Notes under the pieces: generated by a model
What the model was told of the DNA's origin: nothing
The model's database searches: none
What the model saw: the letters and a program-made list of their open reading frames with translations, nothing else
Source of the DNA: Candidatus Saccharimonadota bacterium
Lineage (GTDB): Bacteria > Patescibacteriota > Saccharimonadia > Saccharimonadales > Saccharimonadaceae
Assembly: GCA_017404935.1 (NCBI GenBank)
Contig: JAFRBI010000006.1
Span: 32,379 to 96,378, forward strand
Direction of reading: 5' to 3'
DNA length: 64,000 bases
Program-made: the position numbers and the translations under genes
Shown here: positions 1 through 64,000 of the stretch, in pieces
How the letters are laid out: the number at the start of each line of letters is the position of its first letter
Numbering within the stretch: the first letter of the stretch is position 1

Positions 1-873
1 AAACTAAAATTGGCAGCACAAGACGAAACTGCAGCGCAAATTATCAAGGCTCTTTCTATTAAGATTACTGAGGCCGTTATGAAAAAAGAAATTTTAACCA
101 AAGTAGGCTCGCTCACATCTTATCTCACCAATACTTTTGCTTCCGCTTTTCATGTAGATGAATCGGCGATTGTGGGTGCGTTTAAATTGAACTTTACAGA
201 AGAAGAGCTTTCACGCGTAGTCCAAGCGATGTTTACTAAAAAACAATCGACACTTTCTACTAATTTGGCTTTGATGGGGTATCAGCCGCTAGACGATCCA
301 AGGCAAATTTCGTTTTATTTTAGTTCTTTTGATGGAAAAACTAACTTTATAAAGTTTCTAGATGATTATAATGAAAAAATGAAAACTTTAAAACAGGATG
401 ACAAAGTAATCGATTATACTGATACGACTGGGGTTTTAATGTCTTCGGTTAAGGCAATTGTAGATGCGGTTTCATATGTTTTGATTGCGTTTGTGTCGAT
501 TTCACTCATTGTCAGCTCAATCATGATTGGAATTATTACTTATATTTCGGTATATGAGAGAACTAAGGAAATTGGAATTCTACGTGCTATTGGTGCATCT
601 AAACGAAATATTTCTAATATCTTTAATGCGGAGACATTTATCGTGGGGCTTTTATCTGGTCTTTTTGGAATTGGTATTACTTATCTACTTATTCCGATTA
701 TTAACGCGATTTTACATTCATTCATCGGCGACATTCCTTTGTATGCCGAGCTTCAGCCGATTTCGGCAGTAATTTTGATTATACTTTCAGTGATTTTGAC
801 GTTGATTGGTGGGTTAATTCCAGCTAAAGCCGCATCTAAAAAAGACCCAGTAGAAGCTTTGAGAAGCGAGTAG
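1..873 (+). CDS. ABC transporter permease (FtsX/MacB-like), C-terminal part; truncated by window start
   Basis: Frame open from base 1; motif SVYERTKEIGILRAIGASKRNI plus 4 TM helices typical of FtsX-family permeases. Confidence 0.9.
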   Translation, partial: KLKLAAQDETAAQIIKALSIKITEAVMKKEILTKVGSLTSYLTNTFASAFHVDESAIVGAFKLNFTEEELSRVVQAMFTKKQSTLSTNLALMGYQPLDDPRQISFYFSSFDGKTNFIKFLDDYNEKMKTLKQDDKVIDYTDTTGVLMSSVKAIVDAVSYVLIAFVSISLIVSSIMIGIITYISVYERTKEIGILRAIGASKRNISNIFNAETFIVGLLSGLFGIGITYLLIPIINAILHSFIGDIPLYAELQPISAVILIILSVILTLIGGLIPAKAASKKDPVEALRSE

Positions 874-951
874 TCTGTGTTATAATTTTGATAGAGTTTT
901 GAGTTTTTGAGTTGGTGGATCTTAAACCTGCTGGCAATTTAAGAAAGGAGA

Positions 952-2436
952 GTGTTTTTTATGACGCTTCGTACCGAACTTGAAAATTGGGAAGTTGAGG
1001 AGATACGCGACATCAAAGGTTTGGAGTTTTCGGTAGCTTTGAAATTTGCAACCGAGAATTATCGGCACAGAAAAGATGTCTATATCTTTCCACTGGCTTC
1101 TGAAACTAAGGAAAATGAAATCTGGCAGGTCGGTAATAATGAGTTCGTAATTTTCAATAATCCCGAGCTTTGCCATATTTTGATTTCTGATAATGGCATT
1201 CAGACGCTTTTTAGAACACCCGCTATAAGGCCTGGAAGTATTTTTGGCAATAATGGCAAGAAGTTTTTTCTTTTTGAGGACAGTTCCTACACTACCCATA
1301 TTTATTCTGTATCTGATAGGGATGAACTCCTTAATCTTGTCCGTGAAATCATTGATCCGGCTGCAAATGTGTCAATTGAGGATGCTCCGCATTCTTTAAT
1401 AATTCTAGTCGAATTGCATGGGCTTAGCCATCGTTTCCCATTAGATTTATTACTGGAAAATGAAAGCAACTTGGAATGTGGTCTCGGTGCAGACTTCATC
1501 TATAAAGCACAGACGAGATGTAGAGAATTTAAAATCGCAGAATACTATGAGAAATGTGGCGGGTATTATATAGGTAATAGCTCTGTGGCAGTACAAGGAA
1601 TCTTTACGGAAAATGATGGCCAGTACGAATTCCATCCGGATGACTTTTTCAAAAATGTCGCTATTGGAAAGTTACTGGCAGCTAACAATTTAGTGCCGGG
1701 ACTGCCTGCTGATGCTTGCCCCTTCTTTAGAAAAGGAGTTGATGACGAAGATTATTTTATCGATCTATCAAACGAGGTTCTAATCATAGAGGATAAGAAA
1801 AATGCCAAGACTTGCGGGCTGGAGATGTACGGCGAACGCTGTGTTGGGGTTATGCGCACGGGAGAAAACGAATTTTTAGCCCTAACTGAGCCGCCCTCGA
1901 GTGGGCGTTTTGTGGACTCCCCGACTAGGCTTAGGCGATTCGTACGCAATACAGCCGGAAAGTTTCTTTGGGATGTGGATTCTTATGGTTTAAACTCTCG
2001 CGCTGTAGTTAGGCCCGATCGTTGTCAGCTAGATGACGACACCATTGTTTTTACTACGGAGCAAGACTACAATGTCTATTCTTCATTTGAAATGTGGTCA
2101 ATCTCTAAGAATCGCCTGGCTGGGCCAATCGACGGCTTTGACGCTATCAAAAAGGCTACTAAAGAACCCTACGTTTCTCACACAGAGCGGCAGATTATGG
2201 TGAAATATCGTAATCACCCACAATGGAAAGCTTTGCCGATGATTGTGGTGAGGATTTATGCGCCTAGGGAATACTGCGATATTTTCGCGCTAATTGATCC
2301 ACGCAAGAAATACCGAGTATATGGCAAAGTTTATAACATGTTGGCTGATAGCATGGTAGAAGGTCCAAAAACTGCACACGGTTTGGTTAAAATGTTTGAA
2401 AACAACCGTGGGCTAAAACTCAAATACTCTCTGTAG
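952..2436 (+). CDS. hypothetical protein (494 aa)
   Basis: Long ORF with AAGGAG RBS upstream; no family motif recognised. Confidence 0.75.
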   Translation: MFFMTLRTELENWEVEEIRDIKGLEFSVALKFATENYRHRKDVYIFPLASETKENEIWQVGNNEFVIFNNPELCHILISDNGIQTLFRTPAIRPGSIFGNNGKKFFLFEDSSYTTHIYSVSDRDELLNLVREIIDPAANVSIEDAPHSLIILVELHGLSHRFPLDLLLENESNLECGLGADFIYKAQTRCREFKIAEYYEKCGGYYIGNSSVAVQGIFTENDGQYEFHPDDFFKNVAIGKLLAANNLVPGLPADACPFFRKGVDDEDYFIDLSNEVLIIEDKKNAKTCGLEMYGERCVGVMRTGENEFLALTEPPSSGRFVDSPTRLRRFVRNTAGKFLWDVDSYGLNSRAVVRPDRCQLDDDTIVFTTEQDYNVYSSFEMWSISKNRLAGPIDGFDAIKKATKEPYVSHTERQIMVKYRNHPQWKALPMIVVRIYAPREYCDIFALIDPRKKYRVYGKVYNMLADSMVEGPKTAHGLVKMFENNRGLKLKYSL

Positions 2437-2442
2437 TACCTT

Positions 2443-2472
2443 AAAAACGGTCGCTTAACGCGGCCGTTTTTT
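2443..2472 (+). terminator. bidirectional intrinsic terminator between ORF and tRNA
   Basis: aaaaacggtcgc-ttaac-gcggccgtttttt hairpin with A-run and T-run. Confidence 0.8.
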
Positions 2473-2487
2473 ATTGCTAACTCGATG

Positions 2488-2562
2488 TGGCTGGGGATGA
2501 GGGATTCGAACCCCCGAATGCTGGGACCAGAACCCAGTGCCTTACCACTTGGCGAATCCCCA
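2488..2562 (-). tRNA. tRNA-Gln (anticodon CTG)
   Basis: Reverse complement TGGGGATTCGCCAAGTGGTAAGGCACTGGGTTCTGGTCCCAGCATTCGGGGGTTCGAATCCCTCATCCCCAGCCA: cloverleaf, TTCGAAT T-loop, encoded CCA. Confidence 0.97.
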
Positions 2563-2622
2563 ACATTACGTTAGCTCCCCTATATTTTACCATAAATTTT
2601 AAAAAAATGCTATAATGAAGCT

Positions 2623-3582
2623 ATGGCTAAAAAAACCTTTACCAAAAAAGAACTAGAGACGCTTTCGGCTGGCGAGATTAACCGCAAAATTATTTATGAG
2701 AATTATTCGCTTCTAAAAACTCTCGGGGCAGAAGATTTAAGAAAAGAAATGGTGCCGGTAGGCAAAGTTTGCAAAACCGCTGTTGGATATTTTATTAATT
2801 CTACCGGGCCTAAAAATAATTACGAAAAGCACTGCAAAAATGCTCGCAAAAAGCTCGTAAAGGTTTTGTCTAAAATTGCGCCTGGTGAATATGAAGGTTT
2901 TCCTAAAGATACCAAAAATGGCTTGGTAGTCGGCTTTAATCACCCTTCACTTGGCGAAATCGGTCGTATTATGATGATGAAAGTAGATGTAATGGGCGAA
3001 TCGACGATGCTTTTCCCGGTAAATTTGCCTTGGTATGAGGCCTTAGCGCCTTTTTATGACAAGATCAAGATGCTTGGAATTATCATCACCCCTACCATCA
3101 CGCCTTCTACTTGGAACAAAATGAAACTTAAAAAAGGCACATTCTTGTATGATGCAGGCGATCGCATTAAACATGAATTTAAAGATATGTACACTAATCT
3201 TTCCCACGAAACTATCAAAAATGGTGGCGTAATCTTTGTGGCGCCTTCTGCTACAAGGCAACAAACCGTATTTAAGTCTAAAGCGGTCTACGACAAGGAA
3301 GAACCAATTATTCCAACAATGTCGGTTTTAGCGCTTAGGCTTTACCAAGACCCAGAAATGAATTGTGATTTTCTGCCAATGGCAGTTTTGCCGCCAAATG
3401 GCTATAAAAAAGGTCTTAATATGCGCAAAAAATACAAATTAATTCCTGGTAAACCGATGACTGCTGATTATATCAAAGAAAAATATTTTAAAGATGGCAA
3501 GATGCCAGAAAAAATTCCGGAATTTGACTGGGAATTCCACCAAAGAATCGCTGATGAACTTCCTAAATCTTTCTGGTACTAA
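2623..3582 (+). CDS. putative lysophospholipid/glycerophosphate acyltransferase (PlsC-like)
   Basis: NHPSLGE resembles the NHxxxxD block I; GGVIFVAPSATR resembles the FPEGTR block III; both degenerate. Confidence 0.55.
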   Translation: MAKKTFTKKELETLSAGEINRKIIYENYSLLKTLGAEDLRKEMVPVGKVCKTAVGYFINSTGPKNNYEKHCKNARKKLVKVLSKIAPGEYEGFPKDTKNGLVVGFNHPSLGEIGRIMMMKVDVMGESTMLFPVNLPWYEALAPFYDKIKMLGIIITPTITPSTWNKMKLKKGTFLYDAGDRIKHEFKDMYTNLSHETIKNGGVIFVAPSATRQQTVFKSKAVYDKEEPIIPTMSVLALRLYQDPEMNCDFLPMAVLPPNGYKKGLNMRKKYKLIPGKPMTADYIKEKYFKDGKMPEKIPEFDWEFHQRIADELPKSFWY

Positions 3583-3605
3583 TAATCTGTGATATAATCA
3601 TAAGC

Positions 3606-5354
3606 ATGAATGATGAAAATGATGGGTTTTTTTATCATCCGTTAGACAACATCGAGGATGCTGAAGTTTTTGAGACCGCAATAGACCGGAAAGTTTTTAA
3701 TCGTAAACTATCAGAAGAGCGTCCTTATACTTATTGGACTTTGGAGCTTTATGATCAAGATAATGGTATTCGCGGTGGTGGTGGTTTGGGCGTTCTGGCT
3801 GCCGATACTCGCCGTGTAGCAGAGCAGGTGAAAGTGCCTTTTGTTTTAGTAACGCCGTTTTATCCATACGAGGCGCACCAAAAATGGCAAGATGGGAGGA
3901 TTATCGACGAACATATACCGGTAGATTATTATAATTATGGTTTCTCTAAAGTTGGTGATGCTTCGGTGAAGTGTTGTGGTAATGACTGTAAACTAGAAGT
4001 AATAGAAAAAAGTTTTGAGTACACCAAAATTGTAGCAGTAACCGAACCGAACTTTGGTGAACTTTACTCTGGACTTTCTGGCTCTGATCACCGCCTTTAT
4101 CAAGAAGTTTGTCTTGGGTTTGGTGGTTACCAAGCGTTAAAAATGTTGGGTTTAAAGCCTGCAATTATGCAGCTAAATGAAGTCGCGACATTTTTTGCAG
4201 CGTTGGTGCGCTTAGATGAGCTAGCTTCAAATGGCATGGACTTTTACGAAGCGGTGGTTTATACCAGAAAACATACTTTATATACCAATCATACTTTAGT
4301 GCAAGCAGCAGAAGCCGAATTTTCTCTAGAGCAATTTGAGAATTTCGTTTTTCCAAATCTTAAATCTCGTCCGGTCAAAAAATGGCTTCACGATAAATTT
4401 GTAGATGGAAAAATCAAACTATCTTCTGTAACGATTGAAATTGCCGAGCTTAGGTCTGGTGTTTCTAAACTTCACGCAAGAGTGGCTAATTACCGTGATA
4501 TCGCTGGCGAACGCGTTAAATTCAAAGCCATCACTAACGGTATCGATATGAAAAAATGGGTAATGCCAGACATTATGAAATTTTATCATAATGAAAATAT
4601 TTTGGATGAGTTTGATATGCCAACGCCAAATTTTGTAGATAATTTGCCGGCTCTTACATCTGATATGATTTTAAGTTTTAAAGAAATTGGACGAGGAATC
4701 TTAAATCAAGAACTTTCAAAAAGACCGGACCAAAATGGCACTATTTTGAAGTTTGAAGAGGGTGAGACAATTTTCGTATTTAAGCGCAGGTTTGTAGATT
4801 ATAAGCGACCGCAACTGCCATTTACAGACCCGGTGAGACTTCGGAATATTCTGGAGCCGAATGATGCGCATTATATTATCGCTGGGAGAGTTCACGCTGG
4901 TGATGAGAGGATGAGCAAGATACTTTCGGAAATTCTGGAAAAAGTAAACTCAGATGATTATCTAAAAACTCATGTGCATTATATCCCTGATTATGATGAA
5001 AAGCTAGCTTATGCGCTATCTGTAGGTTGCAATATTGCAATTAATGTGCCGATTGTGGGCTTGGAGGCTTGTGGCACTTCTTGGGAAAAAGATGTCGCAA
5101 ATTTAAATCTCTTAATTTCTACTCATGATGGTGGTGTGGCAGATGGCTCAACAGAAAGTTATCTTAATGTGCACGGAATGGGCGAAGATGAAGAAGTGCT
5201 AGAATTATATTCTAGAATGGAAGAAGCTGCCAACGCTTGGGAAAATAAATTCGATCTTGATATGATAATCAGAAAACAGCTCGCAGAATTTTTGCCGATA
5301 ATTTCTGGGACAAGAATGCTTTATGATTATTTAGATTATCTGCTTCCAGAATAA
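3606..5354 (+). CDS. glgP: alpha-glucan (glycogen/maltodextrin) phosphorylase, short form
   Basis: GGGGLGVLAAD, AITNG, FKRRFVDYKR and EACGTSWEK (PLP Lys) motifs. Confidence 0.9.
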   Translation: MNDENDGFFYHPLDNIEDAEVFETAIDRKVFNRKLSEERPYTYWTLELYDQDNGIRGGGGLGVLAADTRRVAEQVKVPFVLVTPFYPYEAHQKWQDGRIIDEHIPVDYYNYGFSKVGDASVKCCGNDCKLEVIEKSFEYTKIVAVTEPNFGELYSGLSGSDHRLYQEVCLGFGGYQALKMLGLKPAIMQLNEVATFFAALVRLDELASNGMDFYEAVVYTRKHTLYTNHTLVQAAEAEFSLEQFENFVFPNLKSRPVKKWLHDKFVDGKIKLSSVTIEIAELRSGVSKLHARVANYRDIAGERVKFKAITNGIDMKKWVMPDIMKFYHNENILDEFDMPTPNFVDNLPALTSDMILSFKEIGRGILNQELSKRPDQNGTILKFEEGETIFVFKRRFVDYKRPQLPFTDPVRLRNILEPNDAHYIIAGRVHAGDERMSKILSEILEKVNSDDYLKTHVHYIPDYDEKLAYALSVGCNIAINVPIVGLEACGTSWEKDVANLNLLISTHDGGVADGSTESYLNVHGMGEDEEVLELYSRMEEAANAWENKFDLDMIIRKQLAEFLPIISGTRMLYDYLDYLLPE

Positions 5355-5377
5355 TTTTGGTGTATAATATATAATAT

Positions 5378-6070
5378 ATGGACAAGAATTTTAAAGTTCG
5401 CGTGATTATTGGGCTTTCGATGTTTGTGGTAGCCTTAATTGGGCTTTATACTTTTGACTCAATTCCGTTCAAAGTTATCTTTACCTTCTTTTCGGTGATG
5501 TCTTTGATTGAGCTTTTGTCATTTTTCAAAAACAAGCATGCCCCGTTTAATGTGTTTCTGGCTTTATTTGAAATTTTACTTATCATTGGCGGCACGGCTT
5601 TTGTAATAAAAGTAGATTTAAATCATTTTTGGTATATTATTCTTGGGGTTCCGGGTTACGATATTTTTGCATATCTTTTTGGTAAGATGTGCGGTGGTAA
5701 AATTTTTAAAAAATCGCGTCCATTTCCATATATTTCTAAAAACAAAACTTGGGAGGGGACCTTCCTTGGGCTGCTCACGGCCACCACTTTCGTAATTATT
5801 AGAATATCTACTCAAAATGCTTTTGAAACCGACTGGATGTATCTTTTATGTGGTCCACTAGCTCTTACTGGTGATTTGATTGAAAGCTATCTCAAACGCA
5901 AGTTTGAAGTCAAAGATTCTAACGAAATCATTATTAAAAATAAATTCTTTAAATTTGTAGAGATGCTCGTAGGCGGCAGTGAAGGCCACGGCGGGTTTTT
6001 GGACCGCGTAGATTCTACTGTATTCACTGGTTCTGTGCTTTTGATTATTTTATTAATTTGCGGCCTTTAA
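5378..6070 (+). CDS. cdsA: phosphatidate cytidylyltransferase
   Basis: Hydrophobic; ISKNKTWEG, ESYLKR and GHGGFLDRVDS signatures. Confidence 0.93.
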   Translation: MDKNFKVRVIIGLSMFVVALIGLYTFDSIPFKVIFTFFSVMSLIELLSFFKNKHAPFNVFLALFEILLIIGGTAFVIKVDLNHFWYIILGVPGYDIFAYLFGKMCGGKIFKKSRPFPYISKNKTWEGTFLGLLTATTFVIIRISTQNAFETDWMYLLCGPLALTGDLIESYLKRKFEVKDSNEIIIKNKFFKFVEMLVGGSEGHGGFLDRVDSTVFTGSVLLIILLICGL

Positions 6071-6578
6071 ATAAGTAAACTACACCGGAGAGAACTGTCA
6101 AGATCACCACTATATATAATAGTATGGCGTTTATAATAGCTAGCGGTTCTAGATTTAAAATGCGGTTTAAAAGAATTAAAATTACCGTAATCATTTGAAC
6201 CGTGGTTTTTACTTTACCAAAAATGTTGGCTGGAATAATGGTATTTTTGCTGGCAGCCATCATGCGCATACCATCCACAGCAAAATCACGAATTAGAATT
6301 ACCCCAAACATCCAAACCGGCATTAAATTAAGTACCACTAGAGCAAGAAATGTGAGGTTTATAAGCATTTTGTCGGCTAATGGGTCTAAAAAACTCCCTA
6401 AGTCCGTGACTTGCTTATTTTTACGGGCAAGATGACCGTCTAATTTATCAGTGATCGACGCCAATGTAAAACATGTGATAACCGCAATTTGAGCCGGCAA
6501 ATTATCTATAAAAATCAAAATCATTACCGGGGCTACTAGGATAATTCTAATTATCGTTAAAATAGTGGGGAAATTCAT
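6045..6578 (-). CDS. pgsA: CDP-diacylglycerol--glycerol-3-phosphate 3-phosphatidyltransferase
   Basis: DKLDGHLARK...GSFLDPLADK CDP-alcohol phosphotransferase motif; start at MNFPTILT overlaps the upstream stop (ATGA). Confidence 0.93.
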   Translation of the reverse strand: MNFPTILTIIRIILVAPVMILIFIDNLPAQIAVITCFTLASITDKLDGHLARKNKQVTDLGSFLDPLADKMLINLTFLALVVLNLMPVWMFGVILIRDFAVDGMRMMAASKNTIIPANIFGKVKTTVQMITVILILLNRILNLEPLAIINAILLYIVVILTVLSGVVYLFKGRKLIK

Positions 6579-7006
6579 ACAATATCTCTTCTGTGTTCTA
6601 CTTTCCACGCACGGACTTTAGCGAATTTGGCAGCCAAGACATCGGTAGACCATTTGTCGCCAAGCATTACGGTTTCTGATGGTTTAATATTTAATTCTTC
6701 CATTTTGGCGGTAAGCTTAGTAGAAACAGGTTTTTTCGCCCACCATACACAATCAATACCTAGAGGTTCACAGAATTTTTGCATCATCTTTTTGCGACCA
6801 TTGTTTGAGATAATTACAATTTTGACGCCAGCGTCTTTTAGATCTGATACCCAGTCAGCGAGTTCGTCAGCTGGCTCTTTTTCGGAATGAAGCCTCAGGG
6901 TATTATCTAAGTCGCACAAAATGAGTTTAACATTTTCTTTTTTTAGAAGCTCCGGGGTAACGTCCTCAAAGCGTTCGAATTTTTTGTCTGCGTGAAAAAC
7001 GGTCAT
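6575..7006 (-). CDS. yqeG: YqeG-family HAD-IIIA phosphatase (candidate phosphatidylglycerophosphatase)
   Basis: DLDNTL, ISNN, AKKP and MLGDKWSTDVLAA HAD motifs. Confidence 0.85.
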   Translation of the reverse strand: MTVFHADKKFERFEDVTPELLKKENVKLILCDLDNTLRLHSEKEPADELADWVSDLKDAGVKIVIISNNGRKKMMQKFCEPLGIDCVWWAKKPVSTKLTAKMEELNIKPSETVMLGDKWSTDVLAAKFAKVRAWKVEHRRDIV

Positions 7007-7043
7007 GTATCTATTTTATCACATTATGATATAATTATCTTAT

Positions 7044-8033
7044 ATGTACGATAAATTTACAGAGTTTTTGAAAGATAAAAAATCTATTTGTATAATTCAG
7101 GCAGAGAATCCAGATGGCGACTCTCTAGGCTCGGCAATTGCACTGGATTATATTTTGAAGGACACTGAAAATTCTTTATATTGCCCGATTGACATACCTA
7201 AATACCTACATTATTTTCCAGATTGGTCGAGGGTATCGTCTGATTTTGATTTCAAGGCAGATGGATATATTATTGTGGATACTGCGGCAGAAGTATTACT
7301 TTCTAAATTGCTTGACGATACAGCAATCAAAAACCGTCTATACTCGGCCCCAGTGCTAGTAATAGATCATCACGAAACCGAAGACGATATCACCTTCCCA
7401 CACGAAAGCATTATAGAGGTCCGCCCAGCTGCAGCAGAAGTAGTATTTGAAATCGCCAAATCTTGTAATCTTGAGGTTGATAAGCCTGCCGCTGAAGCTT
7501 TGATGCAAGCCATTATGTCTGACACATTGGGCCTTACTAGCGTGGCAGTAAATGCGCGGACTTTTGAAATTATGGCAGAGCTGTCTAAGCTTGGCGCAAA
7601 TATTGGCGAACTAGAAGAAAACCGCCGCGAATATATGAAAAAATCGCAGAGAATTTTTGAATATAAGGCTGAGCTTATCAAACGTTCGGAATTCTATCTT
7701 GATGGGGTACTTGCTACGGTTTTGATTCCTTGGGAAGATATTGAAGAATATTCGGATGAATACAACCCGAATGTTTTAATTTTGGAAGAACTGAGAATGG
7801 TGGAAGGCGTAAAAGTCGCGGTGGCTGTCAAAACTTACCCAGATGGCAAAGTTACTGGCAAAATTCGCTGTTCTGGCGATGCCTCTATTGCGGATAAAAT
7901 TGCTGGTTATTTTGGCGGCGGCGGACATCCGTATGCGGCTGGATTTAGAACCTATGATACTAGCTACGAAGAAGTAATAAAAGATTTAATAAAAATAGTG
8001 CCACAACTTTTGGCAGAGGAGGAACATGCTTAA
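7044..8033 (+). CDS. DHH-family phosphoesterase (NrnA-like)
   Basis: PDGDSLGS, IVDT, IDHH, GGGGHPYAAG. Confidence 0.9.
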   Translation: MYDKFTEFLKDKKSICIIQAENPDGDSLGSAIALDYILKDTENSLYCPIDIPKYLHYFPDWSRVSSDFDFKADGYIIVDTAAEVLLSKLLDDTAIKNRLYSAPVLVIDHHETEDDITFPHESIIEVRPAAAEVVFEIAKSCNLEVDKPAAEALMQAIMSDTLGLTSVAVNARTFEIMAELSKLGANIGELEENRREYMKKSQRIFEYKAELIKRSEFYLDGVLATVLIPWEDIEEYSDEYNPNVLILEELRMVEGVKVAVAVKTYPDGKVTGKIRCSGDASIADKIAGYFGGGGHPYAAGFRTYDTSYEEVIKDLIKIVPQLLAEEEHA

Positions 8034-8751
8034 ACTTACCAAAACTTACGACCATTGCCAGTCAAAAAAACCAGAGCTGACCGTGGTATGCGTGCATGGG
8101 ATTGCAGATGATTCTTCACGGTTTGTTAAACCTCTTACATATCTTGAAGGGGCCACTTCACTCAAAAATGTCCGGTTTGTCTGTTTTGATCTGCTAGGAT
8201 CTGGCAAATCTACTTGTTCTGATAAGTTAAATTACGATTTCAAAGAACAGCTTGAGGCGCTAGAAAATTCTATCAACGCCTTAAAAACCAAAACTCCGTT
8301 GGTTTTAATGGGACATTCAATGGGTTGTTTGATTTCGGCACGGTTTGCCGATACTCACAAAAGAATGGTAAAAGAACTGATTTTGGTTTCGCCACCAGTA
8401 TTTAGGCCAGAGGAATTCGATAGTCCAAAAATGGCTGCCGGAAAAGAAGGTTTTAGGCAACTAATGATTCTGAAAGATTCTAAATACAAAAAAGATAAGG
8501 CTTTTAATAATGAGCTCGAAAAAATCGTCTTTAATAAACACAATTACAATGTCTATACTAGGCTAACTCGGCCAACCACTATAATATATGGTGCCACCGA
8601 TCAGATTATTGCAGGATACAACATCCCTGGCCTTGTTAAGTTAAATCCAAAAATTACCGCCATCAAAACTCCTGGCACACATGGGATTGGACATGATAAA
8701 TATCCAAAAATAGTGCCGATTTTAGAGAGGATTTTGAATGAAGTTGTATAA
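8026..8751 (+). CDS. alpha/beta hydrolase
   Basis: VHG, DLLGSG, GHSMG nucleophile elbow, C-terminal His. Confidence 0.88.
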   Translation: MLKLTKTYDHCQSKKPELTVVCVHGIADDSSRFVKPLTYLEGATSLKNVRFVCFDLLGSGKSTCSDKLNYDFKEQLEALENSINALKTKTPLVLMGHSMGCLISARFADTHKRMVKELILVSPPVFRPEEFDSPKMAAGKEGFRQLMILKDSKYKKDKAFNNELEKIVFNKHNYNVYTRLTRPTTIIYGATDQIIAGYNIPGLVKLNPKITAIKTPGTHGIGHDKYPKIVPILERILNEVV

Positions 8752-10078
8752 TACTCTCACCCGCAAAGTAGAAAATTTTAAACCAGCTGGTGATACAGTA
8801 AAAATTTATACTTGTGGCCCAACAGTTTATAATTTTCCGCATATTGGTAACTATGCAGCGTATGCTTACTGGGACCTTTTGGTGCGCTGCCTTAAATTAA
8901 ACGGCTACAACGTAAAACGTGTGCTTAATCTTACCGACGTGGGGCACCTTACTTCTGATGCAGATGATGGGGAAGATAAGCTAGAAAAAGGCGCGAGGTT
9001 AGAGGGTAAAACGCCGTTTGAAATTGCTGATTTTTATGCTAAGGTCTATCTCGATAATTACAAGAAGATGGAATTTTTGCCAGCAGATGTGATCGCTAGA
9101 GCTACCGACTATATCCCCGAAGATATGGAAGCGGTAGATTTGATGACTAAAAACGGCTACACTTATGAAACTCGTGACGGTGTGTATTTTGACACCGCTA
9201 AATTCCCAGAATATGCCGATTTTGCTAGGTTAGATTTGGAAGGACTTAAAGCCGGTGCTAGAGTTGGGTTTTCTTCCGAAAAACGTAATGTGTCAGACTT
9301 CGCCGTATGGAAGTTTATTCAGCCAGGTGAAAACCACGCGATGCGTTGGGACTATCTTGGCCGGCCAGGTTATCCAGGCTGGCATCTAGAATGTGCCACG
9401 ATTATTCATAAAGAGCTGGGTGAGTCGATTGATATTCATACTGGCGGGATTGATCATATTCCAATTCATCATACTAATGAAATCGCCGAAACTTACGCTG
9501 CTTACGGCACTAAGTTGTCTAGATTTTGGCTACACTGTGATTTTATTACGATAGATGGTCAAAAAATCTCTAAATCGCTAGGAAACACCTACACTTTGGA
9601 AGATTTAGAATCTCGTGGGTTTTCGCCGATGGATTATAAGATGTGGCTTTTATCTGGGCATTACCAGGGGACGCGAAATTTTACTTTTGAAAGTCTGGAG
9701 GCTGCTAAAAATCGGAGGGCTAACTGGCGCGAGAGAATTGCTCTTTGCTATCAAAAGCCGGTTGAAAGCGATGAAGGGAATTTTGCTAAAGTGTTAGAGG
9801 CCGTTAATAATAATCTTAATTCGGCTGAAGCGTGCGCGATTATTGATAACTGTGCCTTGTCACTTGATGATTGGCGGAAGATAGATGAGCTATTTGGACT
9901 GCGGTTAATTTCTGACACCCCTGATGTGTCTGACGAGGTTTATAATTTGATCCACGAAAGAGATGTGGCGAGAGCTAGCAAAGATTTTGCTATGTCTGAC
10001 AAAATTCGTGATGAACTCTTAAAGCAGGGAATCGCGCTATCAGACACGCCGGATGGGGCGATGTGGTATTATAATTAA
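8738..10078 (+). CDS. cysS: cysteine--tRNA ligase
   Basis: CGPTVY, HIGN, PGWHLEC, GGIDH, KISKSLGN. Confidence 0.97.
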   Translation: MKLYNTLTRKVENFKPAGDTVKIYTCGPTVYNFPHIGNYAAYAYWDLLVRCLKLNGYNVKRVLNLTDVGHLTSDADDGEDKLEKGARLEGKTPFEIADFYAKVYLDNYKKMEFLPADVIARATDYIPEDMEAVDLMTKNGYTYETRDGVYFDTAKFPEYADFARLDLEGLKAGARVGFSSEKRNVSDFAVWKFIQPGENHAMRWDYLGRPGYPGWHLECATIIHKELGESIDIHTGGIDHIPIHHTNEIAETYAAYGTKLSRFWLHCDFITIDGQKISKSLGNTYTLEDLESRGFSPMDYKMWLLSGHYQGTRNFTFESLEAAKNRRANWRERIALCYQKPVESDEGNFAKVLEAVNNNLNSAEACAIIDNCALSLDDWRKIDELFGLRLISDTPDVSDEVYNLIHERDVARASKDFAMSDKIRDELLKQGIALSDTPDGAMWYYN

Positions 10079-11412
10079 ACCTCAAGAAAACAACGGATAA
10101 CTGTCCCCTTTGAACGATACAAATAATTTGAAAAATTCGTAAAATTAATTCCTCTGGTATCCAGTATTGTTACTTCCTGCTGAGCATGAGAAGAGCGAGT
10201 GGAAGAAAATATATATGCGCCAGTCCCAGTTGGGCTATCGGCATAGGCATAGTTTCCAAGGGATAATTTTTGCTGAAAAGTAGGACCGCTATTGCTATAC
10301 GAGGCGTATAAATGATAATATTCTGTACTAGCATTATTTGCTAGAGTCGGTATTCTCCATCCAATTGGGCAAATATCATATGGCGAATCTAGATATGTGT
10401 CTGGGGTATCAACAGCGGCACCAGAAGGATAACAATATGAGCCCGCGGAGGCCGCGCAATAATTATAGAAAACCCCAATCAACCCACTGCCGGCACCGTA
10501 ATTGGCGCTACTTAGAACATTCTTATAACCCGTCCTGATTCTGGGTTCAGTATATTGCTCCGACCAAGTATTATTGACGGCAGAAGTAGCGTATGGACTC
10601 GAACACCCACCATTAATCAAGCATTCCAGTGCTTCGGCGGTAGAATTAGTGTTTGACGGAGAAAGGCTAGCCTGGACATCTGAATCCGTTAAATCCAATC
10701 TCATGTTGTCTAGCATCCAGCAATTTCCATCAGCCAATCTAGCAACCTTATAGACTTCATCATCCCGTATATCTGGCAACTCTACTATATCCTCTATATT
10801 CATAGCAGAGCAGTCGGAGGCAGTAAAAGTTTGCATGTATTTTATCAGTGGGTTAGCCGTAGTAGTAAACACCAGCGTAGTCTTATAAGTTCCAGAAGCT
10901 TGTAGATAGTCTATTTTGGAGGCAAAGGATAGTGTAGTAGTATCATCATTGGCATAGGTATCACTTTCTAGAATGGTAGTATTAGTAGCAAATGGTATAT
11001 AGCTTCCTGAATCCTTCTTGTAACCCCAATGGTTAGCTGGGAAGTCTGATGGTGAAGAATAGCTTCCAGAAGCTAGGGTTGGAATAGTTAGAGTATTGTC
11101 TGTAGTTTCTACTAAGTCTGTATCTCCACTCTGACTAGTTATAATAGTTTTATAGCCAGTAGCGTTATTAGTTCCTACTGTAATAGTAAGGTTATTACTT
11201 CCAGAGTCAGTGGATGATGGATCTAGATTAAGTACTAATGGAGTTGATGGGATAGTGACAGTAAGGCTTGGTTCTATACTGACGTCTGTGGTGATATTCT
11301 CAGATGCGGTTGCGGAATTACTAAAAAACATTAGAAAAATACCTAAAATTGCTACTATATATAATATATAGTGCGATTTTGTTCGGTTTTTTATGGCTTG
11401 TATGACGTTCAT
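10075..11412 (-). CDS. secreted/surface protein with one FISUMP (Fib_succ_major)-like domain
   Basis: N-terminal hydrophobic signal; D.RD..Y.V.RLADGNCWMLDN, YNYCAASAG, ICPIGWRIPT, C-terminal IRC; GAGGT RBS before ATG 11412. Confidence 0.75.
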   Translation of the reverse strand: MNVIQAIKNRTKSHYILYIVAILGIFLMFFSNSATASENITTDVSIEPSLTVTIPSTPLVLNLDPSSTDSGSNNLTITVGTNNATGYKTIITSQSGDTDLVETTDNTLTIPTLASGSYSSPSDFPANHWGYKKDSGSYIPFATNTTILESDTYANDDTTTLSFASKIDYLQASGTYKTTLVFTTTANPLIKYMQTFTASDCSAMNIEDIVELPDIRDDEVYKVARLADGNCWMLDNMRLDLTDSDVQASLSPSNTNSTAEALECLINGGCSSPYATSAVNNTWSEQYTEPRIRTGYKNVLSSANYGAGSGLIGVFYNYCAASAGSYCYPSGAAVDTPDTYLDSPYDICPIGWRIPTLANNASTEYYHLYASYSNSGPTFQQKLSLGNYAYADSPTGTGAYIFSSTRSSHAQQEVTILDTRGINFTNFSNYLYRSKGTVIRCFLEV

Positions 11413-11447
11413 TTGGTACCTCACTTTATTAACCTTCGGCACCAAGT

Positions 11448-11583
11448 AAAAATCGACACCGTAGGCTTCGACAACCAAACACACTTAGTAGCATAACGCT
11501 CAAAGGCATTCAGTACCTAACGGTGCCGATTTTTGCCTTCGAGAATTATATTCCTAAACAAAAATGTGCGTTTGATTGTCGAA
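11448..11583 (-). promoter_or_regulatory. structured 5' leader, copy 1 (stem AAAAATCGGCACCG/CGGTGTCGATTTTT plus upstream antisense box)
   Basis: Inverted repeats read directly; same architecture at 54718-54878. Confidence 0.7.
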
Positions 11584-11704
11584 TTTATATAGTTCTATTA
11601 TACCATACTTTTTATGTTTCAAGTATTTTTTTGATATTGTATTGTATTTTTCTATCATCTGTGATATAATAAAAGTATATCGGGATTTTCCCGCCCTACT
11701 CCGG

Positions 11705-12139
11705 CTAAACACCGGAGGAATTTTTTTCTCTCAAATCAAAATACTCGGCAAAAGCATTTTTGATTTTTGACACGTCCATATCATCGGCTTCGCCCTTCTT
11801 ACGTAGTAGCCTAAAAACACTTGTGGCTCTAATCTGCGACAAGACTGCATATATTTCTTTATCCTTAAAATTAAACTTCACATATCCATGACCTTCGTGC
11901 GCTTGTGTTGTAAGGGGAATTCCGGTAAAATTCAATCTTCCATCTTTCTTGAAAATATATACTGGCCTTAAAAACAATTCTCCTTTTCCGTTAATTTCCG
12001 TGCCCACGTTTTCGCCCCAAATACACCACCAAATTTGTCCTTCACTAAAAGTCCTATACCTCCCAGCGTTATGAGTGTCCGCTTTTATCGGCATCCATTC
12101 CTTGTAATCTCGTTTTTCTAAAAAATCATCTTTTCCCAC
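11705..12139 (-). CDS. PemK/MazF-family toxin-like protein
   Basis: GQIWWCIWGENVGTEINGK..RPVYIFKK...GIPLTT pattern; AAGGAG RBS before GTG 12139. Confidence 0.8.
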   Translation of the reverse strand: MGKDDFLEKRDYKEWMPIKADTHNAGRYRTFSEGQIWWCIWGENVGTEINGKGELFLRPVYIFKKDGRLNFTGIPLTTQAHEGHGYVKFNFKDKEIYAVLSQIRATSVFRLLRKKGEADDMDVSKIKNAFAEYFDLREKNSSGV

Positions 12140-12275
12140 AAAATTCTCCTTTTTATTAAGTGCTGCACTCCACCCTAGCATACTGGGGTAGAAAAATCAA
12201 CCCTCCACCTGGAATTTTGTTGACATAAGAGAAATGACCTCTGAAAAATTTAGATCAATGGTATTGCTTAATTTT

Positions 12276-14546
<2,271 letters not shown>

Positions 14547-14560
<14 letters not shown>

Positions 14561-15116
14561 TTTTTAAATCTTTCTCAATTTGTTTTTGGTAGCGTTCTTC
14601 TTCGGAAAATATACAGCCACAATATTTTTGCATATAAAGTCCCATCTCACGTGCCTTATTTTGGCCTTCGCGAAACCCAACACGAAAATCGCGATACAAA
14701 AATTCCACACCCGAAAGTTTTGATAGTTCTTCACATACTTCTTTGAGTTCTTCGTGTTTTTGATATGGTGAAACTAAAAGGGTAGTAGTAAAAGCATCAT
14801 AGCCGTGTTTGGCGGCATATTTTACAGTTTCGCCAAGGCGTTTTTTGTAACAATAATTCACGCAGCGATTAGAAATATCCGAAACTACATTTTTGCAAAA
14901 TTCGTCCAAACCATAATCTTCAATAAAGACCGACTCGGCGCCAACTTTTTTGCAATAATCTTTGAGGCAGTCACGGCGAGTCTTATATTCTATATATGGA
15001 TGGATGTTTGGGTTGTACCAAAAAATTGTTGGCTCAATGCCTTCAGAGCGTAATGAGTCAATACAATAAACGCTGCAGGGAGCGCAGCAGGTATGCATGA
15101 GAACTTTTTTTGCCAT
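14547..15116 (-). CDS. queH: epoxyqueuosine reductase QueH
   Basis: HTCCAPCS, YNPNIHP, RC..CY, FTTTLLVSPYQ, QKYCGC. Confidence 0.93.
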
Positions 15117-15171
15117 AAATTCTTAACATAATTATACCAAATATGGTAAAATAAGTCTATAAAGGAGGCGA

Positions 15172-16281
15172 ATGTCTAAGATTATTGAAACGGACACTAG
15201 GACTTTTGTAAAGTTTTGGTCTATTCCGGTGATAATTTTATTGGTATTATTTATTTTAGGGAAGGCCGTAACTGGGCTGGTAATAATTGGTATTTCGATT
15301 TTCCTAGCGCTCGCTTTAAAGCCACTGGTTAGGAAGGTAAATAACTTTTTCACTAAACATTTTGGCACCGAGAAAAAACACCAAACCGTGTCAGCAGTTT
15401 TGGCCTATGTTATTGTGGTAGTAGTAATTGGTGGCATTTTGGCGGTAGTAGGCCCAGTAGTAGTAAATGAGACTTCCAAATTTATTCAGCAAGTGCCAGA
15501 GATGTTTGAGAAAAATCTCGGTGGCTGGGAAGGAATTAATGATTTCGGTAAAACCTTTGGGATTGATAACCTGCACGGTGAAATTGTTAATGCCTTAGAT
15601 GGCTTGTCCAAAAATCTGCTTGGCGACATTGGCAATAATTTTGTCGCAAGTGTGAGTGGTATTGCCGATATTGGCATGAAAGTGGTGTTAGTATTGGTGC
15701 TCACATTACTATTCCTACTAGAAGGACCGTCGCTGGTTTCAACATTTTGGAAGAGTATGAGTAGCGCCGAAACCAATAAAAAACCAGTCTTGGTGGCGCA
15801 GAGAGTATTTTCAAAAATGGCAAACGTAATTTCTACTTACGTTTCAAGGCAAATGATTGTGGCAGTTTTAGATGGCTGTGCTTCGGCCTTGATTGTATTT
15901 ATTATTTCACTATTTACTAATGTTTCTTCGTCGCTTGCAATTCCAATGGGGATGATTACAATGGTGTTTTATATGATTCCAATGTTTGGGCAGTTTATCG
16001 GTGGTACGTTAGTTACATTAGTGCTTGCTACTACTAACCCTCTCGCTGGTGTGGTCTTTGCCATAGTATATATAATATATGCTCAGGTTGAGAACAATTT
16101 AATCGCACCAAAAATTCAGGGAAATGCTTTGAATCTTCCGGCTGTTTTTATCTTGTGCGCTATCGTAATCGGTATGTATATGTTTGGGCTACTTGGCGCA
16201 ATTATTGCTATTCCAATCGCTGGTTGTATTAGAGTTCTGATTGATGAATACCCAAATATAAGGGCGGCAAACAGGCAGTAA
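15172..16281 (+). CDS. AI-2E family transporter
   Basis: Multi-TM; VENNLIAPKIQG, GLLGAIIAIPIAG. Confidence 0.9.
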   Translation: MSKIIETDTRTFVKFWSIPVIILLVLFILGKAVTGLVIIGISIFLALALKPLVRKVNNFFTKHFGTEKKHQTVSAVLAYVIVVVVIGGILAVVGPVVVNETSKFIQQVPEMFEKNLGGWEGINDFGKTFGIDNLHGEIVNALDGLSKNLLGDIGNNFVASVSGIADIGMKVVLVLVLTLLFLLEGPSLVSTFWKSMSSAETNKKPVLVAQRVFSKMANVISTYVSRQMIVAVLDGCASALIVFIISLFTNVSSSLAIPMGMITMVFYMIPMFGQFIGGTLVTLVLATTNPLAGVVFAIVYIIYAQVENNLIAPKIQGNALNLPAVFILCAIVIGMYMFGLLGAIIAIPIAGCIRVLIDEYPNIRAANRQ

Positions 16282-16282
16282 A

Positions 16283-17350
16283 ATGGCAAAAAAGAAAAAT
16301 GTTAAAAAAATACTTTTGACAGTATTTTTTGTACTTTTTTCAGCAGGTGTAATTATTGCAACAGCTGTAAATGAGTTTGCAAATAGTGAAAACGCTGCAG
16401 AGCTCGCCGAGGTGCATTTAAACGGTTGGCTGGTAATTCCGGCAGCGCTATGTTTTATTGCAATGATAACTTTAGAATATGGTAAATATGTTTTGATGAT
16501 TACAAAATCTACTGAACCAGGGGCATTTTCTAGAAAAGAAGTTTGGGAATTAGCGTTTAAGACGGTGATGCTCGGAAGATATTATGACAAAATCACCCCA
16601 GCAGCCGTAGGCGGTCAGCCAGCCCAAATTTTCCAACTCAGAAAAACCGGCAAAATTCCTACCGGTATGACTACGGCAATTCCAATTTTTAGTATGATTT
16701 CTGGACAAATAGCTTTTCTCTTGGTAGCAATACCGTGTTTTTTGTTTTCGGGAATTGCTTTTAGGTCGCCTGTATTAATTGCTACGGCATGGATTGGGCT
16801 ACTCTTTTATGCTTTTTGGCCGGTGATGGTAGTTGGCACAATGTTTTTCCCAAAACCTACTGCTAAGTTAATTAATTTTATTGTGCGATTTCTTGCCAAG
16901 ATTAAAATCGTTAAAAATCGCGACAAGGCCGTAAAAAAGGTGGAGGAAGAAGTAAGCGAATACGCTAAAGACGTTAAACATCTCACTAAAAAACCGCTTG
17001 TGTCTGGTGGGGTAATTTTGATGTCACTTATTTCTAACACATTAATGTCATCAATTCCGTATTTTGTACTAAAAGCTTTTGGTGGCGATATAGATTTTGG
17101 CGAATGTTTTCTTCTTACTATCGGCGTAGAAGCCGCAGTTTATTTTGCGCCGACTCCTGGCAACTCTGGTGTGGCTGAAGGTACATTTTACGTAATCTTT
17201 TCTAGGCTTTCTACGGGTTACGTATTTTGGGCAATGATGTTGTGGCGGCTATTTGCATACTATATATATATTATAGTAGGGCCGCTCATTTATCTTTCGT
17301 CGTATTTATCTAGAAAAAGAAAGGAGGCTTTAAATGATCACCAAAAATAA
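16283..17350 (+). CDS. lysylphosphatidylglycerol synthase TM/flippase-like (UPF0104) membrane protein
   Basis: ITPAAVGGQP, PTPGNSGVAEG, LWRLFAYY. Confidence 0.85.
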   Translation: MAKKKNVKKILLTVFFVLFSAGVIIATAVNEFANSENAAELAEVHLNGWLVIPAALCFIAMITLEYGKYVLMITKSTEPGAFSRKEVWELAFKTVMLGRYYDKITPAAVGGQPAQIFQLRKTGKIPTGMTTAIPIFSMISGQIAFLLVAIPCFLFSGIAFRSPVLIATAWIGLLFYAFWPVMVVGTMFFPKPTAKLINFIVRFLAKIKIVKNRDKAVKKVEEEVSEYAKDVKHLTKKPLVSGGVILMSLISNTLMSSIPYFVLKAFGGDIDFGECFLLTIGVEAAVYFAPTPGNSGVAEGTFYVIFSRLSTGYVFWAMMLWRLFAYYIYIIVGPLIYLSSYLSRKRKEALNDHQK

Positions 17351-18332
17351 ACTTCCAGAAAAACCTAAAAAAATCACCAAAAAATTTACGCCGATTGATA
17401 TGACGGTTGATTATGATAATGACAAGGCGCGCAAGAAAAAGAAAACTAGCAAAGTTAAAAAAGTTTTTCTTTTGATACTTTTGATGATTTTGGTGGCTGG
17501 CTCTACTTTTGGAATTATTTGGCTGGTTTATAGTAATGGAAATAAAAATGCTAGTAACGATATTGCCCCAGATATCGACGAGCCGAGCGAGCCTACTGAA
17601 CCAACTGAACCAACCGGGCCAGAAGAGTCAAATGAGCCGATGAGCGATGATGAAGCCTCGATTCAACCAATTACTAACGCTCCGTCTTCTAACCCTACCA
17701 TTTCTCTTGGTCGTTTGATGCTAATCAACCCTAACTTTAAGGTAGATGGCGATTTTATTTCTGCTAGAAAGAAAGAATTGATTAGTTTGCAAGGGACTTA
17801 TGGTATAGAAGAAAACAAATCTTCGAATGGTGATAATTTGCTAGACCGGGAAGCTGCCGAGTGGCTGCACAAAATGGCAGCCGAATATACCATTGCCAAC
17901 CCTGGCCATACTTTGCAAACTAGGTCTTGCTTTAGAGAGGTAGGCACTAACTGTGGCAGAATGTGCGCAGCTACGGGCACTTCTGACCATCACACTGGTT
18001 TGACCTGTGATTTAATCGACCCGGCCTACGGAACCTCACTCGACACTGGTGAATACAATAAACACGTAGAGTGGCAATGGCTTAAACAAAACTCTTACAA
18101 ATATGGCTTTATCGACAGGTTTCCAGAAGCTTGGGCTGGTGGCCCAATGAGCGAGCCAGCAAACGTAGACGAAAACGGTACTACTGGGCTCTTTGAAACT
18201 TGGCATTATCGCTATGTGGGAGTGTATGCTGCTACCCAAATCGCTACTGGTGTATATAATAATGGGGAATATGATTCTCTAGAACATTACCTGAAGGCGC
18301 GTGGACTGGTGCCAAATTTATTAAATAATTAA
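17334..18332 (+). CDS. membrane-anchored D-Ala-D-Ala carboxypeptidase (VanY/M15B-like)
   Basis: TM anchor, PTE-repeat linker, SDHHTGLTCDL and ETWHYRYVG zinc motifs. Confidence 0.85.
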   Translation: MITKNKLPEKPKKITKKFTPIDMTVDYDNDKARKKKKTSKVKKVFLLILLMILVAGSTFGIIWLVYSNGNKNASNDIAPDIDEPSEPTEPTEPTGPEESNEPMSDDEASIQPITNAPSSNPTISLGRLMLINPNFKVDGDFISARKKELISLQGTYGIEENKSSNGDNLLDREAAEWLHKMAAEYTIANPGHTLQTRSCFREVGTNCGRMCAATGTSDHHTGLTCDLIDPAYGTSLDTGEYNKHVEWQWLKQNSYKYGFIDRFPEAWAGGPMSEPANVDENGTTGLFETWHYRYVGVYAATQIATGVYNNGEYDSLEHYLKARGLVPNLLNN

Positions 18333-18350
18333 TGTGCTATAATAATATAT

Positions 18351-20096
18351 ATGTTTAAACTAATGAGGTATCTTAAGCCATATTGGTGGCAGGTTTTGAT
18401 ACTGGTTTTTGCTATCGTCATACAAGTTTATGCTACTTTAAGACTTCCGGCTTTGATGGCCGATATCATTAATAATGGTATCGTGCCTGGCAATATGGAC
18501 AAAATCTGGCAAGATGGTGGGTGGATGCTTCTTCTTGTGATAGTTTCGGCAATTACTTCTTTTGTGTCTAGTTATTTTTCGGCGAGAATTGGTGCGTATT
18601 TTTCGAGAGACCTTCGGGCTGCAGTTTTTGCTAAGGTTTTAGCATTCAATATGTCGGATCTTAAAGATTACAGTACGGCAAGTTTAATTACCAGAACCAC
18701 CAACGATGTTTCGCAAATTCAAATGATTATTACGATGATTTTGTCGCTGATGCTAAGAGCGCCACTATTTTGTATTTTGGGCCTCGTGATGGCAATTCAA
18801 ACTGCGCCAGAAATGAGCTGGATTATCGTGGTTGGTATTACGGCAGTGGTGGTTTCGGCGGCGATAATTCTTGGTATTGTTGGGCCGAAATTTAGAATTT
18901 TCCAAACTTTAATCGATAAAATTACTTTGGTGACTCGCGAAAATCTTACCGGTATCAAAGTAGTGCGAGCATTTAATAATGAGAATGTTGAAACTAAAAA
19001 ATTTGCTAAAACTAATAAAGAGCTAACTAGATTATTGATTTTTATTGATAGAATTTTGGAACTGCAAAACCCGTTGATTAATATTATTTTCAATGGGCTT
19101 TCGCTTCTTTGTTCGTGGGTAGGGATTTCGCTTTTAAATCAAGATTTTTCTTATCTTGGTAATATGACTGCGTTTGCCGAATATGTGGCGTTTGTGATGA
19201 TGTCATTTCTTATGCTTTCGATTATGTTTGTGATGCTGCCTAGAGCTAATGTGTCGGCAAATAGAATTAATGAAGTCTTAAAAACTAAAGAAAAAATTCA
19301 TTGGCCTTCAAAAACCAAAGGCGTGCCAGACAAAAAATCTTCTGTGGAATTTAAAAATGTAGATTTTTCTTACCCAGATGCAGCCGAAAAAGTTTTGGAT
19401 GATATTTCGTTTGTGGCGGAAGCTGGTAAAACCACGGCGTTTATTGGTTCTACTGGCTCGGGTAAATCTACTTTAATCAATCTGGTGCCACGTTTTTATG
19501 AGGCGACGTCGGGTGAGATTTTGATTGATGGAATTAGCATCAAAGATTATGCTAAAGATGATTTGATGAAAAGAATTGGTTTGGTGCCACAGCACGGAGT
19601 TTTGTTTGCGGGCACAGTTAATTCTAATATTAAATTTGGTGCGCCTAATGCTACTTCAGACCAGGTAAGAAAAGCTGCCGACATTGCGCAGGCTACTAAA
19701 TTTATCGAGAAACTGCCGGGTGGATTTTCGGCACACATTTCGCAAGGTGGTACAAATGTTTCTGGTGGGCAAAAACAAAGGCTCTCCATTGCAAGGGCAA
19801 TTTGTAAGAACCCAGACATTTTTGTGTTTGATGATGCGTTTTCGGCACTCGATATGAAGACTGACAAAAAACTTCGCGAAGCATTAAGACCGATTACGGC
19901 TGATGCTGTGGTCTTGATTGTAGCGCAACGCGTTAGCACTATTAAGGATGCCGACCAAATTATTGTGCTCGATAAAGGCAAAATGGTGGGGAAGGGAACA
20001 CATAAAGAGCTTCTTAAAACCTGCAAAGTTTACCAGTCGATCGTAAAATCACAGCTTTCTGATGCAGAATGGCGAAAGGAGACAAATGGGGCCTAA
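18351..20096 (+). CDS. ABC exporter, fused TMD-NBD subunit A
   Basis: GSTGSGKS, NVSGGQKQR, VFDD. Confidence 0.95.
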   Translation: MFKLMRYLKPYWWQVLILVFAIVIQVYATLRLPALMADIINNGIVPGNMDKIWQDGGWMLLLVIVSAITSFVSSYFSARIGAYFSRDLRAAVFAKVLAFNMSDLKDYSTASLITRTTNDVSQIQMIITMILSLMLRAPLFCILGLVMAIQTAPEMSWIIVVGITAVVVSAAIILGIVGPKFRIFQTLIDKITLVTRENLTGIKVVRAFNNENVETKKFAKTNKELTRLLIFIDRILELQNPLINIIFNGLSLLCSWVGISLLNQDFSYLGNMTAFAEYVAFVMMSFLMLSIMFVMLPRANVSANRINEVLKTKEKIHWPSKTKGVPDKKSSVEFKNVDFSYPDAAEKVLDDISFVAEAGKTTAFIGSTGSGKSTLINLVPRFYEATSGEILIDGISIKDYAKDDLMKRIGLVPQHGVLFAGTVNSNIKFGAPNATSDQVRKAADIAQATKFIEKLPGGFSAHISQGGTNVSGGQKQRLSIARAICKNPDIFVFDDAFSALDMKTDKKLREALRPITADAVVLIVAQRVSTIKDADQIIVLDKGKMVGKGTHKELLKTCKVYQSIVKSQLSDAEWRKETNGA

Positions 20097-21861
20097 TACT
20101 AATACTGCCGGAAATGCCAAGAATAAAAAATTCGCGTGGAAAGAATTTAAGCATTCGATTAAGCCGTATGCTTTCCCGATTATAATTTCTATTTTGCTGG
20201 CAGTGGGCTCGGCAATGCTCGCGCTATTTATTCCAAAAATTTTGGGCGATATGACCAACATTGCAGTTAGCTCATATCCTGATATTGATTGGGGGCAAAT
20301 TTCTGGTAAAGCCATTTTGGTGATTGGTTTATTTGTGGGGGCGGCAATTTTAAATTACGCCCAAGCGTTTATCCTGGCGGTAGTTTCTGCAAATTACACT
20401 AAAGATCTTAGGAACGCAGTGATTGAAAAGATTCAAAGAATGCCAATTTCATATTTTGATAAACATAAATACGGTGATACTTTGTCCAGAATGACTAACG
20501 ATATTGACGTTCTTACTACTTCAATGTCACAGGAAATTGCGGATGTGTCTTTGAGCGTTACTACGTTAATTGGTGTGATGGTAATGATGATTTTAATTAG
20601 CGTGCCACTATCTCTAGTGTCGTTTGTGGTGGTGCCGATTTCGGTTTTAGTGGTGGGGAAGATTACTAATTTTGCCCAAAAATATTTTAGAGAACAACAA
20701 GCCACACTTGGTGTTTTGAATGGTAAAATCGAAGAAGATTACGCTGGGCATATTATTATCAAATCTAACTCTTACGAAAAAGAGGCTACTTTTAGCTTTG
20801 ATGAAACTAATAATAAACTCGCCAAGGCCGCCACAAAAGCGCAGGTGTTTTCGTCTTTGTCTTTCCCGGCTACGCACGTATTTACTAATTTAGGTTACAT
20901 CGCAGTTTGCGTGCTTGGTGGTATGTTTGTGATTGAAGGAAAAGTAACGATTGGTAGCATTCAGGCATTTATTCAATACGTGTCTAGGTTTAATCGCCCG
21001 ATTACCGAAATTGCTTCAACCACTGCTACTATTCAAGCTTTGCTTGCGGCATCGGAAAGAATTTTTGAGTTTTTGTCTGAAGCGGAAGAAGAACCAGACC
21101 CAGAACCGTCTATTACACTTGGTGGAGTAAAAGGCGAAGTAGAGTTTCACGACGTATGTTTTGAATATTTGCCAAATGTGCCAATCATTCGCGACTTTTC
21201 GGTGAAAGTTACGCCTGGTACCAAAGTTGCAATTGTGGGCCCTACCGGGGCAGGGAAGACGACAATTATTAATCTCTTAATGCGTTTTTATGAGCCAACT
21301 TCTGGTTATATTACGGTAGATGGTGAGCCAATTAAAGCCATGAAACGTAGTGACGTTCGCGCAATGTTTGGTATGGTGCTTCAGGACACCTGGCTATTTT
21401 CGGGTACGGTAGAAGAAAACTTAAAATACGGCAAAAAAGATGCTACACTTGATGAGATCAAAGCCGCAGCTAAAGCTTCTAATGTAGAGCATATCATTGA
21501 GGCGCTTCCTCACGGTTATAAAACTATGATTTCAGAAGATTCTGATAATATTTCGGCTGGCGAAAAACAGCTCCTAACTATTGCTCGTGCTATGACGGCA
21601 AACCCACCAATGATGATTTTGGATGAGGCCACCTCTAACGTAGATACTAGGACCGAGCAGCTAATTCAAGATTCTCTCGAAAAATTAACTAATGGCAGAA
21701 CCTCATTTGTAATCGCGCATAGATTATCTACTATACGTAATTCCGATTTGATTCTAGTGATGCGAGACGGCAAAATCGTAGAAAGTGGTACGCATAATGA
21801 GCTTTTGAAACTAAATGGGTTTTACGCAGAATTATATAATTCACAATTCGCGGAGAATTAA
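20086..21861 (+). CDS. ABC exporter, fused TMD-NBD subunit B
   Basis: GPTGAGKT, ISAGEKQ, ILDEATS, AHRLST; AAGGAG RBS. Confidence 0.95.
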   Translation: MGPNTNTAGNAKNKKFAWKEFKHSIKPYAFPIIISILLAVGSAMLALFIPKILGDMTNIAVSSYPDIDWGQISGKAILVIGLFVGAAILNYAQAFILAVVSANYTKDLRNAVIEKIQRMPISYFDKHKYGDTLSRMTNDIDVLTTSMSQEIADVSLSVTTLIGVMVMMILISVPLSLVSFVVVPISVLVVGKITNFAQKYFREQQATLGVLNGKIEEDYAGHIIIKSNSYEKEATFSFDETNNKLAKAATKAQVFSSLSFPATHVFTNLGYIAVCVLGGMFVIEGKVTIGSIQAFIQYVSRFNRPITEIASTTATIQALLAASERIFEFLSEAEEEPDPEPSITLGGVKGEVEFHDVCFEYLPNVPIIRDFSVKVTPGTKVAIVGPTGAGKTTIINLLMRFYEPTSGYITVDGEPIKAMKRSDVRAMFGMVLQDTWLFSGTVEENLKYGKKDATLDEIKAAAKASNVEHIIEALPHGYKTMISEDSDNISAGEKQLLTIARAMTANPPMMILDEATSNVDTRTEQLIQDSLEKLTNGRTSFVIAHRLSTIRNSDLILVMRDGKIVESGTHNELLKLNGFYAELYNSQFAEN

Positions 21862-22446
21862 TTCAAACACTTCTTCAATGGTGCCGGAGGCGTCAATAAT
21901 CTTGACGTCAAAATCTTTGGCGATTTTTGGGTAGGCGCTGTTTACTTTTTGTTGAAATTCGTCTGGTTTTGCTTCAAAAGTCTCGACAGCTTTGCCGCGA
22001 TCCTTCTGACGTTCTTCTCGAACTTTGTCTGAGACCGTTAAGATAAAGCCTTTGTCTGGTTTTACGTATCTTTCGGGAAGTGATTCGTGAGTGATTTTGA
22101 TAATTTTGCTTCTAGACACACCCTCACCATAACCTTGGTAAGCTAGAGTAGACCACCAGTTGCGTGCAGAAATCACTACACCACCTTCTTTTAAAGTTGG
22201 CTCAGCAATTTTTCGCCAAAGTTCGGAACGAGAAGCCGTAAAAAGTAGTACGTTAGTCATCGGCTCCATATTATAATCTTTGCCCTTGATTAAAATCAAA
22301 TCGTGAAGGTCGTGAGCTTGGGGAAGATCGCCGTCTGGCTCGTCCATCACTACCACCTTTTTGCCTTGCTTTTCAAAATATTCTTGGAGTAATCTAACCT
22401 GAGTAGACTTGCCGGTGCCGTCTTGGCCTTCAATCACGATATACAT
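21841..22446 (-). CDS. tmk: thymidylate kinase
   Basis: IEGQDGTGKSTQ, STLAYQG. Confidence 0.92.
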   Translation of the reverse strand: MYIVIEGQDGTGKSTQVRLLQEYFEKQGKKVVVMDEPDGDLPQAHDLHDLILIKGKDYNMEPMTNVLLFTASRSELWRKIAEPTLKEGGVVISARNWWSTLAYQGYGEGVSRSKIIKITHESLPERYVKPDKGFILTVSDKVREERQKDRGKAVETFEAKPDEFQQKVNSAYPKIAKDFDVKIIDASGTIEEVFELILREL

Positions 22447-23036
22447 TATTTTTCTCCTTTTAAATATTTTTCATAACAAGCAGGGCAGATAGCGCGATAT
22501 TCAATAGTGGTTTTGCCGTCGTCAATCAAAATATCTGGGCCGTCTGATACTAACTTGCCATCTATAAATCTAGCATTCAAAGTAGCCTTTTTGCCGCATT
22601 CGCAAATGGTTTTGATTTCTTCAATTTCGTGAGCGATTTGAAGAAGCCTAGTAGCGCCTTCAAAGCCACCGTCTTCACGGCGGAAGTTAAGCCGAAGTCC
22701 ATAGCACATCACTGGAATATTTAAATCTATTGCGACTTTCATTAGCTCATCAACTTGCTTTTTAGTTAAAAACTGTGCTTCATCTACTAACACGCACTGC
22801 ACGTTTTTATAATCTTTGGTGATTTTTTCGTATAAATCGGTAGTCTTATCAAAACAAAAATCGGTCTCTCGTTCTGGGCCAATGCGAGTATAAATTTTAG
22901 TGCCGTGCTTGGTATCGGTGGCAGGTTTAATCACGCAAACTTTGTGGCCGCGTTCTTCGTAGTTAAACGCAACCTGAAGAAGTTGCATAGTCTTACCACT
23001 CCCCATCGCACCGTAACGAAAATACAATTTTCCCAT
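22446..23036 (-). CDS. tdk: thymidine kinase
   Basis: GAMGSGKT, VDEAQF, CYGL, C-terminal Cys zinc motif. Confidence 0.95.
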   Translation of the reverse strand: MGKLYFRYGAMGSGKTMQLLQVAFNYEERGHKVCVIKPATDTKHGTKIYTRIGPERETDFCFDKTTDLYEKITKDYKNVQCVLVDEAQFLTKKQVDELMKVAIDLNIPVMCYGLRLNFRREDGGFEGATRLLQIAHEIEEIKTICECGKKATLNARFIDGKLVSDGPDILIDDGKTTIEYRAICPACYEKYLKGEK

Positions 23037-23057
23037 ATGCTATAATTATACCATATG
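23034..23057. promoter_or_regulatory. 24-bp near-palindromic divergent promoter containing both start codons (tdk/ung)
   Basis: catatgctataattataccatatg; TGnTATAAT on both strands. Confidence 0.75.
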
Positions 23058-23702
23058 CATGAGAGTTGGCAGGAGTTTCTAAAAGCTGAGTTTAATAAGC
23101 CTTATTTTAAGGAATTGTCTGAGTTTTTGCATCAAGAATACGAAAATAAAACAATTTTTCCACCAAAAAAGTTGGTATTTTCGGCTTTTACGACAGATTT
23201 AAATGACGTAAAAGTGGTGATTTTAGGCCAAGACCCATATCATACGCCGGGCGCGGCGGAAGGCTTGGCGTTTTCGGTGCCTTCATCGCAGCCTGTGCCA
23301 CCTAGCCTTATTAATATATATAAAGAAATTGATTCGGATATTGGCTCACATAAAAATCCCACTGGCAGCCTCAGAAATTGGCAAAGCCAAGGCGTGCTAC
23401 TTTTAAACACAGTTTTGACGGTAGAAGCGCACCGAGCCGGCTCGCACCGCGGCAAAGGTTGGGAAACTTTTACTACTGCAGTAATTTCATATTTAAATAT
23501 TCACAAAGATAATTTAGTTTTTATATTGTGGGGAAGAGATGCGAGAAATAAAAAATCTTTAATCGATTCGTCGCGTCATTTGATTTTGGAGGCAGCGCAC
23601 CCGTCGCCTCTTTCTGCTTATAATGGATTTTTCGGCTGCAAACATTTTTCAAAATGTAATAAATATTTAGAAGAGCACGGGGAAACACCGATTGAGTGGT
23701 AA
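23055..23702 (+). CDS. ung: uracil-DNA glycosylase family 1
   Basis: GQDPYH, GLAFSV, GVLLLN, HPSPLS. Confidence 0.97.
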   Translation: MHESWQEFLKAEFNKPYFKELSEFLHQEYENKTIFPPKKLVFSAFTTDLNDVKVVILGQDPYHTPGAAEGLAFSVPSSQPVPPSLINIYKEIDSDIGSHKNPTGSLRNWQSQGVLLLNTVLTVEAHRAGSHRGKGWETFTTAVISYLNIHKDNLVFILWGRDARNKKSLIDSSRHLILEAAHPSPLSAYNGFFGCKHFSKCNKYLEEHGETPIEW

Positions 23703-23703
23703 T

Positions 23704-24252
23704 TTAAACCCAACTTTTTAGTCTTTTGTATTCCTCGGAATCTTGGTCGTAAGAATCTAAAATGTCTTCTGTATAAGTTTTGCCATTTTCAATGTTTAGA
23801 GTTTCTACTTCTGGCATTGAAGCAAGGAGTCTAATAATGGCTTCGTCGGTCTCTAAATTGGTCATGGATTTTGATGGGTCGGTAGAAAAAGATTTTACCC
23901 GGAGGTTTTTATAAACAAACCTTTTAATGCCGGCTTGAAGACAATGCTTGAGGCAATTGTCGCAAGTAGCGGTCATATTATATATAGTGCAACCAGTAAG
24001 GTCTTTGTGTGCATATAAAAGCGCATTCATTTCGGAATGAATCACAAAATGATATTTCATTGGGCGCTCGCTTAAAGTCATTTTGGACTCGTCGGCGCCT
24101 TGTATCATGCCGTTATAACCAACTGACACTACTCGCTTATTCTTATCAACAATTACGCAGCCCATTTGTGATGATGGGTCTTTTGATTTTAGCGCAACCG
24201 TTTCGGCGATTTTTAGGAAATATTCGTCCCATTCTTTTTGTGATGTTGCCAT
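23704..24252 (-). CDS. dCMP deaminase family protein
   Basis: KSKDP, GYNG, HSEMNA, CDNC. Confidence 0.9.
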   Translation of the reverse strand: MATSQKEWDEYFLKIAETVALKSKDPSSQMGCVIVDKNKRVVSVGYNGMIQGADESKMTLSERPMKYHFVIHSEMNALLYAHKDLTGCTIYNMTATCDNCLKHCLQAGIKRFVYKNLRVKSFSTDPSKSMTNLETDEAIIRLLASMPEVETLNIENGKTYTEDILDSYDQDSEEYKRLKSWV

Positions 24253-24354
24253 TTGTCCTCCAATTTACCCCTATTATACCACGAAAAAGGGGTGGGGGGT
24301 TGAAATTTTTAATAAGTTGTGATTGAATATTCGCACTTAAAAGAAAGGAGAATT

Positions 24355-26019
24355 ATGGTCAAAAAATTATTACTCGCAGTATTAATTGTTGGCGCCTACT
24401 TTTTAGCACCAGCGGGATATATTTCTAACGCGGTTGCGGTAAGTTGCCCGGACTTAAAAATAATTTTTGCGCGGGGCTCGGGCGAGGAAAGGTGGGTTGA
24501 TAAAAATTATTTAACTTTTAAGTCTGAAATTGAGTCAAAATTAAAACTTACAAATTTAAAATACGAGTTTGAAGATTTAGATTACCCAGCAATTGGCGTA
24601 GGAGACCCGCTGACGCTACTTACAACTTTTGTAAGTGGCGGTGAGGCTTATGAATTTGGTGAGAGCGTAAGCGTGGGTGTCAAAAATTTAATTTCTGGAA
24701 CTAGTGGCGCTTGTTCTAACACTAAATATATTTTGGCTGGCTATTCGCAAGGCGCGATGGTAGTTTCAAAAGCGATTAATTATATTAACCCCAACAAAAT
24801 TATCTACGCAGCGACTTTTGGCGATCCAAAAATATATCTGCCGGAAGGTTTTGGTTTGGTGCCTTCTGCTTGCTCTGGCAAAAATCTTTCTAATTATAGA
24901 ATTTACGTGCCAGATTGTAGGGTTTATGAGGGTATGCTTGGTGGCTATAAACCTTACCAACCGGAAGGTTATGTTGATAAACTCGGCACTTGGTGTAATA
25001 AAAATGATATTTTTTGTTCGACACATTTTAGTGTTAATGCGCACACTTCTTATGTGTCGGACGGGCTTTATACTGATGCGTCTAAACTAATTTTTGATAA
25101 AATCTGCAAAAGTTTTGGAATTTTGAATACTTTTGTGTCGCTTCACGATACGGCGATTTTGATTGATTCGACAGGTTCGATGGAAAATTATTTGCATGAC
25201 TACAAAAGGGAAGCTTTGAATTTAGCTGAAAAAACTTTAAATTCTGGCGGGCGAGTGGCGCTTTATGATTATCGCGACCTTGGCGACCCGTACAATGTAA
25301 ATGAACATTGTAGTTTTGATACCTGCACTATGGATAGTTTTAAAGCTGGGCTTGACGCGATTACTTTGGGTGGTGGCGGCGAGAGTATTGAAGAATCTTT
25401 ACTTTCGGCAAGTTTTAATGTAATGAAAAAACTAAGTTGGAAGTTTGGCTCGACTAAATCGGTGGTGGTATTTACAGATGCTGGGTATCACAATCCAGAT
25501 ATTGATGGTGTAACTTTTGCCGACGTAGTGAATTTGAGTAAAAAAATCGACCCCGTGAATTTTTATGTGGTGACGACTAAACTTAATAAAAATTTTTATA
25601 AAACTTTGGCAGAGGCTACGGATGGTGCGGTAACAACTTTGGTTGATGGCGTGTCTGGCATGACTGATAATATTATGGCGAGATATGATAGTTTGCCAAG
25701 AGTGGAAGAAGATTTTGATAGGGCGGTTTTACCAGAAATTCCGGAATCTGAATTTGAGTGGATAGGTACTGACTCCGCTAGAATTAGCTGGAAGACTACT
25801 GGAAAAGGAGTAGTAGTGGCATTGAACGATTTAGTTTTGGGGATGTGTGAGTCTGATAGTATCACAATAGATAAATTAGATTTATCGGTTGATAATGTGG
25901 TAACCCTAACCCCCATCGGTGAAAATGTGCGAGGTAGGAGCATTCACATAAATTTGAACGCAGGAAGGGGTGAAATTACGGTCGAAATTCCAAAAGTCCC
26001 TAATGCCGGAAAGAAATAA
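24355..26019 (+). CDS. secreted cutinase-family hydrolase fused to a vWA domain
   Basis: Signal peptide; FARGS, GYSQG, FGDP, CNKNDIFC, AHTSY; vWA DSTGS and VFTDA. Confidence 0.8.
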   Translation: MVKKLLLAVLIVGAYFLAPAGYISNAVAVSCPDLKIIFARGSGEERWVDKNYLTFKSEIESKLKLTNLKYEFEDLDYPAIGVGDPLTLLTTFVSGGEAYEFGESVSVGVKNLISGTSGACSNTKYILAGYSQGAMVVSKAINYINPNKIIYAATFGDPKIYLPEGFGLVPSACSGKNLSNYRIYVPDCRVYEGMLGGYKPYQPEGYVDKLGTWCNKNDIFCSTHFSVNAHTSYVSDGLYTDASKLIFDKICKSFGILNTFVSLHDTAILIDSTGSMENYLHDYKREALNLAEKTLNSGGRVALYDYRDLGDPYNVNEHCSFDTCTMDSFKAGLDAITLGGGGESIEESLLSASFNVMKKLSWKFGSTKSVVVFTDAGYHNPDIDGVTFADVVNLSKKIDPVNFYVVTTKLNKNFYKTLAEATDGAVTTLVDGVSGMTDNIMARYDSLPRVEEDFDRAVLPEIPESEFEWIGTDSARISWKTTGKGVVVALNDLVLGMCESDSITIDKLDLSVDNVVTLTPIGENVRGRSIHINLNAGRGEITVEIPKVPNAGKK

Positions 26020-26023
26020 CTAT

Positions 26024-26656
26024 ATGAATATTGACAATATTTATTCAAAATTAATAAATCGAAAAGCAGTTGATAGACTTGCAAATGGCATGAAAAATGG
26101 CTCTAATAAGGATGTAAAATTCGCCAGAGTTTCCAAAGAATGGATTGATTTTATTAATCTAAATCGTGAAATAGTGGGGCAAAAACCGTTAACCGATAGA
26201 CAAATTAAGGCGTACATTGGAGCCCTTAATAAGCTAGGTAGCCACGTAGGAAAAAATAAATATTTCAAATCTTACCACGAGGCTGCTCAAGCAGCTTATG
26301 ATCTTGTAATGAATTTTGATATTGAAGTTTTTGCTGGGAATCTAAAAGAAAAGCGAAAGAATTCTAAAAATACTATTGTAGCCGGGAGAACATCGCAAGG
26401 AAATACTATAAAATCAATAGCGATTGCAGATGCCCCTGATGGGGGAACTTCATTAAAAGATATTACCCCTCGTCGCAATGCGGAAATAAAAAATCTCCGT
26501 AAATATACGGAAGATTTAGTTAATAACAGTTTGGTGGGTGGCCGAAAGAGTCCCACATCTGCTTCCAACGATAAATCGTTGCCTGGCATGCGGTCATTTG
26601 ATGCTCGTCAACCTGTTAATACTTCTATTGTACCACAAAAACCTAAAAAAGTCTAG
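26024..26656 (+). CDS. hypothetical basic protein
   Basis: ORF immediately after the cutinase gene; no confident motif. Confidence 0.65.
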   Translation: MNIDNIYSKLINRKAVDRLANGMKNGSNKDVKFARVSKEWIDFINLNREIVGQKPLTDRQIKAYIGALNKLGSHVGKNKYFKSYHEAAQAAYDLVMNFDIEVFAGNLKEKRKNSKNTIVAGRTSQGNTIKSIAIADAPDGGTSLKDITPRRNAEIKNLRKYTEDLVNNSLVGGRKSPTSASNDKSLPGMRSFDARQPVNTSIVPQKPKKV

Positions 26657-26859
26657 GGATGCTGGGAGGCGGTAAGATGCCAGTGATTGCCGTATTCGCA
26701 TTTATAGACGCCTAATTTGGTGTCTAAGTGGTGGTCATACTCAGCAACTCTGGCAGCAGCCTCAGTATCTTCTTTGGTGGGGTAACAAATTTTATGCTGA
26801 TCGCCAACCCAACAACGTTCCGGTTCGTAAATCTTGTTCATTTTTGTATTTTTTGCCAT
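26653..26859 (-). CDS. small hypothetical protein (YKC..G.HWHL motif)
   Basis: TGATATAAT 8 nt before ATG; fills the gap between genes. Confidence 0.65.
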   Translation of the reverse strand: MAKNTKMNKIYEPERCWVGDQHKICYPTKEDTEAAARVAEYDHHLDTKLGVYKCEYGNHWHLTASQHP

Positions 26860-26916
26860 ATATCTTTATTATATCACATATTGAATAAAAAGTCAATGTA
26901 TGGTATAATAACTCCT

Positions 26917-28734
26917 ATGGTTTTAGAGAAAGACAAAATTCGGAATGTGGCGATTATCGCACACGTAGACCACGGTAAAACTACCCTTGTAGATGGGCTT
27001 TTAAAGCAGTCTCATACTTTTCGCGATAACCAAGCCGAAATGTCTCAGACTCTAATTATGGACTCTGGCGACCAAGAACATGAGCGGGGAATTACTATCA
27101 CCGCCAAACAAACTTGCGTACATTATAATGGCTATAAAATTAATATAATTGATACTCCGGGACACGCTGATTTTTCTGGCGAAGTGGAAAGAACTCTTAA
27201 TATGGCAGACGGAGTTTTACTCATTGTAGATGCTCAAGAAGGTCCGATGCCACAGACTAAATTTGTTTTACAAAAAGCTCTCGATCTAAAATTGAAACCG
27301 GTGGTGGTAATTAACAAAATTGACAAACCGGCAGCTAGAATTGACGAAGTATTGTCAGAAGTAGAAAGCCTATTTTTGGAACTTGCTACTGATGAATCAC
27401 AGCTATTTTACCCGGTTTATTATGCAATTGCTAGGGAAGGCAAAGCTGGCAAAACCACTGATCTTGATGATGACCTCCATGTAATTTTTGAATCGATTAT
27501 TAATGATATTCCGGCGCCATCGGTAGACGAAAACGCCGAATCAGCGCAGCTTCTCGTGGCTGCACTCGCCGCCGATAATTATCTTGGCAAGTACTGTATT
27601 GGCAAAATTTTTAGAGGCAAACTCAAAAAAGGCCAGAGCGTAAAAGTGCTTCATAATGGCGAGTCCAAAAACGGCAAAATTGATAATTTGTTTATTTATA
27701 AAGGGCTTGGTAAAGAAGAAGTGCCAGAGGCGATTGCAGGTGATATTGTGGCGATTACTGGGGTATCTGAGGCCAATATTGGCGATACTATCGCTACCGG
27801 TGAAAATCCGGAGGCTTTGCCTACTATCGAGCTAGAAGCACCAACCCTTTCGATTTATATTGGTCCAAACACCTCACCTCTTAAGGGGCGTGAAGGCGAA
27901 TTTACGACTTCACGGCAAATTGCCGAAAGGCTTGAAAAAGAGCTAGAAACCAACATCGCGCTTAAAATTAAGCCAGATGGTTTGGGGTATAAAGTGTCTG
28001 GGCGTGGGGAATTGCATTTGTCAGTCTTGATTGAAACGATGCGTCGCGAGGGTTATGAGCTAGAAGCTGGCCGCCCGGAAGTGGTTTATCGCGAAATTGA
28101 CGGCGTAAAATCCGAGCCAATTGAATCTCTTACCATTGAAGTTGACCCAGAATTTGTAGGCGCTGTATCTCAAGAACTTGGTATCAGAAAAGCCGAACTC
28201 AAATCTCAAGAAATCACTACATCTGGCTCAACACGGTTTGTTTATGAAATCTCTACCGCGGCTTTGATTGGCCTTAGAAATAATCTACTTACCGCTACTA
28301 AAGGTACTGTGATTATGTCTTCGATTCCGTCTGGGTATCGTCCGGTGGATACTAAATACCGCCCAGAAAGAAATGGAGCTCTGATTGCCTCTGAAGATGG
28401 TGTTTCTACCGCTTATGCCCTGGATGCCGCCCAGGCTCGTGGTATCTTATATATCCCACCGCAGGTGCCGGTGTATCAAGGTATGATTGTGGGGCTTTCT
28501 AATAAAAAAGAAGATCTAGATTTTAATGTTTGTCGCGAAAAACAACTTACCAATATGCGCACCCACGCATCGGATGGGGCGATTCAGCTTACACCTTATA
28601 CTCAACTCTCTTTGGAACAATGTTTGGATTTTCTACTCGATGATGAACTTCTCGAAGTCACACCAAAATCTTTGAGACTCAGAAAACGCCAGCTCGACCC
28701 AATCAAGAGAAAGCGAGAAAATCGTGCTAATTGA
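26917..28734 (+). CDS. typA: translational GTPase TypA/BipA
   Basis: AHVDHGKT, DTPGHADF, NKID, GRGELHL, REKQLTNMR. Confidence 0.97.
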   Translation: MVLEKDKIRNVAIIAHVDHGKTTLVDGLLKQSHTFRDNQAEMSQTLIMDSGDQEHERGITITAKQTCVHYNGYKINIIDTPGHADFSGEVERTLNMADGVLLIVDAQEGPMPQTKFVLQKALDLKLKPVVVINKIDKPAARIDEVLSEVESLFLELATDESQLFYPVYYAIAREGKAGKTTDLDDDLHVIFESIINDIPAPSVDENAESAQLLVAALAADNYLGKYCIGKIFRGKLKKGQSVKVLHNGESKNGKIDNLFIYKGLGKEEVPEAIAGDIVAITGVSEANIGDTIATGENPEALPTIELEAPTLSIYIGPNTSPLKGREGEFTTSRQIAERLEKELETNIALKIKPDGLGYKVSGRGELHLSVLIETMRREGYELEAGRPEVVYREIDGVKSEPIESLTIEVDPEFVGAVSQELGIRKAELKSQEITTSGSTRFVYEISTAALIGLRNNLLTATKGTVIMSSIPSGYRPVDTKYRPERNGALIASEDGVSTAYALDAAQARGILYIPPQVPVYQGMIVGLSNKKEDLDFNVCREKQLTNMRTHASDGAIQLTPYTQLSLEQCLDFLLDDELLEVTPKSLRLRKRQLDPIKRKRENRAN

Positions 28735-29590
28735 CACTCACTGCCACTTACACGATAGAGAATTCTTCTCGGAAGAACAAGCTGAAGAAATGCTAAAACG
28801 CGCCCGTAAAAAGGGTATAGAAAAAATAATTTGTATCGGGACATCACCAGAAGATTCAGTTGCTGCCCGTGATTTTGCCAACAAACACGACAATGTTTAT
28901 TGGACCTATGGCATCCACCCCGAAGGAGCAACAGAAGGGATTGAATCGGTTCTTTCTTCAGCTGGACTTGAATTTTTAAGCACGTCATACACTGGGACGC
29001 CGAGAGAACCGTCTCCTAAAGGAGACGAACCTCTCGGGTCCGGCAGGAATATACGTGTTAAAAATTCAAATCAGACTTTTATGCTTCAGAAAGAACCCAT
29101 TCGATCCCCCATTGCCATTGGTGAAGTAGGGCTGGATTATCATTATGATGGTTATGATCGCGAGGCGCAGATTAAACTATTCGAAGAAATGTTGCAGCTA
29201 GCCAAGGATAATAACCTTCCAGTGTCTTTCCATGTGCGTGAAGCGTTTGATGATTTCTTTGCAGTGATTGCAAATTTCCCAGAAATTAGGGGCGTTGTCC
29301 ATTCTTTTTCGGACAACAAAAAGAACTTGAAGCGCATACTTGACAAAACTGATTTTTATGTTGGTGTAAACGGTATGGCAACTTATTCCACTTTGCCAAC
29401 TCCGCCGCTTGAGAGAATTTTGTTAGAGACAGATGCGCCATTTTTGACACCGGTGCCATTTCGTGGTAAAATAAATGAATCTGGCTATATTTATGAGATC
29501 GCCGAGTGGCTATCAAATAAATTAGCTATAGATTTCGACAGGGTGGAGAGAGAGACAACTAAAAATGCAAGAGAATTATTCAAATTTTGA
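28724..29590 (+). CDS. tatD: TatD-family deoxyribonuclease with ~35-40 aa palindromic insertion
   Basis: DTHCH, GIHP, IGEVGLDY, VHSF, LLETDAPF. Confidence 0.93.
   Translation: MLIDTHCHLHDREFFSEEQAEEMLKRARKKGIEKIICIGTSPEDSVAARDFANKHDNVYWTYGIHPEGATEGIESVLSSAGLEFLSTSYTGTPREPSPKGDEPLGSGRNIRVKNSNQTFMLQKEPIRSPIAIGEVGLDYHYDGYDREAQIKLFEEMLQLAKDNNLPVSFHVREAFDDFFAVIANFPEIRGVVHSFSDNKKNLKRILDKTDFYVGVNGMATYSTLPTPPLERILLETDAPFLTPVPFRGKINESGYIYEIAEWLSNKLAIDFDRVERETTKNARELFKF
28937..29108. repeat. nested inverted repeat (~170 bp) inside tatD
   Basis: gggattgaatcggttctttct/agaaagaacccattcgatccc; ttgaatttttaagcacgt/acgtgttaaaaattcaa; ccgagag/ctctcgg; cgtctcc/ggagacg. Confidence 0.85.
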
Positions 29591-29653
29591 TTTTGCTACA
29601 GAAGATGCTGTGATTTTTGATGAGCTCGACGCGATTTCAAAGGAGATTGACAG

Positions 29654-29995
29654 ATGCAGAGAAAGAAACCTTATCGATATTCTAACCGCCTAAATTACAA
29701 CGATTTGATTAGCTTGGAATCTAGCTATGCAAGAAGTCTTTTTGGGCCGGTGCCAAATGGACATAGACGTGAATTTTTTAAAGATAAAGATAACGTGTGG
29801 GTTTGGTATGAAGGTTGGACTAATTCGGTGGGGAATTTGGAAGAAATGACTGTGCGCTACGAAGTGCGTCCTTCTGGAGTGTTTAAGTTGGTTTCTGGTG
29901 GGAAATATAAAAAATTAAAGGGCCCAGAGCTCGATAATTTTAGAAATGTAGCCAAGGGCTATCTTAAATTGATGAAAACCAAGCTCTATTATTGA
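29654..29995 (+). CDS. hypothetical protein
   Basis: AAGGAG RBS; 113-aa ORF. Confidence 0.75.
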   Translation: MQRKKPYRYSNRLNYNDLISLESSYARSLFGPVPNGHRREFFKDKDNVWVWYEGWTNSVGNLEEMTVRYEVRPSGVFKLVSGGKYKKLKGPELDNFRNVAKGYLKLMKTKLYY

Positions 29996-30025
29996 GATTT
30001 TTGCTACTTATGCTAAAATAGAAGT

Positions 30026-30514
30026 ATGAGTGGAGATAAATCTGTAAGCGAAGAAGAACTAAAAAAGGCCTTTTCAAAGGTTGATAAAGAAGACGGTAAG
30101 GCTAAAAAACCGAAAAAATCCGGTAAAAAAGCACCAATTGTATTTTTTGTAATTGGTATGGTTGCGCTGGTTGCTGGGCTTTCGTTTTTGATTTATAGAT
30201 TAGTGGTGGGGCCGTCTGCTGCAGATGCAGAGTTTTTGATTAACTCTGGCGAATGGGTAGAAGAAGATGAGCCAAGCGTAATTTGGAAATTTACTGAGGT
30301 AGGAAAAGGCACACTTACTACTGATGGGCACCAAACAAATTACGATTTTATTTGGGCGCTAGAAAACGGTCAGCTCAAAATTGAAACAAACTGGCTTTAT
30401 ACGATTAGCGATGAATTCACTTACTCTTTGGACCAAGGTGGCAAAACTTTGACGCTTAAAAATGAAGATAAGGGCGTGGAAGTTAAATTTAAGGCTAGCG
30501 AAAAATCAGAATAG
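30026..30514 (+). CDS. hypothetical single-pass membrane protein
   Basis: Lys-rich N-terminus, one TM, beta-rich C-domain. Confidence 0.8.
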   Translation: MSGDKSVSEEELKKAFSKVDKEDGKAKKPKKSGKKAPIVFFVIGMVALVAGLSFLIYRLVVGPSAADAEFLINSGEWVEEDEPSVIWKFTEVGKGTLTTDGHQTNYDFIWALENGQLKIETNWLYTISDEFTYSLDQGGKTLTLKNEDKGVEVKFKASEKSE

Positions 30515-30561
30515 GCCTTGAGCATTTTTAATTTTGGCATTTTTATGTTATAATTATAGAT

Positions 30562-31686
30562 ATGATTTATCTAGATCATGCGGCGGCGACGCCGGTTTCT
30601 AAAAAAGTTTTTGAGGCGATGAAGCCGTATTTTTCTGATGATTTCTTTAACCCAAGTGCTGCGTATCTTCCAGCCAAAAAAGTTTCTTCAGATTATGAGG
30701 CTGCCAAAGGCGTAATCGCCCACGCGATTGGGGCTAAGGCTAATGATATTGTGATTACTGCTGGCGCGACCGAAGCAAACAACCTTGCATTTAGTATTCT
30801 TGATGGTAAAGTTTTATATCTTGCTACCGAGCACGATTCGGTTCGCAAAGTGGCCGAAAAACACGGTGGAACCCCAATTGATGTAGATAAAAATGGGCGA
30901 ATTGTTCTAGATGATTTGAGAGCCAAAATCAACGACGATGTGGTTTTGATTTCGGTGGCACTAGCCAACAATGAGCTCGGCACAATTCAGCCTTTATCTG
31001 AAGTCGCTGCGATTATTCGTGAGGTAAGGCTAGATAGATTGTCTCGTGGAGTAAAAACCCCTCTTTATCTTCATTCTGACGCCTCACAGGCTTTGAATCT
31101 TCTTAACGTCAATGTAGCAAGGCTTGGTGTAGATCTTTTAACTCTTAATTCTGCCAAGGTTTATGGACCAAAGGGTGTAGGTTGCTTATATGTTTCTCAC
31201 GATGTGAAATTAAAACCTATCAGTTTAGGTGGTGGGCAAGAAAATGGGCTTCGTTCTGGTACCGAAAACGTGCCTGGTGTGATTGGTTTTGCTAAGGCAG
31301 TAGAAGAAGCCTCTGCGCATATGAACGGTAATCGCAAAAAATATGCTGAATTTCGCAAAATTTTGCTAGCCGAATTACAGGGGTATGAACTGGTCAATAA
31401 AAAGCACTCTCTTGACAATTTTGTAGTTTTATGCTATAATGGAATTGATGCAGAAAGATTAGTCTTTCTTCTTGAAGAAAAGGGGGTGTATGTATCTACG
31501 GGAGCAGCTTGCGCTGCTAATAAAGGTACTAAATCACACGTTCTAGCTGCAATTGGGCTTTCTGACTCTGAAATAAACGGGTCGCTACGCCTAACCCTTG
31601 GAGAAACCAACGACGAAAAACAAATCCACGAAGCTGCCAGACTTATCAACGAGGCAGTAGAGGTGGAGAGGGGGAGAAATGGATAA
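30562..31686 (+). CDS. iscS: cysteine desulfurase (IscS/NifS group I)
   Basis: YLDHAAATP, HSDASQ, NSAKVYGPKG, GLRSGTEN, STGAACA; overlaps mnmA. Confidence 0.9.
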   Translation: MIYLDHAAATPVSKKVFEAMKPYFSDDFFNPSAAYLPAKKVSSDYEAAKGVIAHAIGAKANDIVITAGATEANNLAFSILDGKVLYLATEHDSVRKVAEKHGGTPIDVDKNGRIVLDDLRAKINDDVVLISVALANNELGTIQPLSEVAAIIREVRLDRLSRGVKTPLYLHSDASQALNLLNVNVARLGVDLLTLNSAKVYGPKGVGCLYVSHDVKLKPISLGGGQENGLRSGTENVPGVIGFAKAVEEASAHMNGNRKKYAEFRKILLAELQGYELVNKKHSLDNFVVLCYNGIDAERLVFLLEEKGVYVSTGAACAANKGTKSHVLAAIGLSDSEINGSLRLTLGETNDEKQIHEAARLINEAVEVERGRNG

Positions 31687-32806
31687 GACTGTCTTCGTTG
31701 GGATGTCTGGTGGGGTAGATTCTAGTGTTTCGGCGCTTTTATTGAAGCAGCAAGGCTATAAGGTGGTGGGAGTTTATATGAAGAACTGGTCCAAAGACCT
31801 CCCAGGAATGAAATGCCCTTGGGCAGAAGATCTAGCCGATGCTAAGCGTGTGGCCGTAAAGCTCGGCATTGATTTTGAGGTTTGGGATTTTGAAAAAGAG
31901 TATTTTGAGCGCGTGGTAGAGTATATGCTTTCTGAATTTAAGGCTGGCAATACCCCAAATCCAGATATTATGTGTAACCAAGAAATCAAATTTAAGTTGT
32001 TTTACGAAAAAGCGATGGAATGTGGCGCAGATTTTATCGCTACGGGACATTATGCCAGAATTATTGATGGTAAATTAGCTAGAGCGGTAGATGAGAAAAA
32101 GGACCAAACGTATTTTTTGTATCGCGTCTCTGAAGAGGCTTTGAAACATACGATTTTCCCGATTGGCGGGATGCTTAAAAAAGATGTTAAAAAATTGGCC
32201 GAAGAAAATGGACTTCATAACGCCTATAAAAAAGAATCGATGGGGGTATGTTTTGTGGGTGAAGTAGGGATGAAGGACTTTTTGAAAGAATATATCGATA
32301 TTAAACCTGGCGAGATTCGCGAAGTAGAAACCGAAAAAGTGGTGGGGCATCACGAAGGTGCGGTGTTTTATACGATTGGGCAACGGCATGGGCTGTATAT
32401 TTCGGGGAATGTGGGCGAGGTGAATACTGGCCTTCCGTATTATGTCGTTGAAAAAGATCTCAAAAAGAACATTGTATATGTATCTAGGAATATTAATAGT
32501 GATTTGGTTTGGACCGATAAGCTCGAGCTTAAAGATGTTTTAGTGCGAACCAAACAATTCATTTCTCGGGCCGCGTCCGGCCGGCCCGTCGCCACGGGCG
32601 GCCGGCGCTCGTCCTCGCGCTGCCGCGCTCCGGATCCCCTCGAAACGAACTGTTTGGTTCGCCTACGGCATCTTGGTGAGCTAATTCCGGCCAAGTTAGA
32701 AAACAATGTGTTGGTTTTTGAAAACAAAATTAAAAGACCGGCTGCTGGACAATCTGCAGTCTTTTACGACGGTGAAATTTGCCTTGGTGGCGGAATTATT
32801 ATATAA
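31679..32806 (+). CDS. mnmA: tRNA 2-thiouridylase with internal hairpin-element insertion
   Basis: GMSGGVDS, TPNPDIMCN, ATGHYA, KDQTYFL, ESMGVCF, YTIGQR, GQSAVFY. Confidence 0.97.
   Translation: MDKTVFVGMSGGVDSSVSALLLKQQGYKVVGVYMKNWSKDLPGMKCPWAEDLADAKRVAVKLGIDFEVWDFEKEYFERVVEYMLSEFKAGNTPNPDIMCNQEIKFKLFYEKAMECGADFIATGHYARIIDGKLARAVDEKKDQTYFLYRVSEEALKHTIFPIGGMLKKDVKKLAEENGLHNAYKKESMGVCFVGEVGMKDFLKEYIDIKPGEIREVETEKVVGHHEGAVFYTIGQRHGLYISGNVGEVNTGLPYYVVEKDLKKNIVYVSRNINSDLVWTDKLELKDVLVRTKQFISRAASGRPVATGGRRSSSRCRAPDPLETNCLVRLRHLGELIPAKLENNVLVFENKIKRPAAGQSAVFYDGEICLGGGIII
32545..32662 (+). repeat. GC-rich hairpin element (core 32566-32641) with 21-bp inverted arms, in frame in mnmA
   Basis: Arms gcgaaccaaacaattcatttc / gaaacgaactgtttggttcgc (19/21). 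Confidence 0.92.
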
Positions 32807-32998
32807 CTAATGAACAATCATCATTGCTGCATCTGCACAGAGCAAAATCCCAGCAGTGATACTTAATACTGCGACAAAACAAACGTGCGCACGTTCGCGA
32901 GAGCTGATAGTTTTGCAAGCGCATTTTTTGCTAGTGCACTTCTTTGCAGTAGTCTTTTTCGCAGTTTTGGTTGCTTTTTTCTTTTTTGCTGTAGCCAT
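32807..32998 (-). CDS. small protein with Lys/Ala/Thr-rich N-terminus and C-terminal TM helix
   Basis: AAGGAG RBS; MATAKKKKATKTAKK... Confidence 0.7.
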   Translation of the reverse strand: MATAKKKKATKTAKKTTAKKCTSKKCACKTISSRERAHVCFVAVLSITAGILLCADAAMMIVH

Positions 32999-33066
32999 AA
33001 AGCTCCTTATTACTTATGTTTAACCTATTATACCATATACTGTCAAATTATGGTATAATATAATCT

Positions 33067-35046
33067 ATGGACGCTAATGAGATTAGACAAAAATTTTTGG
33101 AATTTCAGGTAAAAAAGGGCCACAAAATCATTCAGCCGGCACCACTAGTGCTTGAAGGCGACCCGACCACGCTTTTTACTGGTTCGGGGATGCAGCCACT
33201 TCTGCCTTATCTTCTTGGCAAGGAACATCCAGAGGGCAAAAGACTTACTGATGCACAACCATCGATGAGACTTCAAGACATTGAAGACGTGGGGGATCCT
33301 CGCCATACTACTGTTTTTGAAATGCTTGGCAACTGGTCGCTTGGCGATTATTTCAAACGTGAACAAATTGAAAACTTTTTTGAATTTTTGACTAAAGTTG
33401 TAGGGCTTGACCCATCTAAGATTTATGTAACCTGTTTTATTGGTGATGAAAAATACGGTATTCCAAAAGATACCGAAGCGGCTGAAATTTGGCAAGAAGT
33501 ATTTAAAAAAGCTGGCATAGACGCTAAGATTGCCGAAATTGGATCTAGCGAAAACGGTGACAAACGGGGAATTAAAGAAGGCGAAAGAATCTTCTTCTAT
33601 GATGATAAAGAGAACTGGTGGAGTAGAGGTGGCGGGATTGATTCTACGCCTTTAGGAGATCCATGTGGACCAGATTCGGAGGTGTTTTATGATTTTGGTG
33701 AAGATAAGCAAGACGTAGAAAAATATGGGCTAGCACACCCAGCCTCTGACGGTGCTAGATTTATGGAAATCGGTAACCAAGTATTTATGCAATATCGCCG
33801 TAAAGAAGATGGCAGTTTTGAAGAGCTCGCTCACAAAAACGTAGATTTTGGTGGTGGTTTGGAACGTATCGCTGCTGCTGCTATTGGTTCGTTTGATGTA
33901 TTTAAGATTTCTTTGATGAAACCGATAATTGATAAACTCGAGGAAATTTCGGGTAAATCTTACGACAATAACACCGATGAAATGCGGGTGATTGCTGATC
34001 ATATTCGTGGTGCGTATCTTTTGGCGGCGCAAGGTTTGGCGCCTTCTAATAAAACTCAGGGTTATGCAATGAGAAGATTGGTACGTCGCGCGATTCTTCG
34101 CGCTCTAGACCTTGGTATTTCTTCTAACTTTTTGTCCGAAATTGTGCCAATTGTAGCCGAAAATTATAAAGATTTGCCAGATTCCATTTTGACACATAGA
34201 GAAATGGCTTTAAATGTACTATTAAAAGAAGAAAACGCTTTCCGTTCTACTCTAAATCGTGGGCTTAAAGAGCTTAAGAAAGCTGTTAAACAACAAACCA
34301 AGTCCACCTCGGGACTCGGGTCGCTCGCTCCCGTCGTCACGGGGCTCGCGCCCTCTTCCTCGGCCGTAGCCTCCGGACGGTCCCGAGAAGGACTTGTTTT
34401 GTTGTCTGGATATGACTTGTTTAAGCTTCAAGATACCTACGGTTTTCCTTTGGAGCTATCGGTAGAAGAATGTTACCGCCAAAATATTGAACTAACCAAA
34501 GAATACAAAAAGGAATTTGATGAAGCTTTGAAAGAGCAAAGGGAACGTTCGCAAACTGCATCAAAGGGTATGTTTAAGGGTGGTCTAGAAGACCATGGTG
34601 AGCAAACTGTTAAATATCATACTGCTACGCATTTACTACTTGCGGCACTCCAAAAAATCATTAACCCAGATATTATCCAAAAAGGTTCTAATACCACTTC
34701 GGAAAGAACTCGGTTTGATTTTAATTGCGATCACAAACTCACACCAGAAGAAATTAAAGCAGTGGAAGACCAAGTAAATGAGTGGATTGTAGCAGATCTT
34801 CCGGTAGTGTTTGACGAATATGATAAAGCCTATGCGAAAGACGTTTTAAAAGCACATGGGCAATTTTGGGATAAATACCCAGAAAAACTCAAAGTCTATA
34901 CGATTGGCGATTTTGAAAATCCAATCTCCCGCGAAGTCTGCGGTGGCCCTCACGTAGAGCATACTGGCGTAATTGGCCATTTTAAAATCAAAAAAGAAGA
35001 ATCTTCGGCAGCTGGGATTCGTAGAATCAAGGCTATTTTAGAATAA
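33067..35046 (+). CDS. alaS: alanine--tRNA ligase (short, no C-Ala domain) with internal hairpin-element insertion
   Basis: DPTTLFTGSGMQP, HTTVFEMLGNWS, GGGLERI, DTYGFP, HTATH, CGGPHV, GIRRI. Confidence 0.96.
   Translation: MDANEIRQKFLEFQVKKGHKIIQPAPLVLEGDPTTLFTGSGMQPLLPYLLGKEHPEGKRLTDAQPSMRLQDIEDVGDPRHTTVFEMLGNWSLGDYFKREQIENFFEFLTKVVGLDPSKIYVTCFIGDEKYGIPKDTEAAEIWQEVFKKAGIDAKIAEIGSSENGDKRGIKEGERIFFYDDKENWWSRGGGIDSTPLGDPCGPDSEVFYDFGEDKQDVEKYGLAHPASDGARFMEIGNQVFMQYRRKEDGSFEELAHKNVDFGGGLERIAAAAIGSFDVFKISLMKPIIDKLEEISGKSYDNNTDEMRVIADHIRGAYLLAAQGLAPSNKTQGYAMRRLVRRAILRALDLGISSNFLSEIVPIVAENYKDLPDSILTHREMALNVLLKEENAFRSTLNRGLKELKKAVKQQTKSTSGLGSLAPVVTGLAPSSSAVASGRSREGLVLLSGYDLFKLQDTYGFPLELSVEECYRQNIELTKEYKKEFDEALKEQRERSQTASKGMFKGGLEDHGEQTVKYHTATHLLLAALQKIINPDIIQKGSNTTSERTRFDFNCDHKLTPEEIKAVEDQVNEWIVADLPVVFDEYDKAYAKDVLKAHGQFWDKYPEKLKVYTIGDFENPISREVCGGPHVEHTGVIGHFKIKKEESSAAGIRRIKAILE
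34290..34405 (+). repeat. GC-rich hairpin element (core 34309-34386) with inverted arms, in frame in alaS
   Basis: cccgtcgtcacggg core; arms acaacaaaccaagtccacc / gaaggacttgttttgttgt (16/19). Confidence 0.88.
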
Positions 35047-35130
35047 TTTTGACTGGGTTTAATTTCTGTGTTATAATAACGGGAGTTGCAATCTGTTTTA
35101 TTAGTGTTTTTCGTAAGAAAGGGGTGGATT

Positions 35131-35730
35131 ATGAAAAAGAAGAAAATAACACTAGATCGCGAGATTGTGAAGTATATTTTTCCAGCTACTGAGCCAGCGA
35201 TTTTGCAGGGAGAAGACGGGTATATCGTCTATAATTTTATTAGGCTTTATCCCAATAAGTTGGCGGTGTTTGTGCCGATGGAAGTAACCCAGAGTAATTA
35301 CAGTTCGGCGTTCCCGAAGTCGTTTGAGAGCTATTTTGCGGATATTTACGAGGAAACGGAATATCTCTCGCGACTGCTTGAGGTTAAGTTGGTGCCAAAT
35401 ATTCGGAATATCGGTGTGGAATGTGTATCTGGTAAGGTGCTTCGGCGCGATGAGAATAATTACACAGTCTTTCGGTTTGACGAGCTGTTAGACCCCAGAG
35501 ATAAGACCGATTTGCTCTGCCGGGTAAAGATCGGGAGCCTCACCACGGACGACCGGATCGACATTCTTTCCACCAACCCTGAGTTTAGGGAAGATGCGAT
35601 GGCCGCTGACGGAATCCAGTATATGTATTGGACGATGCCGCTGAGCCGTTTGTTTAGAGTCGACGACGAAGTCCTTGCGGCAATCTTTGCCTTTGCCAAC
35701 TCAGTACGTTTTAGAAATGGTCCTTTTTAG
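35131..35730 (+). CDS. hypothetical protein
   Basis: ORF with upstream TGTTATAAT; GC-richer 3' half. Confidence 0.7.
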   Translation: MKKKKITLDREIVKYIFPATEPAILQGEDGYIVYNFIRLYPNKLAVFVPMEVTQSNYSSAFPKSFESYFADIYEETEYLSRLLEVKLVPNIRNIGVECVSGKVLRRDENNYTVFRFDELLDPRDKTDLLCRVKIGSLTTDDRIDILSTNPEFREDAMAADGIQYMYWTMPLSRLFRVDDEVLAAIFAFANSVRFRNGPF

Positions 35731-35740
35731 GGCCATTTTT

Positions 35741-37667
35741 CTATTTGGCGATGCAACGGATTTGACAGCCGTCATAACTTTGGGCGCTGCCGTATCTCAA
35801 ACTAGTGCCACTTGGATTATACAGAACTCCTCTATAACTAGTGCTCAAAGTTGAGGCCCACCAATATGCCCCATCGTTAATTAGCGCTCCTCCGCGATAG
35901 TATCCATTGCCACCGTTCTGGATGAAGTTACTGCCATAGGAGGTTACTTGGTTTATCTCTGTCTGGCTCGCAAGGCGCCAACCAGATGGACAGATATCGC
36001 TTACTGATACAGTCGTGTTGTCGCCGATAGTGCCTGCAGAAGTTGCTCGGAAATTATACCACGCACCATAAGTAGATGAACATTCTATCCTCGGATCATC
36101 TGTACTATTTCCAAGCGTAAGATTATTAGTTGGAGTAGACCAGCTGGCGGTAGAGATGTTGGAATCGGAACTGGTGAGAGTTTTGCTGGTAATAGTAGAG
36201 CCGTAGGCGGAGCCGGTACCGTTACAACCAATGGCGAGGTTTCTGGTCATCCAGACGTTGCCGTTAATTTTGGCAATGGTGTAGTCTTGGCCGTCGCGAG
36301 AATCTTTCAATGTGGCGGTGTCACCATCGTTCATTTTGGCGGCAATCTGCGGACTTATTTCCTGCATGGTGGTGATGTCGGAAATGGTGCGAGGGTCATT
36401 AAGGATGCAGCGAATAGAGGTGCCGGATCCCCTACCAATATAATTATCAGGATAGACAGTCCCATTGGGAGATAAATATAACCCGCCCCAAACGGTGGTA
36501 GCAGCCGTGTTTTCAGAGCTCCAATAAAAACCGTATGTCCCTGAATTAGTTATTGATGTCCCGCTTGGAGAATAGCCTGGTCTAGCAAAGGCTGCGCCAC
36601 CATTCGCAATAGGCTTTGTCATATTAGTGTATGAATTATATTGATTATAAAGTCTAGTATACTCACTGGAAGTGCCTACACTCGTAGGTAATCTCCACCC
36701 AGCTGGGCAAATATCATCTGTAGCTTTTGCGGTAGTAGAACCACATCTTGTGCTACCTGATGCCGCACAAAAATTATAGAGAACACCGTTCGGCGTCTGT
36801 GAAACTGAATCTATGCCAGAAACTACCACATATCTTTCTTCGCCTGATCCACTACCGTTTTTCCAGCTATTAAAACTGGAGGCGGAGATAGGGGTGGAAA
36901 GATTGGTATTATTAGATGTAAGATCTGTGGCAAGTTCTACTGCGCCGAGATTGAGATTCGTCATCATCCAACAGTTACCATCGGCAAGGCGTTGGATGAT
37001 ATATTCTTGGTTGTCCCTTTTATCTATTACTGTCATTGGTGTAGTGGTGCAAAGAGCTGGGTCTAGGTCTTGCATGTAGTTTACTAGCGGATTCGCCACA
37101 ATATTAAACTGAAGAGTAGTATTATAGGCTCCAGCTGGTTGGAGATAGTCTATTTTGGAAGCAAAGCTAAGTTCTGCTTGGTCTTGGTTTACGGCAGTAT
37201 CTCTTTCCATCAAAGTGTTACCAGAATCAAATGGAACAAAGCCAGTTGTAACGGTTGATGGTATTGCTGTATTTGAATTAATACTATACCCCCATTTATT
37301 AGCAGTAAAGGTAGATTCTGTATAAGTGCCAGTATCAAGAGTTGGAATGGTAGCAGAAATAGCAGTAGTATCACTAGTAGTATCTCTTTCTAGGTCTGTA
37401 TTATCATTTGGAGTAGACAGAGTTAGTTTGTAGCCAGTCTTATTATTAGTACCTACACTTACATTTAGGTTTTTAGAATCAAAAATTTTAGATGATGGGT
37501 CTAGATTTAAAACTAGGGAGCTAGTAGGAATAGTGAGAGTAAGGCTTGGTTCTATGGTGACAGAATAATCTACATCAACTGCGGTTGCACCCCCCCCCCA
37601 TTAATAGGGCGAAGGGTACGTAAAAGAATAAGTTTTTCCAAGAATTATTACGCACAACCTTAAACAT
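35741..37667 (-). pseudogene. two-domain FISUMP-like surface protein, frameshifted at a G10 tract in the signal-peptide region
   Basis: ATG 37667 (MFKVVRNNSWKNLFFYVPFALLMGGG) reads out of frame at C10 37590-37599; the downstream frame GATAVDVDYSVTIEPSL... is open to 35741 and homologous to the other two paralogs. Confidence 0.8.
37590..37599 (-). repeat. G10 homopolymer (candidate slipped-strand switch)
   Basis: C x10 on the + strand; 9 or 12 G restores the frame. Confidence 0.8.
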
Positions 37668-37717
37668 AACCTTATTATAACACAAAAAATAAAAATGCAA
37701 GACTTTTTTAAAAAGTC

Positions 37718-37746
37718 TTGTAATTTTTAAAAATCTGCGCTATAAT
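37718..37746 (+). promoter_or_regulatory. sigma70-type promoter of secE-nusG
   Basis: TTGTAA-17 bp-TATAAT. Confidence 0.75.
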
Positions 37747-37801
37747 ATTGACAAGTCTGGTATCAGACTTTTTTTAAGCAATATTATTAGTAAAGGAGTT
37801 T

Positions 37802-38137
37802 ATGGCGAACATCACCAGAATCAAAGCCTCTGATGAGGCCAAGAAGGTTGAAAAACCTGCAAAGGTTGAAAAACCGAAGAAACAGCCAAAAGCTGAAAAA
37901 CCTGCCAAAAAACCAGAAAAAGAAGGCAAAAAAGTTTTTATACTTTTTCGTCCATTCGTGGCTCTTGGTAGATATTTAAGAGATTCTTGGCGAGAGATTC
38001 GCCAAGTCCGGTGGCCTAATCGCAAAGCTACCTGGAAAATGGTTTTAGCAGTTTTAATCTATACAGCGCTTTTTGTATTGATTATTTCACTACTTGATAT
38101 ATTCTTTACTTGGTTATTTAGTTTAATTATAATATAA
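37802..38137 (+). CDS. secE: preprotein translocase subunit SecE
   Basis: EIRQVRWPNRK motif plus TM; upstream of nusG. Confidence 0.95.
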   Translation: MANITRIKASDEAKKVEKPAKVEKPKKQPKAEKPAKKPEKEGKKVFILFRPFVALGRYLRDSWREIRQVRWPNRKATWKMVLAVLIYTALFVLIISLLDIFFTWLFSLIII

Positions 38138-38146
38138 GGAGAAAAA

Positions 38147-38698
38147 ATGGCAGTAAACAGATATGATGACACCCGCGCTTGGTACGCAATTTCTACCTAC
38201 AGCGGTTACGAAGACAAGGTGGCTGACTCTATCAACCAACGTGTAGATAGCGTAGAAATGAAAGGCAAAATCTTCGAAGCAATTGTGCCAAAAGAGAAGC
38301 AAATCGAGATTAAAAATGGTCAAAGAAAAGTAGTTGATCGTAAAATTTTGCAAGGTTATGTACTTGTAAATATGAAACTTTCTGATGGTACTTGGTATAT
38401 TATTAGAAATACCCCTGGTGTTACCGGTTTTATTGGTACTGGTACTCAGCCAACTCCAGTTTCTGAAAAGGAAATCACCAAGATTAAAAAGCGCATGGGC
38501 GTAGAAGATCCAAAGTTCTCCGTAAAATACGAAATTGGGGAGGTAGTATCTATCACCGATGGGCCATTCAAAGGTTTCGATGGCACAGTTTCAGAAATTG
38601 ATGCCGTAAAAGGCAAGCTCAAAGTAATGGTTTCTATGTTTGGGCGCGAAACACCAGTAGAACTTGATGCGCTTCAAGTTAAACAGCTAAATAACTAA
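38147..38698 (+). CDS. nusG: transcription termination/antitermination factor NusG
   Basis: WYAISTYSGYE, GYVLVNM, TPGVTGF, GPFKGF, FGRETPVEL. Confidence 0.97.
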   Translation: MAVNRYDDTRAWYAISTYSGYEDKVADSINQRVDSVEMKGKIFEAIVPKEKQIEIKNGQRKVVDRKILQGYVLVNMKLSDGTWYIIRNTPGVTGFIGTGTQPTPVSEKEITKIKKRMGVEDPKFSVKYEIGEVVSITDGPFKGFDGTVSEIDAVKGKLKVMVSMFGRETPVELDALQVKQLNN

Positions 38699-38702
38699 GC
38701 AC

Positions 38703-38730
38703 AAAAAATCACCCGAAAGGGTGATTTTTT
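38703..38730. terminator. bidirectional terminator between convergent nusG and rplK
   Basis: aaaaaatcaccc-gaaa-gggtgatttttt. Confidence 0.88.
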
Positions 38731-38738
38731 GATATTGA

Positions 38739-39170
38739 TTAACCTTCAACTTCTACGCCCATTGAGCGAGCAGTACCAGCGACGATTTTAACAGCGCCGT
38801 CTAGGTCGTTTGCGTTCAATTGGCCCATCTTCTTGTTGGCGATTTCTTCGAGCTGTGCGCGAGTGATTTTACCAACTTTGTCTACGTTTGGCTTACCAGA
38901 ACCCTTTTGAATTTTGATAGCTTCACGAATAAGATCATCTACTGGTTGACCAAGGCAAACCCAGTCAAACGAGCGATCATCATAAACTTTAATATGAACG
39001 ATTACGTTTTTGCCCATAAAATCTTTGGTGGCTTCGTTAAATGGATTGATAAAATCCATCATATTGAGACCCCATTGACCAAGGGTAGAACCTACCGGAG
39101 GGCCAGCAGTGGCCTTACCACCAGGGATACGTAATTTTAGATTTCCAATAACTTTTTTGGCTTCTGCCAT
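38739..39170 (-). CDS. rplK: 50S ribosomal protein L11
   Basis: GKATAGPPVGSTLGQ, IVAGTARSMG. Confidence 0.97.
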   Translation of the reverse strand: MAEAKKVIGNLKLRIPGGKATAGPPVGSTLGQWGLNMMDFINPFNEATKDFMGKNVIVHIKVYDDRSFDWVCLGQPVDDLIREAIKIQKGSGKPNVDKVGKITRAQLEEIANKKMGQLNANDLDGAVKIVAGTARSMGVEVEG

Positions 39171-39225
39171 AACAAAATATCCTTGTTTAATAAATTATTT
39201 TAGAAGCATTTTGCGTAACACTTTT

Positions 39226-39286
39226 ATTATACTCTAAGATTTCTAATCTGTCAACTATTGATTTTTTATCTTAAGTGTGATATAAT
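39226..39286. promoter_or_regulatory. back-to-back sigma70 promoters for rplK (-) and rplA (+)
   Basis: Minus: TTGACA-17-TATAAT (39254-39226); plus: TTGATT-17-TATAAT (39258-39286). Confidence 0.8.
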
Positions 39287-39307
39287 TGAAGTAATATATA
39301 TTTAATA

Positions 39308-39336
39308 TGTGGGAGGATTTATCCGTTTGCACCACA
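39308..39336 (+). promoter_or_regulatory. putative L1-binding autoregulatory leader of rplA
   Basis: tgtgg-gaGGAtttaTCC-gtttgca-ccaca fits the GUGGGAGG...ACCAC L1-target layout. Confidence 0.6.
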
Positions 39337-39348
39337 GAAAGGATAATT

Positions 39349-40278
39349 ATGGCTGAAAAAGAGGCCGAAAAACTTGAAAATGCCACAGCAGAAGCTGCTG
39401 AGGTAAAAGAAGAGGTTGTAGAAACTCCAGAAGAGGAGACTTTTGCAAAATCTGGTAAAAAATCTAAAAAACACCAAGAAGAAGTAAAGGCAGAAGAAGA
39501 ACGCCAGGAGCGCAAAAAAGAGCGCGCCAAAGAAGACGCTGCAGAGGCTGCTAAGCCAAAAGGTGCAAAGCCTGTTACTCGTCCAAAAATTGAACGTCGT
39601 GGCAAAAAATACCAAGAAGCTCACAAACTAATTGAAAAAGGCAAAGTTTATAGTCTTAAAGATGGTGTAGCCCTTGCTATTAAAACTAGCCCAGTTAAAT
39701 TTGACGCTAGCTTAGAAGCTCACGTCAGACTCGGTGTAGATCCTAGACAGGCCGACCAAAATATTCGCACCACTTTGGTGCTCCCAAATGGCAACGGTAA
39801 AACTGTGCGCGTGGCTGTGTTTGCTCCACTAGATGTAGCAAAAGCTGCTAAAGCTGCTGGTGCTGACATTGCTGAAGATGAAGAATTTCTAAAGAGACTA
39901 GATAAGGGTGAAATTGAATTTGACGTTCTTATTTCTACCCCACAGTATATGCCAAAACTTGGTAAATACGCTAGACTACTTGGCCCTAAAGGTTTGATGC
40001 CAAATCCAAAGGCTGGTACCGTAACTACTGATGTAGAAAAAGCTGTTAAAGAAGCCAAAGCGGGTAAGGTAGAATATCGTGTAGATAAGCAAGCTATTGT
40101 TCATATTGGTCTTGGTAAAGTTTCCTTTGGCGCAGATAAGCTTCTTGCTAACGCCGAAGCATTCTTCGATTCTTTGAAGGCACAAAAACCAGCATCTCTT
40201 AAAGGTAGTTATGTAAAATCTGTTTACATCACCACCACGATGGGCCCTTCAATTGAGATCGAGAACCTCTATAACTAG
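39349..40278 (+). CDS. rplA: 50S ribosomal protein L1 with ~80-aa charged N-terminal extension
   Basis: VKFDASLE, LGVDPR, LGPKGLMPNPKAGT, TTTMGPS. Confidence 0.97.
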   Translation: MAEKEAEKLENATAEAAEVKEEVVETPEEETFAKSGKKSKKHQEEVKAEEERQERKKERAKEDAAEAAKPKGAKPVTRPKIERRGKKYQEAHKLIEKGKVYSLKDGVALAIKTSPVKFDASLEAHVRLGVDPRQADQNIRTTLVLPNGNGKTVRVAVFAPLDVAKAAKAAGADIAEDEEFLKRLDKGEIEFDVLISTPQYMPKLGKYARLLGPKGLMPNPKAGTVTTDVEKAVKEAKAGKVEYRVDKQAIVHIGLGKVSFGADKLLANAEAFFDSLKAQKPASLKGSYVKSVYITTTMGPSIEIENLYN

Positions 40279-40280
40279 GT

Positions 40281-40399
40281 GAAAAGAAAAAAAATACTCC
40301 TTCGGGCCGCGTCCGGCCGGCCCATCGCCATGGGCGGCCGGCGCTTATCCTCGCGCTGCCGCGCTCCGGAATCCCTCAGGAGTACTTTTTTCTTTTTTC
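40281..40399 (+). repeat. GC-rich hairpin element (core 40302-40377) with inverted arms, intergenic after rplA
   Basis: Core near-identical to the tgt/mnmA copies; A-rich/T-rich arms. Confidence 0.92.
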
Positions 40400-40415
40400 G
40401 TGCTATAATAAGCTT

Positions 40416-41027
40416 ATGGAAAATCTGACTCAGGTAAATAAAACTATTGAAGAATTTAAGCATATGGACCTAGATCTTACCCACTACGAAACATGGCAGA
40501 TGTGGGCTGTAGGTGGTGCTGGACTCGCCTTGATGTTGATAGGCTATAAAATTAAAAAAATCGCGTTTTTCATCATCTGGTTTTTGCTTGGCTATATCGC
40601 TAGCGGCTATTTACTGCCGATTATTAACAGCGCCCTATCAGAGGTAGCCGAAAGTAATTTTTGGCAAGGTTTGATTCCGATTTTAGGTGGGCTGCTTCTG
40701 GGCCTAATGGGCTTTATGATTGAAAAAATCTGTCTCGGTGGGGCAGTATTTGGTTTGACACTTCTAATGACCGCACAATATTTTGGGACTGAGATTCAAA
40801 CTATGGTAATAGGGGGAATTATCGGTGCAGTTTTAGGTGGTGTGGCTGTAATGATGATGAAGCCGGCTACGATTATTGCCACTTCTATCGCTGGTGGCTA
40901 CGCTTTAACTCTTGCGATTTTAGCTTTGGCACCAGAACTAGATGCCGAAACTTGGTTTTGGCCGATGATTGTAGGCTTTGGCGCGCTTGGCTCACTAATT
41001 CAATTTATCTCTTGCAAACACGACTAA
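40416..41027 (+). CDS. multi-pass membrane protein (DUF4203-like)
   Basis: About 7 Gly-rich TM segments. Confidence 0.75.
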   Translation: MENLTQVNKTIEEFKHMDLDLTHYETWQMWAVGGAGLALMLIGYKIKKIAFFIIWFLLGYIASGYLLPIINSALSEVAESNFWQGLIPILGGLLLGLMGFMIEKICLGGAVFGLTLLMTAQYFGTEIQTMVIGGIIGAVLGGVAVMMMKPATIIATSIAGGYALTLAILALAPELDAETWFWPMIVGFGALGSLIQFISCKHD

Positions 41028-41049
41028 ACTGTGCTATAATTAGGGAAGT

Positions 41050-41100
41050 TACCAAAGACAGTGGCGGCGAAAGCTTAATCATGCCACCGAGGAATTATTC
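41050..41100 (+). promoter_or_regulatory. L10 leader (rplJ autoregulatory RNA)
   Basis: AAGACAGTGGC...GCTTAAT...GCCACCGAGG matches the L10-leader pattern; directly upstream of rplJ. Confidence 0.8.
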
Positions 41101-41178
41101 TTATAATAGAGTTTTGGTGACGATGTTTAACAACTAGCTAACTTTATTATTACAAATTATTAACCAAAGGAACTTTTT

Positions 41179-41700
41179 ATGGCAATTTCGAAAGATAAAA
41201 AGAACGAATTGGTTGCTGATTTAACTGAGCTTCTTACAAACGCTAAAACTACCGTTTATGCCAAATATCAGGGTTTGACCGTAGCTGAAATTCAAGAGCT
41301 ACGCAAAGCCGCTAGAGAAGCTGGCGTAAAAATCAAGGTAGTTAAAAACCGTTTAGTAAAAGTTGCAATGGGGCAAATTGCTGTCTATAAAGATACCGAT
41401 ACTACTGGTCTTACCGGCCAGCTTTTGTACGCTATCTCTGATTCAGACGAAGTAGCTCCTGCCAAAGTTTTGGCTGAATTTGCCAAAAAACATGATGCTT
41501 TAACTCTTGCTGGTGGTTTTTCTGACGCTGGTAACAGCCTTTCGGAAGACGAAATCAAAGCTCTAGCTAGCTTGCCATCCAAAAACGAGCTTATCGCTCA
41601 GGTGGTGGCACAACTTCTTTCACCAGTTACAGATTCTGTGTCTGGCCTTTCTGGCGGACTTTCCGGAATTGTTTCTGGACTTGAAGCACACGCAAAATAA
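41179..41700 (+). CDS. rplJ: 50S ribosomal protein L10
   Basis: YQGLTV, VVKNRL, LASLPSKNEL. Confidence 0.96.
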   Translation: MAISKDKKNELVADLTELLTNAKTTVYAKYQGLTVAEIQELRKAAREAGVKIKVVKNRLVKVAMGQIAVYKDTDTTGLTGQLLYAISDSDEVAPAKVLAEFAKKHDALTLAGGFSDAGNSLSEDEIKALASLPSKNELIAQVVAQLLSPVTDSVSGLSGGLSGIVSGLEAHAK

Positions 41701-41738
41701 GCAACCATATATTATATATATTATAGAAAGGAAATACT

Positions 41739-42125
41739 ATGGCTACTGATATTAAAAAATTAGCTGAAGAATTGGTAAATCTTACCGTTCTCGAAGTAAA
41801 TGAACTTAAGAATACTCTTAAAGACGAATATGGCATCGAGCCAGCTGCTGCCGCTGTTGCAGTTGCTGCTGGTCCTGCTGCCGGCGCTGATGGTGCCGCT
41901 GCTGACGAAGGCAAGTCTGAATTTGACGTTGTGTTGAAAGACGCAGGCGCACAAAAGATTGCAGTTATCAAAGCTGTAAAAGAAGCTACTGGTCTTGGTC
42001 TTGGTGAAGCAAAAGCTATCGTAGATGGCGCACCTGCAACCGTTAAAGAAAAAGTTGCAAAAGACGAAGCAGAAGCTATGAAGAAAGCTCTCGAAGAAGC
42101 TGGTGCTACTGTAGAATTAGCATAA
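41739..42125 (+). CDS. rplL: 50S ribosomal protein L7/L12
   Basis: AAAAVAVAA hinge, [17 protein letters not shown]. Confidence 0.97.
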
Positions 42126-42148
42126 TCAAATCAAAGTTAGCTAGATTG

Positions 42149-42273
42149 TTATAACACAAGAAATACCCTTCCGAGGACATTTCGGAGCGCGGCAGCGCGA
42201 GAATTAGTGCCGGCCGCCCGTGGCGACGGGCCGGCCGGACACGTGTCCGAGGATGGGTATTTTTGTGTTATAA
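42149..42273 (-). repeat. GC-rich hairpin element in reverse orientation (core 42173-42250) with inverted arms, intergenic after rplL
   Basis: Reverse complement contains cccgtcgccacggg; arms ttataacacaagaaatacccttcc / ggatgggtatttttgtgttataa. Confidence 0.9.
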
Positions 42274-42280
42274 TTATTCT

Positions 42281-43441
42281 ATGAATGACTTTGATTATCT
42301 TAAATCGGGAGATGTGTATTTAGATTGTGCTTGCCAGAGTTTGAGACCTTCGCCTGTGGTAGAAGCCTTAGAAAGATATTACTGTAAACATAATTCTTGT
42401 GGCGAACGCGTGAAATACGAATGGGGCAAAATTACCGATAATTTAGTAGAAGAAACTCGCGAAAAAGTTTTGAAATTTTTAAAACTCCCGCAAAGAAAAT
42501 ATACCACGTCTTTTACGCTTAACACCACTTATGGAATTAATTTAATTTTGTCACAAATCGATCACAGCAAATTTAAAAAAATTATGACTTCTGAAATTGA
42601 GCATAATTCACCATTTTTGGCGTCGATGGCATTTTCTAAAAGAACTGGACTCCCTCGCGAAGTAATGAAAAGAAATGACGATGGTTCGATTCCGATTTTT
42701 GATTATGATTTTGAAAAAGCTATCGTCGTAGTAAACTGCGCTTCAAACTTTGATGGCAGAAAACTTTTAAATCTCAAAGAACTGACTAAGGCCGTGCACA
42801 AAGCTGGCGGAATTATCATCATTGATGCAGCGCAAGCTATGGCACATTCGTCTGACATTTTAAAAGGCGTGGAAGTAGATGCAATTTGTTTTTCAGCACA
42901 CAAAATGTATGCACCTTCGCTTGGTGTAATTGTTTGGCGAGATGATTTAGATAAAGTTTTGCTTCCTTTGTGGCTTGGTGGGGGAATGGTAGATGATGTA
43001 GAAAAAGAAAAATTTAAATTATCTGCCGAAAATAAAGAGCATCGCTACACTAGATTTGAATCGGGGCTTCAAGCTTGGGGTGAAATTATCGCACTTGGAA
43101 AAGCCATTGAATGGCAAGAAAAATTACCAAAATCGGCTTGGCAAAATCTAGAAAAAAATACTCAGGAATTATTTGATTTTCTTAATGGGTCTTCTAAAGT
43201 TCATTTAATTAACAAAGAACCAAACCCTACTATGTCATTTTATGTGGAAGGCGTAGATTCGCATCTCCTTGGTGAAGCGCTCTCGCGCGAGGGAATTATG
43301 GCAAGAACTGGTTATTTCTGCGTGCATTATTATTTGGACCACGTGCTTCATTTGCCACCTTTGGTTCGCTTTTCTTTAGGGCTTCACACTCGTCCAGAAG
43401 ATATTGAAAAAGTTAAAAAGCTTATGGAAAAAGTGATATAA
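42281..43441 (+). CDS. class V PLP aminotransferase / SufS-like cysteine desulfurase
   Basis: YLDCACQS, IDAAQ, FSAHKM, RFESG, ARTGYFCVH. Confidence 0.85.
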   Translation: MNDFDYLKSGDVYLDCACQSLRPSPVVEALERYYCKHNSCGERVKYEWGKITDNLVEETREKVLKFLKLPQRKYTTSFTLNTTYGINLILSQIDHSKFKKIMTSEIEHNSPFLASMAFSKRTGLPREVMKRNDDGSIPIFDYDFEKAIVVVNCASNFDGRKLLNLKELTKAVHKAGGIIIIDAAQAMAHSSDILKGVEVDAICFSAHKMYAPSLGVIVWRDDLDKVLLPLWLGGGMVDDVEKEKFKLSAENKEHRYTRFESGLQAWGEIIALGKAIEWQEKLPKSAWQNLEKNTQELFDFLNGSSKVHLINKEPNPTMSFYVEGVDSHLLGEALSREGIMARTGYFCVHYYLDHVLHLPPLVRFSLGLHTRPEDIEKVKKLMEKVI

Positions 43442-43451
43442 TATATATATT

Positions 43452-44501
43452 ATGGTGTGTATAGCTGCATTTATTATCTTGGCCTTAATTGGGCTTTTTG
43501 TGGGGATTGTTTCTATTTTTAAACCAAAAGTAGGAAAAAGTTATCTTAAAATGTTTAAAAAAGCGTGGGGGTGTTTATGGAAAAAAGTGCGCCTTCAAAA
43601 ATGCGAAACCGGTTTTAAGGAAGACGTCAAAAACACTTTGCTTTCTCGCGTAATTATTAAACATCCAAAATGGACCAAGCCTTTGTCTATTTTGATTGAA
43701 GTTTTGTCGGTGATTATTGTGATTGTTGCAGTATGGGCGCTTCTTACTGCTATAAAATCTTTGCTTGCACTTTGGGCGCTGGACTCTTGTAATGTCACTA
43801 CGCCTTCGGCTTGTTCGCTGGGCTCAGAAGTTTGCTCAATTGACGAATCTGAGCCAAAAACTCCAATTGAAGCGTTTGGTCGCTGGTTTACTGAATGGGG
43901 CGAAATCTTTGAAGCAATTCCTGAAAAATTCAAAACTTATAATGCTGCAGATTACGGATTTAATTACATTAATGCCAACCCAGGGATTGGTGCAGACAAA
44001 CCTGCTGCAGTAGATATTTTGGACCCAGGTTGCTCAGTATGTATGATTTCTTATCGCGAGCAAAAAGAATCTGGTTTCTTTGACAATTATGACGTCCATA
44101 TTGTTCCTTATGCCATTCCAAATGCAGACGGTGGTTTTAAATTTAAAAACTCCGAAATAGTTGTTAAATATATGTTTGCAGCTGAGCAAATTCGTTCTGG
44201 GCTTGCAGTGTCGATTCTAGATCATATTTTCACAAAAAAGAGTGAAGATGGCAGATACTATCAAGATTTATTTAATGATGATTATTCTAAAGAAGATGCC
44301 ATTAAACAAATTGAAAAGTGCTTGTCCGAGGAAAATATTAATGAGAGTGGAATTTCTGAGATTCGCAAAATTGTAGATTACCCAGAGACTACTAAAAAGA
44401 TAGCTGAGAACCAAGAAATTGTCGAAAACCAGCTCAAAGTTAAAGGTATTCCGACAATGATTTACGACGGCAAAAAACATACCGGCCTTTATAAAAAGTA
44501 A
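43452..44501 (+). CDS. membrane-anchored thioredoxin/DsbA-fold protein
   Basis: Two TM segments; DPGCSVC (CxxC); GIPT cis-Pro loop. Confidence 0.6.
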   Translation: MVCIAAFIILALIGLFVGIVSIFKPKVGKSYLKMFKKAWGCLWKKVRLQKCETGFKEDVKNTLLSRVIIKHPKWTKPLSILIEVLSVIIVIVAVWALLTAIKSLLALWALDSCNVTTPSACSLGSEVCSIDESEPKTPIEAFGRWFTEWGEIFEAIPEKFKTYNAADYGFNYINANPGIGADKPAAVDILDPGCSVCMISYREQKESGFFDNYDVHIVPYAIPNADGGFKFKNSEIVVKYMFAAEQIRSGLAVSILDHIFTKKSEDGRYYQDLFNDDYSKEDAIKQIEKCLSEENINESGISEIRKIVDYPETTKKIAENQEIVENQLKVKGIPTMIYDGKKHTGLYKK

Positions 44502-44627
44502 TTTTTACAACGTTTTTTAAGATACTCCTGTTAAATTGGTGGAAAACTTTTGTCTAAAATTTACTTGACTTTGGGGCGAAATAGATATAAGATTATATTA
44601 AATAGTATATAGACAGGATGCGAGGTG

Positions 44628-45146
44628 ATGTCTGAAATACCAGAAAAACAAATAAAAAGATTGCGAAGCTTAATTTCTGAAGCCGAGACAAATTTGGCGG
44701 CCGCAAAAGAATTGTTGGTGTCTGTACTTGGCGATGGCGAGACTATCACTGCGCCAAGAGATTCTATCGTGTCTGGTCCTGATGGCAAAATTATTGAAGG
44801 TATCTTTGATGGTCAAATCATGATTGGGCCTGATGGTAAGAATTACCCAGTTCCAGCTAACTACGCTTCTAAATCCAAGCTTGTTGAAGGCGACATTTTG
44901 AAACTTACTATTACTGATGATGGCAAATTCCTTTACAAGCAAATTGGTCCAGTAGAAAGAAAGACCGTAATTGGCACTTTGATTTCTCACGATGATAAAT
45001 ATTATGTAGAAGTTGCTGGCAAAGAATATCAAATTCTTTATGCATCAGTTACATATTTCCACCTAAAGAATGGTTCGCAGGTTTCTGTGGTAATTCCAGC
45101 CAAAAATGAAGATGCAGCGTGGGCAGCAGTAGAGGCTGCATTGTAA
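44628..45146 (+). CDS. conserved hypothetical protein
   Basis: YPVPANYASKSKLVEGD motif; GAGG RBS; consensus promoter upstream. Confidence 0.75.
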   Translation: MSEIPEKQIKRLRSLISEAETNLAAAKELLVSVLGDGETITAPRDSIVSGPDGKIIEGIFDGQIMIGPDGKNYPVPANYASKSKLVEGDILKLTITDDGKFLYKQIGPVERKTVIGTLISHDDKYYVEVAGKEYQILYASVTYFHLKNGSQVSVVIPAKNEDAAWAAVEAAL

Positions 45147-46226
45147 GTGAAGTCACTATATAGAAAATATCGTCCACTCGGGCTAGATGCTGTGGTGGGG
45201 CAAAATCAAGTAACTGAGCCTCTTTCTAATGCGTTAAAACTTAAAAAAATCTCGCACGCGTATTTATTTACCGGCCCGCGGGGGACGGGGAAGACGTCAG
45301 TTGCTCGGATTTTCGCGCACGAAGTGAATGGTTTTTCATATGAGCTTGAAGACGATTACACTGACATTGTAGAAATTGATGGCGCGTCTAATCGTGGTAT
45401 CGACGACATTCGCGAAATTCGCGAAAAGGCAATGATTAAACCAACGCTTGGCAAATATAAAATCTACATTATTGACGAAGTTCATATGTTGACGCGCGAG
45501 GCTTTTAACGCGCTTCTTAAAACTTTGGAAGAACCACCAGAACACGTAATTTTTATAATGGCGACAACCGACCTTCACAAAGTTCCAGCCACGATTTTGT
45601 CTAGGGCGCAGGTTTATCATTTTAAATTGGTGTCTTCTGATGTGATTTTTGAACATCTTAAAAATATTTGCGAAAAGGAAAAAATTAGAATTGAAGACGA
45701 GGCACTTAAAATTATCGTCCGGCGTGGTGGAGGTTCGTTTAGAGATTCTTTGTCACTGCTTGATCAGATTTCTACTTTATCTTCTGATTTAATTACTGCC
45801 AAAATGGTAGAAGATGCGATTGGGCTTCCAGAAGATGCCAAAATCGACGATTTGTTAGCAGCGTATGCTTCAGTAGATGTTGTAAAAATTACAACAATAT
45901 TAAAAGAAATGTTTGAGTATGGCGTGAGGGTAGAACTCGTGGCTTCGGAAATAATTGAAAGAATCATCGAAAACCCTGAGCCATCATATTTGCCACTTCT
46001 TACAAAACTGCCAGACGTTAAAGAACCGTTTGCTGACGCAAAACTACTTAGCGCAATGATTAGCGTAAATGCAGCTGTGGAAAAAGTTGTTGAAAAACCT
46101 GTTAAAAAGCCTGTGGAAACTCCGATTTTGAAGCCAGAGCCGCCAAAAAAGGCGGTGGCGGCACCTAGCATTTCTGATATAATGGGAGGTGAGGTAAAGA
46201 ATTATGACGGAGGTAACCCATTCTAA
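45147..46226 (+). CDS. dnaX: DNA polymerase III subunit gamma/tau (short)
   Basis: LYRKYRP, GPRGTGKT, EIDGASN, IDEVHML, FNALLKTLEEPP, TILSR. Confidence 0.95.
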   Translation: MKSLYRKYRPLGLDAVVGQNQVTEPLSNALKLKKISHAYLFTGPRGTGKTSVARIFAHEVNGFSYELEDDYTDIVEIDGASNRGIDDIREIREKAMIKPTLGKYKIYIIDEVHMLTREAFNALLKTLEEPPEHVIFIMATTDLHKVPATILSRAQVYHFKLVSSDVIFEHLKNICEKEKIRIEDEALKIIVRRGGGSFRDSLSLLDQISTLSSDLITAKMVEDAIGLPEDAKIDDLLAAYASVDVVKITTILKEMFEYGVRVELVASEIIERIIENPEPSYLPLLTKLPDVKEPFADAKLLSAMISVNAAVEKVVEKPVKKPVETPILKPEPPKKAVAAPSISDIMGGEVKNYDGGNPF

Positions 46227-47568
46227 AACTGACGGTCGTGTGCCGCCACAAGACATCGTAGCAGAGAAGTCGCTGCTTGGCGCGATTATGCTTGATGAAA
46301 ATGTGCTTCCGGAAGTTATTACAGCAGTCCGCCCAAATGATTTTTATGAAGAAAACCACCAGGTGATTTTTGAGGCAATGCAGAATCTTTATGATGAGCA
46401 TAAACCGATTGATCTTTTGACATTAACTAATGAACTAAAAAGCCTTAAAAAATTAAAGCAAATTGGTGGCGCAGCCTATCTTACTGAACTTTCTAATTTT
46501 GTGCCGGCAGCTTCACACGCTAAGGCTTATGCTGATATTGTAAATAAAGCTTCGACACAAAGAAGGCTGATTAAGGCTGGGACCGAAATTATCAACAAAG
46601 CTTATGAAGATGGTGCCGAAATTAACGAGCTCGTGGGTAAAGCCGAGCAAGAACTTTTTGAAGTTTCTGATAATGTAGTAAGAAGCGATTACCAACCGAT
46701 TAACGAACTGCTTGCCGATACATTTGAAAGAATTGAAACTTTGCAAAAAAATAAAGGTGCACTTAGAGGGCTTAAGACTGGCTTTCGTGATATTGATAAA
46801 AAGACTGCTGGGCTTCAGAAGGGTGATCTTATTATCGTAGGCGCAAGACCTGCAATGGGTAAAACTACTTTTGCGCAAAACTTAACTTATAATATTGCTA
46901 GCATCAACAAAAAAGGCGTGTTGTTCTTCTCAATGGAAATGGCGGCGAATGAAATTATTGAGAGAATGATTTCGGACGTTTCGGGTGTAAACAACTGGAA
47001 CATCCGGACAGGGAATGTGTCGGAAGATGAATTTGCTAAAATTGGCGATGCGATGGCCGAATTAAACGAACTACCGATTTATATTGACGATACTAGCTCG
47101 ATGACAATTATGGAGCTCAGAAATAAGGCTCGTCGCGCAATGCACGATCACGACATTGGCATTGTGATTGTAGATTATTTGCAGCTGATTTCTGGTTCGG
47201 ACCGTTATGCTGGCAACCGTGTGCAAGAAGTCACCGAGATTTCGCGTGGGCTTAAAATTCTCGCGCGTGAACTAAATATTCCAGTAGTAGCGCTTGCACA
47301 GCTTTCTCGTAATGTGACTGGTCGCGATAACCCACGTCCAGTTTTGTCTGACCTTAGGGAATCTGGTTCTATCGAGCAGGACGCCGACCTTGTATTGTTT
47401 CTCCATCGTCCAGATTATTATAAACAAAATGATGACAATTACGAGCCAACCCACATTACCGAAATGATAATTGCCAAGCATCGTCACGGCGAAGTAGGGA
47501 AGATTGAACTTTACTTCCACCCAGAGCTACTACGTTTTATGTCGCTTGATAAAACTCGTCAGGAATAG
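46204..47568 (+). CDS. dnaB: replicative DNA helicase
   Basis: ARPAMGKT, FSMEM, VDYLQL, QLSR, RPVLSDLRESGSIEQDAD. Confidence 0.97.
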   Translation: MTEVTHSKTDGRVPPQDIVAEKSLLGAIMLDENVLPEVITAVRPNDFYEENHQVIFEAMQNLYDEHKPIDLLTLTNELKSLKKLKQIGGAAYLTELSNFVPAASHAKAYADIVNKASTQRRLIKAGTEIINKAYEDGAEINELVGKAEQELFEVSDNVVRSDYQPINELLADTFERIETLQKNKGALRGLKTGFRDIDKKTAGLQKGDLIIVGARPAMGKTTFAQNLTYNIASINKKGVLFFSMEMAANEIIERMISDVSGVNNWNIRTGNVSEDEFAKIGDAMAELNELPIYIDDTSSMTIMELRNKARRAMHDHDIGIVIVDYLQLISGSDRYAGNRVQEVTEISRGLKILARELNIPVVALAQLSRNVTGRDNPRPVLSDLRESGSIEQDADLVLFLHRPDYYKQNDDNYEPTHITEMIIAKHRHGEVGKIELYFHPELLRFMSLDKTRQE

Positions 47569-47580
47569 TATAATAAAATA

Positions 47581-49035
47581 GTGAAGAAAATAACTATTTC
47601 TAAGCTTTTTCTATACCGACACAGATTTGTAATTGGGTATATAGTTTTGATGGCAGCGTTTGTAGCGTTACTCTTTACTTTGCCTCTAATTGCACAAGAT
47701 GGGCTTTCTGATGCCGAGATGGAATCGGCCACTTCTTCTTACCATTTGTCGATTTCCGAGGCTTTTGATGGAAGCTTAGTAGATCTTCCGTATCATTTTT
47801 TGCAAAAAGTTTCGATTAAATTTCTGGGGCTAACGCCATATTCTATTAAACTTCCTAGTATAATCATCGGGCTTTTGCTTGGTATTCTTTTGATTTTGCT
47901 TTTGAACCGCTGGTTTAAAAATAATGTGTCGCTACTTTCTTCGTGTCTGGTGGTTCTTTCGACGCCGTTTTTGTTTTTGGCGGGGTCTGGCACACCTCTT
48001 ATTATGTTAGTATTTTGGCCAACACTACTTCTTTGGCTCGGCTCGAAAATTCAGGGCGAAAAAAGACCAAAACCGATGTACTCATTTTTGTTTTCAATTG
48101 CGATGGTGATGGCGCTATTTACACCGTATATGATATATTTTGCGGTGTTTTGCATGTTCTTTGTATTAATTCAGCCACATCTTCGGTTTGTACTCCGAAG
48201 TTTACCGAAACTTCCATTGATGTTGACTGGAATAATTATTTTGGCCGGCTTTGCAGCGCTCGCTATTAATATCATCAACCAGCCTTCGGTAATTATGGAA
48301 CTTATTGCCGTAAAAGATTTTGATATTCATAACTTTATTCCTAATATTGTAAGTGGCTTTACGCCGGTATTTCAATGGTTTGGTGAGTCCAACACAATAT
48401 TCTTGGCACCTCTTATTGGACTTCCGGTTTTGGCATTGGCTCTTACTGGGCTATTTTCTACCACCAAAGGTTTCTTTGCATCCAGAAATTCCATTGCTTC
48501 GCTTTTGATTGTATTTTGTATTGCTATTACCGGCTTAAATCCAAATGCTGTAGTATTTCTAATTTTGCCACTTTCTATTTTGGTGGCACATGGACTCAAA
48601 TATCTGCTAGAAAAATGGTATGGGCTATTTCCAGAAAACCCGTATGCTCGATTGTCAGCATTGGTGCCACTTACGATTTTGTTTGGCATTGTAATTTTGC
48701 CAGGACTACTTCAATATATTTATGGGTATCATTATAATTCTAAGGTAGCTTCAAAATTTGATTATGGGCTTAACATTATTCATCAAAATCTAGCTGATGA
48801 AACTATCGTGGCAGAAAAGAATTACGATTTTTATAAAATTTTGGAAGATTCTACCAAATTAAAAGTAGTGCCCACAGTGGAAGAAACTGATGCAGATGGT
48901 GTGGCAGTGCTTCACGGGCGCACAAATAAAGAAAATTATCATTTATCACGCATAATTACCTCGCCGATGAGCGAAAACTCTGATATAATATATCTATATA
49001 CGAAAAAAGGAGAGCAGAATGGGACAGACATTTGA
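47581..49035 (+). CDS. multi-pass membrane protein, ArnT/PMT (GT-C) glycosyltransferase-like
   Basis: About 11 TM segments; DLPY..., SIKLPSIIIG pattern; periplasmic C-domain. Confidence 0.55.
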   Translation: MKKITISKLFLYRHRFVIGYIVLMAAFVALLFTLPLIAQDGLSDAEMESATSSYHLSISEAFDGSLVDLPYHFLQKVSIKFLGLTPYSIKLPSIIIGLLLGILLILLLNRWFKNNVSLLSSCLVVLSTPFLFLAGSGTPLIMLVFWPTLLLWLGSKIQGEKRPKPMYSFLFSIAMVMALFTPYMIYFAVFCMFFVLIQPHLRFVLRSLPKLPLMLTGIIILAGFAALAINIINQPSVIMELIAVKDFDIHNFIPNIVSGFTPVFQWFGESNTIFLAPLIGLPVLALALTGLFSTTKGFFASRNSIASLLIVFCIAITGLNPNAVVFLILPLSILVAHGLKYLLEKWYGLFPENPYARLSALVPLTILFGIVILPGLLQYIYGYHYNSKVASKFDYGLNIIHQNLADETIVAEKNYDFYKILEDSTKLKVVPTVEETDADGVAVLHGRTNKENYHLSRIITSPMSENSDIIYLYTKKGEQNGTDI

Positions 49036-49315
49036 TCAAATGAAAATGATTAACCAACTAAGAAAAGCTCAAAAAGAGCTTAAAAACGAAATTGTAGAAG
49101 TAGAAGCTGGCGATGGCGCTGTGGTAGTACAAATCACTGGTGAGCTTAAAGTCAAAAAAGTGACAATTGATCCAGAAAAAGTAGATCTTGATGATATCCA
49201 CGAACTTGAACGTTGGATTGAAAACTGTATGAGAGATGGCTTTGCCAAAGCTCAAGAAATTGCTACTGATAAAATGAAGCCTTTAATGGGCGGTCTTTCT
49301 GGTTTAGGACTCTAA
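49019..49315 (+). CDS. ybaB: YbaB/EbfC nucleoid-associated protein
   Basis: EAGDGAVVVQITG...IDPE; between dnaX/dnaB and recR. Confidence 0.9.
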   Translation: MGQTFDQMKMINQLRKAQKELKNEIVEVEAGDGAVVVQITGELKVKKVTIDPEKVDLDDIHELERWIENCMRDGFAKAQEIATDKMKPLMGGLSGLGL

Positions 49316-49322
49316 GGTTTTT

Positions 49323-49928
49323 ATGCTTCCAAAGGCACTTTCTGACGCGATTGAGGCTTTAGGTATGCTTCCTGGTGTTGGCCCAAAAACGGCTGAACGC
49401 TACGCATACTATCTTTTTAAATCTAGCGATAAAGTGTCTTCTGCTATTTCGGAAGCTCTTTCTAATTTACACAAGGGCGTAAAATCTTGCCCGGTGACTT
49501 TTGCTTTGATTGATGCTAATGACAAAGTTTCGCCACTTTACAGCGACCCTACGCGTGATAAAACTACTGTAATGGTGGTAGAAGAACCGTTGGATATCTT
49601 TGCGATTGAGCAAACCAAGTCTTATAAAGGCACTTATCATGTGCTAGGTGGGGCGATTTCGCCGATTGATGGTATTACGCCAGAACAACTACATATTGGC
49701 GAGCTAATCAAACGTGTAAATGACGACAATGTAAAAGAGGTAATTATCGCCACCAACCCTTCGGTAGAGGGCGAATCTACAGCGCTTCTGCTGGAAAAAA
49801 TGCTGCACGAACAAAATCCAAACCTCAAGTTGACTCGCCTTGCGCGCGGGTTGCCACTAGGTGTAGATTTGTCTTATGCGGACCAAATTACACTTAGCGC
49901 AGCATTAGAGAACCGACAGGCACTCTGA
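49323..49928 (+). CDS. recR: recombination mediator RecR
   Basis: LPGVGPKTAER, VVEEP, YHVLGG, ATNPSVEGE, LARGLPLG. Confidence 0.96.
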   Translation: MLPKALSDAIEALGMLPGVGPKTAERYAYYLFKSSDKVSSAISEALSNLHKGVKSCPVTFALIDANDKVSPLYSDPTRDKTTVMVVEEPLDIFAIEQTKSYKGTYHVLGGAISPIDGITPEQLHIGELIKRVNDDNVKEVIIATNPSVEGESTALLLEKMLHEQNPNLKLTRLARGLPLGVDLSYADQITLSAALENRQAL

Positions 49929-50023
49929 GGGGCCGCGTCCGGCCGGCCCGTCGCCACGGGCGGCCGGCGCTTCGCCTCGCGCTGCCGCGCTCCGGAATCC
50001 CCTCAGAGCGCCTGTCGGTTCTC
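49908..50023 (+). repeat. GC-rich hairpin element between convergent recR and ligase; arms are the last 21 nt of both genes
   Basis: gagaaccgacaggcactctga / tcagagcgcctgtcggttctc (20/21). Confidence 0.93.
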
Positions 50024-51745
50024 TTTTAACGCCATAAAGTCTACTTTGCCAAGTTTGGTTTTTGGAAGCTCTTTTACGAATTCTAGTTCGCGTGGCATCT
50101 CGTATTTGGCGAGATATTTTTTATAAAGTTTATTTAGATCTTTTTTAGCGGCGTGGGCGCTTTCTTCTGGTTTTAAGACAATAAATACTTTGACAATTTC
50201 GCCACGAAGTTTGTCTGGAATGCCTACACAAATACAGGTATCAACATACTTAGATTTTAATGTAGCTTCTTCTACGTTTGAAGGGTAAATATTATAACCA
50301 TTTGAAATAATCATTCTTTTTAGTCTAGCCTTAAAGTAAACTACGCCGTTTTCATCTACATAGCCAATATCGCCGGTTCTTAGATATTTTTTGCCGCCAA
50401 CTTTAACAAAAGTTTTTTCGGTTTCTTTAGGGTTGTTTAAGTATTCTTTCATAATGGTGAGGCCACGCACTAAGATTTCACCACTTTCACCGGTTTTTAC
50501 AGGCTTTTTGGTTTTTGGGTCTACAATTAAAGCTTCGCTGTCTGGAAGAGGGAAGCCAATCGCGTTATCTAGGCCCGCTACTTTTTTGGCCGAGAAAATC
50601 ATACCACCAGCAGCTTCGGTGAGGCCGTAGCCGTTTTGAATGACTGCCTTTGAGCCGTGATCTTTCAAGAATTTATTAATATCGTCTTTTAGGGACTGGC
50701 TGACAATATCGCCACCTGATACTACACCTTTAATGCGTCTGAGCTCTCTCGGGCCAAACTTAACTTTCATCATATATTCAAATACTGTAGGCACCCCCAC
50801 AAGTACGTTGATACGATAATTCTTAATATATTTTTTGAGTTTTTTGGCGTTGAACTGTGGAATTAGGACCATACGCATGCCGCAGTAAAGTGGAATATGC
50901 ATACAAACCCCCATACCAAAAGCGTGGAAATTTGGGAGAAAACAAAGCATAGAATAACGAGGCTTCAAAAGCTCAGAAACTAGATACTTAGCACCGAGAG
51001 CCTGGGCGTTAAAATTCATACTAGTCAATACTACGCCTTTTGGTTTGCCGGTAGTACCACCAGAATAGAGAATGATGGCTGGATCATCTGGTTTCATATG
51101 AACGTGCGGATCTTCGGTGTATTTGAGAGATTTTAGCATAAATCTATCCCAAGTCATCACGTTTTGAGAACGTTTAATGTGATTTTTTCTGCCTTTGGTA
51201 AGTTTAAATAAAAGCCTTACCAAAAAGTCCATCGAACGAGTAGGGGAGACTACAATTAAGTGCTCTACATCGGTATTTTTGATGATGTTTTCTACTCTAG
51301 GATAGGTAACATCAATACAAAGCATCATTTTGGACTTTGACTGAATTAAATAATCTTCGATTTCTTTTTCGGAAGAAAGTGGGTGCACCATATTAGCCAC
51401 GGCACCAATCTCGTTTACGGCATAAAACATATAAACTGCTTCTGGGGTGTTTGGCATACAGATGGTAACGAAATCACCCTTTTTAATACCGAGAGCCTTC
51501 ATCGCGGCGGCAGCCTTATTAATCTTTTTGATCATTTCTTTGTAGGAAATTTCCATTTTGAAGTATTCAAGAGCAGTGCGATTTGGATAACGCTCAGCAG
51601 AGCGTAAAATTGCCTCGTACATACTGCCTTCAAAATATTTTAATTCTTTAGGGAGTTTTTCAATATAACCATATTTGTTGCGTTCGATATAAACGTCTAG
51701 CTTACGCATGCCGCTTCGGACTTTGTTGTACAGGAATTCTAACAT
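50003..51745 (-). CDS. AMP-forming acyl-CoA ligase (FadD-like)
   Basis: YSGGTTGKPKG, NGYGLTEA, RTGDIG, GYNIYP, KLGKVD. Confidence 0.9.
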   Translation of the reverse strand: MLEFLYNKVRSGMRKLDVYIERNKYGYIEKLPKELKYFEGSMYEAILRSAERYPNRTALEYFKMEISYKEMIKKINKAAAAMKALGIKKGDFVTICMPNTPEAVYMFYAVNEIGAVANMVHPLSSEKEIEDYLIQSKSKMMLCIDVTYPRVENIIKNTDVEHLIVVSPTRSMDFLVRLLFKLTKGRKNHIKRSQNVMTWDRFMLKSLKYTEDPHVHMKPDDPAIILYSGGTTGKPKGVVLTSMNFNAQALGAKYLVSELLKPRYSMLCFLPNFHAFGMGVCMHIPLYCGMRMVLIPQFNAKKLKKYIKNYRINVLVGVPTVFEYMMKVKFGPRELRRIKGVVSGGDIVSQSLKDDINKFLKDHGSKAVIQNGYGLTEAAGGMIFSAKKVAGLDNAIGFPLPDSEALIVDPKTKKPVKTGESGEILVRGLTIMKEYLNNPKETEKTFVKVGGKKYLRTGDIGYVDENGVVYFKARLKRMIISNGYNIYPSNVEEATLKSKYVDTCICVGIPDKLRGEIVKVFIVLKPEESAHAAKKDLNKLYKKYLAKYEMPRELEFVKELPKTKLGKVDFMALKENRQAL

Positions 51746-51771
51746 ATATATATTATATCATATACGGATAT

Positions 51772-52596
51772 TTATTCAGGTAGGGCCAACTGTATTTTTG
51801 AGAGTGCCGAAAGTTGCTTACTCACCATTTCACGAAGTAATAATAAACGTTCGGGCTGAGATTTATTCTGACTAATTAAAATTGCGTTGTAGCTTTCTAG
51901 ATTTGCCAAAACCAATAATTGATCTATGGTAGCTTCGTCACGGATATTACCTTTTTTCCTTTTATTTTCGGTGCGCCACTCGCTAGCAGTTTTGCCAAAT
52001 AGAGCTACATTTAGTAAATCTGCTTCTTCTGCATATGTAAAATGAATTTGTCTTGGGGTTAGCTCTGGTGGAATTAAATTATTTTTAATCGCATCGGTAT
52101 GAATTCTATAATTGATTTTGCTAAGTTCGCGATTAAGGTTCCAGTTTAGAGATAATTTTGAGTTTTCGTCTGATTTGATACGTTGGTAGTCTTTTATGAT
52201 ATATAATTTAAACTCTGCCGAAATCCAAGATGCAAATTCAAAGGCGATATCGGAATGGGCGTAGGTGCCACCATAGCGACCAGATTTGGCTACAATACCA
52301 ACAGCATTAACCGTATTTATCCATTTTTGCGGAGACATCGAAAATGCATTGTATCCAGCTTCATTTCTAAACCCTTCAAATTCGACGGGTTTAAAATTTG
52401 GGTTATGCAATTCTTCCCATAAGCCAAGAAAAGTGATGGTTTCTTTTGACTTCATCCAAGTGCGAATAGCGTCATTCGGGTCGTCGCTTTTATATTTCGC
52501 AATATCCGTGAGCGAAATAAATTCGTTCTCAAAATCGTTGGTATAGATGCCAATTTTTAGTCCTTTGGCGTGAATAGTTTCTTGAACCTTTATCAT
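51772..52596 (-). CDS. KilA-N domain DNA-binding protein
   Basis: ISLTDIAK, GRYGGTYAHSDIAFEFASWIS. Confidence 0.88.
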   Translation of the reverse strand: MIKVQETIHAKGLKIGIYTNDFENEFISLTDIAKYKSDDPNDAIRTWMKSKETITFLGLWEELHNPNFKPVEFEGFRNEAGYNAFSMSPQKWINTVNAVGIVAKSGRYGGTYAHSDIAFEFASWISAEFKLYIIKDYQRIKSDENSKLSLNWNLNRELSKINYRIHTDAIKNNLIPPELTPRQIHFTYAEEADLLNVALFGKTASEWRTENKRKKGNIRDEATIDQLLVLANLESYNAILISQNKSQPERLLLLREMVSKQLSALSKIQLALPE

Positions 52597-52742
52597 AGTA
52601 ACTCCTTTATTTTAGATGGAGTTCTTCTATCATATCTGGTACAAAAATTCAACCCCCTACTCATCTACCTCTGTTAGAGTTTTAGCCTAGGCGGAATGAT
52701 ATGGTGAAAAAGTTGTGAAATTTGAGATTGCGGTTATGGTAA

Positions 52743-54680
52743 TTATCTGGCGATACAGCGAACCACAAAACCATTTCTCCTAGCAAAATCACCGCGCTTG
52801 GGGTCTATAGTATTTCCGTCAGAACCTTGTATAATCAACCCGCGCATATTTGCACCAGTCGAATAAGTAGACCCCCAGTATGTTCCATCGACATTCTGAT
52901 AGACAAAACCGTTATTCCGAATAGACCCAGAGAATATACCAGAAAATGCGGTCTTAAAATCTACTTTAGTAGCATACGCTTCATAAAGAGTTTCGTATTC
53001 GCCCGATGAACCACTAGTAGGCATTCTCCAACCAGATGGACAAACATCATATAATGCATTACCGACGCCGGACCCTTCCGGCATGCAATACGTGCCAGCA
53101 GAAGCAGCACAATAATTAAAATAAGTTCCCATTTTATTACTGCCGATGCCCCAAGTAGTGTCAACAACAGTATTAGCATAAGTAGTATTAATTAATGGTG
53201 TAGTGAATGTCGTGAAACCAGTATTTGTCGAGGCTGGGAGTACAAAAGTGGTTGATGGTGACATATTAGTATTCGTGGTAGATAAACTTTGGGTTAAAGC
53301 TATAGCGCCAAGACGAAGATTGTCTAGCATCCATATTTTGCCATCTGCAAGTTTTGCCACCTTGTAGGTTTGCCCATCGCGAACATCCACTAGATCAGCA
53401 GTGGCACCAATTGCGGTATTTCTGGTCATAGCTGGCGTGACATCTTGTAAATTGGTGGCGTCGGCAATAGTCTGAGTATCTAGAATACAGCGAATATAAA
53501 AACCATGACCTGGAACATCTTCTTGGACTCTTAATGTATTTGAATCAATATTATATATTAAACGATACCTCCAGCCTATGTGTTCTGTGCTTGAGGTTAA
53601 TGTAGAAGACCAGAAATAACCATTGCTAGAATATGATAATGCGCCACCAAAATATCCTCCACCTGCATTTGGCGAATATTGATCCACATAGCTGAGTACG
53701 CCCATTTGTTCTGAATAAGTTGGTAGTCGCCAACCTGAAGGGCAAATACTATATTTAGCTTCACTTGTGACCCCACTAGTAATGGTACCGGCAGAAGCTG
53801 CAACATAGTTATACCACGCCGTAGGGTTATTATTGTTGTCTACGCCAATATGCATTTGTCCTTTTACGTATGACGCAGTATTTCCATCTAATTCTTCCCA
53901 TTCTCCAGTACCATTGATTAAGTACGGATTAGCATCAGTATATTGCGCAGCTACGTTGGAAGTAGCGGAAGATAGTTCTGTGCCTGTAAATCTAAGGTTT
54001 TCTATCATCCAGCAATTGCCATCAGCGAGCCTTCTTACTTTGTATGGTATTCCATCTCTTTGGTCTGCAATTACCATCGGGGTTTCGGTACATTCTGATG
54101 GGTTCATAGTTTGCATATAATTGGTAGAAACTACCGGCACAATAGAAAAGTTTAATGCTATCTCATATGTCCCAGCAGATTGTAAATAATCTATTTTGGC
54201 AGCTAATGTCATATTAGTGGTCTTTTCAGTTGGGCCAGTAGAAGAAGATACTACATTGCCAGAAGCAAATGGTAAGTAATTACCACTATCTAGTTTATAG
54301 CCCCAATAGTTTGCCGGGAAATTAGCATCTGTGTAGCCAGAGCTAGTAAGAGTAGGAATGGTATAGGTAGAATCATCTGTATTAACAAGTTCTGTCCCGG
54401 TAGCATTTACAAACACTTGATAACCAGACTCATTATTGGTGCCCACGGTAATAGGAATAGTTTTAGTGTCAAAAGGTTTAGAAGCCGGGTTTAGGCTCAT
54501 AGAAATACTGGAAATTGGAATTGTAAAAGTGAGTGATGGACGGACACGAACATTAGTTTGCATATTATCTGCAAAAGCAGAGTCGCCAGAAAATGACAGA
54601 AAAATACCTAGAACTAATACTATATATAATATATAGTGACTTTTCGTTCGGTTTTTTAGAGCTTGTATGGTCCTGTGCAT
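52743..54680 (-). CDS. secreted/surface protein with two FISUMP-like domains
   Basis: Signal region; two D.RDG..Y.V..LADG..WM..NL ... CPSGWR.PT ... RC repeats. Confidence 0.78.
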   Translation of the reverse strand: MHRTIQALKNRTKSHYILYIVLVLGIFLSFSGDSAFADNMQTNVRVRPSLTFTIPISSISMSLNPASKPFDTKTIPITVGTNNESGYQVFVNATGTELVNTDDSTYTIPTLTSSGYTDANFPANYWGYKLDSGNYLPFASGNVVSSSTGPTEKTTNMTLAAKIDYLQSAGTYEIALNFSIVPVVSTNYMQTMNPSECTETPMVIADQRDGIPYKVRRLADGNCWMIENLRFTGTELSSATSNVAAQYTDANPYLINGTGEWEELDGNTASYVKGQMHIGVDNNNNPTAWYNYVAASAGTITSGVTSEAKYSICPSGWRLPTYSEQMGVLSYVDQYSPNAGGGYFGGALSYSSNGYFWSSTLTSSTEHIGWRYRLIYNIDSNTLRVQEDVPGHGFYIRCILDTQTIADATNLQDVTPAMTRNTAIGATADLVDVRDGQTYKVAKLADGKIWMLDNLRLGAIALTQSLSTTNTNMSPSTTFVLPASTNTGFTTFTTPLINTTYANTVVDTTWGIGSNKMGTYFNYCAASAGTYCMPEGSGVGNALYDVCPSGWRMPTSGSSGEYETLYEAYATKVDFKTAFSGIFSGSIRNNGFVYQNVDGTYWGSTYSTGANMRGLIIQGSDGNTIDPKRGDFARRNGFVVRCIAR

Positions 54681-54717
54681 TTTTACCTCGCTTCTATTAA
54701 CCCTATGGGGCTGAAAT

Positions 54718-54878
54718 AAAAATCAGCACCGTAGGCTGCTACCGTCCTATCTGAACGCACTCCAGAGAGTTTAAACGCCAAATCAGACTACCTGCGGTGC
54801 TGATTTTTACGTTCAAACTCAATTGGTTTATTTAAGGCACAATATGTTTTTTGACATATTACAAATAGAACGGTAGCA
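54718..54878 (-). promoter_or_regulatory. structured 5' leader, copy 2 (stem AAAAATCAGCACCG/CGGTGCTGATTTTT plus upstream antisense box)
   Basis: Same architecture as 11448-11583. Confidence 0.7.
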
Positions 54879-54923
54879 TTTGTTCTGATACCATTATAAC
54901 ATAAACAAAATTAAAAATACAAG

Positions 54924-56150
54924 CTAATTTTGCAAAAGTTTCGCGAATTTGGCGCGAAGGCCTTTTTCTTCTGGATTTCCTTCCAAAGTATCGGTACCAA
55001 CACGAAGAAGCCCTAGCGCTGTAGCAAAGGAATGATCTAAGTCTTTAGCAAAGTCGCCCAAAATCAAATTTGGCAAACCATTTACGTCCAAAAGATTAAT
55101 CACCGGGCGGCGAGAAAATGGCAAATTTGCGTACCAGTCGGACATAGCGAGTTCTTCTTGAAGGAGAGAAAGACCAGCGCCACCACCGCAAAGCATGATA
55201 TTTCGAGGAAGTGTGCCGATAGAATCAAAATCTTCGAGCGCCACTTCTACACCAGTAAACCATACAGAAAGGTTGCGAGAAAGAGCAGTTTCCACTTTGG
55301 CTTTTACTTTGTCGTCTAGTTTGCCAGTATCATAGTCTAATTTATATTTTTCGGCAGTTTCGTAATCTACACCAAGACCTTCTTCGATTTGGCGAGTAAA
55401 GCTTTTGCCGCCAATAGAAAACATTTTGGTGCCTTCTACGCCGCCGTCATCAATAATGGCGATATCGGTAGTGCCGCCACCAATATCCATCACTACGCCT
55501 GAAAAACTAGAATCTAAATCATCGCCAAGACAAGCGCGACAAACTGCGAATGGCTCTACTGCCACAGTAAGTAAATCTAGATTAAGTTCGGCGCAAACTT
55601 TTTCGATAGCCGAAACGTGAATCATTGGCGCAAAGGCTGTATAAAATTGAATCACTACGTCTGAGCCATTAAAACCAATTGGATTAGAAATCTTGTAGCC
55701 GTCAATCATTAAAGACACAATTGCAGAATTAATGAGGCGAACTTCTACGTTTTTGTTGCCAGTCTCTAGTGCTACGGTTTTTTTGGCGACTTCACCAGAT
55801 TTTTGCTGAACGCGTTCAATAATATTTTGCATTTCGGTATCGGTGATAGGTTTTTTTGGATCTTTTCTAGCGTAATGCACCGTGGTAGTGTTGCCTTTAA
55901 TCAGCTCGCCGGCGATACCCACTACCGTAAGTTCGGCGCGTTCGCCAGATTGGTCTTCTACTTTAACAAGTGCCTCTTCACAAGTGGCCACTACGGCTGG
56001 AATATCGGCAATAGCGCCATTATACATATTGCCTTCTTTTTGGCGAACTTTTGCTACACCCAAAATTTCGATGTCGCCCTTTTTGGCTGGTTTTGCCAGG
56101 ACGGCTTTAACAAATTCGGTGCCAATATCTAGCCCTAATATAGTGCTCAT
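54924..56150 (-). CDS. FtsA-family actin-like ATPase
   Basis: LGLDIGTEFVK, VEPFA, MDIGGGTTD, IMLCGGGA. Confidence 0.8.
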   Translation of the reverse strand: MSTILGLDIGTEFVKAVLAKPAKKGDIEILGVAKVRQKEGNMYNGAIADIPAVVATCEEALVKVEDQSGERAELTVVGIAGELIKGNTTTVHYARKDPKKPITDTEMQNIIERVQQKSGEVAKKTVALETGNKNVEVRLINSAIVSLMIDGYKISNPIGFNGSDVVIQFYTAFAPMIHVSAIEKVCAELNLDLLTVAVEPFAVCRACLGDDLDSSFSGVVMDIGGGTTDIAIIDDGGVEGTKMFSIGGKSFTRQIEEGLGVDYETAEKYKLDYDTGKLDDKVKAKVETALSRNLSVWFTGVEVALEDFDSIGTLPRNIMLCGGGAGLSLLQEELAMSDWYANLPFSRRPVINLLDVNGLPNLILGDFAKDLDHSFATALGLLRVGTDTLEGNPEEKGLRAKFAKLLQN

Positions 56151-56896
56151 GGTTCTAGTATAACATATTTACCGGGTTTTAGTCCAGAAAGTTGATAGAT
56201 ACCAAAATTAGTCCGGTGCAACTTTTTTACTTTGTAGCCAAGCGCAGCAAAAGTCCTTCTGATTTGGCGATTTCTGCCTTCGGAAAGTTTAACTATATAT
56301 ACATTATTGTCATGAATAACAGTAAATTTGGATGGGCCATCGTCTAGCATCACGCCGTAGTCGGAAATCATTTGCTGATGCAGTGGCTCCAGTGGTTTAT
56401 CTAATTCTACTTCGTAGATTTTTTCTTTTTTGAATTTTGGGTGAGTGTGCTGAAAGGCAAAATCGCCGTCGTTAGTTAAGAGAATTAATCCGGAACTATC
56501 TTTGTCGAGCCGGCCGACGGTTTTTAATTTTTGATATTCTTTGGGCAAAAGTTCATAAATAGTAGGGGCGTCACCTTGGGCGCGGCGCGAACAAACGTAG
56601 CCCACCGGCTTGTTCATCGCAATATACAAGTAGTCCGTTTCAAACGGAACTATATTTCCATTATACCATACTTTGTCTGATTTGTCAAGTCTAGCGCCGA
56701 GCTCGGCTGGTTTATCATTGATTTTAACTTTACCAGCCTTGATTAAATCGTCGGCTTCGCGACGGGAAACGCCAATGCGCTCGGCAAGAAACTTGTTCAA
56801 GCGTAAGCATGCCTTCGGACACGCGTCGGCTCGGCCCGTCGTCACGGGCGAGCCGCGCTCTTCCTCGGTCGTGACCTCCGGACGGTCCTCAGGCAT
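56147..56896 (-). CDS. RsuA/RluB-family pseudouridine synthase with element-derived N-terminal extension
   Basis: RLNKFLA S4 start, NKPVG, VGRLDKDSSGL.LLTNDG, EGRNRQIRR. Confidence 0.93.
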   Translation of the reverse strand: MPEDRPEVTTEEERGSPVTTGRADACPKACLRLNKFLAERIGVSRREADDLIKAGKVKINDKPAELGARLDKSDKVWYNGNIVPFETDYLYIAMNKPVGYVCSRRAQGDAPTIYELLPKEYQKLKTVGRLDKDSSGLILLTNDGDFAFQHTHPKFKKEKIYEVELDKPLEPLHQQMISDYGVMLDDGPSKFTVIHDNNVYIVKLSEGRNRQIRRTFAALGYKVKKLHRTNFGIYQLSGLKPGKYVILEP

Positions 56897-56921
56897 TACT
56901 TACGCTTTCAACAGGTTGCTT
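56786..56921 (+). repeat. GC-rich hairpin element (core 56815-56890) with ~30-bp inverted arms at the response regulator/pseudouridine synthase junction
   Basis: cccgtcgtcacggg core; arms aagaaacttgttcaagcgtaagcatgcct / aggcattacttacgctttcaacaggttgctt. Confidence 0.9.
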
Positions 56922-57287
56922 GTCGCCCAACACTTCGTGAATGGCATTGACCACATCTTCGATGCCAACTTGCGATTTGACTAAATATCTATCACAGCCA
57001 AGTCTTTCGCCACGGGCACGCTGATCGTCGGCTGATAGTGCAGTCATCATAATTACGTGAATGTTGGCAGTTTCTGGCGTATTTCTCAAAATGTCTAGCA
57101 TATCAAAACCAGAAATTTTTGGCATCATCACGTCTGATAAAATCAAATCTGGTTTTTCGCGAACTGCCACGGCAAGCGCCTCCTCGCCATCGCCAGCTGA
57201 TACGACCTCGTAGCCTTCTGCTGTGATGCGAATGCTGTAAATCTCGCGAAGTGCAGCATCGTCTTCTACTACCATTACTTTACTCAT
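56889..57287 (-). CDS. single-domain response regulator receiver
   Basis: VVEDD, LILSDVMMP..SG, MTA, YLVK. Confidence 0.93.
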   Translation of the reverse strand: MSKVMVVEDDAALREIYSIRITAEGYEVVSAGDGEEALAVAVREKPDLILSDVMMPKISGFDMLDILRNTPETANIHVIMMTALSADDQRARGERLGCDRYLVKSQVGIEDVVNAIHEVLGDKQPVESVSNA

Positions 57288-58537
57288 TATTGTCCTCCTT
57301 GGTTATTTACCATTTTAGCATTTTCTACAGCAATCATACGTTTATTATATTCCTCAGCGGAAATTCTAGGAAGCGAAACATAAAATGTGGTGCCTTCATT
57401 AAACACCGACTCTGCCCAAACGCGGCCACCCATAGCTTCAACACGTTGTTTAACAAGATAAAGCCCGAGACCGTTGCCACCAATTTCGCGCGTGTCGGAA
57501 TTGTCGGCGCGATAGAACTTTTGAAAAATATGGGCGAGATCTTCACCAGAAATACCGATGCCAGTATCAGTGACGTTAATTAATACACGGTCGCCATCAC
57601 CCATAACATTAATATATACAGAGCCACCTTCTTTGGTGTATTTAATAGCGTTATCGATGAGATTGTCCATTATTTCGCGCATAAAATCGACGTCAATAGA
57701 GCCATAAATCATTTGTTCTAAACGATGGTCGTCGGCAGCTGCTGGGTTGGTAGCGCCAAATGAAAGAGTGATGTTTTTTGCTTTGGCTTTTTCTAAATGG
57801 TCGGCAGCGACCTGTTTAACGAAACTAACCATTTCGGCTGGGACAAATTGTGGGCGAATGCGGCCATCATCTAGCTTGGTGACGTCTAGTAAATCTTGGA
57901 AAAGTTTGCCCAAATGCTCGGAAGCTTTTTTGGCAGATTCGAGGTAGCCACGGGCGTGCTCATCAACAGTGGCAGTTTGTGGGTTAAGACATAAAGCGAG
58001 ATAACCGTCAATAGTGGCAACAGGGGTGCGCATCTCGTGAGAAGCAGTAGAAATAAACTCGGTTTGCTCGCCTTCTTCGGCGAGTTCTTTTTCGATATTT
58101 CTAAAAGTAATAATGTGCCCACCACTAACTGGTAAAACTGTGATGGAAATTGGAATGCGTTTCATTGAAGCGCCAGAAATCAAGGCGCAGTCATAACCTT
58201 CTAGTGGCTGATTGGACTGAATTGCTCTAATTAAAGGGTTTTCTTCTGGGGTTAGCTCGCGACCTTCTTTGGTTTCAATTTTAAGAAGTAATGCGTAGTC
58301 TAAGCCCACGGCGTTTGATGGAGTTTTGCAATCGGTCATTGTGACGGCAGCTGGGTTAATAAACTGAATTACACCGTTTTGATCGGTCATCACTACGCCA
58401 TCATTGATATTGTTTAGGGCGACTTCGGCAAGCTGATTTTGATTTTGGCTTTGGTTTTGAGCTGGCACAGGAGTAGCAGCCGGAGCTGGTACTTCGGTAG
58501 TTTCTGAAGTTTTTTTCTTATTAAAAATATTTAACAT
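57287..58537 (-). CDS. PAS-domain sensor histidine kinase (cytoplasmic)
   Basis: ASHEMRTP, NLIDNAIKY, DTGIG, F.KFYR, GLGL. Confidence 0.95.
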   Translation of the reverse strand: MLNIFNKKKTSETTEVPAPAATPVPAQNQSQNQNQLAEVALNNINDGVVMTDQNGVIQFINPAAVTMTDCKTPSNAVGLDYALLLKIETKEGRELTPEENPLIRAIQSNQPLEGYDCALISGASMKRIPISITVLPVSGGHIITFRNIEKELAEEGEQTEFISTASHEMRTPVATIDGYLALCLNPQTATVDEHARGYLESAKKASEHLGKLFQDLLDVTKLDDGRIRPQFVPAEMVSFVKQVAADHLEKAKAKNITLSFGATNPAAADDHRLEQMIYGSIDVDFMREIMDNLIDNAIKYTKEGGSVYINVMGDGDRVLINVTDTGIGISGEDLAHIFQKFYRADNSDTREIGGNGLGLYLVKQRVEAMGGRVWAESVFNEGTTFYVSLPRISAEEYNKRMIAVENAKMVNNQGGQ

Positions 58538-58607
58538 CTCTTTTTATTTTAGCATAAGCCTCAAAAAAATGGTAGCGGTTAGAATGAAAGTGTGATATAT
58601 TAGAAAT

Positions 58608-60407
58608 ATGAATAAAGACGTCGTTTATATCGAGCCTGAAGAGGACATTACTGATATTATCGGTAAGATTGAAGGTTCTAAATCTAAAATTGTGGCTCTG
58701 GTACCGCCAAAGAAAGCTGGGGTATTTAGGAGTATTGTAAATATCAAATTAATTTCTAAAACAGCTGCGAATGCTGACAAAACTGTAGTTTTGGTTACTA
58801 CCGACCCATCTATTATCAAACTTGCAGCAGCCACTAAAATGCCAGTAACTAAAGATCTTAAATCTGCACCAAAAGTTCCAGAACCAGATGAGGAAATTGC
58901 CGAAGAAGACGAAAACGCCGAAGTGGTAGATGTAGATGAAGAAGCCGAGGAAGAGGAAGAAGAGAAAAAAGAGGAAGAAAAAAAGGAAGAACCTGAAGAA
59001 GATAAAGAAGAGTCCGAGGACGAACCTAAAGATAAAGAAGAAGATAAAGAAAAAGAGGAAGAGAAAGACGACGATTCTGATAAAAAGGAAGATAAAAAGG
59101 AAGATGAAAAAGCCGACAGGCCAAAAAAGAAGAATAAACTTGCAGAAAGCAAAAATCCGGTACTAAAATGGATTGGCACACATCAGAAACTGTCAATTGG
59201 TATTGGCGTAGGCTTTGTGCTATTTGTCTTGGTTTTGATTTGGATGTTTGCAATTGCACCTGCTGTAACGATCACTTTGAAACTTGAAACTCTCACTGGT
59301 AATTTTTCCGAAAATATCTCCTTCACTGATAAGCTCGCCGAAGAAAATGTAACCGAAGGCAAATTCTACATTGAAGAAAAGAAAATTGAAGAAAAAACTG
59401 AAGTAGAATTTGAAGCCACCGGCAAGAAAAATATCGGGGAAAAAGCTACGGGTAATTTGGTAATTTATGCTTATCTCAAAGAAGCTGGTACTGTCGCCGT
59501 AAAAGCTGGCACTGTATTTACTTATAATAGCAAACTCAAATTTACTTCTTCTGAAGATGTCAACCTTAGCTGGGACGGCAAAGACGCCAGTAAATGTGAC
59601 AACAAAAATAACGCTACTAGCCTGATTAAATCTGGTTGCCAAGTTTCTGGTAGAGTGAAGGTTGCGGCAACTGAACCTGGTGCTGGTTATAATGTAGCTG
59701 CTGCTAGTAGTGGCTGGAGTACTTCGGCGCAAGTAGGCGTTTATTCTGATACTGCAATGGCTGGTGGTACCGACAAGGAAGTAACTGTAGTGCAACAGTC
59801 TGATGTTGAAAAAGCTGTTAAAGAACTTAACAATGCTTCTACTGCCACTTCTGATACTGACAGCAAAGATAGTTCCAAAGCAAAAACTTACAAAGAAAAG
59901 CTTTACGAAACTGTGCCAGATGGGCAATTTGCAATTGATTCTAGCTACAAACAAACTACCGGCGATCCTACCTCTTCTCCTGCAGTAGGTGAGCAAGTAG
60001 AAGATGGCAAAAAAGCTAAACTCACCGTTACTATTACAGCTACCGTATTTACTATTGACGAAACCAAGCTCAAAGAGTTTATCACCGAAAAAGCTAAGCT
60101 CGAGAAGGGCTATAAGATCTACGAAATGAATGACCCATTTGTAGAAAACTTCTCTCAAACTGAAGCGGGCTATGTAGGCAAGCTCAAGACTTCTTACGTT
60201 GCTGGTTCTACCGTCACCGAAAACGATGTAGTAGAAACTGTTAAAGGTAAGGGTATTGGCACGGCTAAGCGCGATATTTCTGATAACTTTGACGGAATTA
60301 AGTCTATTGATATTACTACTTCTGTGCCTTGGGTGACTTCCGTTCCTGGCAACCCAGATAAAATCACTGTGATTATTAAGACTGAAGCCGATAAGAAAGA
60401 GGAATAA
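58608..60407 (+). CDS. hypothetical membrane-anchored protein with E/K/D-rich linker (possibly baseplate-J-like extracellular part)
   Basis: N-domain YIEPEEDIT, low-complexity linker, one TM, beta-rich C-region; family call is inference. Confidence 0.7.
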   Translation: MNKDVVYIEPEEDITDIIGKIEGSKSKIVALVPPKKAGVFRSIVNIKLISKTAANADKTVVLVTTDPSIIKLAAATKMPVTKDLKSAPKVPEPDEEIAEEDENAEVVDVDEEAEEEEEEKKEEEKKEEPEEDKEESEDEPKDKEEDKEKEEEKDDDSDKKEDKKEDEKADRPKKKNKLAESKNPVLKWIGTHQKLSIGIGVGFVLFVLVLIWMFAIAPAVTITLKLETLTGNFSENISFTDKLAEENVTEGKFYIEEKKIEEKTEVEFEATGKKNIGEKATGNLVIYAYLKEAGTVAVKAGTVFTYNSKLKFTSSEDVNLSWDGKDASKCDNKNNATSLIKSGCQVSGRVKVAATEPGAGYNVAAASSGWSTSAQVGVYSDTAMAGGTDKEVTVVQQSDVEKAVKELNNASTATSDTDSKDSSKAKTYKEKLYETVPDGQFAIDSSYKQTTGDPTSSPAVGEQVEDGKKAKLTVTITATVFTIDETKLKEFITEKAKLEKGYKIYEMNDPFVENFSQTEAGYVGKLKTSYVAGSTVTENDVVETVKGKGIGTAKRDISDNFDGIKSIDITTSVPWVTSVPGNPDKITVIIKTEADKKEE

Positions 60408-60408
60408 A

Positions 60409-61875
60409 TTGAAGATCATTGGTCTAGACATAGGCACCAAACGTATTGGTGTAGCACGTGCTGATTCTACCACTAGAATCGCAGTTCCATCAGGTTTTAT
60501 TAATGTTGATGGCACCGAATGGACAGAAATCGAAAAACTAGCCAAATTATATAGCACTAATTGGTTCGTGCTGGGGCTGCCGCGTAGTAACGAAGGCAAT
60601 GAAACTCAACAATCACAATATGTGCGAAGTTTTGCCAAAGAGTTACTAAAAAGAATTCCTGATGCAAAAATTAGATTTCAAGATGAATCTTTAACTTCGG
60701 TAGAAGCCGAAGAAAGATTAAAAGCTCGCAAAAGCAATTATGAAAAAGGCGAAATTGATTCGGAAGCCGCCACCATCATTCTGCAAGATTTTCTAGAATC
60801 TTTTAGAGGGGGTTCTGGGACACCGTCTTCTTCAGAGGCACTGTCCTCGCGCCCGTCGTTACGGGGCTCGGACGCTCTTCTTGCTCCCGTTGTCGCAAGA
60901 CGCTCCTCAGAAGAGGTGTCTCAGAACCCATTGCAAGAAATTCAAGAGAATGTTAAAGTAGTAGCAAAGAAAGAAGGTGACAAAATTAAGATGAGTGCGA
61001 GGAAGACAAAGCATAAAATGAAGAAGTGGCCGATTTTTCTGGTGCTTCTTTTGATTGTCGCAGGGTGCGTGGGGGGATTTTTCCTGGTTCAAAAAATTCG
61101 CGAGCATAATGCCGAAGAACGTCGCAAAGAATACGCTAGAATTGAAGCCGAGATGAAAGCCGAAGTTTTTACCTTTACAATCAAGCCGGGTGAAACGATT
61201 TTTGATATTAAAAAACATCTAGTTGAGGTTGGGTACACAGCAGAAGAAGTAGATAAAGCTTTTGCAGCAGAATATAATTTTCCGTTTCTCTCTGGTCGCC
61301 CAGCAGGAGCAACCCTTGAAGGCTACCTTTATGGAGAAACTTACGAATTTTATAAAGGCGTGCCAGTAGAAGATATTATTACTAAATATCTCGAGAAAAT
61401 GGGGGAAGTAATTACTGAAAATAATTTAGAAGCAAGATATGCGGCGCACGGTTTGTCGCTTTATGAAGGAATTACGCTGGCTTCGGTGGTACAAAAAGAG
61501 TCCCCAGCTGGTGAACATTCAAGGGTGGCTCAAGTATTTTTGACAAGACTCGCATACGGAATACCGATGGGAAGCGACGTAACTGTAACTTACGCTCTTG
61601 ATGTAGAAGACCCAGATCGCACCATTTACAGAGATAACCAAGCAGCACTTAAAATTAATTCTTGCTATAATACTCGCCTTCACGCTGGGCTTCCTTGTGG
61701 ACCAATTTCAAACCCTTCGCTAGCCTCGCTTCTGGCTGTAGCTGATCCAGCCGACACTTCTTATCTGTATTTCTTGACAGGGGACGATGGTTTGATGTAT
61801 TATAGTTATACAGAAGCTGAGCATAACCAGAACGCTTACTTACATTGCCAGAACCTCTGTAACATTTCATTATGA
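60409..61875 (+). CDS. ruvX-mltG: fusion of RuvX/YqgF nuclease and endolytic transglycosylase MltG
   Basis: GLDIGTKRIGVA, VLGLP, DESLTS, IDSEAATIILQ; then TM, LEGYLYGETY, ASVVQKE, PCGPISNPS, YLYFL. Confidence 0.9.
   Translation: MKIIGLDIGTKRIGVARADSTTRIAVPSGFINVDGTEWTEIEKLAKLYSTNWFVLGLPRSNEGNETQQSQYVRSFAKELLKRIPDAKIRFQDESLTSVEAEERLKARKSNYEKGEIDSEAATIILQDFLESFRGGSGTPSSSEALSSRPSLRGSDALLAPVVARRSSEEVSQNPLQEIQENVKVVAKKEGDKIKMSARKTKHKMKKWPIFLVLLLIVAGCVGGFFLVQKIREHNAEERRKEYARIEAEMKAEVFTFTIKPGETIFDIKKHLVEVGYTAEEVDKAFAAEYNFPFLSGRPAGATLEGYLYGETYEFYKGVPVEDIITKYLEKMGEVITENNLEARYAAHGLSLYEGITLASVVQKESPAGEHSRVAQVFLTRLAYGIPMGSDVTVTYALDVEDPDRTIYRDNQAALKINSCYNTRLHAGLPCGPISNPSLASLLAVADPADTSYLYFLTGDDGLMYYSYTEAEHNQNAYLHCQNLCNISL
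60810..60929 (+). repeat. GC-rich hairpin element (core 60832-60908) with inverted arms in the RuvX-MltG linker
   Basis: cccgtcgttacggg core; 3' half shared with the queA copy; arms gggttctgggacaccgtcttct / agaagaggtgtctcagaaccc. Confidence 0.88.
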
Positions 61876-62960
61876 TAGATAAAAAACCTACAAAATGGGA
61901 ACGTTTTAAGCAGATTCTGCCATATATTTTGACGGCTGGTTTTACGATTGGGCTTGTGGCGGTAGGTTCGATGAATAAGGGCGCCTCTGGGACAACTCTA
62001 TCGCTAGACTCATTCGCAAAGAGTGATTATGATATTTCGGTGGATCAGCTAACAGAGATGTATGTAGTGGCAGATCTTTCTGACGCTTTGAATTTGGCTT
62101 CGGCATCTGACGTGGCCTCAAACTACGTGGTAACTACCTCTATGTATGACGCTGGTCAAACTGCCACTGGCAAACTAGAAAAACCTTCAATTACTAATAT
62201 TGAGGTATCTCGTGGCGTAATTGAACATGTAGTCCAAGGTGGCGAAAACGCCGAAACTATCGCAGCAAAATATGGTATTTCGGCCGACCAACTGCGTTGG
62301 TCTAATAATCTCAAGAATAATGAGATTCCAGTGGGGACCGTTTTACATCTTCCTAGCGTCCCAGGTATTGTTTATACAGTAAAAGCTGGTGATACTGTAG
62401 AATCTATCGCTGCCAAATATGGCTCTTCGGCAGTAGAAATTACTGCTTTAAATGACCTTGAGGAATCTGGCGTAGCTGAAGGTGCGATGATTATCATTAA
62501 AAATGGTTCGCTCCCAGAGAATGAGCGTCCAGAGTATGTAGCACCAAGGCGTTCTTCAACTACTTATAGCACCACTACTTATCGTTATTCTTACCTTGGT
62601 AGCGCTTCGGACCGTCAAAATATTCAGGTGATTTACCCACGCTTTACCGGTGCTGGTGGTGGCCAATGTGTAAACTGGGCTTCTTATATGCGCCCTGATC
62701 TTGGCGCACTTAGACTTGGCAACGCTCGCGACTGGGCTAGAGGAGCAGCGGCTCACGGCTACTCAGTGAACCGCACCCCATCAGCTGGTGCAATCTTCCA
62801 GACCTCTTCTGGTTGGTATGGTCACGTAGGTTATGTAGAAGCAGTAAATGCTGATGGTTCTATCACCGTTACAGAGATGAACTATGGTTATGTGCCTTAT
62901 CGTGTAATTCGCGCGACAATTCCTGCTGGGTCTGTGGGAAACTTTAACTATATTCACTAA
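61872..62960 (+). CDS. LysM-repeat, CHAP-domain peptidoglycan hydrolase
   Basis: TM; two LysM (HVVQGGE, YTVKAGDT); GQCVNWA, GHVGYVE, TEMNY. Confidence 0.92.
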   Translation: MIDKKPTKWERFKQILPYILTAGFTIGLVAVGSMNKGASGTTLSLDSFAKSDYDISVDQLTEMYVVADLSDALNLASASDVASNYVVTTSMYDAGQTATGKLEKPSITNIEVSRGVIEHVVQGGENAETIAAKYGISADQLRWSNNLKNNEIPVGTVLHLPSVPGIVYTVKAGDTVESIAAKYGSSAVEITALNDLEESGVAEGAMIIIKNGSLPENERPEYVAPRRSSTTYSTTTYRYSYLGSASDRQNIQVIYPRFTGAGGGQCVNWASYMRPDLGALRLGNARDWARGAAAHGYSVNRTPSAGAIFQTSSGWYGHVGYVEAVNADGSITVTEMNYGYVPYRVIRATIPAGSVGNFNYIH

Positions 62961-62978
62961 ATTTTGTCAAAAAAATGC

Positions 62979-63007
62979 TTGACAGCATACTGCTTATGCT
63001 TTATTAT
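62979..63007 (+). promoter_or_regulatory. consensus sigma70 promoter driving the sRNA candidate
   Basis: TTGACA-17 bp-TATTAT. Confidence 0.8.
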
Positions 63008-63015
63008 TAAATTAA

Positions 63016-63162
63016 GCTGGTACGCTTCACAAGGGGTTCCACTGATAATTAGTGGAGTGTGGAGACTTACATTAATAAAACAAACAGCGGATTAAAACAA
63101 ACCAATGTGCCCCACGGGTGGGCGCGCATCAGCGCGGGAAGGCGACCTTCGGGTCGCTTTTT
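63016..63162 (+). ncRNA. candidate ~150-nt structured small RNA (unassigned)
   Basis: Own promoter; 5'/3' pairing gctggt/atcagc; internal hairpins; ends in gcgacc-ttcg-ggtcgc-ttttt terminator; no credible ORF. Confidence 0.6.
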
Positions 63163-63192
63163 CATTCATAAGTTTTATGGTATAATATAACT

Positions 63193-64000
63193 ATGTTTGT
63201 AGATAAGGCGAAAGTGAGTTTGAAGGCAGGAAAAGGTGGCAATGGCGCCGTATCTTTTCGCCACGAGATTTATATCCCAAAAGGTGGCCCAGATGGTGGC
63301 GATGGTGGCAAAGGCGGCGACATTGTTTTTGTAGCCGATAAAGACACCGATACCTTGGTAGATTTTCGCTTTGCACCAATTTTGACCGCAGAAGATGGTA
63401 AAAATGGCTCGGGTCAACGTGTTGCTGGGCGCTCAGGCGATGATTTGATTGTAGAAGTGCCAATCGGCACCGTAGTTTATAAAGATGGTGAGAAAATAGC
63501 TGACCTCACGCGTGACAAGCAGACTGCAATCATCGCAAAAGGTGGTGATGGTGGGTTTGGCAATGCGCATTTTAAGAGCTCTACTCGCCAAGCACCTTTG
63601 GTAGCTGAGGTTGGCGAGCCGGGTGAAGAATTTGAGGCTGAGCTCGAGCTTAAATCTATCGCTGATGTAGGCTTGGTGGGTCTTCCGAATGCTGGCAAAT
63701 CTACTTTCCTATCTGTTATTTCTAATGCCAAACCAGAAATTGCCGATTACCCATTCACTACGATTACGCCACAACTTGGTGTAGCCACAATTGACAATCA
63801 CGATCTTTTGGTTGCTGATATTCCAGGTTTAATTGAGGGCGCCGCCGAAGGCAAGGGCCTCGGGCACGATTTTCTTCGTCACGTAGAAAGAACTGCCGTC
63901 CTTTTACATCTTGTAGATGTTTATAATGATGATGCTGGCGAAGCTTACCAAACAATCAGAAATGAGCTTTCAAAATACGAAGATCTCGCTTCTCGCCCAG
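63193..64000 (+). CDS. obgE: GTPase ObgE (truncated by window end)
   Basis: MFVDKAKV..KAGKGGNGAVSFR, GGPDGGDGGKGG, GLPNAGKST, DYPFTT, DIPGLIEGA, GLGHDFLRH. Confidence 0.97.
   Translation, partial: MFVDKAKVSLKAGKGGNGAVSFRHEIYIPKGGPDGGDGGKGGDIVFVADKDTDTLVDFRFAPILTAEDGKNGSGQRVAGRSGDDLIVEVPIGTVVYKDGEKIADLTRDKQTAIIAKGGDGGFGNAHFKSSTRQAPLVAEVGEPGEEFEAELELKSIADVGLVGLPNAGKSTFLSVISNAKPEIADYPFTTITPQLGVATIDNHDLLVADIPGLIEGAAEGKGLGHDFLRHVERTAVLLHLVDVYNDDAGEAYQTIRNELSKYEDLASRP

Follow-up and report, generated by a model that had tools for sequence, protein, structure and literature searches.

A conserved phosphatidylglycerol gene cluster and a candidate GPAT/LPLAT-fold acyltransferase in a gut Saccharibacterium

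The window, a 64,000-nucleotide stretch of DNA, belongs to a Candidatus Nanosyncoccus genome (Saccharibacteria, CPR; 740 kb, 98.8% complete) from the ruminant gut. Its nearest proteins and loci all carry the names Candidatus Saccharibacteria or Candidatus Nanosyncoccus and come from ruminant guts, in agreement with the CPR host proposed in an initial annotation. That annotation had described a four-gene phosphatidylglycerol (PG) cluster consisting of a PlsC-like acyltransferase (ORF 2623-3582), cdsA, pgsA and yqeG, with YqeG as phosphatase and acyl chains scavenged by the cell. We found all four ORFs with the coordinates it gave; a 1.75-kb alpha-glucan phosphorylase homologue between ORF 2623-3582 and cdsA had been omitted. 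Overall, its observation was confirmed in part and its interpretation is partly supported. The relevant features are as follows.

2587..2616, + strand: sigma-70-like promoter candidate (TTACCA-18-TATAAT, TG upstream; 10/12 matches, a consensus match only)
2623..3582, + strand: orphan GPAT/LPLAT-fold acyltransferase candidate, 319 aa, soluble, basic (predicted fold, motifs)
3606..5354, + strand: alpha-glucan (maltodextrin/glycogen) phosphorylase homologue, 582 aa (PF00343, TIGR02094)
5378..6070, + strand: cdsA, phosphatidate cytidylyltransferase, 230 aa, polytopic membrane protein (PF01148)
6045..6578 (or start at 6608), - strand: pgsA (TIGR00560 equivalog)
6575..7006, - strand: yqeG/pgpP, HAD-IIIA phosphatidylglycerophosphate (PGP) phosphatase, 143 aa (TIGR01668, PF09419)
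50003..51745, - strand: fadD, long-chain acyl-CoA ligase (PF00501, 281 bits)

The promoter candidate lies immediately 5' of the ATG at 2623. No terminator-like sites were found between 3582 and 5378, so a single transcript covering 2623-6070 is compatible with the sequence.

The assignments of cdsA, pgsA and yqeG held, all three exceeding their family thresholds. CdsA scored 91.1 bits against PF01148 (cut-off 24) and was matched by E. coli CdsA (phmmer, 2.5e-10). PgsA scored 150.7 bits against the TIGR00560 equivalog (cut-off 109.1), and its translation contains the full and intact CDP-alcohol phosphatidyltransferase motif D-x2-DG-x2-AR-x8-G-x3-D-x3-D. YqeG reached 98 bits with TIGR01668 (cut-off 89.1) and 29.8 bits with PF09419 PGP_phosphatase (cut-off 20.4), and its HAD motifs LCDLDNTL, SNN, KP and GD...TD are invariant across 53 sequences. 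The ATGA overlap of yqeG and pgsA was likewise confirmed: at the junction ('...att gtATGAat...'), the yqeG stop codon TGA occupies 6577-6575 and the pgsA ATG 6578-6576, and the residue encoded at 6578 is the first in the TIGR00560 alignment. Of 52 loci from related species, 29 share this 4-nt overlap. In 2025 the YqeG family, renamed PgpP, was demonstrated to provide the essential PGP phosphatase in B. subtilis and S. aureus (PMC11804483); the activity proposed for YqeG is thus already established for the family. Searches of this genome gave no homologue of PgpA or PgpB.

Judged by family membership, the branch from phosphatidic acid (PA) to PG is complete in the genome. CdsA would convert PA to CDP-diacylglycerol, PgsA would combine this with glycerol-3-phosphate (G3P) to yield PGP, and the translationally coupled YqeG (PgpP) would dephosphorylate PGP to PG. 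CDP-alcohol phosphatidyltransferases are hard to assign from sequence, and we therefore considered that the pgsA/yqeG pair makes a non-PG lipid (for example an inositol lipid or, by ClsA-type chemistry, cardiolipin), with YqeG acting on another phospholipid phosphate. Inositol-lipid operons have been reported in other Saccharibacteria, and there were weaker matches to ClsA-type cardiolipin synthase and archaetidylinositol-phosphate synthase models. However, TIGR00560 is well over its cut-off whereas the ClsA, PIP and AIP synthase scores fall far under theirs, and YqeG passes the PgpP-family cut-off with its DxD motif present, which makes a non-PG product very improbable.

About 50 related species keep yqeG-pgsA-cdsA together, and a gene for a fatty-acyl-CoA ligase (fadD) usually lies alongside. 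Related loci with cdsA number 49, and in most of them this gene is convergent to pgsA, usually with overlapping 3' ends. A fadD orthologue directly adjoins cdsA in 39/49 related loci and stands beside yqeG in several others; it abuts the cluster in relatives, whereas here fadD lies ~44 kb away from cdsA. Its product scored 372 bits with NF006181, under that model's own cut-off. Elsewhere in the Patescibacteria, bona fide copies of pgsA (4 of 301 genomes) and yqeG (6 of 301) are scarce. Possible horizontal transfer from Firmicutes is suggested. FadD in mammal-gut Saccharibacteria had already been noted in 2024 (PMC11659515), and the head-group genes cdsA, pgsA and cls were described in 2018 in a fatty-acid-auxotrophic Saccharibacterium (PMC6031116). 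The proposed four-gene arrangement stands for yqeG-pgsA-cdsA and fails for ORF 2623-3582, which neighbours cdsA in this genome alone and in 0/52 related loci. Since fadD is the conserved neighbour in relatives, what is conserved beyond chance is the cluster yqeG-pgsA-cdsA(-fadD).

ORF 2623-3582 has no transmembrane segments and gave no matches in Pfam, NCBIfam or PDB sequences, nor any significant sequence or profile match when compared with PF01553, PlsB and a Saccharibacterial 'PlsC' alignment. It carries the motifs N106-H107-P-S-L-G-E112, A207-P-S-A-T-R212 and F-L-P-x-A-V (250-255). It thus keeps an N-H-x-S-x-x-[E/D] motif; across its family, H107 is found in 59/62 members and the +5 residue is acidic in all 62 (E in 52, D in 10). 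R212 is retained in 56/62, and motif III of the ORF is without the usual Glu-Gly. Its AF2 model (pLDDT 95.8) consists of a helical N-terminal domain and an alpha/beta domain, and the best Foldseek matches were human GPAT1 (8e4y, prob 0.99) and PatA (0.97). A second member (22% identical; pLDDT 91.6) matched squash GPAT (1k30, prob 1.00) and GPAT1 (1.00), with PatA at ranks 3-7. For both models the probable fold matches were exclusively GPAT/LPLAT enzymes, at low TM-scores of 0.35-0.41. The family profile had a sole match among PDB sequences, T. maritima PlsC, at NHxSxxD (E 0.71).

These data suggest that ORF 2623-3582 is a candidate divergent, soluble, basic member of the GPAT/LPLAT superfamily, whose closest known fold would be that of the G3P acyltransferases. 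The 'PlsC-like' label holds at motif and fold level, although the protein is not a detectable PF01553 member and GPATs and PatA, not PlsC, are its best fold matches. It is quite unlikely that the protein is no acyltransferase and has an unrelated lineage-specific function with a generic alpha/beta resemblance. The large rmsd and low TM-scores, the restriction of the family to one genus and the lack of any significantly similar family would fit such a function. However, two separately modelled members at ~22% identity both rank LPLAT first (Foldseek prob 0.90-1.00), all other folds score <= ~0.5, the invariant N-H and the always acidic +5 residue sit exactly at the motif I site, where a beta-strand is followed by a helix start, and the one PDB match of the profile falls at motif I.

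The downstream phosphorylase homologue scored 51.8 bits against PF00343 (cut-off 27) and 183.4 bits against TIGR02094, just below the cut-off of 191.7, and contains a candidate PLP-lysine motif, E-A-C-G-T-S-W-E-K. It adjoins the orphan gene in 29/30 related loci, and the two further genomes of this genus (L006 and L013; G038 and G533) also have them side by side. In L008 and L010 one gene is inserted between them, and the pair can still be followed at identities as low as 36-40%; G038 has the pair while pgsA and yqeG are absent. We consider it somewhat unlikely that ORF 2623-3582 partners the phosphorylase and not the PG branch, performing PatA-like acylation of a sugar, sugar-phosphate or glycolipid, with its position beside cdsA a rearrangement accident. 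This would agree with the persistence of the pair, its presence in G038 without pgsA and yqeG, the distance from cdsA in relatives and the recurrence of the sugar-acylating LPLAT PatA among the fold matches. However, within a single genus of generally conserved gene order, adjacency is weak evidence for coupling, and no known pathway joins a GT35 phosphorylase to an LPLAT. Moreover, G3P acyltransferases take the top two places among the fold matches, the conserved Arg at the motif-III position fits a phosphate-bearing acceptor, and the orphan family accompanies the PG cluster in 48/49 genomes.

We examined the lipid genes of the whole genome. Pfam HMM searches found no PlsY, DegV (FakB), PP-binding/ACP or PLD-type Cls, and phmmer, with positive controls working, found no PlsX, FabH, FabD, AcpP, FabF, FabZ, AccA, PlsB or DgkA. 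What the genome does contain is two FadD, one PF01553 acyltransferase, one DAGK_cat protein and one GpsA-like protein, the last short and under curated cut-offs. The PF01553 protein (contig 10) has relatives named PlsC by NCBI; it is flanked by two GT8 glycosyltransferase genes and has the atypical motif NHTNPFHD, so its PlsC role is only putative. The use of scavenged acyl chains is supported by the absence of FASII, ACP, PlsX/Y/B and FakB together with the two long-chain acyl-CoA ligases, and the inventory fits a salvage-type Kennedy pathway. No CoaD, CoaBC or CoaE homologues were found (cf. PMC11659515); CoA for FadD would need to be imported, and the true acyl donor is uncertain.

This absence of CoA-synthesis genes would favour CoA-independent transacylation, as expected if ORF 2623-3582 were a lysophospholipid acyltransferase or tafazzin-like transacylase that re-acylates or remodels host lysolipids and does not initiate de novo PA synthesis, with PA for CdsA coming mainly from host diacylglycerol via DAGK_cat or by import of PA. 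Such enzymes belong to the LPLAT superfamily fold, lysolipids are reported to be enriched in CPR cells (PMC7242380), and a DAGK_cat lipid-kinase homologue is present. We nevertheless regard this as unlikely: the fold search ranks sn-1 G3P acyltransferases highest and not AGPAT/PlsC or other lysophospholipid acyltransferases, the DAGK_cat match covers the N-terminal domain only with the kinase far under curated cut-offs, and two FadD, one within the cluster in relatives, argue for activation of free fatty acids followed by esterification.

Taken together, the head-group branch, salvage-fed PA and ORF 2623-3582 as a GPAT/LPLAT acyltransferase probably form the joint explanation. PA would be built from scavenged material: the two FadD ligases would activate free fatty acids, and the activated chains would be esterified by the PF01553 protein and ORF 2623-3582, the sole LPLAT-fold enzymes of the genome, while a DAGK_cat-type kinase may phosphorylate host diacylglycerol in parallel. 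In its combination of a helical and an alpha/beta domain, and in its best fold matches, ORF 2623-3582 resembles soluble/mitochondrial G3P 1-acyltransferases, and the protein would most likely acylate an acceptor of the glycerol-phosphate type, either G3P or a lysolipid. Counting against the joint explanation are the orphan gene's constant neighbour, which is a glucan phosphorylase and not a lipid gene, its occurrence in G038 without pgsA/yqeG, its cdsA adjacency in one genome, the weak TM-scores, the lack of a significant sequence match and a motif III without Glu-Gly, as well as the missing CoA-synthesis genes, the putative PlsC role of the PF01553 protein and the low-scoring GpsA-like protein. 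A fatty-acid-auxotrophic gut Saccharibacterium with a full PA-to-PG enzyme set and an unannotated acyltransferase candidate provides a concrete, testable gene set for membrane building from scavenged fatty acids in some CPR bacteria.

The head-group branch resembles the PgpP-PgsA-CdsA system of Firmicutes (B. subtilis, S. aureus; PMC11804483), with the same three families in the same PA-to-PG order. Both phosphatases are HAD-IIIA proteins with an hhhDxDx active site, and PgpA/PgpB are unneeded or absent. Here, however, YqeG has 143 aa compared to about 172 aa in Firmicutes, and yqeG is translationally coupled to pgsA instead of heading a yqeG-yqeH operon; none of 28 non-Saccharibacterial loci has YqeG near pgsA. 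Unlike in Firmicutes, the cluster of this clade includes fadD, and the host is without FASII, ACP and PlsX/Y to feed the branch.

Structurally, the orphan family comes closest to the soluble plastid G3P 1-acyltransferase of squash, ATS1 (1K30), and to human mitochondrial GPAT1 (8E4Y), which share its helical N-terminal and alpha/beta catalytic domains and a catalytic His with an acidic +5 residue, and 1K30 also its soluble or peripheral character. There is no detectable sequence homology and TM-scores are about 0.4; motif I of the orphan family is mostly HX4E and not the HX4D of these GPATs, and motif III is A-P-S-A-T-R and not F-x-E-G-T-R. Mycobacterium PatA, a phosphatidylinositol-mannoside acyltransferase (5F31, 5F2Z, 5OCE) and recurrent fold match, has an LPLAT fold without transmembrane helices, uses acyl-CoA and employs Glu as acidic partner of the catalytic His. 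In PatA this Glu is contributed by a remote segment of the protein, compared to +5 in the orphan protein, and the hydroxyl group that PatA acylates belongs to a mannose.

The soil Saccharibacterium 'T. rhizospherense' (PMC6031116) likewise combines cdsA and pgsA with fatty-acid auxotrophy, and in both cases a rebuilding of lipids from supplied 1,2-diacyl-sn-glycerol-3-phosphate is envisaged. The soil genome was reported to carry PLD, cardiolipin synthase and PI synthase, with no PGP phosphatase named, whereas the present genome has no PLD-type enzyme and a PgpP coupled to pgsA. In comparison to 'T. rhizospherense', its acyl-CoA ligases and its pair of LPLAT-fold enzymes suggest that lipids are assembled from free fatty acids.

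We translated the open reading frames (ORFs) between 2623 and 7006 and found five. The initial annotation had described a four-gene phosphatidylglycerol (PG) synthesis set at this locus, omitting a 582-aa phosphorylase homologue. The five ORFs are:

2623-3582, + strand, orphan ORF (319 aa)
3606-5354, + strand, alpha-glucan phosphorylase homologue (582 aa)
5378-6070, + strand, cdsA (230 aa)
6045-6608 from a GTG start (187 aa), or from an ATG at 6578 (177 aa), - strand, pgsA
6575-7006, - strand, yqeG (143 aa)

The orphan ORF and the phosphorylase gene are co-directional with cdsA, with gaps of 23 nt, and no terminator-like site was found within the orphan ORF-phosphorylase-cdsA gaps. cdsA and pgsA are convergent and overlap by 26 nt. 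The ATGA overlap of yqeG and pgsA reported earlier can be read directly in the window sequence ('...att gtATGAat...'), where it supplies both the stop of yqeG and the ATG of pgsA. Upstream of the orphan ORF and of a tRNA-Gln(CUG) gene (2488-2562, - strand) lies a 494-aa ORF (952-2436, + strand) with no Pfam or NCBIfam match. The window's only Rfam match besides tRNA is a ribosomal protein L10 leader (RF00557, 41034-41157, + strand, 54 bits).

The assembly comprises 740,059 bp in 11 contigs, with 47 tRNA genes and ~41% G+C, and the window corresponds to C1:32379-96378. For every gene tested, the nearest homologues carry the names Candidatus Saccharibacteria or Candidatus Nanosyncoccus, which bears out the suspected CPR host; they stem from gut MAGs of goats, sheep, yaks, buffalo and cattle. 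We considered and rejected contamination or mis-binning of the contig, given a completeness of 98.8%, a contamination of 1.3% and long-range synteny with ~50 Saccharibacteria MAGs.

The identities first given to cdsA, pgsA and yqeG held, all three proteins scoring above curated family thresholds. CdsA (5378-6070) matched PF01148 with 91.1 bits (cut-off 24), and its 29 hydrophobic 19-residue windows mark it as a polytopic membrane protein; its low score against the NCBIfam equivalog NF008635 (44.6 vs 385) is expected because the protein is short and divergent. PgsA (6045-6578) reached 150.7 bits on the equivalog TIGR00560 (cut-off 109.1), and the CDP-alcohol phosphatidyltransferase motif D-x2-DG-x2-AR-x8-G-x3-D-x3-D is complete in its translation, reading DKLDGHLARKNKQVTDLGSFLDPLAD. 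YqeG (6575-7006), of the HAD-IIIA phosphatase type, scored 98 bits on TIGR01668 (COG2179; cut-off 89.1) and 29.8 bits on PF09419, 'mitochondrial PGP phosphatase' (cut-off 20.4). It lacks ~20-30 C-terminal residues of the TIGR01668 model, of which positions 9-131 of 170 were matched. The HAD motifs LILCDLDNT, SNN, KP and GD...TD are invariant across 53 clade sequences, and hhhDxDx retains both Asp residues, each of which is essential in B. subtilis PgpP.

A role for YqeG as phosphatidylglycerophosphate (PGP) phosphatase, originally deduced from kinship with Gep4, has since been demonstrated for its B. subtilis and S. aureus orthologues. In B. subtilis, YqeG (now called PgpP) is essential, and its depletion causes PGP to accumulate; the pgpP genes of both species rescue E. 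coli lacking PgpA, PgpB and PgpC (PMC11804483, 2025). Neither Patescibacteria nor Saccharibacteria came up in a text search of that paper. Using E. coli queries, phmmer detected no PgpA or PgpB homologue in this genome (E <= 1; controls positive), leaving YqeG as the sole PGP-phosphatase candidate from a known family. Translational coupling to pgsA, the absence of PgpA and PgpB and the function of the orthologues together support the predicted PGP-phosphatase activity of the window's YqeG. As judged from their sequences, we show that the organism encodes CdsA, PgsA and PgpP, and that pgsA and pgpP are translationally coupled.

We assessed the conservation of this gene order in a scan with the PgsA protein that took one genome for each GTDB species and yielded 52 Saccharibacterial and 28 non-Saccharibacterial loci. 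At all 51 Saccharibacterial loci covering the yqeG side, yqeG directly precedes pgsA on the same strand (at the 52nd, L098, the contig is cut inside pgsA), and YqeG was found beside pgsA at none of the 28 others, mostly from Firmicutes and Kiritimatiellota. By automatic start call, the 4-nt stop/start overlap [AG]TGA of yqeG and pgsA is present at 29/52 loci. cdsA is convergent downstream of pgsA at nearly all of the 49 loci that hold it, locus L052 being rearranged, and a block of NrnA, alpha-beta-hydrolase and CysS genes adjoins the cluster at nearly all related loci. At 39 of these 49 loci, the gene directly abutting cdsA is orthologous to fadD, the long-chain acyl-CoA ligase gene of the window, and is followed by recR; at several of the remainder, fadD is beside yqeG instead. 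Neither the orphan ORF nor the phosphorylase gene was found within ~4 kb of cdsA at any of the 52 loci, so the four-gene cluster that included the orphan ORF does not extend to relatives. These neighbour counts identify fadD-cdsA-pgsA-yqeG as the conserved lipid cluster of the clade. The original observation is real and was mis-framed, and its interpretation is partly right and partly already established in the literature.

In the window, fadD is located ~44 kb from cdsA, and the orphan ORF/phosphorylase pair occupies its usual place. fadD and the genes that flank it are:

49323-49928, + strand, recR
50003-51745, - strand, fadD (long-chain acyl-CoA ligase)
51772-52596, - strand, KilA-N domain gene

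Since 39 of 49 relatives keep the order cdsA-fadD-recR, the window's genome has been rearranged, the break falling between cdsA and fadD. A simple inversion was rejected as the source of this order because the other neighbour of fadD is the KilA-N protein gene and not the expected breakpoint partner. The rearrangement is possibly tied to a mobile element.

Several further features of these loci were recorded. The window's hydrolase gene (8026-8751, + strand, 241 aa) overlaps both NrnA (7044-8033) and CysS (8738-10078); its product matches Abhydrolase_1 and Hydrolase_4 (monoglyceride-lipase/lysophospholipase type), with a weak EstV-lipase match, and might act as a lipase or lysophospholipase, releasing fatty acids for FadD. 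In two distant relatives with the orphan family (L008:14436-15143 and L010:14496-15968), cdsA lies inside the secE-nusG-rplKA cluster, between the genes for L11 (rplK) and L1 (rplA), with two tandem cdsA copies in L010. Six loci (L072, L073, L083, L087, L092 and L095) come from records labelled 'Clostridiales bacterium', 'Bulleidia sp.' or simply 'bacterium' and show the full Saccharibacterial CysS-hydrolase-NrnA-yqeG-pgsA-cdsA synteny. L072 and L087, the two included in the PgsA tree, nest within the Nanosyncoccus PgsA clade. These six records are probably mislabelled or mis-binned.

Across the phylum, the PG branch is rare. In an even set of 301 Patescibacteria genomes, TIGR00560 was matched above cut-off in 4 and TIGR01668 in 6, with the best PgsA score in the window's genome. 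Neither PgsA nor YqeG was found above cut-off in G038, which belongs to the window's own GTDB genus, or in six genomes from five other genera of the family, where the sole match at E <= 1e-5 was a weak PgsA-like one of ~30 bits (genome G263). The nearest non-Saccharibacterial PgsA proteins, from Anaerotignum, Lachnospiraceae and Kiritimatiellales, are 38-42% identical. In a maximum-likelihood tree, Nanosyncoccus PgsA forms one clade (SH-aLRT 96), placed in an unresolved polytomy with a Bacillota and Kiritimatiellota group and long-branched PgsA-like proteins of other Patescibacteria, from which it is far removed; the Firmicutes in this tree are best matches only, a biased sample. The tree supports a distinct Nanosyncoccus PgsA clade and is not decisive on the transfer from gut Firmicutes raised initially. 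The distribution fits a clade-specific acquisition of the PG branch, possibly from gut Firmicutes, without proving it.

We next consider how the organism might supply this branch with phosphatidic acid (PA). Searched in full with Pfam HMMs, the genome yielded a single PF01553 acyltransferase, a single DAGK_cat lipid kinase and two long-chain acyl-CoA ligases of the AMP-binding type, but no hit for PlsY, DegV/FakB, PP-binding domain (ACP) or PLD-type cardiolipin synthase. phmmer with E. coli queries against all six-frame ORFs detected no PlsX, FabH, FabD, AcpP, FabF, FabZ, AccA, PlsB or DgkA, and no GlpK, GlpF, Lgt, CoaD, CoaBC or CoaE, while the positive controls UppS, CdsA, RnhB, GpmM, MutM, ThyA and NusB were all matched. 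Because single-sequence phmmer is less sensitive than HMMs, these phmmer absences are probable, not certain. The organism thus probably lacks FASII/ACP/PlsXY machinery, in line with the scavenging of acyl chains first envisaged. The genome also encodes a 260-aa GpsA-like protein, whose 99 bits on NF000942 fall short of the cut-off, and a FabG-like SDR for which gluconate 5-dehydrogenase is the best-scoring assignment. With two acyl-CoA ligases and no CoaD, CoaBC or CoaE homologue, CoA would have to be imported; the absence of CoA-synthesis genes agrees with PMC11659515. No Lgt homologue was found, and lipoprotein maturation of the Lgt type apparently does not require PG here. The PF01553 protein (278 aa, contig C10) reads NHTNPFHD where HX4D is expected, and relatives' copies are named PlsC by NCBI. 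Its gene has GT8 glycosyltransferase genes on both sides (locus L001:189-2827), and its acyl acceptor may be a glycolipid or a wall polymer and not LPA.

The orphan ORF itself had been called 'PlsC-like'. The sequence match to PlsC-type proteins that this name implies was not recovered, whereas the motif I and the LPLAT fold were. The ORF had no match in Pfam, NCBIfam or, by phmmer, the PDB; only 2 of 62 family members reached E 0.089 against PF01553, and hhalign of the family against the Saccharibacterial PF01553 'PlsC' alignment and against E. coli PlsB gave a probability of 0.2. The family profile had a single match among PDB sequences, T. maritima PlsC (5kym; E 0.71, not significant alone), aligned at NHQSLMD, and the NH motif region was the sole part aligned in any sequence search. 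In the GPAT/LPLAT (AGPAT, PF01553-type) acyltransferase superfamily, motif I is (N)HxxxxD, which comes after a beta-strand and has an acidic residue at +5 of the catalytic His, and motif III is F/Y-x-E-G-T/G-R, also after a beta-strand, whose Arg binds the acceptor phosphate. In the orphan family, N106 is conserved in 61/62 members and H107 in 59/62, and position 112 (+5 of H107) is always acidic, mostly Glu instead of Asp (E in 52/62, D in 10/62). A box A207-P-S-A-T-R212 after strand 203-206, at the usual place of motif III, has R212 in 56/62 and T211 in 47/62, with Ser-Ala in place of Glu-Gly, and an F-[LV]-P-x-A-V strand resembles motif IV.

An AlphaFold2 model of the orphan ORF from the 62-sequence alignment (pLDDT 95.8, pTM 0.92) has its first ~85 residues in a helical domain and the rest in an alpha/beta domain, with motif I after strand 100-105, where helix 111-124 starts. 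In a Foldseek search of the PDB, human GPAT1 came out on top (8e4y; E 7e-4, prob 0.99) and mycobacterial PatA next (0.97, 0.90), with every other fold at 0.33 or less. A second model, of a member at locus L011 that is ~22% identical to the orphan ORF (pLDDT 91.6), served as an independent check; its top seven matches were squash soluble GPAT (1K30; prob 1.00, TM 0.41), GPAT1 (1.00) and five PatA chains (ranks 3-7). The TM-scores of the family's fold matches are modest, at 0.35-0.41. The protein is basic and has no transmembrane segment. The family comprises ~800 90%-clusters and 101 50%-clusters, and its named members are all Saccharibacterial. Among GTDB species representatives, it occurs in the window's genus only (3/3 genomes), with no member in 183 further genera of the order or in the remainder of the phylum sample. 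Taken together, the modelled fold and the motifs make it very probable that the orphan ORF is a divergent acyltransferase of the GPAT/LPLAT superfamily.

A serious rival explanation is that the orphan ORF is functionally tied to the phosphorylase, which lies directly downstream of it at 29/30 related loci and in both other genomes of the genus (G038 and G533). In L008 and L010, one unrelated gene is inserted between the two; we tested whether this gene is a paralogue and ruled this out. G038 also carries the orphan family while lacking pgsA and yqeG. Against this, the family is present in 48 of the 49 genomes with the PG cluster, where the orphan gene typically lies 14-25 kb from the cluster on the same contig. 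Gene context neither proves nor excludes a lipid role for the orphan gene. The phosphorylase homologue (GT35) itself scores 51.8 bits on PF00343 (cut-off 27) and 183.4 bits on TIGR02094, just under the cut-off of 191.7, and contains an E-A-C-G-T-S-W-E-K motif, aligned to the PLP lysine by eye only.

Reading the orphan ORF as an acyltransferase, we propose a model in which FadD would activate scavenged fatty acids and the two LPLAT-fold proteins would esterify the acyl chains to G3P, supplied by the GpsA-like enzyme, to give PA. Phosphorylation of host DAG could be an alternative or parallel source of PA, which would then be converted to PG through CdsA, PgsA and PgpP. The CoA source and the acceptors of both candidate acyltransferases are the weak points of this model. 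In its most specific form, the orphan family would be the missing ACP-independent GPAT in a self-sufficient line for making phospholipids (FadD, orphan GPAT, PF01553 LPAAT, CdsA, PgsA, PgpP), assembled in one genus of gut Saccharibacteria partly by gene acquisition. We regard this version as rather unlikely; if true, these CPR bacteria would build PG from only free fatty acids, G3P and imported CoA.

The source of CPR/Patescibacteria membrane lipids is an open question, to which our data add one well-sampled animal-gut genus that kept or gained a complete PA-to-PG branch including PgpP, physically linked to a fatty-acid-activating enzyme, and an orphan family that is a candidate for the missing acylation step. 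Surveys of CPR report not one genome with a complete lipid pathway or with ACP (PMC7242380). In 2018, a Saccharibacterium was described that has cdsA, pgsA and a cardiolipin synthase but does not synthesize fatty acids (PMC6031116), and FadD was recognized as a trait of mammal-gut Saccharibacteria in 2024 (PMC11659515). Set beside these reports, what appears to be new is the fadD-cdsA-pgsA-pgpP cluster of one genus, in which the pgpP/pgsA overlap is conserved, the scarcity of the PG branch elsewhere in the phylum, and the genus-restricted orphan family with a predicted GPAT fold. In addition, the conserved yqeG-pgsA coupling backs the identification of YqeG as PgpP in 2025 with independent genomic evidence, from a phylum outside that study.

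Follow-up and report, generated by a model that had tools for sequence, protein, structure and literature searches.

A 5' leader RNA with covarying, terminator-like complementarity between its hairpin tip and its tail precedes many genes for secreted surface proteins in Candidatus Nanosyncoccus (Saccharibacteria)

On the minus strand of the stretch of DNA analysed here (64,000 nucleotides, in the following the window), two genes for secreted proteins are each preceded by a promoter, a short box a' and, further downstream, a complementary box a, and the sequences of these boxes are unrelated between the two loci. The question raised by this arrangement is whether the locus-specific complementarity constitutes an antisense switch for the individual gene, as assumed in the original prediction, or whether it forms part of a larger structure with a common function. 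According to our analysis, both loci belong to a family of cis-acting 5' leader RNAs that occurs in many copies in front of genes for secreted surface proteins in Candidatus Nanosyncoccus (Saccharibacteria) and matches no catalogued RNA family. The a'/a sequences carry structure, not address information; it is the pairing of a conserved hairpin tip (T) with a conserved tail (T'), not a'/a, that looks like the part resembling a regulatory element.

The promoter, the boxes a' and a, the tip, the tail, the run of five U (U5), the ribosome-binding site and the ATG described in the original prediction were all recovered in place on the minus strand in both copies. In copy 1, the extended -10 promoter TGGTATAAT (11605-11597) leads to a predicted transcription start at around 11590. 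Box a' (TTCGACAATCAAACGCAC, 11583-11566) is the 5' strand of a basal helix, P1, the 3' strand of which is box a (11484-11467), with 16 of 18 positions in Watson-Crick pairs and two in G.U pairs. The 5' arm contains a conserved U-run (11560-11564; the R-UUUUU-A motif of the family) and continues with b' (11535-11543), the 5' strand of an inner helix, P3, which is completed by b (11499-11507). Between the strands of P3, the tip element T (AAAAATCGGCACCGTTAGGTA, 11534-11514; an A-tract plus TCGGCACCGTTAGGTA) forms an apical hairpin and is complementary to the tail. The latter (T', GCCTACGGTGTCGA) is followed by U5, the whole reading GCCTACGGTGTCGATTTTT (11466-11448), and represents the 3' strand of the terminator-like helix. 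The subsequent box TTGGTGCCGAAGG (11445-11433), for which an alternative pairing had originally been suggested, is indeed tail-like and could pair with T, or else with a GGTACC overlapping the ribosome-binding site (GTGAGGTA, 11424-11417, with GAGGT at 11422-11418). The gene (10075-11424 including the ribosome-binding site) starts with ATG at 11412 and encodes a secreted paralog of 445 aa with a signal peptide and a weak match to PF09603. The gene upstream of copy 1 possesses a terminator-like hairpin of its own at 11693-11681.

Copy 2, likewise on the minus strand, begins with the extended -10 promoter TGTTATAAT (54901-54893; predicted start at around 54886), followed by box a' (54878-54862), which pairs with box a (54753-54737) at 15 of 17 positions by Watson-Crick pairs and at two by G.U pairs. 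The strand b' (54810-54820) has its partner b at 54767-54777, and the tip element T (AAAAATCAGCACCGCAGGTA, 54808-54789) can form a duplex with the tail T' plus U5 (GCCTACGGTGCTGA for the tail, 54736-54718 in total). A degenerate T-like element, T2 (TTCAGCCCCATAGGGT, 54700-54715), represents a third partner of T'. The ribosome-binding site GAGGT (54689-54685) and the ATG at 54680 belong to a gene (52743-54689 including the ribosome-binding site) for a secreted Fib_succ_major paralog of 645 aa.

The complementarity of a' and a inside each copy was hence seen correctly, as was the lack of similarity of these boxes between the copies. The segment originally regarded as a loop of around 50 nt belongs, by comparison, to a long hairpin composed of b/b' and a/a', of which it is the 3' strand. 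The conserved tip, AAAAATCGGCACCGTTAGGTA, is enclosed at the end of this hairpin, and the conserved GCCTACGGTGYCGATTTTT (T' plus U5) follows directly 3' of it. The predicted sense-strand folds reach -53.8 kcal/mol in copy 1 (z = -7.6) and -58.3 kcal/mol in copy 2 (z = -6.3), values equalled by 0 of 200 shuffles in either case, and the combined arm pattern did not occur in shuffled sequence.

The host genome comprises 740 kb in 11 contigs with 40% G+C, and the relatives of its CysS point to Candidatus Saccharibacteria, genus Candidatus Nanosyncoccus, of the ruminant gut. A pattern search of this genome yielded four copies of the leader, from which a first covariance model (R1) was built; a second model (R2) was based on 27 diverse copies. 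Ten copies in the host genome were detected by R1 and R2 and one more by eye (contig C3, around 48040-48192), such that both copies of the original prediction stand, whereas its copy number does not: the genome contains 11. Further copies exist among relatives as well, since R2 revealed 170 of them in 16 related genomes, with up to 33 per genome. Concerning the distribution, R1 found the leader in 15 of 61 genomes of the genus, and with laxer filters it was present in 20 of 40. In an order-wide sample of 301 genomes, searched with stricter filters, matches were confined to Nanosyncoccus itself and a single further genus of its family.

At gathering thresholds, only a tRNA and the L10 leader of Rfam 15 were matched in the window, and when copy 1 and 11 related loci were scanned permissively against the same release, only chance matches far below threshold appeared. 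The search for a known motif thus ended without a relevant match, and a literature search found no description of this RNA. In this respect the idea of an undescribed, conserved leader RNA in front of FISUMP genes, with Fib_succ_major paralogs downstream, was supported.

The architecture of the leader was determined from 130 fetched copies. The promoter logo (97 copies) reads yrTGnTAYAAT, with TG, TA, A and T invariant. After the -10 box follow RAAAR and then TGC, the G of which, situated 7 nt past the -10 box, pairs with the final C of the 3' arm, such that helix and predicted 5' end are flush; to judge from the promoter logo, transcription probably starts at the base of the hairpin. The initially transcribed TGCWAYAAT (+1 to +9) is at the same time a degenerate repeat of the extended -10 box. 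A leader peptide or leaderless mini-ORF starting at the RUG near +1 was considered and rejected, the reading frames being inconsistent upon inspection.

From the predicted start onwards, a hairpin domain of around 130 nt comprises the basal helix P1 (a'/a; median 18 bp, ungapped), a middle helix, usually a side hairpin on the 5' side, the inner helix P3 (b'/b; 11-14 bp) and the apical element T. The 5' arm (median 65 nt) exceeds the 3' arm (37 ± 3 nt) by around 28 nt, and this additional part usually folds as the side hairpin, the U-rich loop of which carries a conserved R-UUUU(U)-AUA motif around 32 nt into the RNA (5' arm, 91 of 101 copies; 3' arm, 12 of 101). Basal and inner arms are equal in length on average (18.4 vs. 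18.7 nt). The tip consists of an A-rich part, UGGCACC, a GNRA tetraloop (GUAA, GUGA or GCAA in around 90%) and GGU. Immediately 3' of P1, the tail follows with the consensus ACCC-UUGC-GGUGCC-A and UUUUU, the U-tract being invariant in 100 of 100 aligned copies, and measured up to the end of this tract, the RNA has a median length of 148 nt.

All helices are under selection for pairing of the sense-strand RNA. In P3, across 27 copies, all 11 pairs are changed on both sides while 97% of the cells are paired; a slid partner gave 33-44% of paired cells, and 0 of 500 shuffles were as good. Among related basal helices, 1916 of 2067 differences preserve pairing (the pairs compared are not independent), so the arm sequence varies and the pairing is kept, and the a/a' covariation among homologs anticipated in the original prediction was found. 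For a further test, each 5' arm was aligned to the reverse complement of its own 3' arm under a strand-symmetric score. Isolated stem mismatches flanked by Watson-Crick pairs were G.U in 153 cases and A.C in 11 (130 copies; p = 4e-33), with 110 vs. 3 in the basal helix and 43 vs. 8 in the inner helices. A palindrome in the DNA or an RNA of the opposite strand would give parity of G.U and A.C or the reverse, and the bias therefore indicates an RNA structure of the sense strand. Accordingly oriented is the difference in folding energy, the antisense fold (-40.6 kcal/mol) being 13 kcal/mol weaker than the sense fold (-53.8 kcal/mol).

The locus-specific boxes a' and a are what a constraint on structure alone, acting on all helices, leads to. 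When the arms a/a' and b/b' were searched for trans targets in the host genome, only chance AT-rich matches of 13-17 nt appeared. The gene-specific antisense control originally assumed is not supported in view of these matches, none of which goes beyond chance, and of the conserved T:T' pairing, which is common to the paralogs. The arms differ wholly even between copies with nearly identical flanks, and in two otherwise orthologous copies (G000:C3 and G067:C6) a'/a is shared and b'/b is unrelated.

As for the conserved elements, T and T' can form a helix of 17-20 bp that takes in A-tract and U-tract and ends at the latter. In 10 of the 11 copies of the host genome the T:T' duplex has -27 to -31 kcal/mol (-28.2 kcal/mol in copy 1 and -27.8 kcal/mol in copy 2). 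An alignment of 100 copies, made without fitting to this pairing, contains 87.8% paired cells vs. 35-59% when slid by one to three columns, and eight of its pairs are changed on both sides vs. 4.0 ± 0.9 in shuffles, of which 0 of 500 reach the observed value. T varies only between A and G opposite an invariant U and between C and U opposite an invariant G. Compensatory T/T' variants in the host genome are GGCACC/GGUGCC, GGUACC/GGUACC, GGCGUC/GGCGCC and GAGA/UCUC; the stem covariation (G-C vs. A-U) noticed between the two window copies is real and belongs to this pairing. The complementarity of T and T', with its covariation, is selected and built like an intrinsic terminator.

As in intrinsic terminators, the GGCACC/GGUGCC core adjoins UUUU(U) and has the A-tract opposite, whereas the short loop (around 3-8 nt) of such terminators is replaced by the 3' arm (37 ± 3 nt) between T and T', which is itself paired to the 5' arm; a simple terminator scanner did not call T:T' on the sense strand. 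The two pairings of T are mutually exclusive, as in attenuators, T being either the apical hairpin within P3/P1 or the partner of T'. Since the elements follow each other as a' b' T b a T', joined by linkers of 0-5 nt, T:T' crosses both clamp helices, so that the full T:T' duplex and the long hairpin cannot coexist, and both pairings covary. A partial fold-back contact between T and T' might coexist with the hairpin; the best-covarying positions of T:T' are the two loops, and T and T' are each self-complementary.

Most copies possess a further, near-perfect T-like element (T2) 2-64 nt further downstream, and T' can form a duplex with the sequence downstream that has -21.6 kcal/mol on average vs. 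-12.9 kcal/mol for shuffled sequence. In the window, copy 2 has the degenerate T2 mentioned above and copy 1 the second T'-like box in its place. A relay by which T2 would hide the ribosome-binding site when T takes T' is suggestive in one or two host copies only (CCUCAC vs. GUGAGG) and was rejected; the predicted accessibility of the ribosome-binding site according to the availability of T' (82 copies) was 0.59 vs. 0.55 (p = 0.025), a weak effect. For T', self-pairing (GCACC/GGUGC) before CAUUUUU is likewise possible in most relatives. As the sole terminator this mini-hairpin was rejected as well, being missing from the four copies of the subfamily of the window and having a 5' half that ignores the compensatory changes seen in T.

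The tail is 83-98% identical within most genomes and 73% identical between genomes, while the identity of the arms does not exceed background. Such a pattern could result from gene conversion of a homologous block that extends from T' as far as the signal peptide, and equally from co-evolution with a shared factor. The homologous block also explains that many contigs end 26-230 nt 3' of the leader. No partner for T' in trans was found among rRNA and other RNAs; short matches to GGTGCC(R)TTTT elsewhere are situated in coding sequence or in unrelated palindromes, and there are no same-strand T'/T' pairs in the host genome.

Regarding the genes downstream, all 10 model-detected copies of the host genome precede paralogs with an N-terminal signal peptide or hydrophobic anchor, nine of which share a conserved N-domain (PSLTL...LNLDPSS...GTNNxTGY). 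Five paralogs of the host genome match Fib_succ_major (PF09603), two of them above the Pfam cut-off (the gene of copy 2, E = 5e-13, and that at C5:86586, 2e-10) and three below it (the gene on C10, 6e-7; that of copy 1, 1e-3; that on C3, 4e-3), and the protein downstream of C5:67674 exhibits only a faint match to DUF6273. Across genomes, 76 of 91 downstream ORFs possess a strongly hydrophobic N-terminal segment, and most of the others are cut by contig ends. Orientation and distance of the leader relative to the secreted-protein gene are almost invariant. The distance from the end of the model match (2 nt past the U-tract) to the ATG amounts to 21-37 nt in the host genome, which leaves no room for a promoter, such that the host genes must be transcribed through the leader. 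Some relatives exhibit spacers of 220 nt with a second -10 box, and a few copies are without a nearby ORF. Two paralogs of the host genome without a leader begin with a leaderless ATG six nt after the -10 box, followed by a G10 tract.

For the function, we infer termination at U5, switching between two states and stabilisation of the mRNA. A new attenuator-type leader combined with protection of the 5' end would comprise these properties, and we see about an even chance that this is the mechanism. The strong extended -10 promoter would start transcription at the first nucleotide of the hairpin, and a clamp hairpin, the sequence of which is arbitrary, would hold the 5' arm of the terminator (T) at its tip. 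By default, the long hairpin would sequester T and RNA polymerase would pass the U-tract into the gene, after which T' could be captured by the near-perfect T2 downstream where this is present. If T is freed, T:T' together with U5 would stop transcription and leave an RNA of around 150 nt. The 5' end, flush-paired in P1, probably shields the mRNA from decay that depends on the 5' end. Of the attenuator or antisense switch originally put forward, the attenuator-type function is accordingly plausible and the antisense part is not retained.

Several observations are at odds with this attenuator. The hairpin is complete before T' is synthesised, and with around -54 kcal/mol its stability far exceeds that of T:T' (duplex energy around -28 kcal/mol, less after loop closure), such that the RNA alone should always read through. 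A search of the host genome gave no candidate for a factor that frees T; among antitermination proteins a single NusG was found and no CAT_RBD (PF03123), which the control genomes did match, and the 5' arms vary too much to be recognised by a sequence-specific binder. Furthermore, the T:T' terminator would close a spacer of around 37-45 nt, far above canonical loops, and the covariation at loop positions is compatible with kissing between the loops no less than with a full duplex.

Beyond a conventional attenuator, the leader might represent a new class of RNA switch specific to Saccharibacteria, in which a terminator split between the tip and the foot of a three-way-junction hairpin is closed by fold-back (as a pseudoknot or kissing contact) and opened or locked by a shared factor that reads T'; we hold this more specific reading to be possible, but tentative. 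The shared factor would recognise the invariant T', which would evolve in concert within each genome, and the -10-like repeat next to the promoter would cause a sigma-dependent pause that times the decision. Without any switch, the same fold could be a static structural leader, the flush hairpin stabilising abundant surface-protein mRNAs or serving as a site for RNase III, with T:T' as a pseudoknot or kissing fold. That pairing of the 5' end is predicted from the first nucleotide onwards, that the stems are constrained for pairing alone, that the hairpin dominates the predicted ensemble, that basal and inner arms agree in average length with total length constrained, that the top-covarying T:T' positions lie in two loops and that RNase III is encoded in the host genome all agree with such a leader. 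Stabilisation does not, however, explain the invariant U4-5 exactly after T' and the A-tract before T, nor the competition of T2 for T', and stem parts of T/T' also compensate (GGCGUC/GGCGCC, GGUACC/GGUACC), whereas the 5' half of T' does not; we therefore regard a purely static leader as unlikely.

A gene for a small RNA of around 150 nt with T' plus U5 as terminator, acting in trans on paralogous mRNAs via its conserved, single-stranded tail or tip while the downstream gene is served by leaky read-through or separate promoters, would be built from the same parts (promoter, structured RNA and U-tract). The small T' hairpin (GCACC...GGUGC) before CAUUUUU in most relatives, the high identity of T' within most genomes together with a complementary T2 on most mRNAs, and the long spacers with a second -10 box or copies lacking a nearby ORF would suit this reading, which we nevertheless consider improbable, in view of the short gap to the ATG in the host genome, the near-invariant orientation and distance to a secreted-protein gene, and the cis T' on each mRNA, which would outcompete a trans copy. 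More improbable still is an element acting at the DNA level, i.e., either a palindromic insert, the stems of which were taken over from host sequence next to it, or a small invertible switch with a'/a as the repeats at its ends. The complete arm differences between near-identical or orthologous contexts hint at wholesale replacement of arms, and a' resembles the adjacent -10 box, but the sense-strand G.U bias in both basal and inner helices is unexpected for a palindrome or a frequently inverted segment, all copies found have one and the same orientation towards promoter and gene (the search model demands that orientation), same-strand T'/T' pairs are absent from the host genome, and inverted repeats that differ between loci speak against a single recombinase. 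Such processes may bear on the origin of the element and the diversification of its arms rather than on its present function. Scarcely credible, finally, is box a as a loop-borne antisense RNA against the upstream a' in the manner of P4 CI and P1 C4, with control specific for each paralog: the boxes are complementary and locus-specific, as this requires, but a and b form a continuous hairpin with a' and b' instead of a loop, do not touch the ribosome-binding site and have no trans targets in the host genome, and all helices vary alike, as a constraint on structure alone predicts.

Saccharibacteria (CPR/Patescibacteria) have tiny genomes with few recognisable regulators, and to our knowledge no cis-regulatory RNA particular to them has been described; attachment to the host bacteria is probably a task of their surface proteins. 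An element of around 150 nt under strong selection at the RNA level, situated at up to 33 sites of an 800-kb genome and nearly always ahead of a gene for a secreted protein, suggests a major layer of control. If the split-terminator switch exists, an episymbiont for which hardly any regulators are known would use it to co-ordinate or diversify the expression of dozens of surface-protein genes. Apart from that, the leader family could mark the surface-protein repertoire in metagenomes as an aid to annotation, and it accounts for the repeated assembly breaks just downstream of it in these genomes.

Among known systems, the P4 CI and P1/P7 C4 RNAs, which served as the model of the original prediction, share with the leader complementary boxes within one transcript, and the leader may likewise end at a terminator. 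The analogy fails in that a' and a are not placed in a loop but are the two strands of one stem, the closing helix of a 5'-terminal hairpin, and leave the ribosome-binding site uncovered; a processing signal or an immunity context is also missing. The late promoter PR' of lambdoid phages, with its sigma-dependent pause, 6S RNA and the terminator tR', is similar in combining a strong promoter, a -10-like repeat (TGCWAYAAT at +1 to +9 in the leader) and a terminator-like element around 150 nt downstream in front of surface or structural genes. It differs from the leader in that no Q-like protein or site was identified for the latter, the pause of which is putative, and in that the -10-like sequence of the leader lies also within P1.

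Stabilising hairpins at the 5' end are found in abundant mRNAs, e.g., in the leaders of E. coli ompA, of B. subtilis aprE and ermC, and of S-layer genes. The leader resembles them in possessing a stem-loop at or within a few nt of the 5' end of mRNAs for abundant envelope proteins, constrained in structure only, whereas with around 35 bp in total it is far longer and additionally carries a conserved tip, a complementary tail and a U-tract. In the BglG/SacY/LicT systems, a RAT hairpin overlaps the terminator, and a protein bound to this hairpin prevents termination. T is comparable as a small, conserved hairpin (capped by GNRA) of which one strand doubles as the 5' arm of the terminator; unlike RAT, it is embedded in a long clamp, is unrelated in sequence and occurs in a genome that encodes no CAT_RBD protein.

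The trp, pyr and bgl/sac leaders of Gram-positive-type bacteria and the expression platforms of riboswitches are attenuators that alternate between terminator and antiterminator. In contrast to these, the terminator 5' arm of the Nanosyncoccus leader is situated at the tip of an arbitrary hairpin of 130 nt, separated from its partner by around 37 nt of paired RNA; a leader peptide, a recognisable aptamer and a known binding protein are lacking, and up to 33 copies per genome precede almost exclusively genes for secreted proteins. Common to both are the position of the leader next to the promoter, the alternative partners of T', and a GC-rich helix with a U-tract just upstream of the ribosome-binding site.

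The predicted transcript of the leader (the structured 5' RNA of about 150 nt preceding the secreted surface-protein genes) begins in copy 1 at around position 11590, and its first nine bases from this predicted start, TGCWAYAAT (family logo; window 11590-11566, minus strand), repeat the extended -10 box in degenerate form, 14 nt downstream of it. This repeat could serve as a second promoter or as a promoter-proximal, sigma-dependent pause signal, and it doubles as the 5' strand of P1 (a'/a), the basal helix with which the leader hairpin closes. Across all leader copies, G is nearly absent from this strand, and the wobble pairs of the basal helix are strongly asymmetric, with U on the 5' strand and G on the 3' strand in 100 cases vs. 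10 of the reverse orientation; those of the inner helices, nearer to the tip, are symmetric (23 vs. 20). Concerning the asymmetry, the 5' strand, as the initially transcribed region, must perhaps remain A/T-rich.

Directly upstream of the copy 1 promoter, terminator-like hairpins are found on both strands within 11681-11717 (CGGGAAAATCCCG plus a T-run on the minus strand, CTCCGGCTAAACACCGGAG plus a T-run on the plus strand). These hairpins close the PemK/MazF-like toxin gene (11705-12181) that directly precedes copy 1, such that the leader promoter of copy 1 forms an independent unit. The gene of copy 2 is directly followed downstream by a gene for a KilA-N domain protein (51772-52596); both the KilA-N and the PemK/MazF-like genes, which adjoin the surface-protein genes, are of an accessory or mobile type. 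Besides a ribosomal protein L10 leader (41034-41157, plus strand) and one tRNA (2491-2562, minus strand), the Rfam scan of the window returned no catalogued RNA.

Three perfect palindromes lie in tandem within a coding region outside the window (G000:C10:53150-53260, own genome). One of them, TTTGCGGTGCC-AAAAT-GGCACCGCAAA, has a GGCACC/GGTGCC core in common with the conserved hairpin tip T and its complementary tail T' of the leader, and this shared core may link the leader to in-gene hairpin repeats.

About one third of all leader copies point outwards, towards a contig end 26-470 nt away (e.g., in the related genomes G013, G015, G054, and G068, and in the own genome at C6:22017 and C1:101719), with distances clustering at 26-36 and 116-118 nt. 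Short-read assemblies are evidently broken by the conserved block reaching from T' to the signal peptide, so that metagenome-assembled genomes understate both the copy numbers and the gene lengths of the family.

Rare exceptions to the association with secreted proteins are the leaders L110 and L113 of two related genomes (G006:C1:94377 and G001:C10:20896), which precede a protein that is very acidic and not secreted (MDKKDEII...GESSGELDPG...), and which lack T2, the T-like downstream partner of T'. Two surface-protein paralogs possess no leader (window 37560-37760, minus strand; G000:C3:85150-85300, plus strand). Both exhibit a TGnTATAAT box with the ATG six nt after it, predicting a leaderless mRNA, as well as a G10 tract within the signal-peptide codons. 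The surface-protein family thus has two control designs, namely a structured leader, or a leaderless mRNA combined with poly-G.

Follow-up and report, generated by a model that had tools for sequence, protein, structure and literature searches.

A G10 tract in the signal-peptide codons of a Saccharibacteria FISUMP protein: a candidate slipped-strand phase-variation switch

Introduction

The pilC1 and pilC2 genes of Neisseria gonorrhoeae and N. meningitidis, which appear to be the closest known case to the gene described here, reportedly carry a poly-G tract in the region that codes for the signal peptide (an observation attributed to Jonsson et al., 1991). In the opa family of Neisseria, the signal-peptide-coding region contains CTCTT repeats, and most copies are OFF at any time. 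Homopolymers also act as switches from within a promoter spacer, as in the fim genes of Bordetella and the porA and opc genes of Neisseria. Finally, Campylobacter jejuni has poly-G/C contingency loci (PMC8437040, PMC5380846, PMC13317227). A literature search found no paper linking simple-repeat phase variation, homopolymeric tracts or contingency loci to Saccharibacteria, Patescibacteria or the Candidate Phyla Radiation (CPR). As far as we found, this type of switch, long known in pathogens, is apparently undescribed for Saccharibacteria and other CPR bacteria.

We analyzed a stretch of 64,000 nucleotides (the window) from a draft genome of Candidatus Saccharimonadota, in which a run of ten Gs separates a signal-peptide-like sequence from a long open frame. 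As in pilC, an exported adhesin-type protein has a G homopolymer within its signal-peptide codons, a change of one G would toggle translation, the variable residues would leave with the signal peptide, and the tract is found on more than one paralog. The differences are that the organism belongs to the CPR/Patescibacteria and has a genome of ~0.74 Mb, that its protein, with FISUMP lectin-like domains behind a beta-sandwich, bears no relation to the pilC products, and that the tract is part of a conserved, apparently portable cassette with an apparently leaderless start; moreover, switching is here predicted from sequence. The likeness to opa is that of a multi-copy surface family with a slippery repeat in the signal-peptide codons of each copy and hence combinatorial surface variation. 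However, the opa repeat is a pentamer and the Opa proteins are outer-membrane beta-barrels, whereas here the repeat is a homopolymer that heads two cassette genes, and up to eight in relatives. With C. jejuni, the organism shares a small AT-rich genome in which rare G/C runs of ~8-11 are concentrated in surface-structure genes, tract lengths that differ between otherwise identical isolates, and an association with the gut. The differences are that the C. jejuni tracts are mostly inside genes for surface-modifying enzymes and not in a shared signal-peptide cassette, and mutation rates were measured there, in contrast to our reading of sequence only.

We propose that the G10 run is probably a slipped-strand phase-variation switch (contingency locus) of a secreted FISUMP protein, caught in its OFF state. 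What the locus appears to add is length polymorphism within the same strain at sister cassette loci, together with a strong signal of selection on an OFF gene. Saccharibacteria, like other members of the CPR, live attached to bacteria of other kinds, which they have to choose and hold as hosts with genomes of ~0.7 Mb. If our proposal is true, a random on/off switch on a secreted lectin-like family would give a population variability in attachment, or in exposure to phage or immunity, without the need for regulators.

Results

The G10 tract and the start of the gene

The features at the start of the gene, and the body that follows, are:

37674..37682, minus strand: extended -10 promoter element TGTTATAAT, read from the sequence, with putative promoter activity
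37580..37667, minus strand: signal-peptide coding region in its ON (G9) reading, MFKVVRNNSWKNLFFYVPFALLMGGGATA, with predicted cleavage after A-T-A
37590..37599, minus strand: G10 homopolymer (C10 on the plus strand), the proposed switch, read from the sequence
37575..37577, minus strand: TGA closing the 30-codon OFF peptide (...MGGGCNRS, then stop), read from the sequence
35741..37589, minus strand: gene body (mature protein and stop codon), which only G9 or G12 would put in frame with the start

The start ATG (37667-37665, minus strand) lies downstream of TGTTATAAT after a 6-nt spacer, AAGGTT, a spacing that would imply a leaderless or near-leaderless mRNA. The same TGnTATAAT-N6-ATG layout is kept in all copies of the cassette, as seen in an alignment of the cassettes. 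A sigma-70 scan did not call a promoter for this gene, and there is no canonical -35 element at 16-18 nt; our putative promoter is called from the conserved extended -10 by itself. The arrangement of TGnTATAAT, exactly 6 nt and ATG also precedes several genes for secreted proteins (window 37668-37682; genome C3:85186-85205 and the C5:77129 region), and its recurrence suggests that this organism uses leaderless mRNAs. Farther upstream, between the -10 element and the divergent secE gene, there are two A/T-rich palindromes, CAAGACTTTTTAAAAAAGTCTTG (window 37698-37720) and AAGTCTGGTATCAGACTT (window 37753-37770), which could serve as a bidirectional terminator or an operator.

There are 21 codons between the start ATG and the ATG-G9. 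The first G of the run is the G of this in-frame ATG (37601-37599), and the run occupies codons 23-26 of the frame that begins at the start ATG. It is followed by TGC AAC CGC AGT TGA (minus strand), and the translation of the G10 frame, MFKVVRNNSWKNLFFYVPFALLMGGGCNRS, ends at this TGA. In contrast, the +1 frame runs on beyond the tract for 617 codons, counted from 37594, up to a stop codon at 35743-35741. A run of G9 or G12 would join the signal peptide to this 617-codon frame, whereas G8, G10 and G11 leave the two out of frame. The 617-codon frame has no ATG, GTG or TTG upstream of a TTG at 37213, that is, in its first 127 codons, and because the body lacks an alternative start over this distance, the G10 state cannot yield an exported protein. 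An earlier note on this DNA had placed the G10 run at 37590-37599, the ATG 6 nt after TGTTATAAT and the stop after CNRS, and had held that G9 or G12 would fuse the signal peptide to a frame of ~615 codons; the sequence bears out each of these points, with 617 as the exact length.

In the ON reading, the sequence is that of a typical Sec signal peptide, with a basic n-region, a hydrophobic core, glycine helix-breakers (Gly-Gly-Gly) and an AXA motif, and cleavage would be expected after A-T-A. The mature N-terminus predicted in this way, VDVDYSVTIEPSL, aligns with the mature starts of paralogs that have ordinary signal peptides. Across the aligned cassettes, the base 3' of the G run is T or C, a difference that is synonymous in the ON frame (GGT or GGC) and that specifies Cys or Arg in the OFF frame.

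The protein encoded beyond the tract

The long frame scored above the curated cut-offs of PF09603 (Fib_succ_major; 62.2 bits versus 33.9) and TIGR02145 (81.7 bits versus 41.65), with two matching stretches for each model. The AlphaFold model of the whole protein is confident (pLDDT of 88; 79 for the N-terminal domain modeled alone) and places a beta-sandwich at the N-terminus, ahead of the two FISUMP domains:

37085..37552, minus strand: N-terminal beta-sandwich domain, approximately residues 15-170 of the frame, from the AlphaFold model
36404..36979, minus strand: first FISUMP domain, the best PF09603 stretch, residues 206-397
35744..36313, minus strand: second FISUMP domain, matched by TIGR02145 from residue 428 on in two stretches

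The RCIAK at the C-terminus of the second FISUMP domain is conserved and common to the homologues, and homologues of the long frame are annotated as Candidatus Saccharibacteria. A protein search with residues 1-40 of the fused precursor gave no matches, and a sequence search of the PDB with the protein returned noise only.

The N-terminal domain resembles pilins, weakly. The Pam-pilin-C model NF058581 matched it over model positions 16-147 of 148 with 22.4 bits (E 1e-4) against a cut-off of 55, and the best Foldseek matches of the whole protein and of this domain (CfaB, CsuE, PapA, TasA and CanA) were likewise weak, with E values of 0.001-0.09 and TM scores of at most 0.48. CfaB, CsuE and PapA are donor-strand (chaperone-usher) pilins. 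With the NF058581 score below its cut-off and the fold matches weak, we do not claim membership in the Pam pilins. Pam pili were recently described in a Saccharimonadia parasite (bioRxiv 10.64898/2026.03.03.709456). We infer a surface location or an adhesin role for the FISUMP protein, and a pilus-associated adhesin role is no more than a lead.

Elsewhere in the genome, a 325-residue protein (C5:76155-77129, minus strand) has the same N-terminal beta-sandwich. It also has a linker rich in Ser and Thr and, at the C-terminus, a hydrophobic anchor whose tail reads KRRKDDDDEE. The gene has the same leaderless-type promoter, and the protein was without a match in NCBIfam.

Long G/C runs and FISUMP paralogs in the genome

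The draft genome comprises 740 kb in 11 contigs, with 41% G+C. It contains 46 G/C runs of 6 nt, six of 7, one of 8 and none of 9, an approximately 6-fold drop for each added base. Nevertheless, there are three runs of 10 or more, compared to 0.04 expected (Poisson P ~1e-5), and the G10 tract exceeds what chance would produce.

The earlier note had described the long frame as FISUMP and homologous to other paralogs, as confirmed by the PF09603 and TIGR02145 matches and by the ~18 paralogous loci that the frame matches in this genome. It had also pointed to these paralogs as places to look for poly-G at the same position. One other paralog does carry it: the second G10 run, at contig C3:85270-85279, lies in the same codon of another FISUMP gene, within a near-identical stretch of 50 nt. 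This gene is likewise out of frame, reading MLRSKHNLIAKILFFSVPFALLMGGG followed by RNRI and a stop. The remaining FISUMP paralogs lack a G run, have signal peptides of a different kind and are preceded by Shine-Dalgarno leaders; they use a long conserved leader with GTGAGGT.

The third run is a G11 at C5:110737-110747 (locus L048). It makes up most of the 17 nt between the two elements of a perfect TTGACA-N17-TATAAT promoter. Downstream are a gene for a 240-residue GNAT acetyltransferase and then a PTA_PTB gene. In other assemblies that encode an identical downstream protein, the tract was G11 in three and G10 in one, and an NCBI contig has its start within the run. This tract is a candidate for phase variation of promoter strength. 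It resembles the fim, porA and opc switches in that G11 sets the TTGACA-TATAAT spacing at 17 nt and a length of G10 is found in another assembly. Unlike its counterparts there, it lies outside the window and would control an acetyltransferase gene and not the FISUMP gene.

Loss of mismatch repair raises slippage at homopolymers. Searches of the genome, which is 98.8% complete, for MutS_V and MutL (DNA_mis_repair) gave no match, while 11 of the 14 control genomes were matched.

The cassette in relatives and the variation of its tract

We scanned for the cassette with the pattern TTAAT-G8+-GCAACCGCA and found it in two further Saccharibacteria MAGs, with eight loci in one (seven G10 and one G11) and six in the other (four G10 and two G9). 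Many of these copies sit at contig ends. More generally, contig ends of the window's MAG and of the related ones fall inside FISUMP genes or right after the cassette. The same pattern also matched a Bradymonadales MAG (L015, identical to L028), which was discarded as a chance match. Exact-pattern scans of metagenome and genome contig collections with a lineage-specific 20-mer found nothing, and cassette scans of species representatives, 400 from the family and 80 from the genus, matched only the window's own genome. Because it is otherwise absent from these representatives, the cassette is a feature of a narrow lineage.

Tract length differs between assemblies of the same cassette locus. At the MscL-adjacent (mscL) locus, the ortholog of the C3 cassette gene, nine assemblies from different samples had G9 (two), G10 (four) and G11 (three); their downstream flanks agreed without mismatch over 1750 nt, and their upstream flanks had one mismatch at most over 400 nt. 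Six assemblies of a locus that lies between tmk and an ABC transporter gene and is absent from the window's genome had identical flanks and a tract of G9 (two) or G10 (four), and a third locus, in a more distant species, had G9 twice, G10 four times and, to judge from a protein, G11 once. Thus, at three sister loci the tract differs between assemblies that have 0-1 mismatches over flanks of ~2.1 kb. There was one further locus with G8. Complete precursors, such as MLRSKHNLIAKILFFSVPFALLMGGGATASE... (P0125, P0130, P0120), can be read from the G9 copies, and clusters at 90% identity contain complete and shortened gene calls alike. Altogether, 44 readings of the tract across cassette loci comprised 30 of G10, eight of G9, five of G11 and one of G8, a sample biased towards OFF because shortened gene calls were looked up. 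Gene callers shorten the cassette genes to forms of 489, 559, 567 or 675 residues or pick the wrong ATG, and the family is mis-annotated in MAG catalogues for this reason.

The unit of promoter, start, signal peptide and poly-G looks portable, because a cassette of the C3 type stands before a body like that of the studied gene at a cysS locus (L006), and because a body at least 90% identical occurs with an ordinary signal peptide in a 643-residue protein of the same 90% cluster (P0122). We had considered this protein as an ON allele of the studied locus and rejected it, since its signal peptide is different and without poly-G; it shows a swap of the 5' module and not switching. The cysS-adjacent paralog has a Shine-Dalgarno-type leader in the window's genome and a poly-G cassette in L006. 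FISUMP bodies and 5' modules are also shuffled between strains at other places (window 10075-11484, minus strand; window ~21857; L006, L008, L039-L044).

The main rival to a DNA-level switch is programmed recoding, in which G10 would be the working state and the full-length protein would be made without a change in the DNA, either by RNA polymerase dropping one G or by a +1 shift of the ribosome on GGG GGG GGG U. Such recoding would account for G10 being the commonest length at almost every cassette locus and the length in all eight assemblies of the studied locus, even though the body is strongly selected, and a run of identical Gs lets tRNA-Gly re-pair in the +1 frame. However, the G9 copies encode an intact precursor directly, and otherwise identical strains also have copies with G8 or G11, so no single shift would suit all of them. 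A conserved stimulator is not evident, and the 0-frame codon after the run varies (UGC or CGC). To our knowledge, transcriptional slippage in bacteria occurs at A/T runs rather than at G runs. We consider recoding unlikely, and it is not exclusive of switching in the DNA, with which it is compatible.

Selection on the out-of-frame body

We compared the 617-codon frame of the window with that of a sister strain (L003). There were 93.5 synonymous and 42.5 non-synonymous differences (dS 0.25, dN/dS 0.12), with no stop codon and no indel. For the first 127 codons, which are readable only through the tract, dN/dS was 0.10. In neutral simulations with an equal number of substitutions, 99.2% broke the frame and 0.8% stayed open. 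The second cassette gene, on C3, had a dN/dS of 0.21 in comparison with its ortholog. These values indicate that the body of the FISUMP gene is under purifying selection and not decaying, despite its OFF state.

A recently inactivated pseudogene, in which the tract is merely the site of a fixed lesion, would also be out of frame in all eight assemblies of the studied locus, and some cassette copies in a related MAG are followed by short frames of 34 and 101 codons (L014, L017). Yet two lineages separated by a dS of 0.25 both keep the 617 codons open, which few of the neutral simulations did, and the same lesion is found at the same codon of the second paralog and of many paralogs elsewhere, a recurrence that is not expected from independent decay. 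The earlier note had named a uniform G10 with further decay as the outcome that would speak against phase variation, and the decay did not appear. We regard a fixed frameshift as very improbable.

Recurrence of G10 at the studied locus

G10 was also present in seven other assemblies of the locus, six of which are itemized here. Three are of the same strain and are identical over 1840 nt downstream (ENA ERZ28655055 and the Logan assemblies SRR12529039 and SRR12529046; L029, L030 and L031). The other three are of a sister strain that is 94.5% identical over 7.4 kb (NCBI GCA_017432105.1, ENA ERZ28654478 and ERZ28654653; L003-L005). There was no length other than G10 among all assemblies of the locus (four same-strain and three sister-strain assemblies itemized, counting the window), although these are a small sample, apparently all from one study, and give tract lengths as an assembly consensus, in which mixtures within a population are not visible. 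In these assemblies, the gene callers shorten the gene to 489 residues.

A homopolymer error, with a true length of G9 and an intact gene, was a doubt raised in the earlier note. Indel errors usually fall in homopolymers, and the draft genome is in 11 contigs. However, assemblies from ENA and NCBI and two per-run Logan assemblies gave G10 independently of each other, in the same strain and the sister strain, and the same pipelines give G8, G9 and G11 elsewhere and hence have no systematic +1 bias, so that we give this explanation almost no weight. The recurrence indicates that G10 at the studied locus is not an assembly error.

Discussion

The earlier note's reading of the tract as a phase-variation switch gains support from the reproducibility of G10, from the selection on the body and from the presence in relatives of cassettes with G8, G9, G10 and G11, also between otherwise identical assemblies. 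For the studied tract itself, we infer switching from the behavior of the sister cassette loci.

Under slipped-strand phase variation, the extended -10 promoter would direct transcription from ATG 37667, giving an mRNA with little or no leader. Gly-Gly-Gly ahead of the A-T-A cleavage site would come from the G run, and changes of three Gs would alter only the peptide that is removed; because cleavage would discard the residues that the run encodes, only the frame should matter. With G9 (or G12), the whole 640-residue precursor would be made and exported, and with G10, translation would end after 30 codons and there would be no exported protein. Slippage at the run during replication should be frequent and reversible, because no MutS/MutL mismatch repair is detectable, and each population would then hold both ON and OFF cells. 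An OFF consensus at every locus fits a family in which only a minority of cells express any one gene, and it also fits G10 being a mutational mode. Since the same 5' cassette heads two paralogs here and as many as eight in related genomes, the lineage may be able to vary its set of surface lectin-like proteins.

We also consider a wider possibility, which we hold more tentatively, at somewhat less than even confidence: that these genes form a multi-gene contingency system, the first seen in the CPR, in gut or rumen Saccharibacteria. In such a system, a portable cassette would have been recombined onto two to eight paralogs per genome that combine a pilin-like domain with lectin-like (FISUMP) domains. 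The modal G10 is one step from ON (G9), and each gene would be OFF in the majority of cells and ON in the rest. Combined with poly-G tracts in promoters, such a system would provide combinatorial variation of the surface exposed to host cells or phage in an episymbiont of ~0.7 Mb that lacks mismatch repair. The same strain is present in many public samples.

There are also G-rich sequences of a different make-up in the genome. Two intergenic regions, at C10:45656-45670 and C8:20770-20784, share TTTAGCATAAGC followed by G5-6, T and G6-8 just upstream of promoters, and one of the two precedes another FISUMP paralog. These regions may represent a further kind of G-rich switch or operator.

Follow-up and report, generated by a model that had tools for sequence, protein, structure and literature searches.

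The convergent genes for RecR and an acyl-CoA ligase end in the same hexapeptide, ENRQAL, and the comparisons reported here support the view that everything after ALK in the ligase is a derived, inverted copy of the recR tail, lying beyond a GC-rich hairpin element that separates the two genes. The element is shown to belong to a family of non-coding, GC-rich hairpins that is restricted to the genus Ca. Nanosyncoccus. The features of the junction, and two further copies discussed below, are listed here with positions in the window, which is the whole 64-kb stretch of DNA that was analysed.

49323 to 49928, plus strand: recR, 201 aa, taken from the open reading frame list, with Pfam domains RecR_HhH, Toprim_4 and RecR_C; its last 7 codons and stop form the 5' arm.
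50003 to 51745, minus strand: AMP-binding acyl-CoA ligase, 580 aa, from the same list, with Pfam domains AMP-binding and AMP-binding_C.
3' end of the ligase, from allele comparison: native as far as ...VDFMALK; the last 6 codons and stop lie within the 3' arm.
49907 to 49932, plus strand: 5' arm of the outer stem P1 (AGAGAACCGACAGGCACTCTGAGGGG), from an inverted-repeat search; native-type recR tail and the first G's of the element foot.
49933 to 49998, plus strand: GC-rich core, 66 nt, found family-wide and made up of P2, a linker and P3; fold z = -9.6.
49935 to 49970, plus strand: P2, from folding, an imperfect GC-rich hairpin with a bulged G; its 5-bp top (CCCGT/ACGGG) and CGCC tetraloop are the family motif CCCRTCGYYAYGGG.
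49979 to 49990, plus strand: P3, from folding, a short hairpin GCGC-TGCC-GCGC; subfamily-specific variants still form a hairpin.
49999 to 50024, plus strand: 3' arm of P1 (CCCCTCAGAGCGCCTGTCGGTTCTCT), the inverted recR-tail copy; its minus-strand reading is ligase (K)ENRQAL and TGA.
32545 to 32662, plus strand: sister copy with a near-identical core and wholly different arms (GCGAACCAAACAATTCATTTCTCGGG / CCCTCGAAACGAACTGTTTGGTTCGC), read through in frame inside mnmA.
42149 to 42273, minus strand: copy downstream of rplL; relatives have a plain terminator hairpin here, and the arms AAAAATACCC / GGGTATTT are homologous to its stem.

The recR frame closes with GCA TTA GAG AAC CGA CAG GCA CTC TGA up to position 49928 of the plus strand (protein ...SAALENRQAL*), and the ligase frame closes on the minus strand with GCG TTA AAA GAG AAC CGA CAG GCG CTC TGA, its stop lying at 50005-50003 (protein ...FMALKENRQAL*). 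The hexapeptide is identical because both stops occupy an equal position in the two arms of a 26-nt inverted repeat (49907-49932 and 49999-50024) that is complementary at 25/26 positions (96%), encloses 66 nt, and is the longest inverted repeat within 300 nt in the 64-kb window. A first-pass annotation, made from the letters alone, had described these shared ends as inverted arms that include both TGA codons, and the sequence, the reading frames and the 26-nt repeat confirm that description. The coding 21-mer has exactly two matches in the window, one per strand and differing by one synonymous mismatch (GCA/GCG); 0 would be expected from 100 shuffles, and a chance origin of the shared tails was rejected. 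The stretch between the arms has roughly 75% G+C, against roughly 41% for the genome. The same ENRQAL junction, arms and mismatch included, was found in four further independent public assemblies (L242-L245), base-for-base identical apart from one core substitution in L242. Since it recurs with the same arms in five assemblies, the junction is not an assembly artefact.

The direction of copying was read from the tails of orthologs. Thirty RecR orthologs were fetched, 29 of them complete and one (L013) masked by N, and RecR measures 199-203 aa in all 29 complete sequences and 201 aa here. Tails within the genus read ...AALENRT[KNQSD]L* or ENRQTF*, while those of other families read ...ALEGRQTL*. 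In the closest species, G103 (GAAAACAGGCAGGCGCTTTAA) and L160 (GAGAACCGGCAGGCGCTCTAA), which carry no element at this site, RecR ends AALENRQAL* at the same place, and the recR arm is therefore of native type. The first-pass annotation had proposed that the ligase took its C-terminus and stop codon from an inverted copy of recR, to be checked against ligase orthologs lacking the element. This comparison was carried out on about 30 element-free ligase orthologs convergent to recR, which end ALKNR* (L159/G103, L160, L181), ALKNREN*, ALKNRE*, ALKNQK* or ALKTKN*, or ALENL*, ALEQL*, ALENY*, ALENK*, ALEKL* and similar; none of the approximately 30 ends in ENRQAL, and the RecR tail and length are kept in the element's absence. 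Because the RecR tail is conserved and the ligase tail is unique to element-bearing alleles, the tail after ALK is the derived one of the two. Copying in the opposite direction, from ligase to RecR, was rejected on the same conservation of RecR length and tail without the element. Plain loss of the ligase stop with read-through into antisense recR does occur in L162, but it yields ALKSLSVL* and was also rejected as the source of ENRQAL.

The two genes abut or overlap in relatives, and the native proteins already share a short inverted microhomology, E-N-R in RecR and K-N-R in the ligase (AACCG/CGGTT), which appears to be the site where the copy rejoins. The empty junction of G103 reads ...GGCAGGCGCTTTAA CGATTT TTCAAGGCC (longer stretch TTCAAGGCCATAAAGTC), and the junction of the source genome, G000, reads ...GGCACTCTGA, a 74-nt [GGGG-core-CCCC], TCAGAGCGCCTGTCGGTTCTC and TTTTAACGCC (longer stretch TTTTAACGCCATAAAGTC). 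At least six further species have other, unrelated hairpin elements at this junction.

Alleles on both sides of the event are present within a cluster of ligases sharing 90% identity, in which three C-termini were found: ALKENRQAL (4 sequences), ALKNKSKD (8) and ALKNRQTL (1). The NKSKD alleles L238, L240 and L241 have no element, and in them recR (...ALENRTNL*, stop TAG) overlaps the ligase by 11 nt. The ALKNRQTL* allele, L239, has a core of a different subfamily at the same spot, with a distal arm TCAGAGTGTCTGCCGGTT|TTTCAAGGCC. Its copy stops exactly at CGGTT, the native N-R codons of the ligase and the inverted match of AACCG in recR, and the junction form ALK-NRQAL had been written out from L160-type native sequence before the L239 allele was seen. 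Relative to L238, divergence in the flanks is 3.5% and is concentrated in both arms, with 9 mismatches and 5 gaps in 49893-49922 and 7 mismatches in 50013-50042. Alleles with and without the element differ in both tails, so the sample lacks the exact pre-insertion allele. Either the direct precursor was some other empty allele, or the element moved between strains, arms included, as a recombination cassette. Cassette transfer and de novo insertion at this junction are inseparable with the sampled alleles, which counts against the copying model set out below.

The stop codons may have a different source from the tail. Element-free recR at the junction stops with TAA or TAG (G103, L160, L238), the distant relatives L011 and L021 use TGA, and both element-bearing alleles end recR with CTC TGA. 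The 3' foot of the element reads TCA in 9/23 copies and TCG in 10/23. Because TCA is a typical 3' foot, and because the recR stop is TAA or TAG without the element and TGA with it, both TGA stops may derive from the element foot instead of from recR. Thus, of the proposed origin of the ligase end, the inverted recR copy holds for the tail after ALK, and the recR origin of the stop is uncertain. The locus shows arm copying and the remodelling of gene ends with unusual clarity.

Copies of the family were located with two probes. A 29-mer core probe allowing up to 5 mismatches found 7 copies in the 740-kb genome, and the loop motif CCCRTCGYYAYGGG found 23. All copies fold alike, with the outer stem P1, P2 with its 5-bp top, tetraloop and bulge, a linker and the short P3, and either strand gives a very stable fold (z about -9). 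The core is 64-66 nt in most copies and 59-70 nt across the copies called; the P1 stem is 24-35 bp, and nearly always at least 22 bp. In P2, covariation among 39 copies from four genomes gave 9-17 double substitutions and 2 or fewer broken pairs at 5/9 pairs. Only the core and a foot of about 9 nt (e.g. TTTC-TC-GGG ... CCC-TC-GAAA) are common to the copies; the other 15-25 nt of an arm occur at that site alone but pair with the opposite arm of the same copy, and mean arm complementarity is about 91-95% over 42 copies. The first 38 nt of the recR/ligase core are identical to the mnmA copy at 32571-32608. G103 has an ortholog of the mnmA copy whose inner arms are different and self-complementary, and G141 retains a remnant of it.

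Most copies lie within open reading frames, and orthologs lack about 27-40 aa at the insertion points. The hosts read through in frame include tgt, queA, mnmA, tyrS, gyrA, valS or a related synthetase, leuS, gatA, gatB, der and lepA. Intergenic copies were found at gene ends, after rplA, after rplL and at the recR/ligase junction. The motif is present in 23/24 Ca. Nanosyncoccus genomes and in 0/16 genomes of other families in the order, with a reversed-pattern control near 0. The genus group is Candidatus Saccharibacteria / Ca. Nanosyncoccus, from ruminant-gut metagenomes. The Rfam 15 covariance models gave no match to the element at the gathering score, the window yielding only a tRNA and the L10 leader, and we found no description of such an element in Saccharibacteria in the literature searched.

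Comparison with the whole genomes of G006, G011 and G004 and with targeted regions of the closer G103, G141, G067 and G158 showed what the insertions had replaced. At most clean empty sites, the interval standing in place of arm, core and arm is about one arm long: 24-30 nt for an arm of 26 nt in queA, 37 nt for 35 nt in a trm-like gene (C10:19733), 24-35 nt for 28 nt at recR/ligase, and 35 nt for 27 nt in gatB. Wherever the case is clear, the native arm is the 5' one: recR, RluB (N-terminus RLNKFLA at 56782-56820), G067 queA (TCTAATGATAATCTTGCCA, against TTTAGTAATTATAATATTGCCA in G103), G011_C6:15083 and G006_C2:38490. At the outer end of the other arm the bases are often native too, and they coincide with a native inverted microhomology, such as CGAAC/GTTCG in mnmA, GCAAC/GTTGC in tyrS, GTTCTA in gatB and ACTCT in der. 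The insertion took the place of 39 nt of native sequence in der and of about 14 nt in gatB. There are two exceptions: in tgt neither arm resembles the native SKQYNI segment, and at rplL the arms match the pre-existing terminator stem. The test for a native arm at the DNA and protein level is decisive at a handful of sites because most inserts sit in variable loops, and at TyrS, GatB and ValS assignment by protein alignment is ambiguous or favours the 3' arm, which counts against the copying model. Insertion sites are reused by different core subfamilies, the core is sometimes flipped between the same arms (G006 vs G067 at the C10:19733 site; G000 vs G006 in queA), and relatives hold deletion remnants in which one arm and 8-15 nt of core are kept. 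These comparisons show a host origin for the P1 arms.

The orientation of the copies is shown to be linked to replication. It matches the local GC skew in 47/54 copies (Fisher p = 2e-8), with 32/32 plus copies in positive-skew DNA and 15/22 minus copies in negative skew, and it does so when counted by contig (21/25, p = 0.0009). No link was found between orientation and coding-strand bias (p = 0.28). Tracking of GC skew therefore points to a replication-coupled process. Transition mismatches in P1 are strand-symmetric, leaving a wobble on the element strand in 37 cases and on the opposite strand in 38, and on the gene-sense strand in 32 and the antisense strand in 29, which argues against selection on a transcript.

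The best model for these observations, and one we consider moderately probable, is snap-back copying of one flank, at the level of DNA and coupled to replication, with the copy rejoining at an inverted microhomology. A nascent strand would copy one flank normally and then acquire the core. The 3' foot would pair back on the complementary 5' foot, so that the snapped-back strand makes the second arm by copying from its own upstream flank, and it would return to the original template at a pre-existing inverted microhomology, with deletion of the intervening sequence. Later hairpin-templated conversion would keep the arms complementary. At recR/ligase, the core would have come to lie immediately behind the recR stop, the final 18-21 nt or so of recR would have been copied, inverted, onto its far side, and the strand would have returned at AACCG/CGGTT, the N-R codons of both genes, with loss of about 5 nt of native sequence that included the NR-stop of the ligase. 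The ligase would then read native ...ALK followed by ENRQAL-TGA from the copy. Snap-back copying, a core donor and any enzyme involved are inferred; the scheme is read from end products, since neither intermediate nor donor was observed. It accounts for the one-arm interval, the distal microhomology, the deletions, the strand bias, the preference for quasi-palindromes and terminator loops, and the two recR/ligase alleles. It leaves unexplained the near-constant minimum stem of about 24 nt and the tgt site, and two features that plain replication error does not predict, the repeated use of sites and arms that almost never fall below 24 nt, hint at a targeting or measuring factor.

A distinctly less probable reading, though the strongest of the rivals, is that the core inserts only into the loops of pre-existing hairpins or quasi-palindromes, that intrastrand gene conversion later lengthens the arms, and that the ligase tail was converted stepwise. 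At the rplL site, G067 has AAAAATCACCC-CGCA-GGGTGATTTT and G103 has another simple hairpin, and the homology of the arms to these simple terminator stems makes them look pre-existing, so that insertion into an existing hairpin loop explains some copies without copying. The short native inverted repeats at the outer arm ends in mnmA, tyrS and recR/ligase would suit such a history, as would the unrelated hairpin elements that other species have at the recR/ligase junction, and cross-species orthologous copies keep their arms about 91-95% complementary despite a genome divergence of 20-30%. Stepwise lengthening is difficult to reconcile with the recR/ligase copy, which the 38-nt core identity to its sister marks as young but which already has a 26-nt stem paired at 25/26 positions. 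The ligase has moreover gained 4 codons relative to ALKNR*, which is insertion of copied sequence and not base-by-base correction, and at most coding empty sites the interval measures one arm length, not two.

We regard it as improbable that the family is a classical non-autonomous transposon (a MITE, an IS200/IS605-type PATE or a REPIN), with an enzyme acting in trans on P2/P3 and the arms a by-product of target choice or gap repair. P2 does resemble the hairpins bound by HUH/Y1 enzymes, since it is imperfect and its bulge and loop are conserved. As in ssDNA transposons, orientation goes with the replication strand. Some targets are hotspots, core length varies little (64-66 nt), and the 2-nt TC/TC bubble beside many cores could be read as a target duplication; at recR/ligase TGA/TCA is fully paired in its place, and empty sites have no clear duplicated TC. 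What speaks against such a transposon is that the arms change from one site to the next, which leaves no conserved terminal inverted repeats, and that the core matches in the genome all lie in short elements, with no longer coding parent among them. The enzyme searches were confined to Y1 transposases and reverse transcriptases; Y1_Tnp (PF01797) is absent from G000 and from 23/24 genus genomes, whereas positive controls were detected.

Selection of the element as an RNA structure, acting as a bidirectional terminator, as a 3'-end stabiliser between convergent genes or as an RNase III-type processing site, is very improbable. The fold is stable on either strand, P1 stems are nearly always at least 22 bp, and relatives have terminator hairpins at the gene ends that the intergenic copies occupy. 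Most copies, however, are read through in frame within genes, where termination or cleavage would destroy essential mRNAs; P1 shows no G-U vs A-C asymmetry on the element strand or the gene strand, orientation follows replication and not transcription, and copies decay by deletion in relatives. Apart from the lack of an Rfam match, a scan for consensus intrinsic terminators does not call the recR/ligase element, beyond whose stem lies CTCTTTT on the plus strand and no T run on the minus strand. Finally, that a reverse transcriptase drives the spread, with the second arm made by hairpin-primed snap-back cDNA synthesis, is scarcely credible: snap-back priming of the second strand is a known property of these enzymes, and G000 has four reverse transcriptase genes (three DGR-type and one DRT2-type), with such genes in 19/24 genus genomes vs 3/16 outside the genus, but G010, G011 and G012, which have none, carry 11-15 copies, no sequence similarity was found between element cores and reverse transcriptase loci, the three DGR-type genes have ordinary TR/VR pairs, and the arms have no A-to-N mutagenesis pattern.

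Taking the snap-back model further, we tentatively suggest, as a possibility on which we would place limited weight, that the family is a mobile element whose sole machinery is DNA structure: a two-hairpin core that spreads by template switching at the fork, programmes its own stem from the adjoining host sequence, homes to quasi-palindromic sites through foot and arm microhomology, and rewrites gene ends with new C-termini, stops and starts, in short a transposase-free, self-clamping DNA parasite of the smallest bacterial genomes. At the recR/ligase junction, alleles with and without the element provide a natural experiment, which shows directly that a selfish hairpin can make part of a protein, and perhaps its stop codon, by backwards copying of a neighbouring gene. 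The junction anchors a transposase-free model for the invasion of essential genes by palindromic repeats in ultra-small (CPR) genomes, one that is linked to replication, directed at quasi-palindromes and built on stems of host origin, and that bears on the spread of selfish DNA like the Rickettsia palindromic elements (RPE) within genes and on the origin of coding palindromes. In practical terms, the elements shift gene-end annotation and assemblies break at them, contigs L239 and L243 ending inside an element and G141 having a 100-N gap at the recR/ligase junction.

The family may be set beside several known kinds of repeat. Like MITEs, REPINs and PATEs, the copies are short, non-coding, hairpin-forming repeats often found at gene ends, and replication strand bias is known for those families that are transposed as ssDNA. 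Unlike them, the Nanosyncoccus element has site-specific arms, no conserved terminal repeats and no RAYT or TnpA (Y1) gene; neither the terminal inverted repeats of a transposase-encoding parent IS, expected of a MITE, nor the cognate Y1 (HUH) transposase in the genome, expected of a REP/REPIN-RAYT system or an IS200/IS605 PATE, was found. The GC clusters and double-hairpin elements of fungal mitochondria are GC-rich hairpin modules in AT-rich compact genomes that also enter coding regions and have a two-hairpin architecture, and none is known to build its outer stem, at such length, out of the host flanks. Some are skipped by translational bypassing, as are the palindromic inserts of Magnusiomyces mentioned in PMC6649704, whereas the frames across the Nanosyncoccus element are continuous.

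The closest analogues are the Rickettsia palindromic elements and the coding palindromes of nematomorph mitochondria. The former are small palindromic repeats found across a reduced genome (Ogata et al. 2000, as cited in PMC10969869 and PMC6649704); they lie in frame in essential housekeeping genes, are apparently translated as extra loops, have no associated transposase and decay over time, all of which recall the present family; in-frame insertion without disruption is seen here in tgt, mnmA, tyrS, gyrA and others. RPE copies share their whole sequence including the ends, whereas the Nanosyncoccus copies share only a core of about 65 nt and take a stem of 24-35 nt from local host sequence, so that the full-length consensus with palindromic ends that marks an RPE family is lacking and the arms are unrelated between the 23 copies. 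The Nanosyncoccus element also differs from RPE in being GC-rich in an AT-rich genome, in following the replication strand in its orientation, in reusing sites and in being able to create new gene termini and stop codons. In the nematomorph palindromes (Mikhailov et al. 2019, PMC6649704) both arms are coding host sequence kept near-perfect, and template switching and repeat conversion were raised there as possible mechanisms, with the suggestion that the repeats may behave like parasitic elements. The recR/ligase arms are likewise host coding sequence on both sides and near-perfect (25/26). The nematomorph palindromes, however, are mitochondrial, reach 284 bp, encode conserved protein regions in both arms and have no conserved mobile core at the tip, whereas here one arm is a surplus copy and a conserved core stands at every tip. 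We classify the family among the selfish palindromic repeats.

Several families of elements share the convergent recR/ligase junction as a hotspot. In other species the same junction is filled by unrelated hairpin elements (loci L004/L168, L174, L176, L184, L193 and L166), some of them AT-rich with arms of approximately 25 nt and others GC-rich with different cores. In locus L174, the recR-side arm includes the last recR codons (AGA TTG TAA), and the inverted copy of this arm is located past the ligase's own stop. A different, element-free route to alteration of the same ligase C-terminus is seen in locus L162 (CAZFVK010000023.1), where the ligase stop has been lost and the reading frame continues antisense through the recR tail to end in ALKSLSVL*, such that ligase and recR overlap by 24 nt. 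The ligase neighbourhood also varies from strain to strain: element-free strains carry a 127-aa CdiA_C-domain ORF immediately 5' of the ligase (377-760 of the element-free allele L238), and strains of the G000 type have a KilA-N protein at the corresponding place (window 51772-52596; L244).

Further palindromic features:
G103:C64, approximately 10446-10617 (locus L234): element copy at the der site of a related genome, with an extra insert in the tip of P2
Window 28937-29108: second kind of nested palindrome, within a tatD-like ORF
Window 54717-54809: inverted repeat 5' of a large surface-protein-like ORF, 19 nt, 95% complementary, spacing 55 nt

The insert in the der-site copy is a second small GC-rich module, TTGCCTTCGGCAATTCGCGTCCCAAGGGGCGAGCG, making this copy a nested or composite element. 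The nested palindrome at 28937-29108 has outer arms of 26 nt that are 85% complementary, as well as inner arms; its core differs from that of the GC-rich family, and the CCCRTCGYYAYGGG motif is absent from it. This palindrome was likewise recorded in the first-pass annotation from sequence. The inverted repeat at 54717-54809, listed in the first-pass annotation from sequence as a conserved leader that carries an antisense box specific to the locus, is unrelated to the GC-rich family.

Hairpin elements appear to break short-read assemblies. Runs of N stand in place of elements borne by relatives in loci L161 (G141:C18), L196 (G141:C5) and L013, with lengths of exactly 100 in the first two and 76 in the third, and the contigs of L239 and L243 terminate within elements.

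Four reverse transcriptases (RTs) are encoded in the 740-kb genome G000, all outside the window:
C3:51587-52294, RT
C9:41773-42474, RT
C8:23619-24164, RT
C7:14348-14986, RT

RTs were found in 19 of the 24 Ca. Nanosyncoccus genomes, whereas only 3 of 16 genomes outside the genus have them. Three of the four G000 enzymes are approximately 390 aa long with the DGR-type IGNLTSQ motif, and each is adjoined by a TR/VR-like inverted repeat pair of 215-244 nt with 87-91% identity, while the fourth is DRT2-like (PADLOC Drt2, E = 6e-82).
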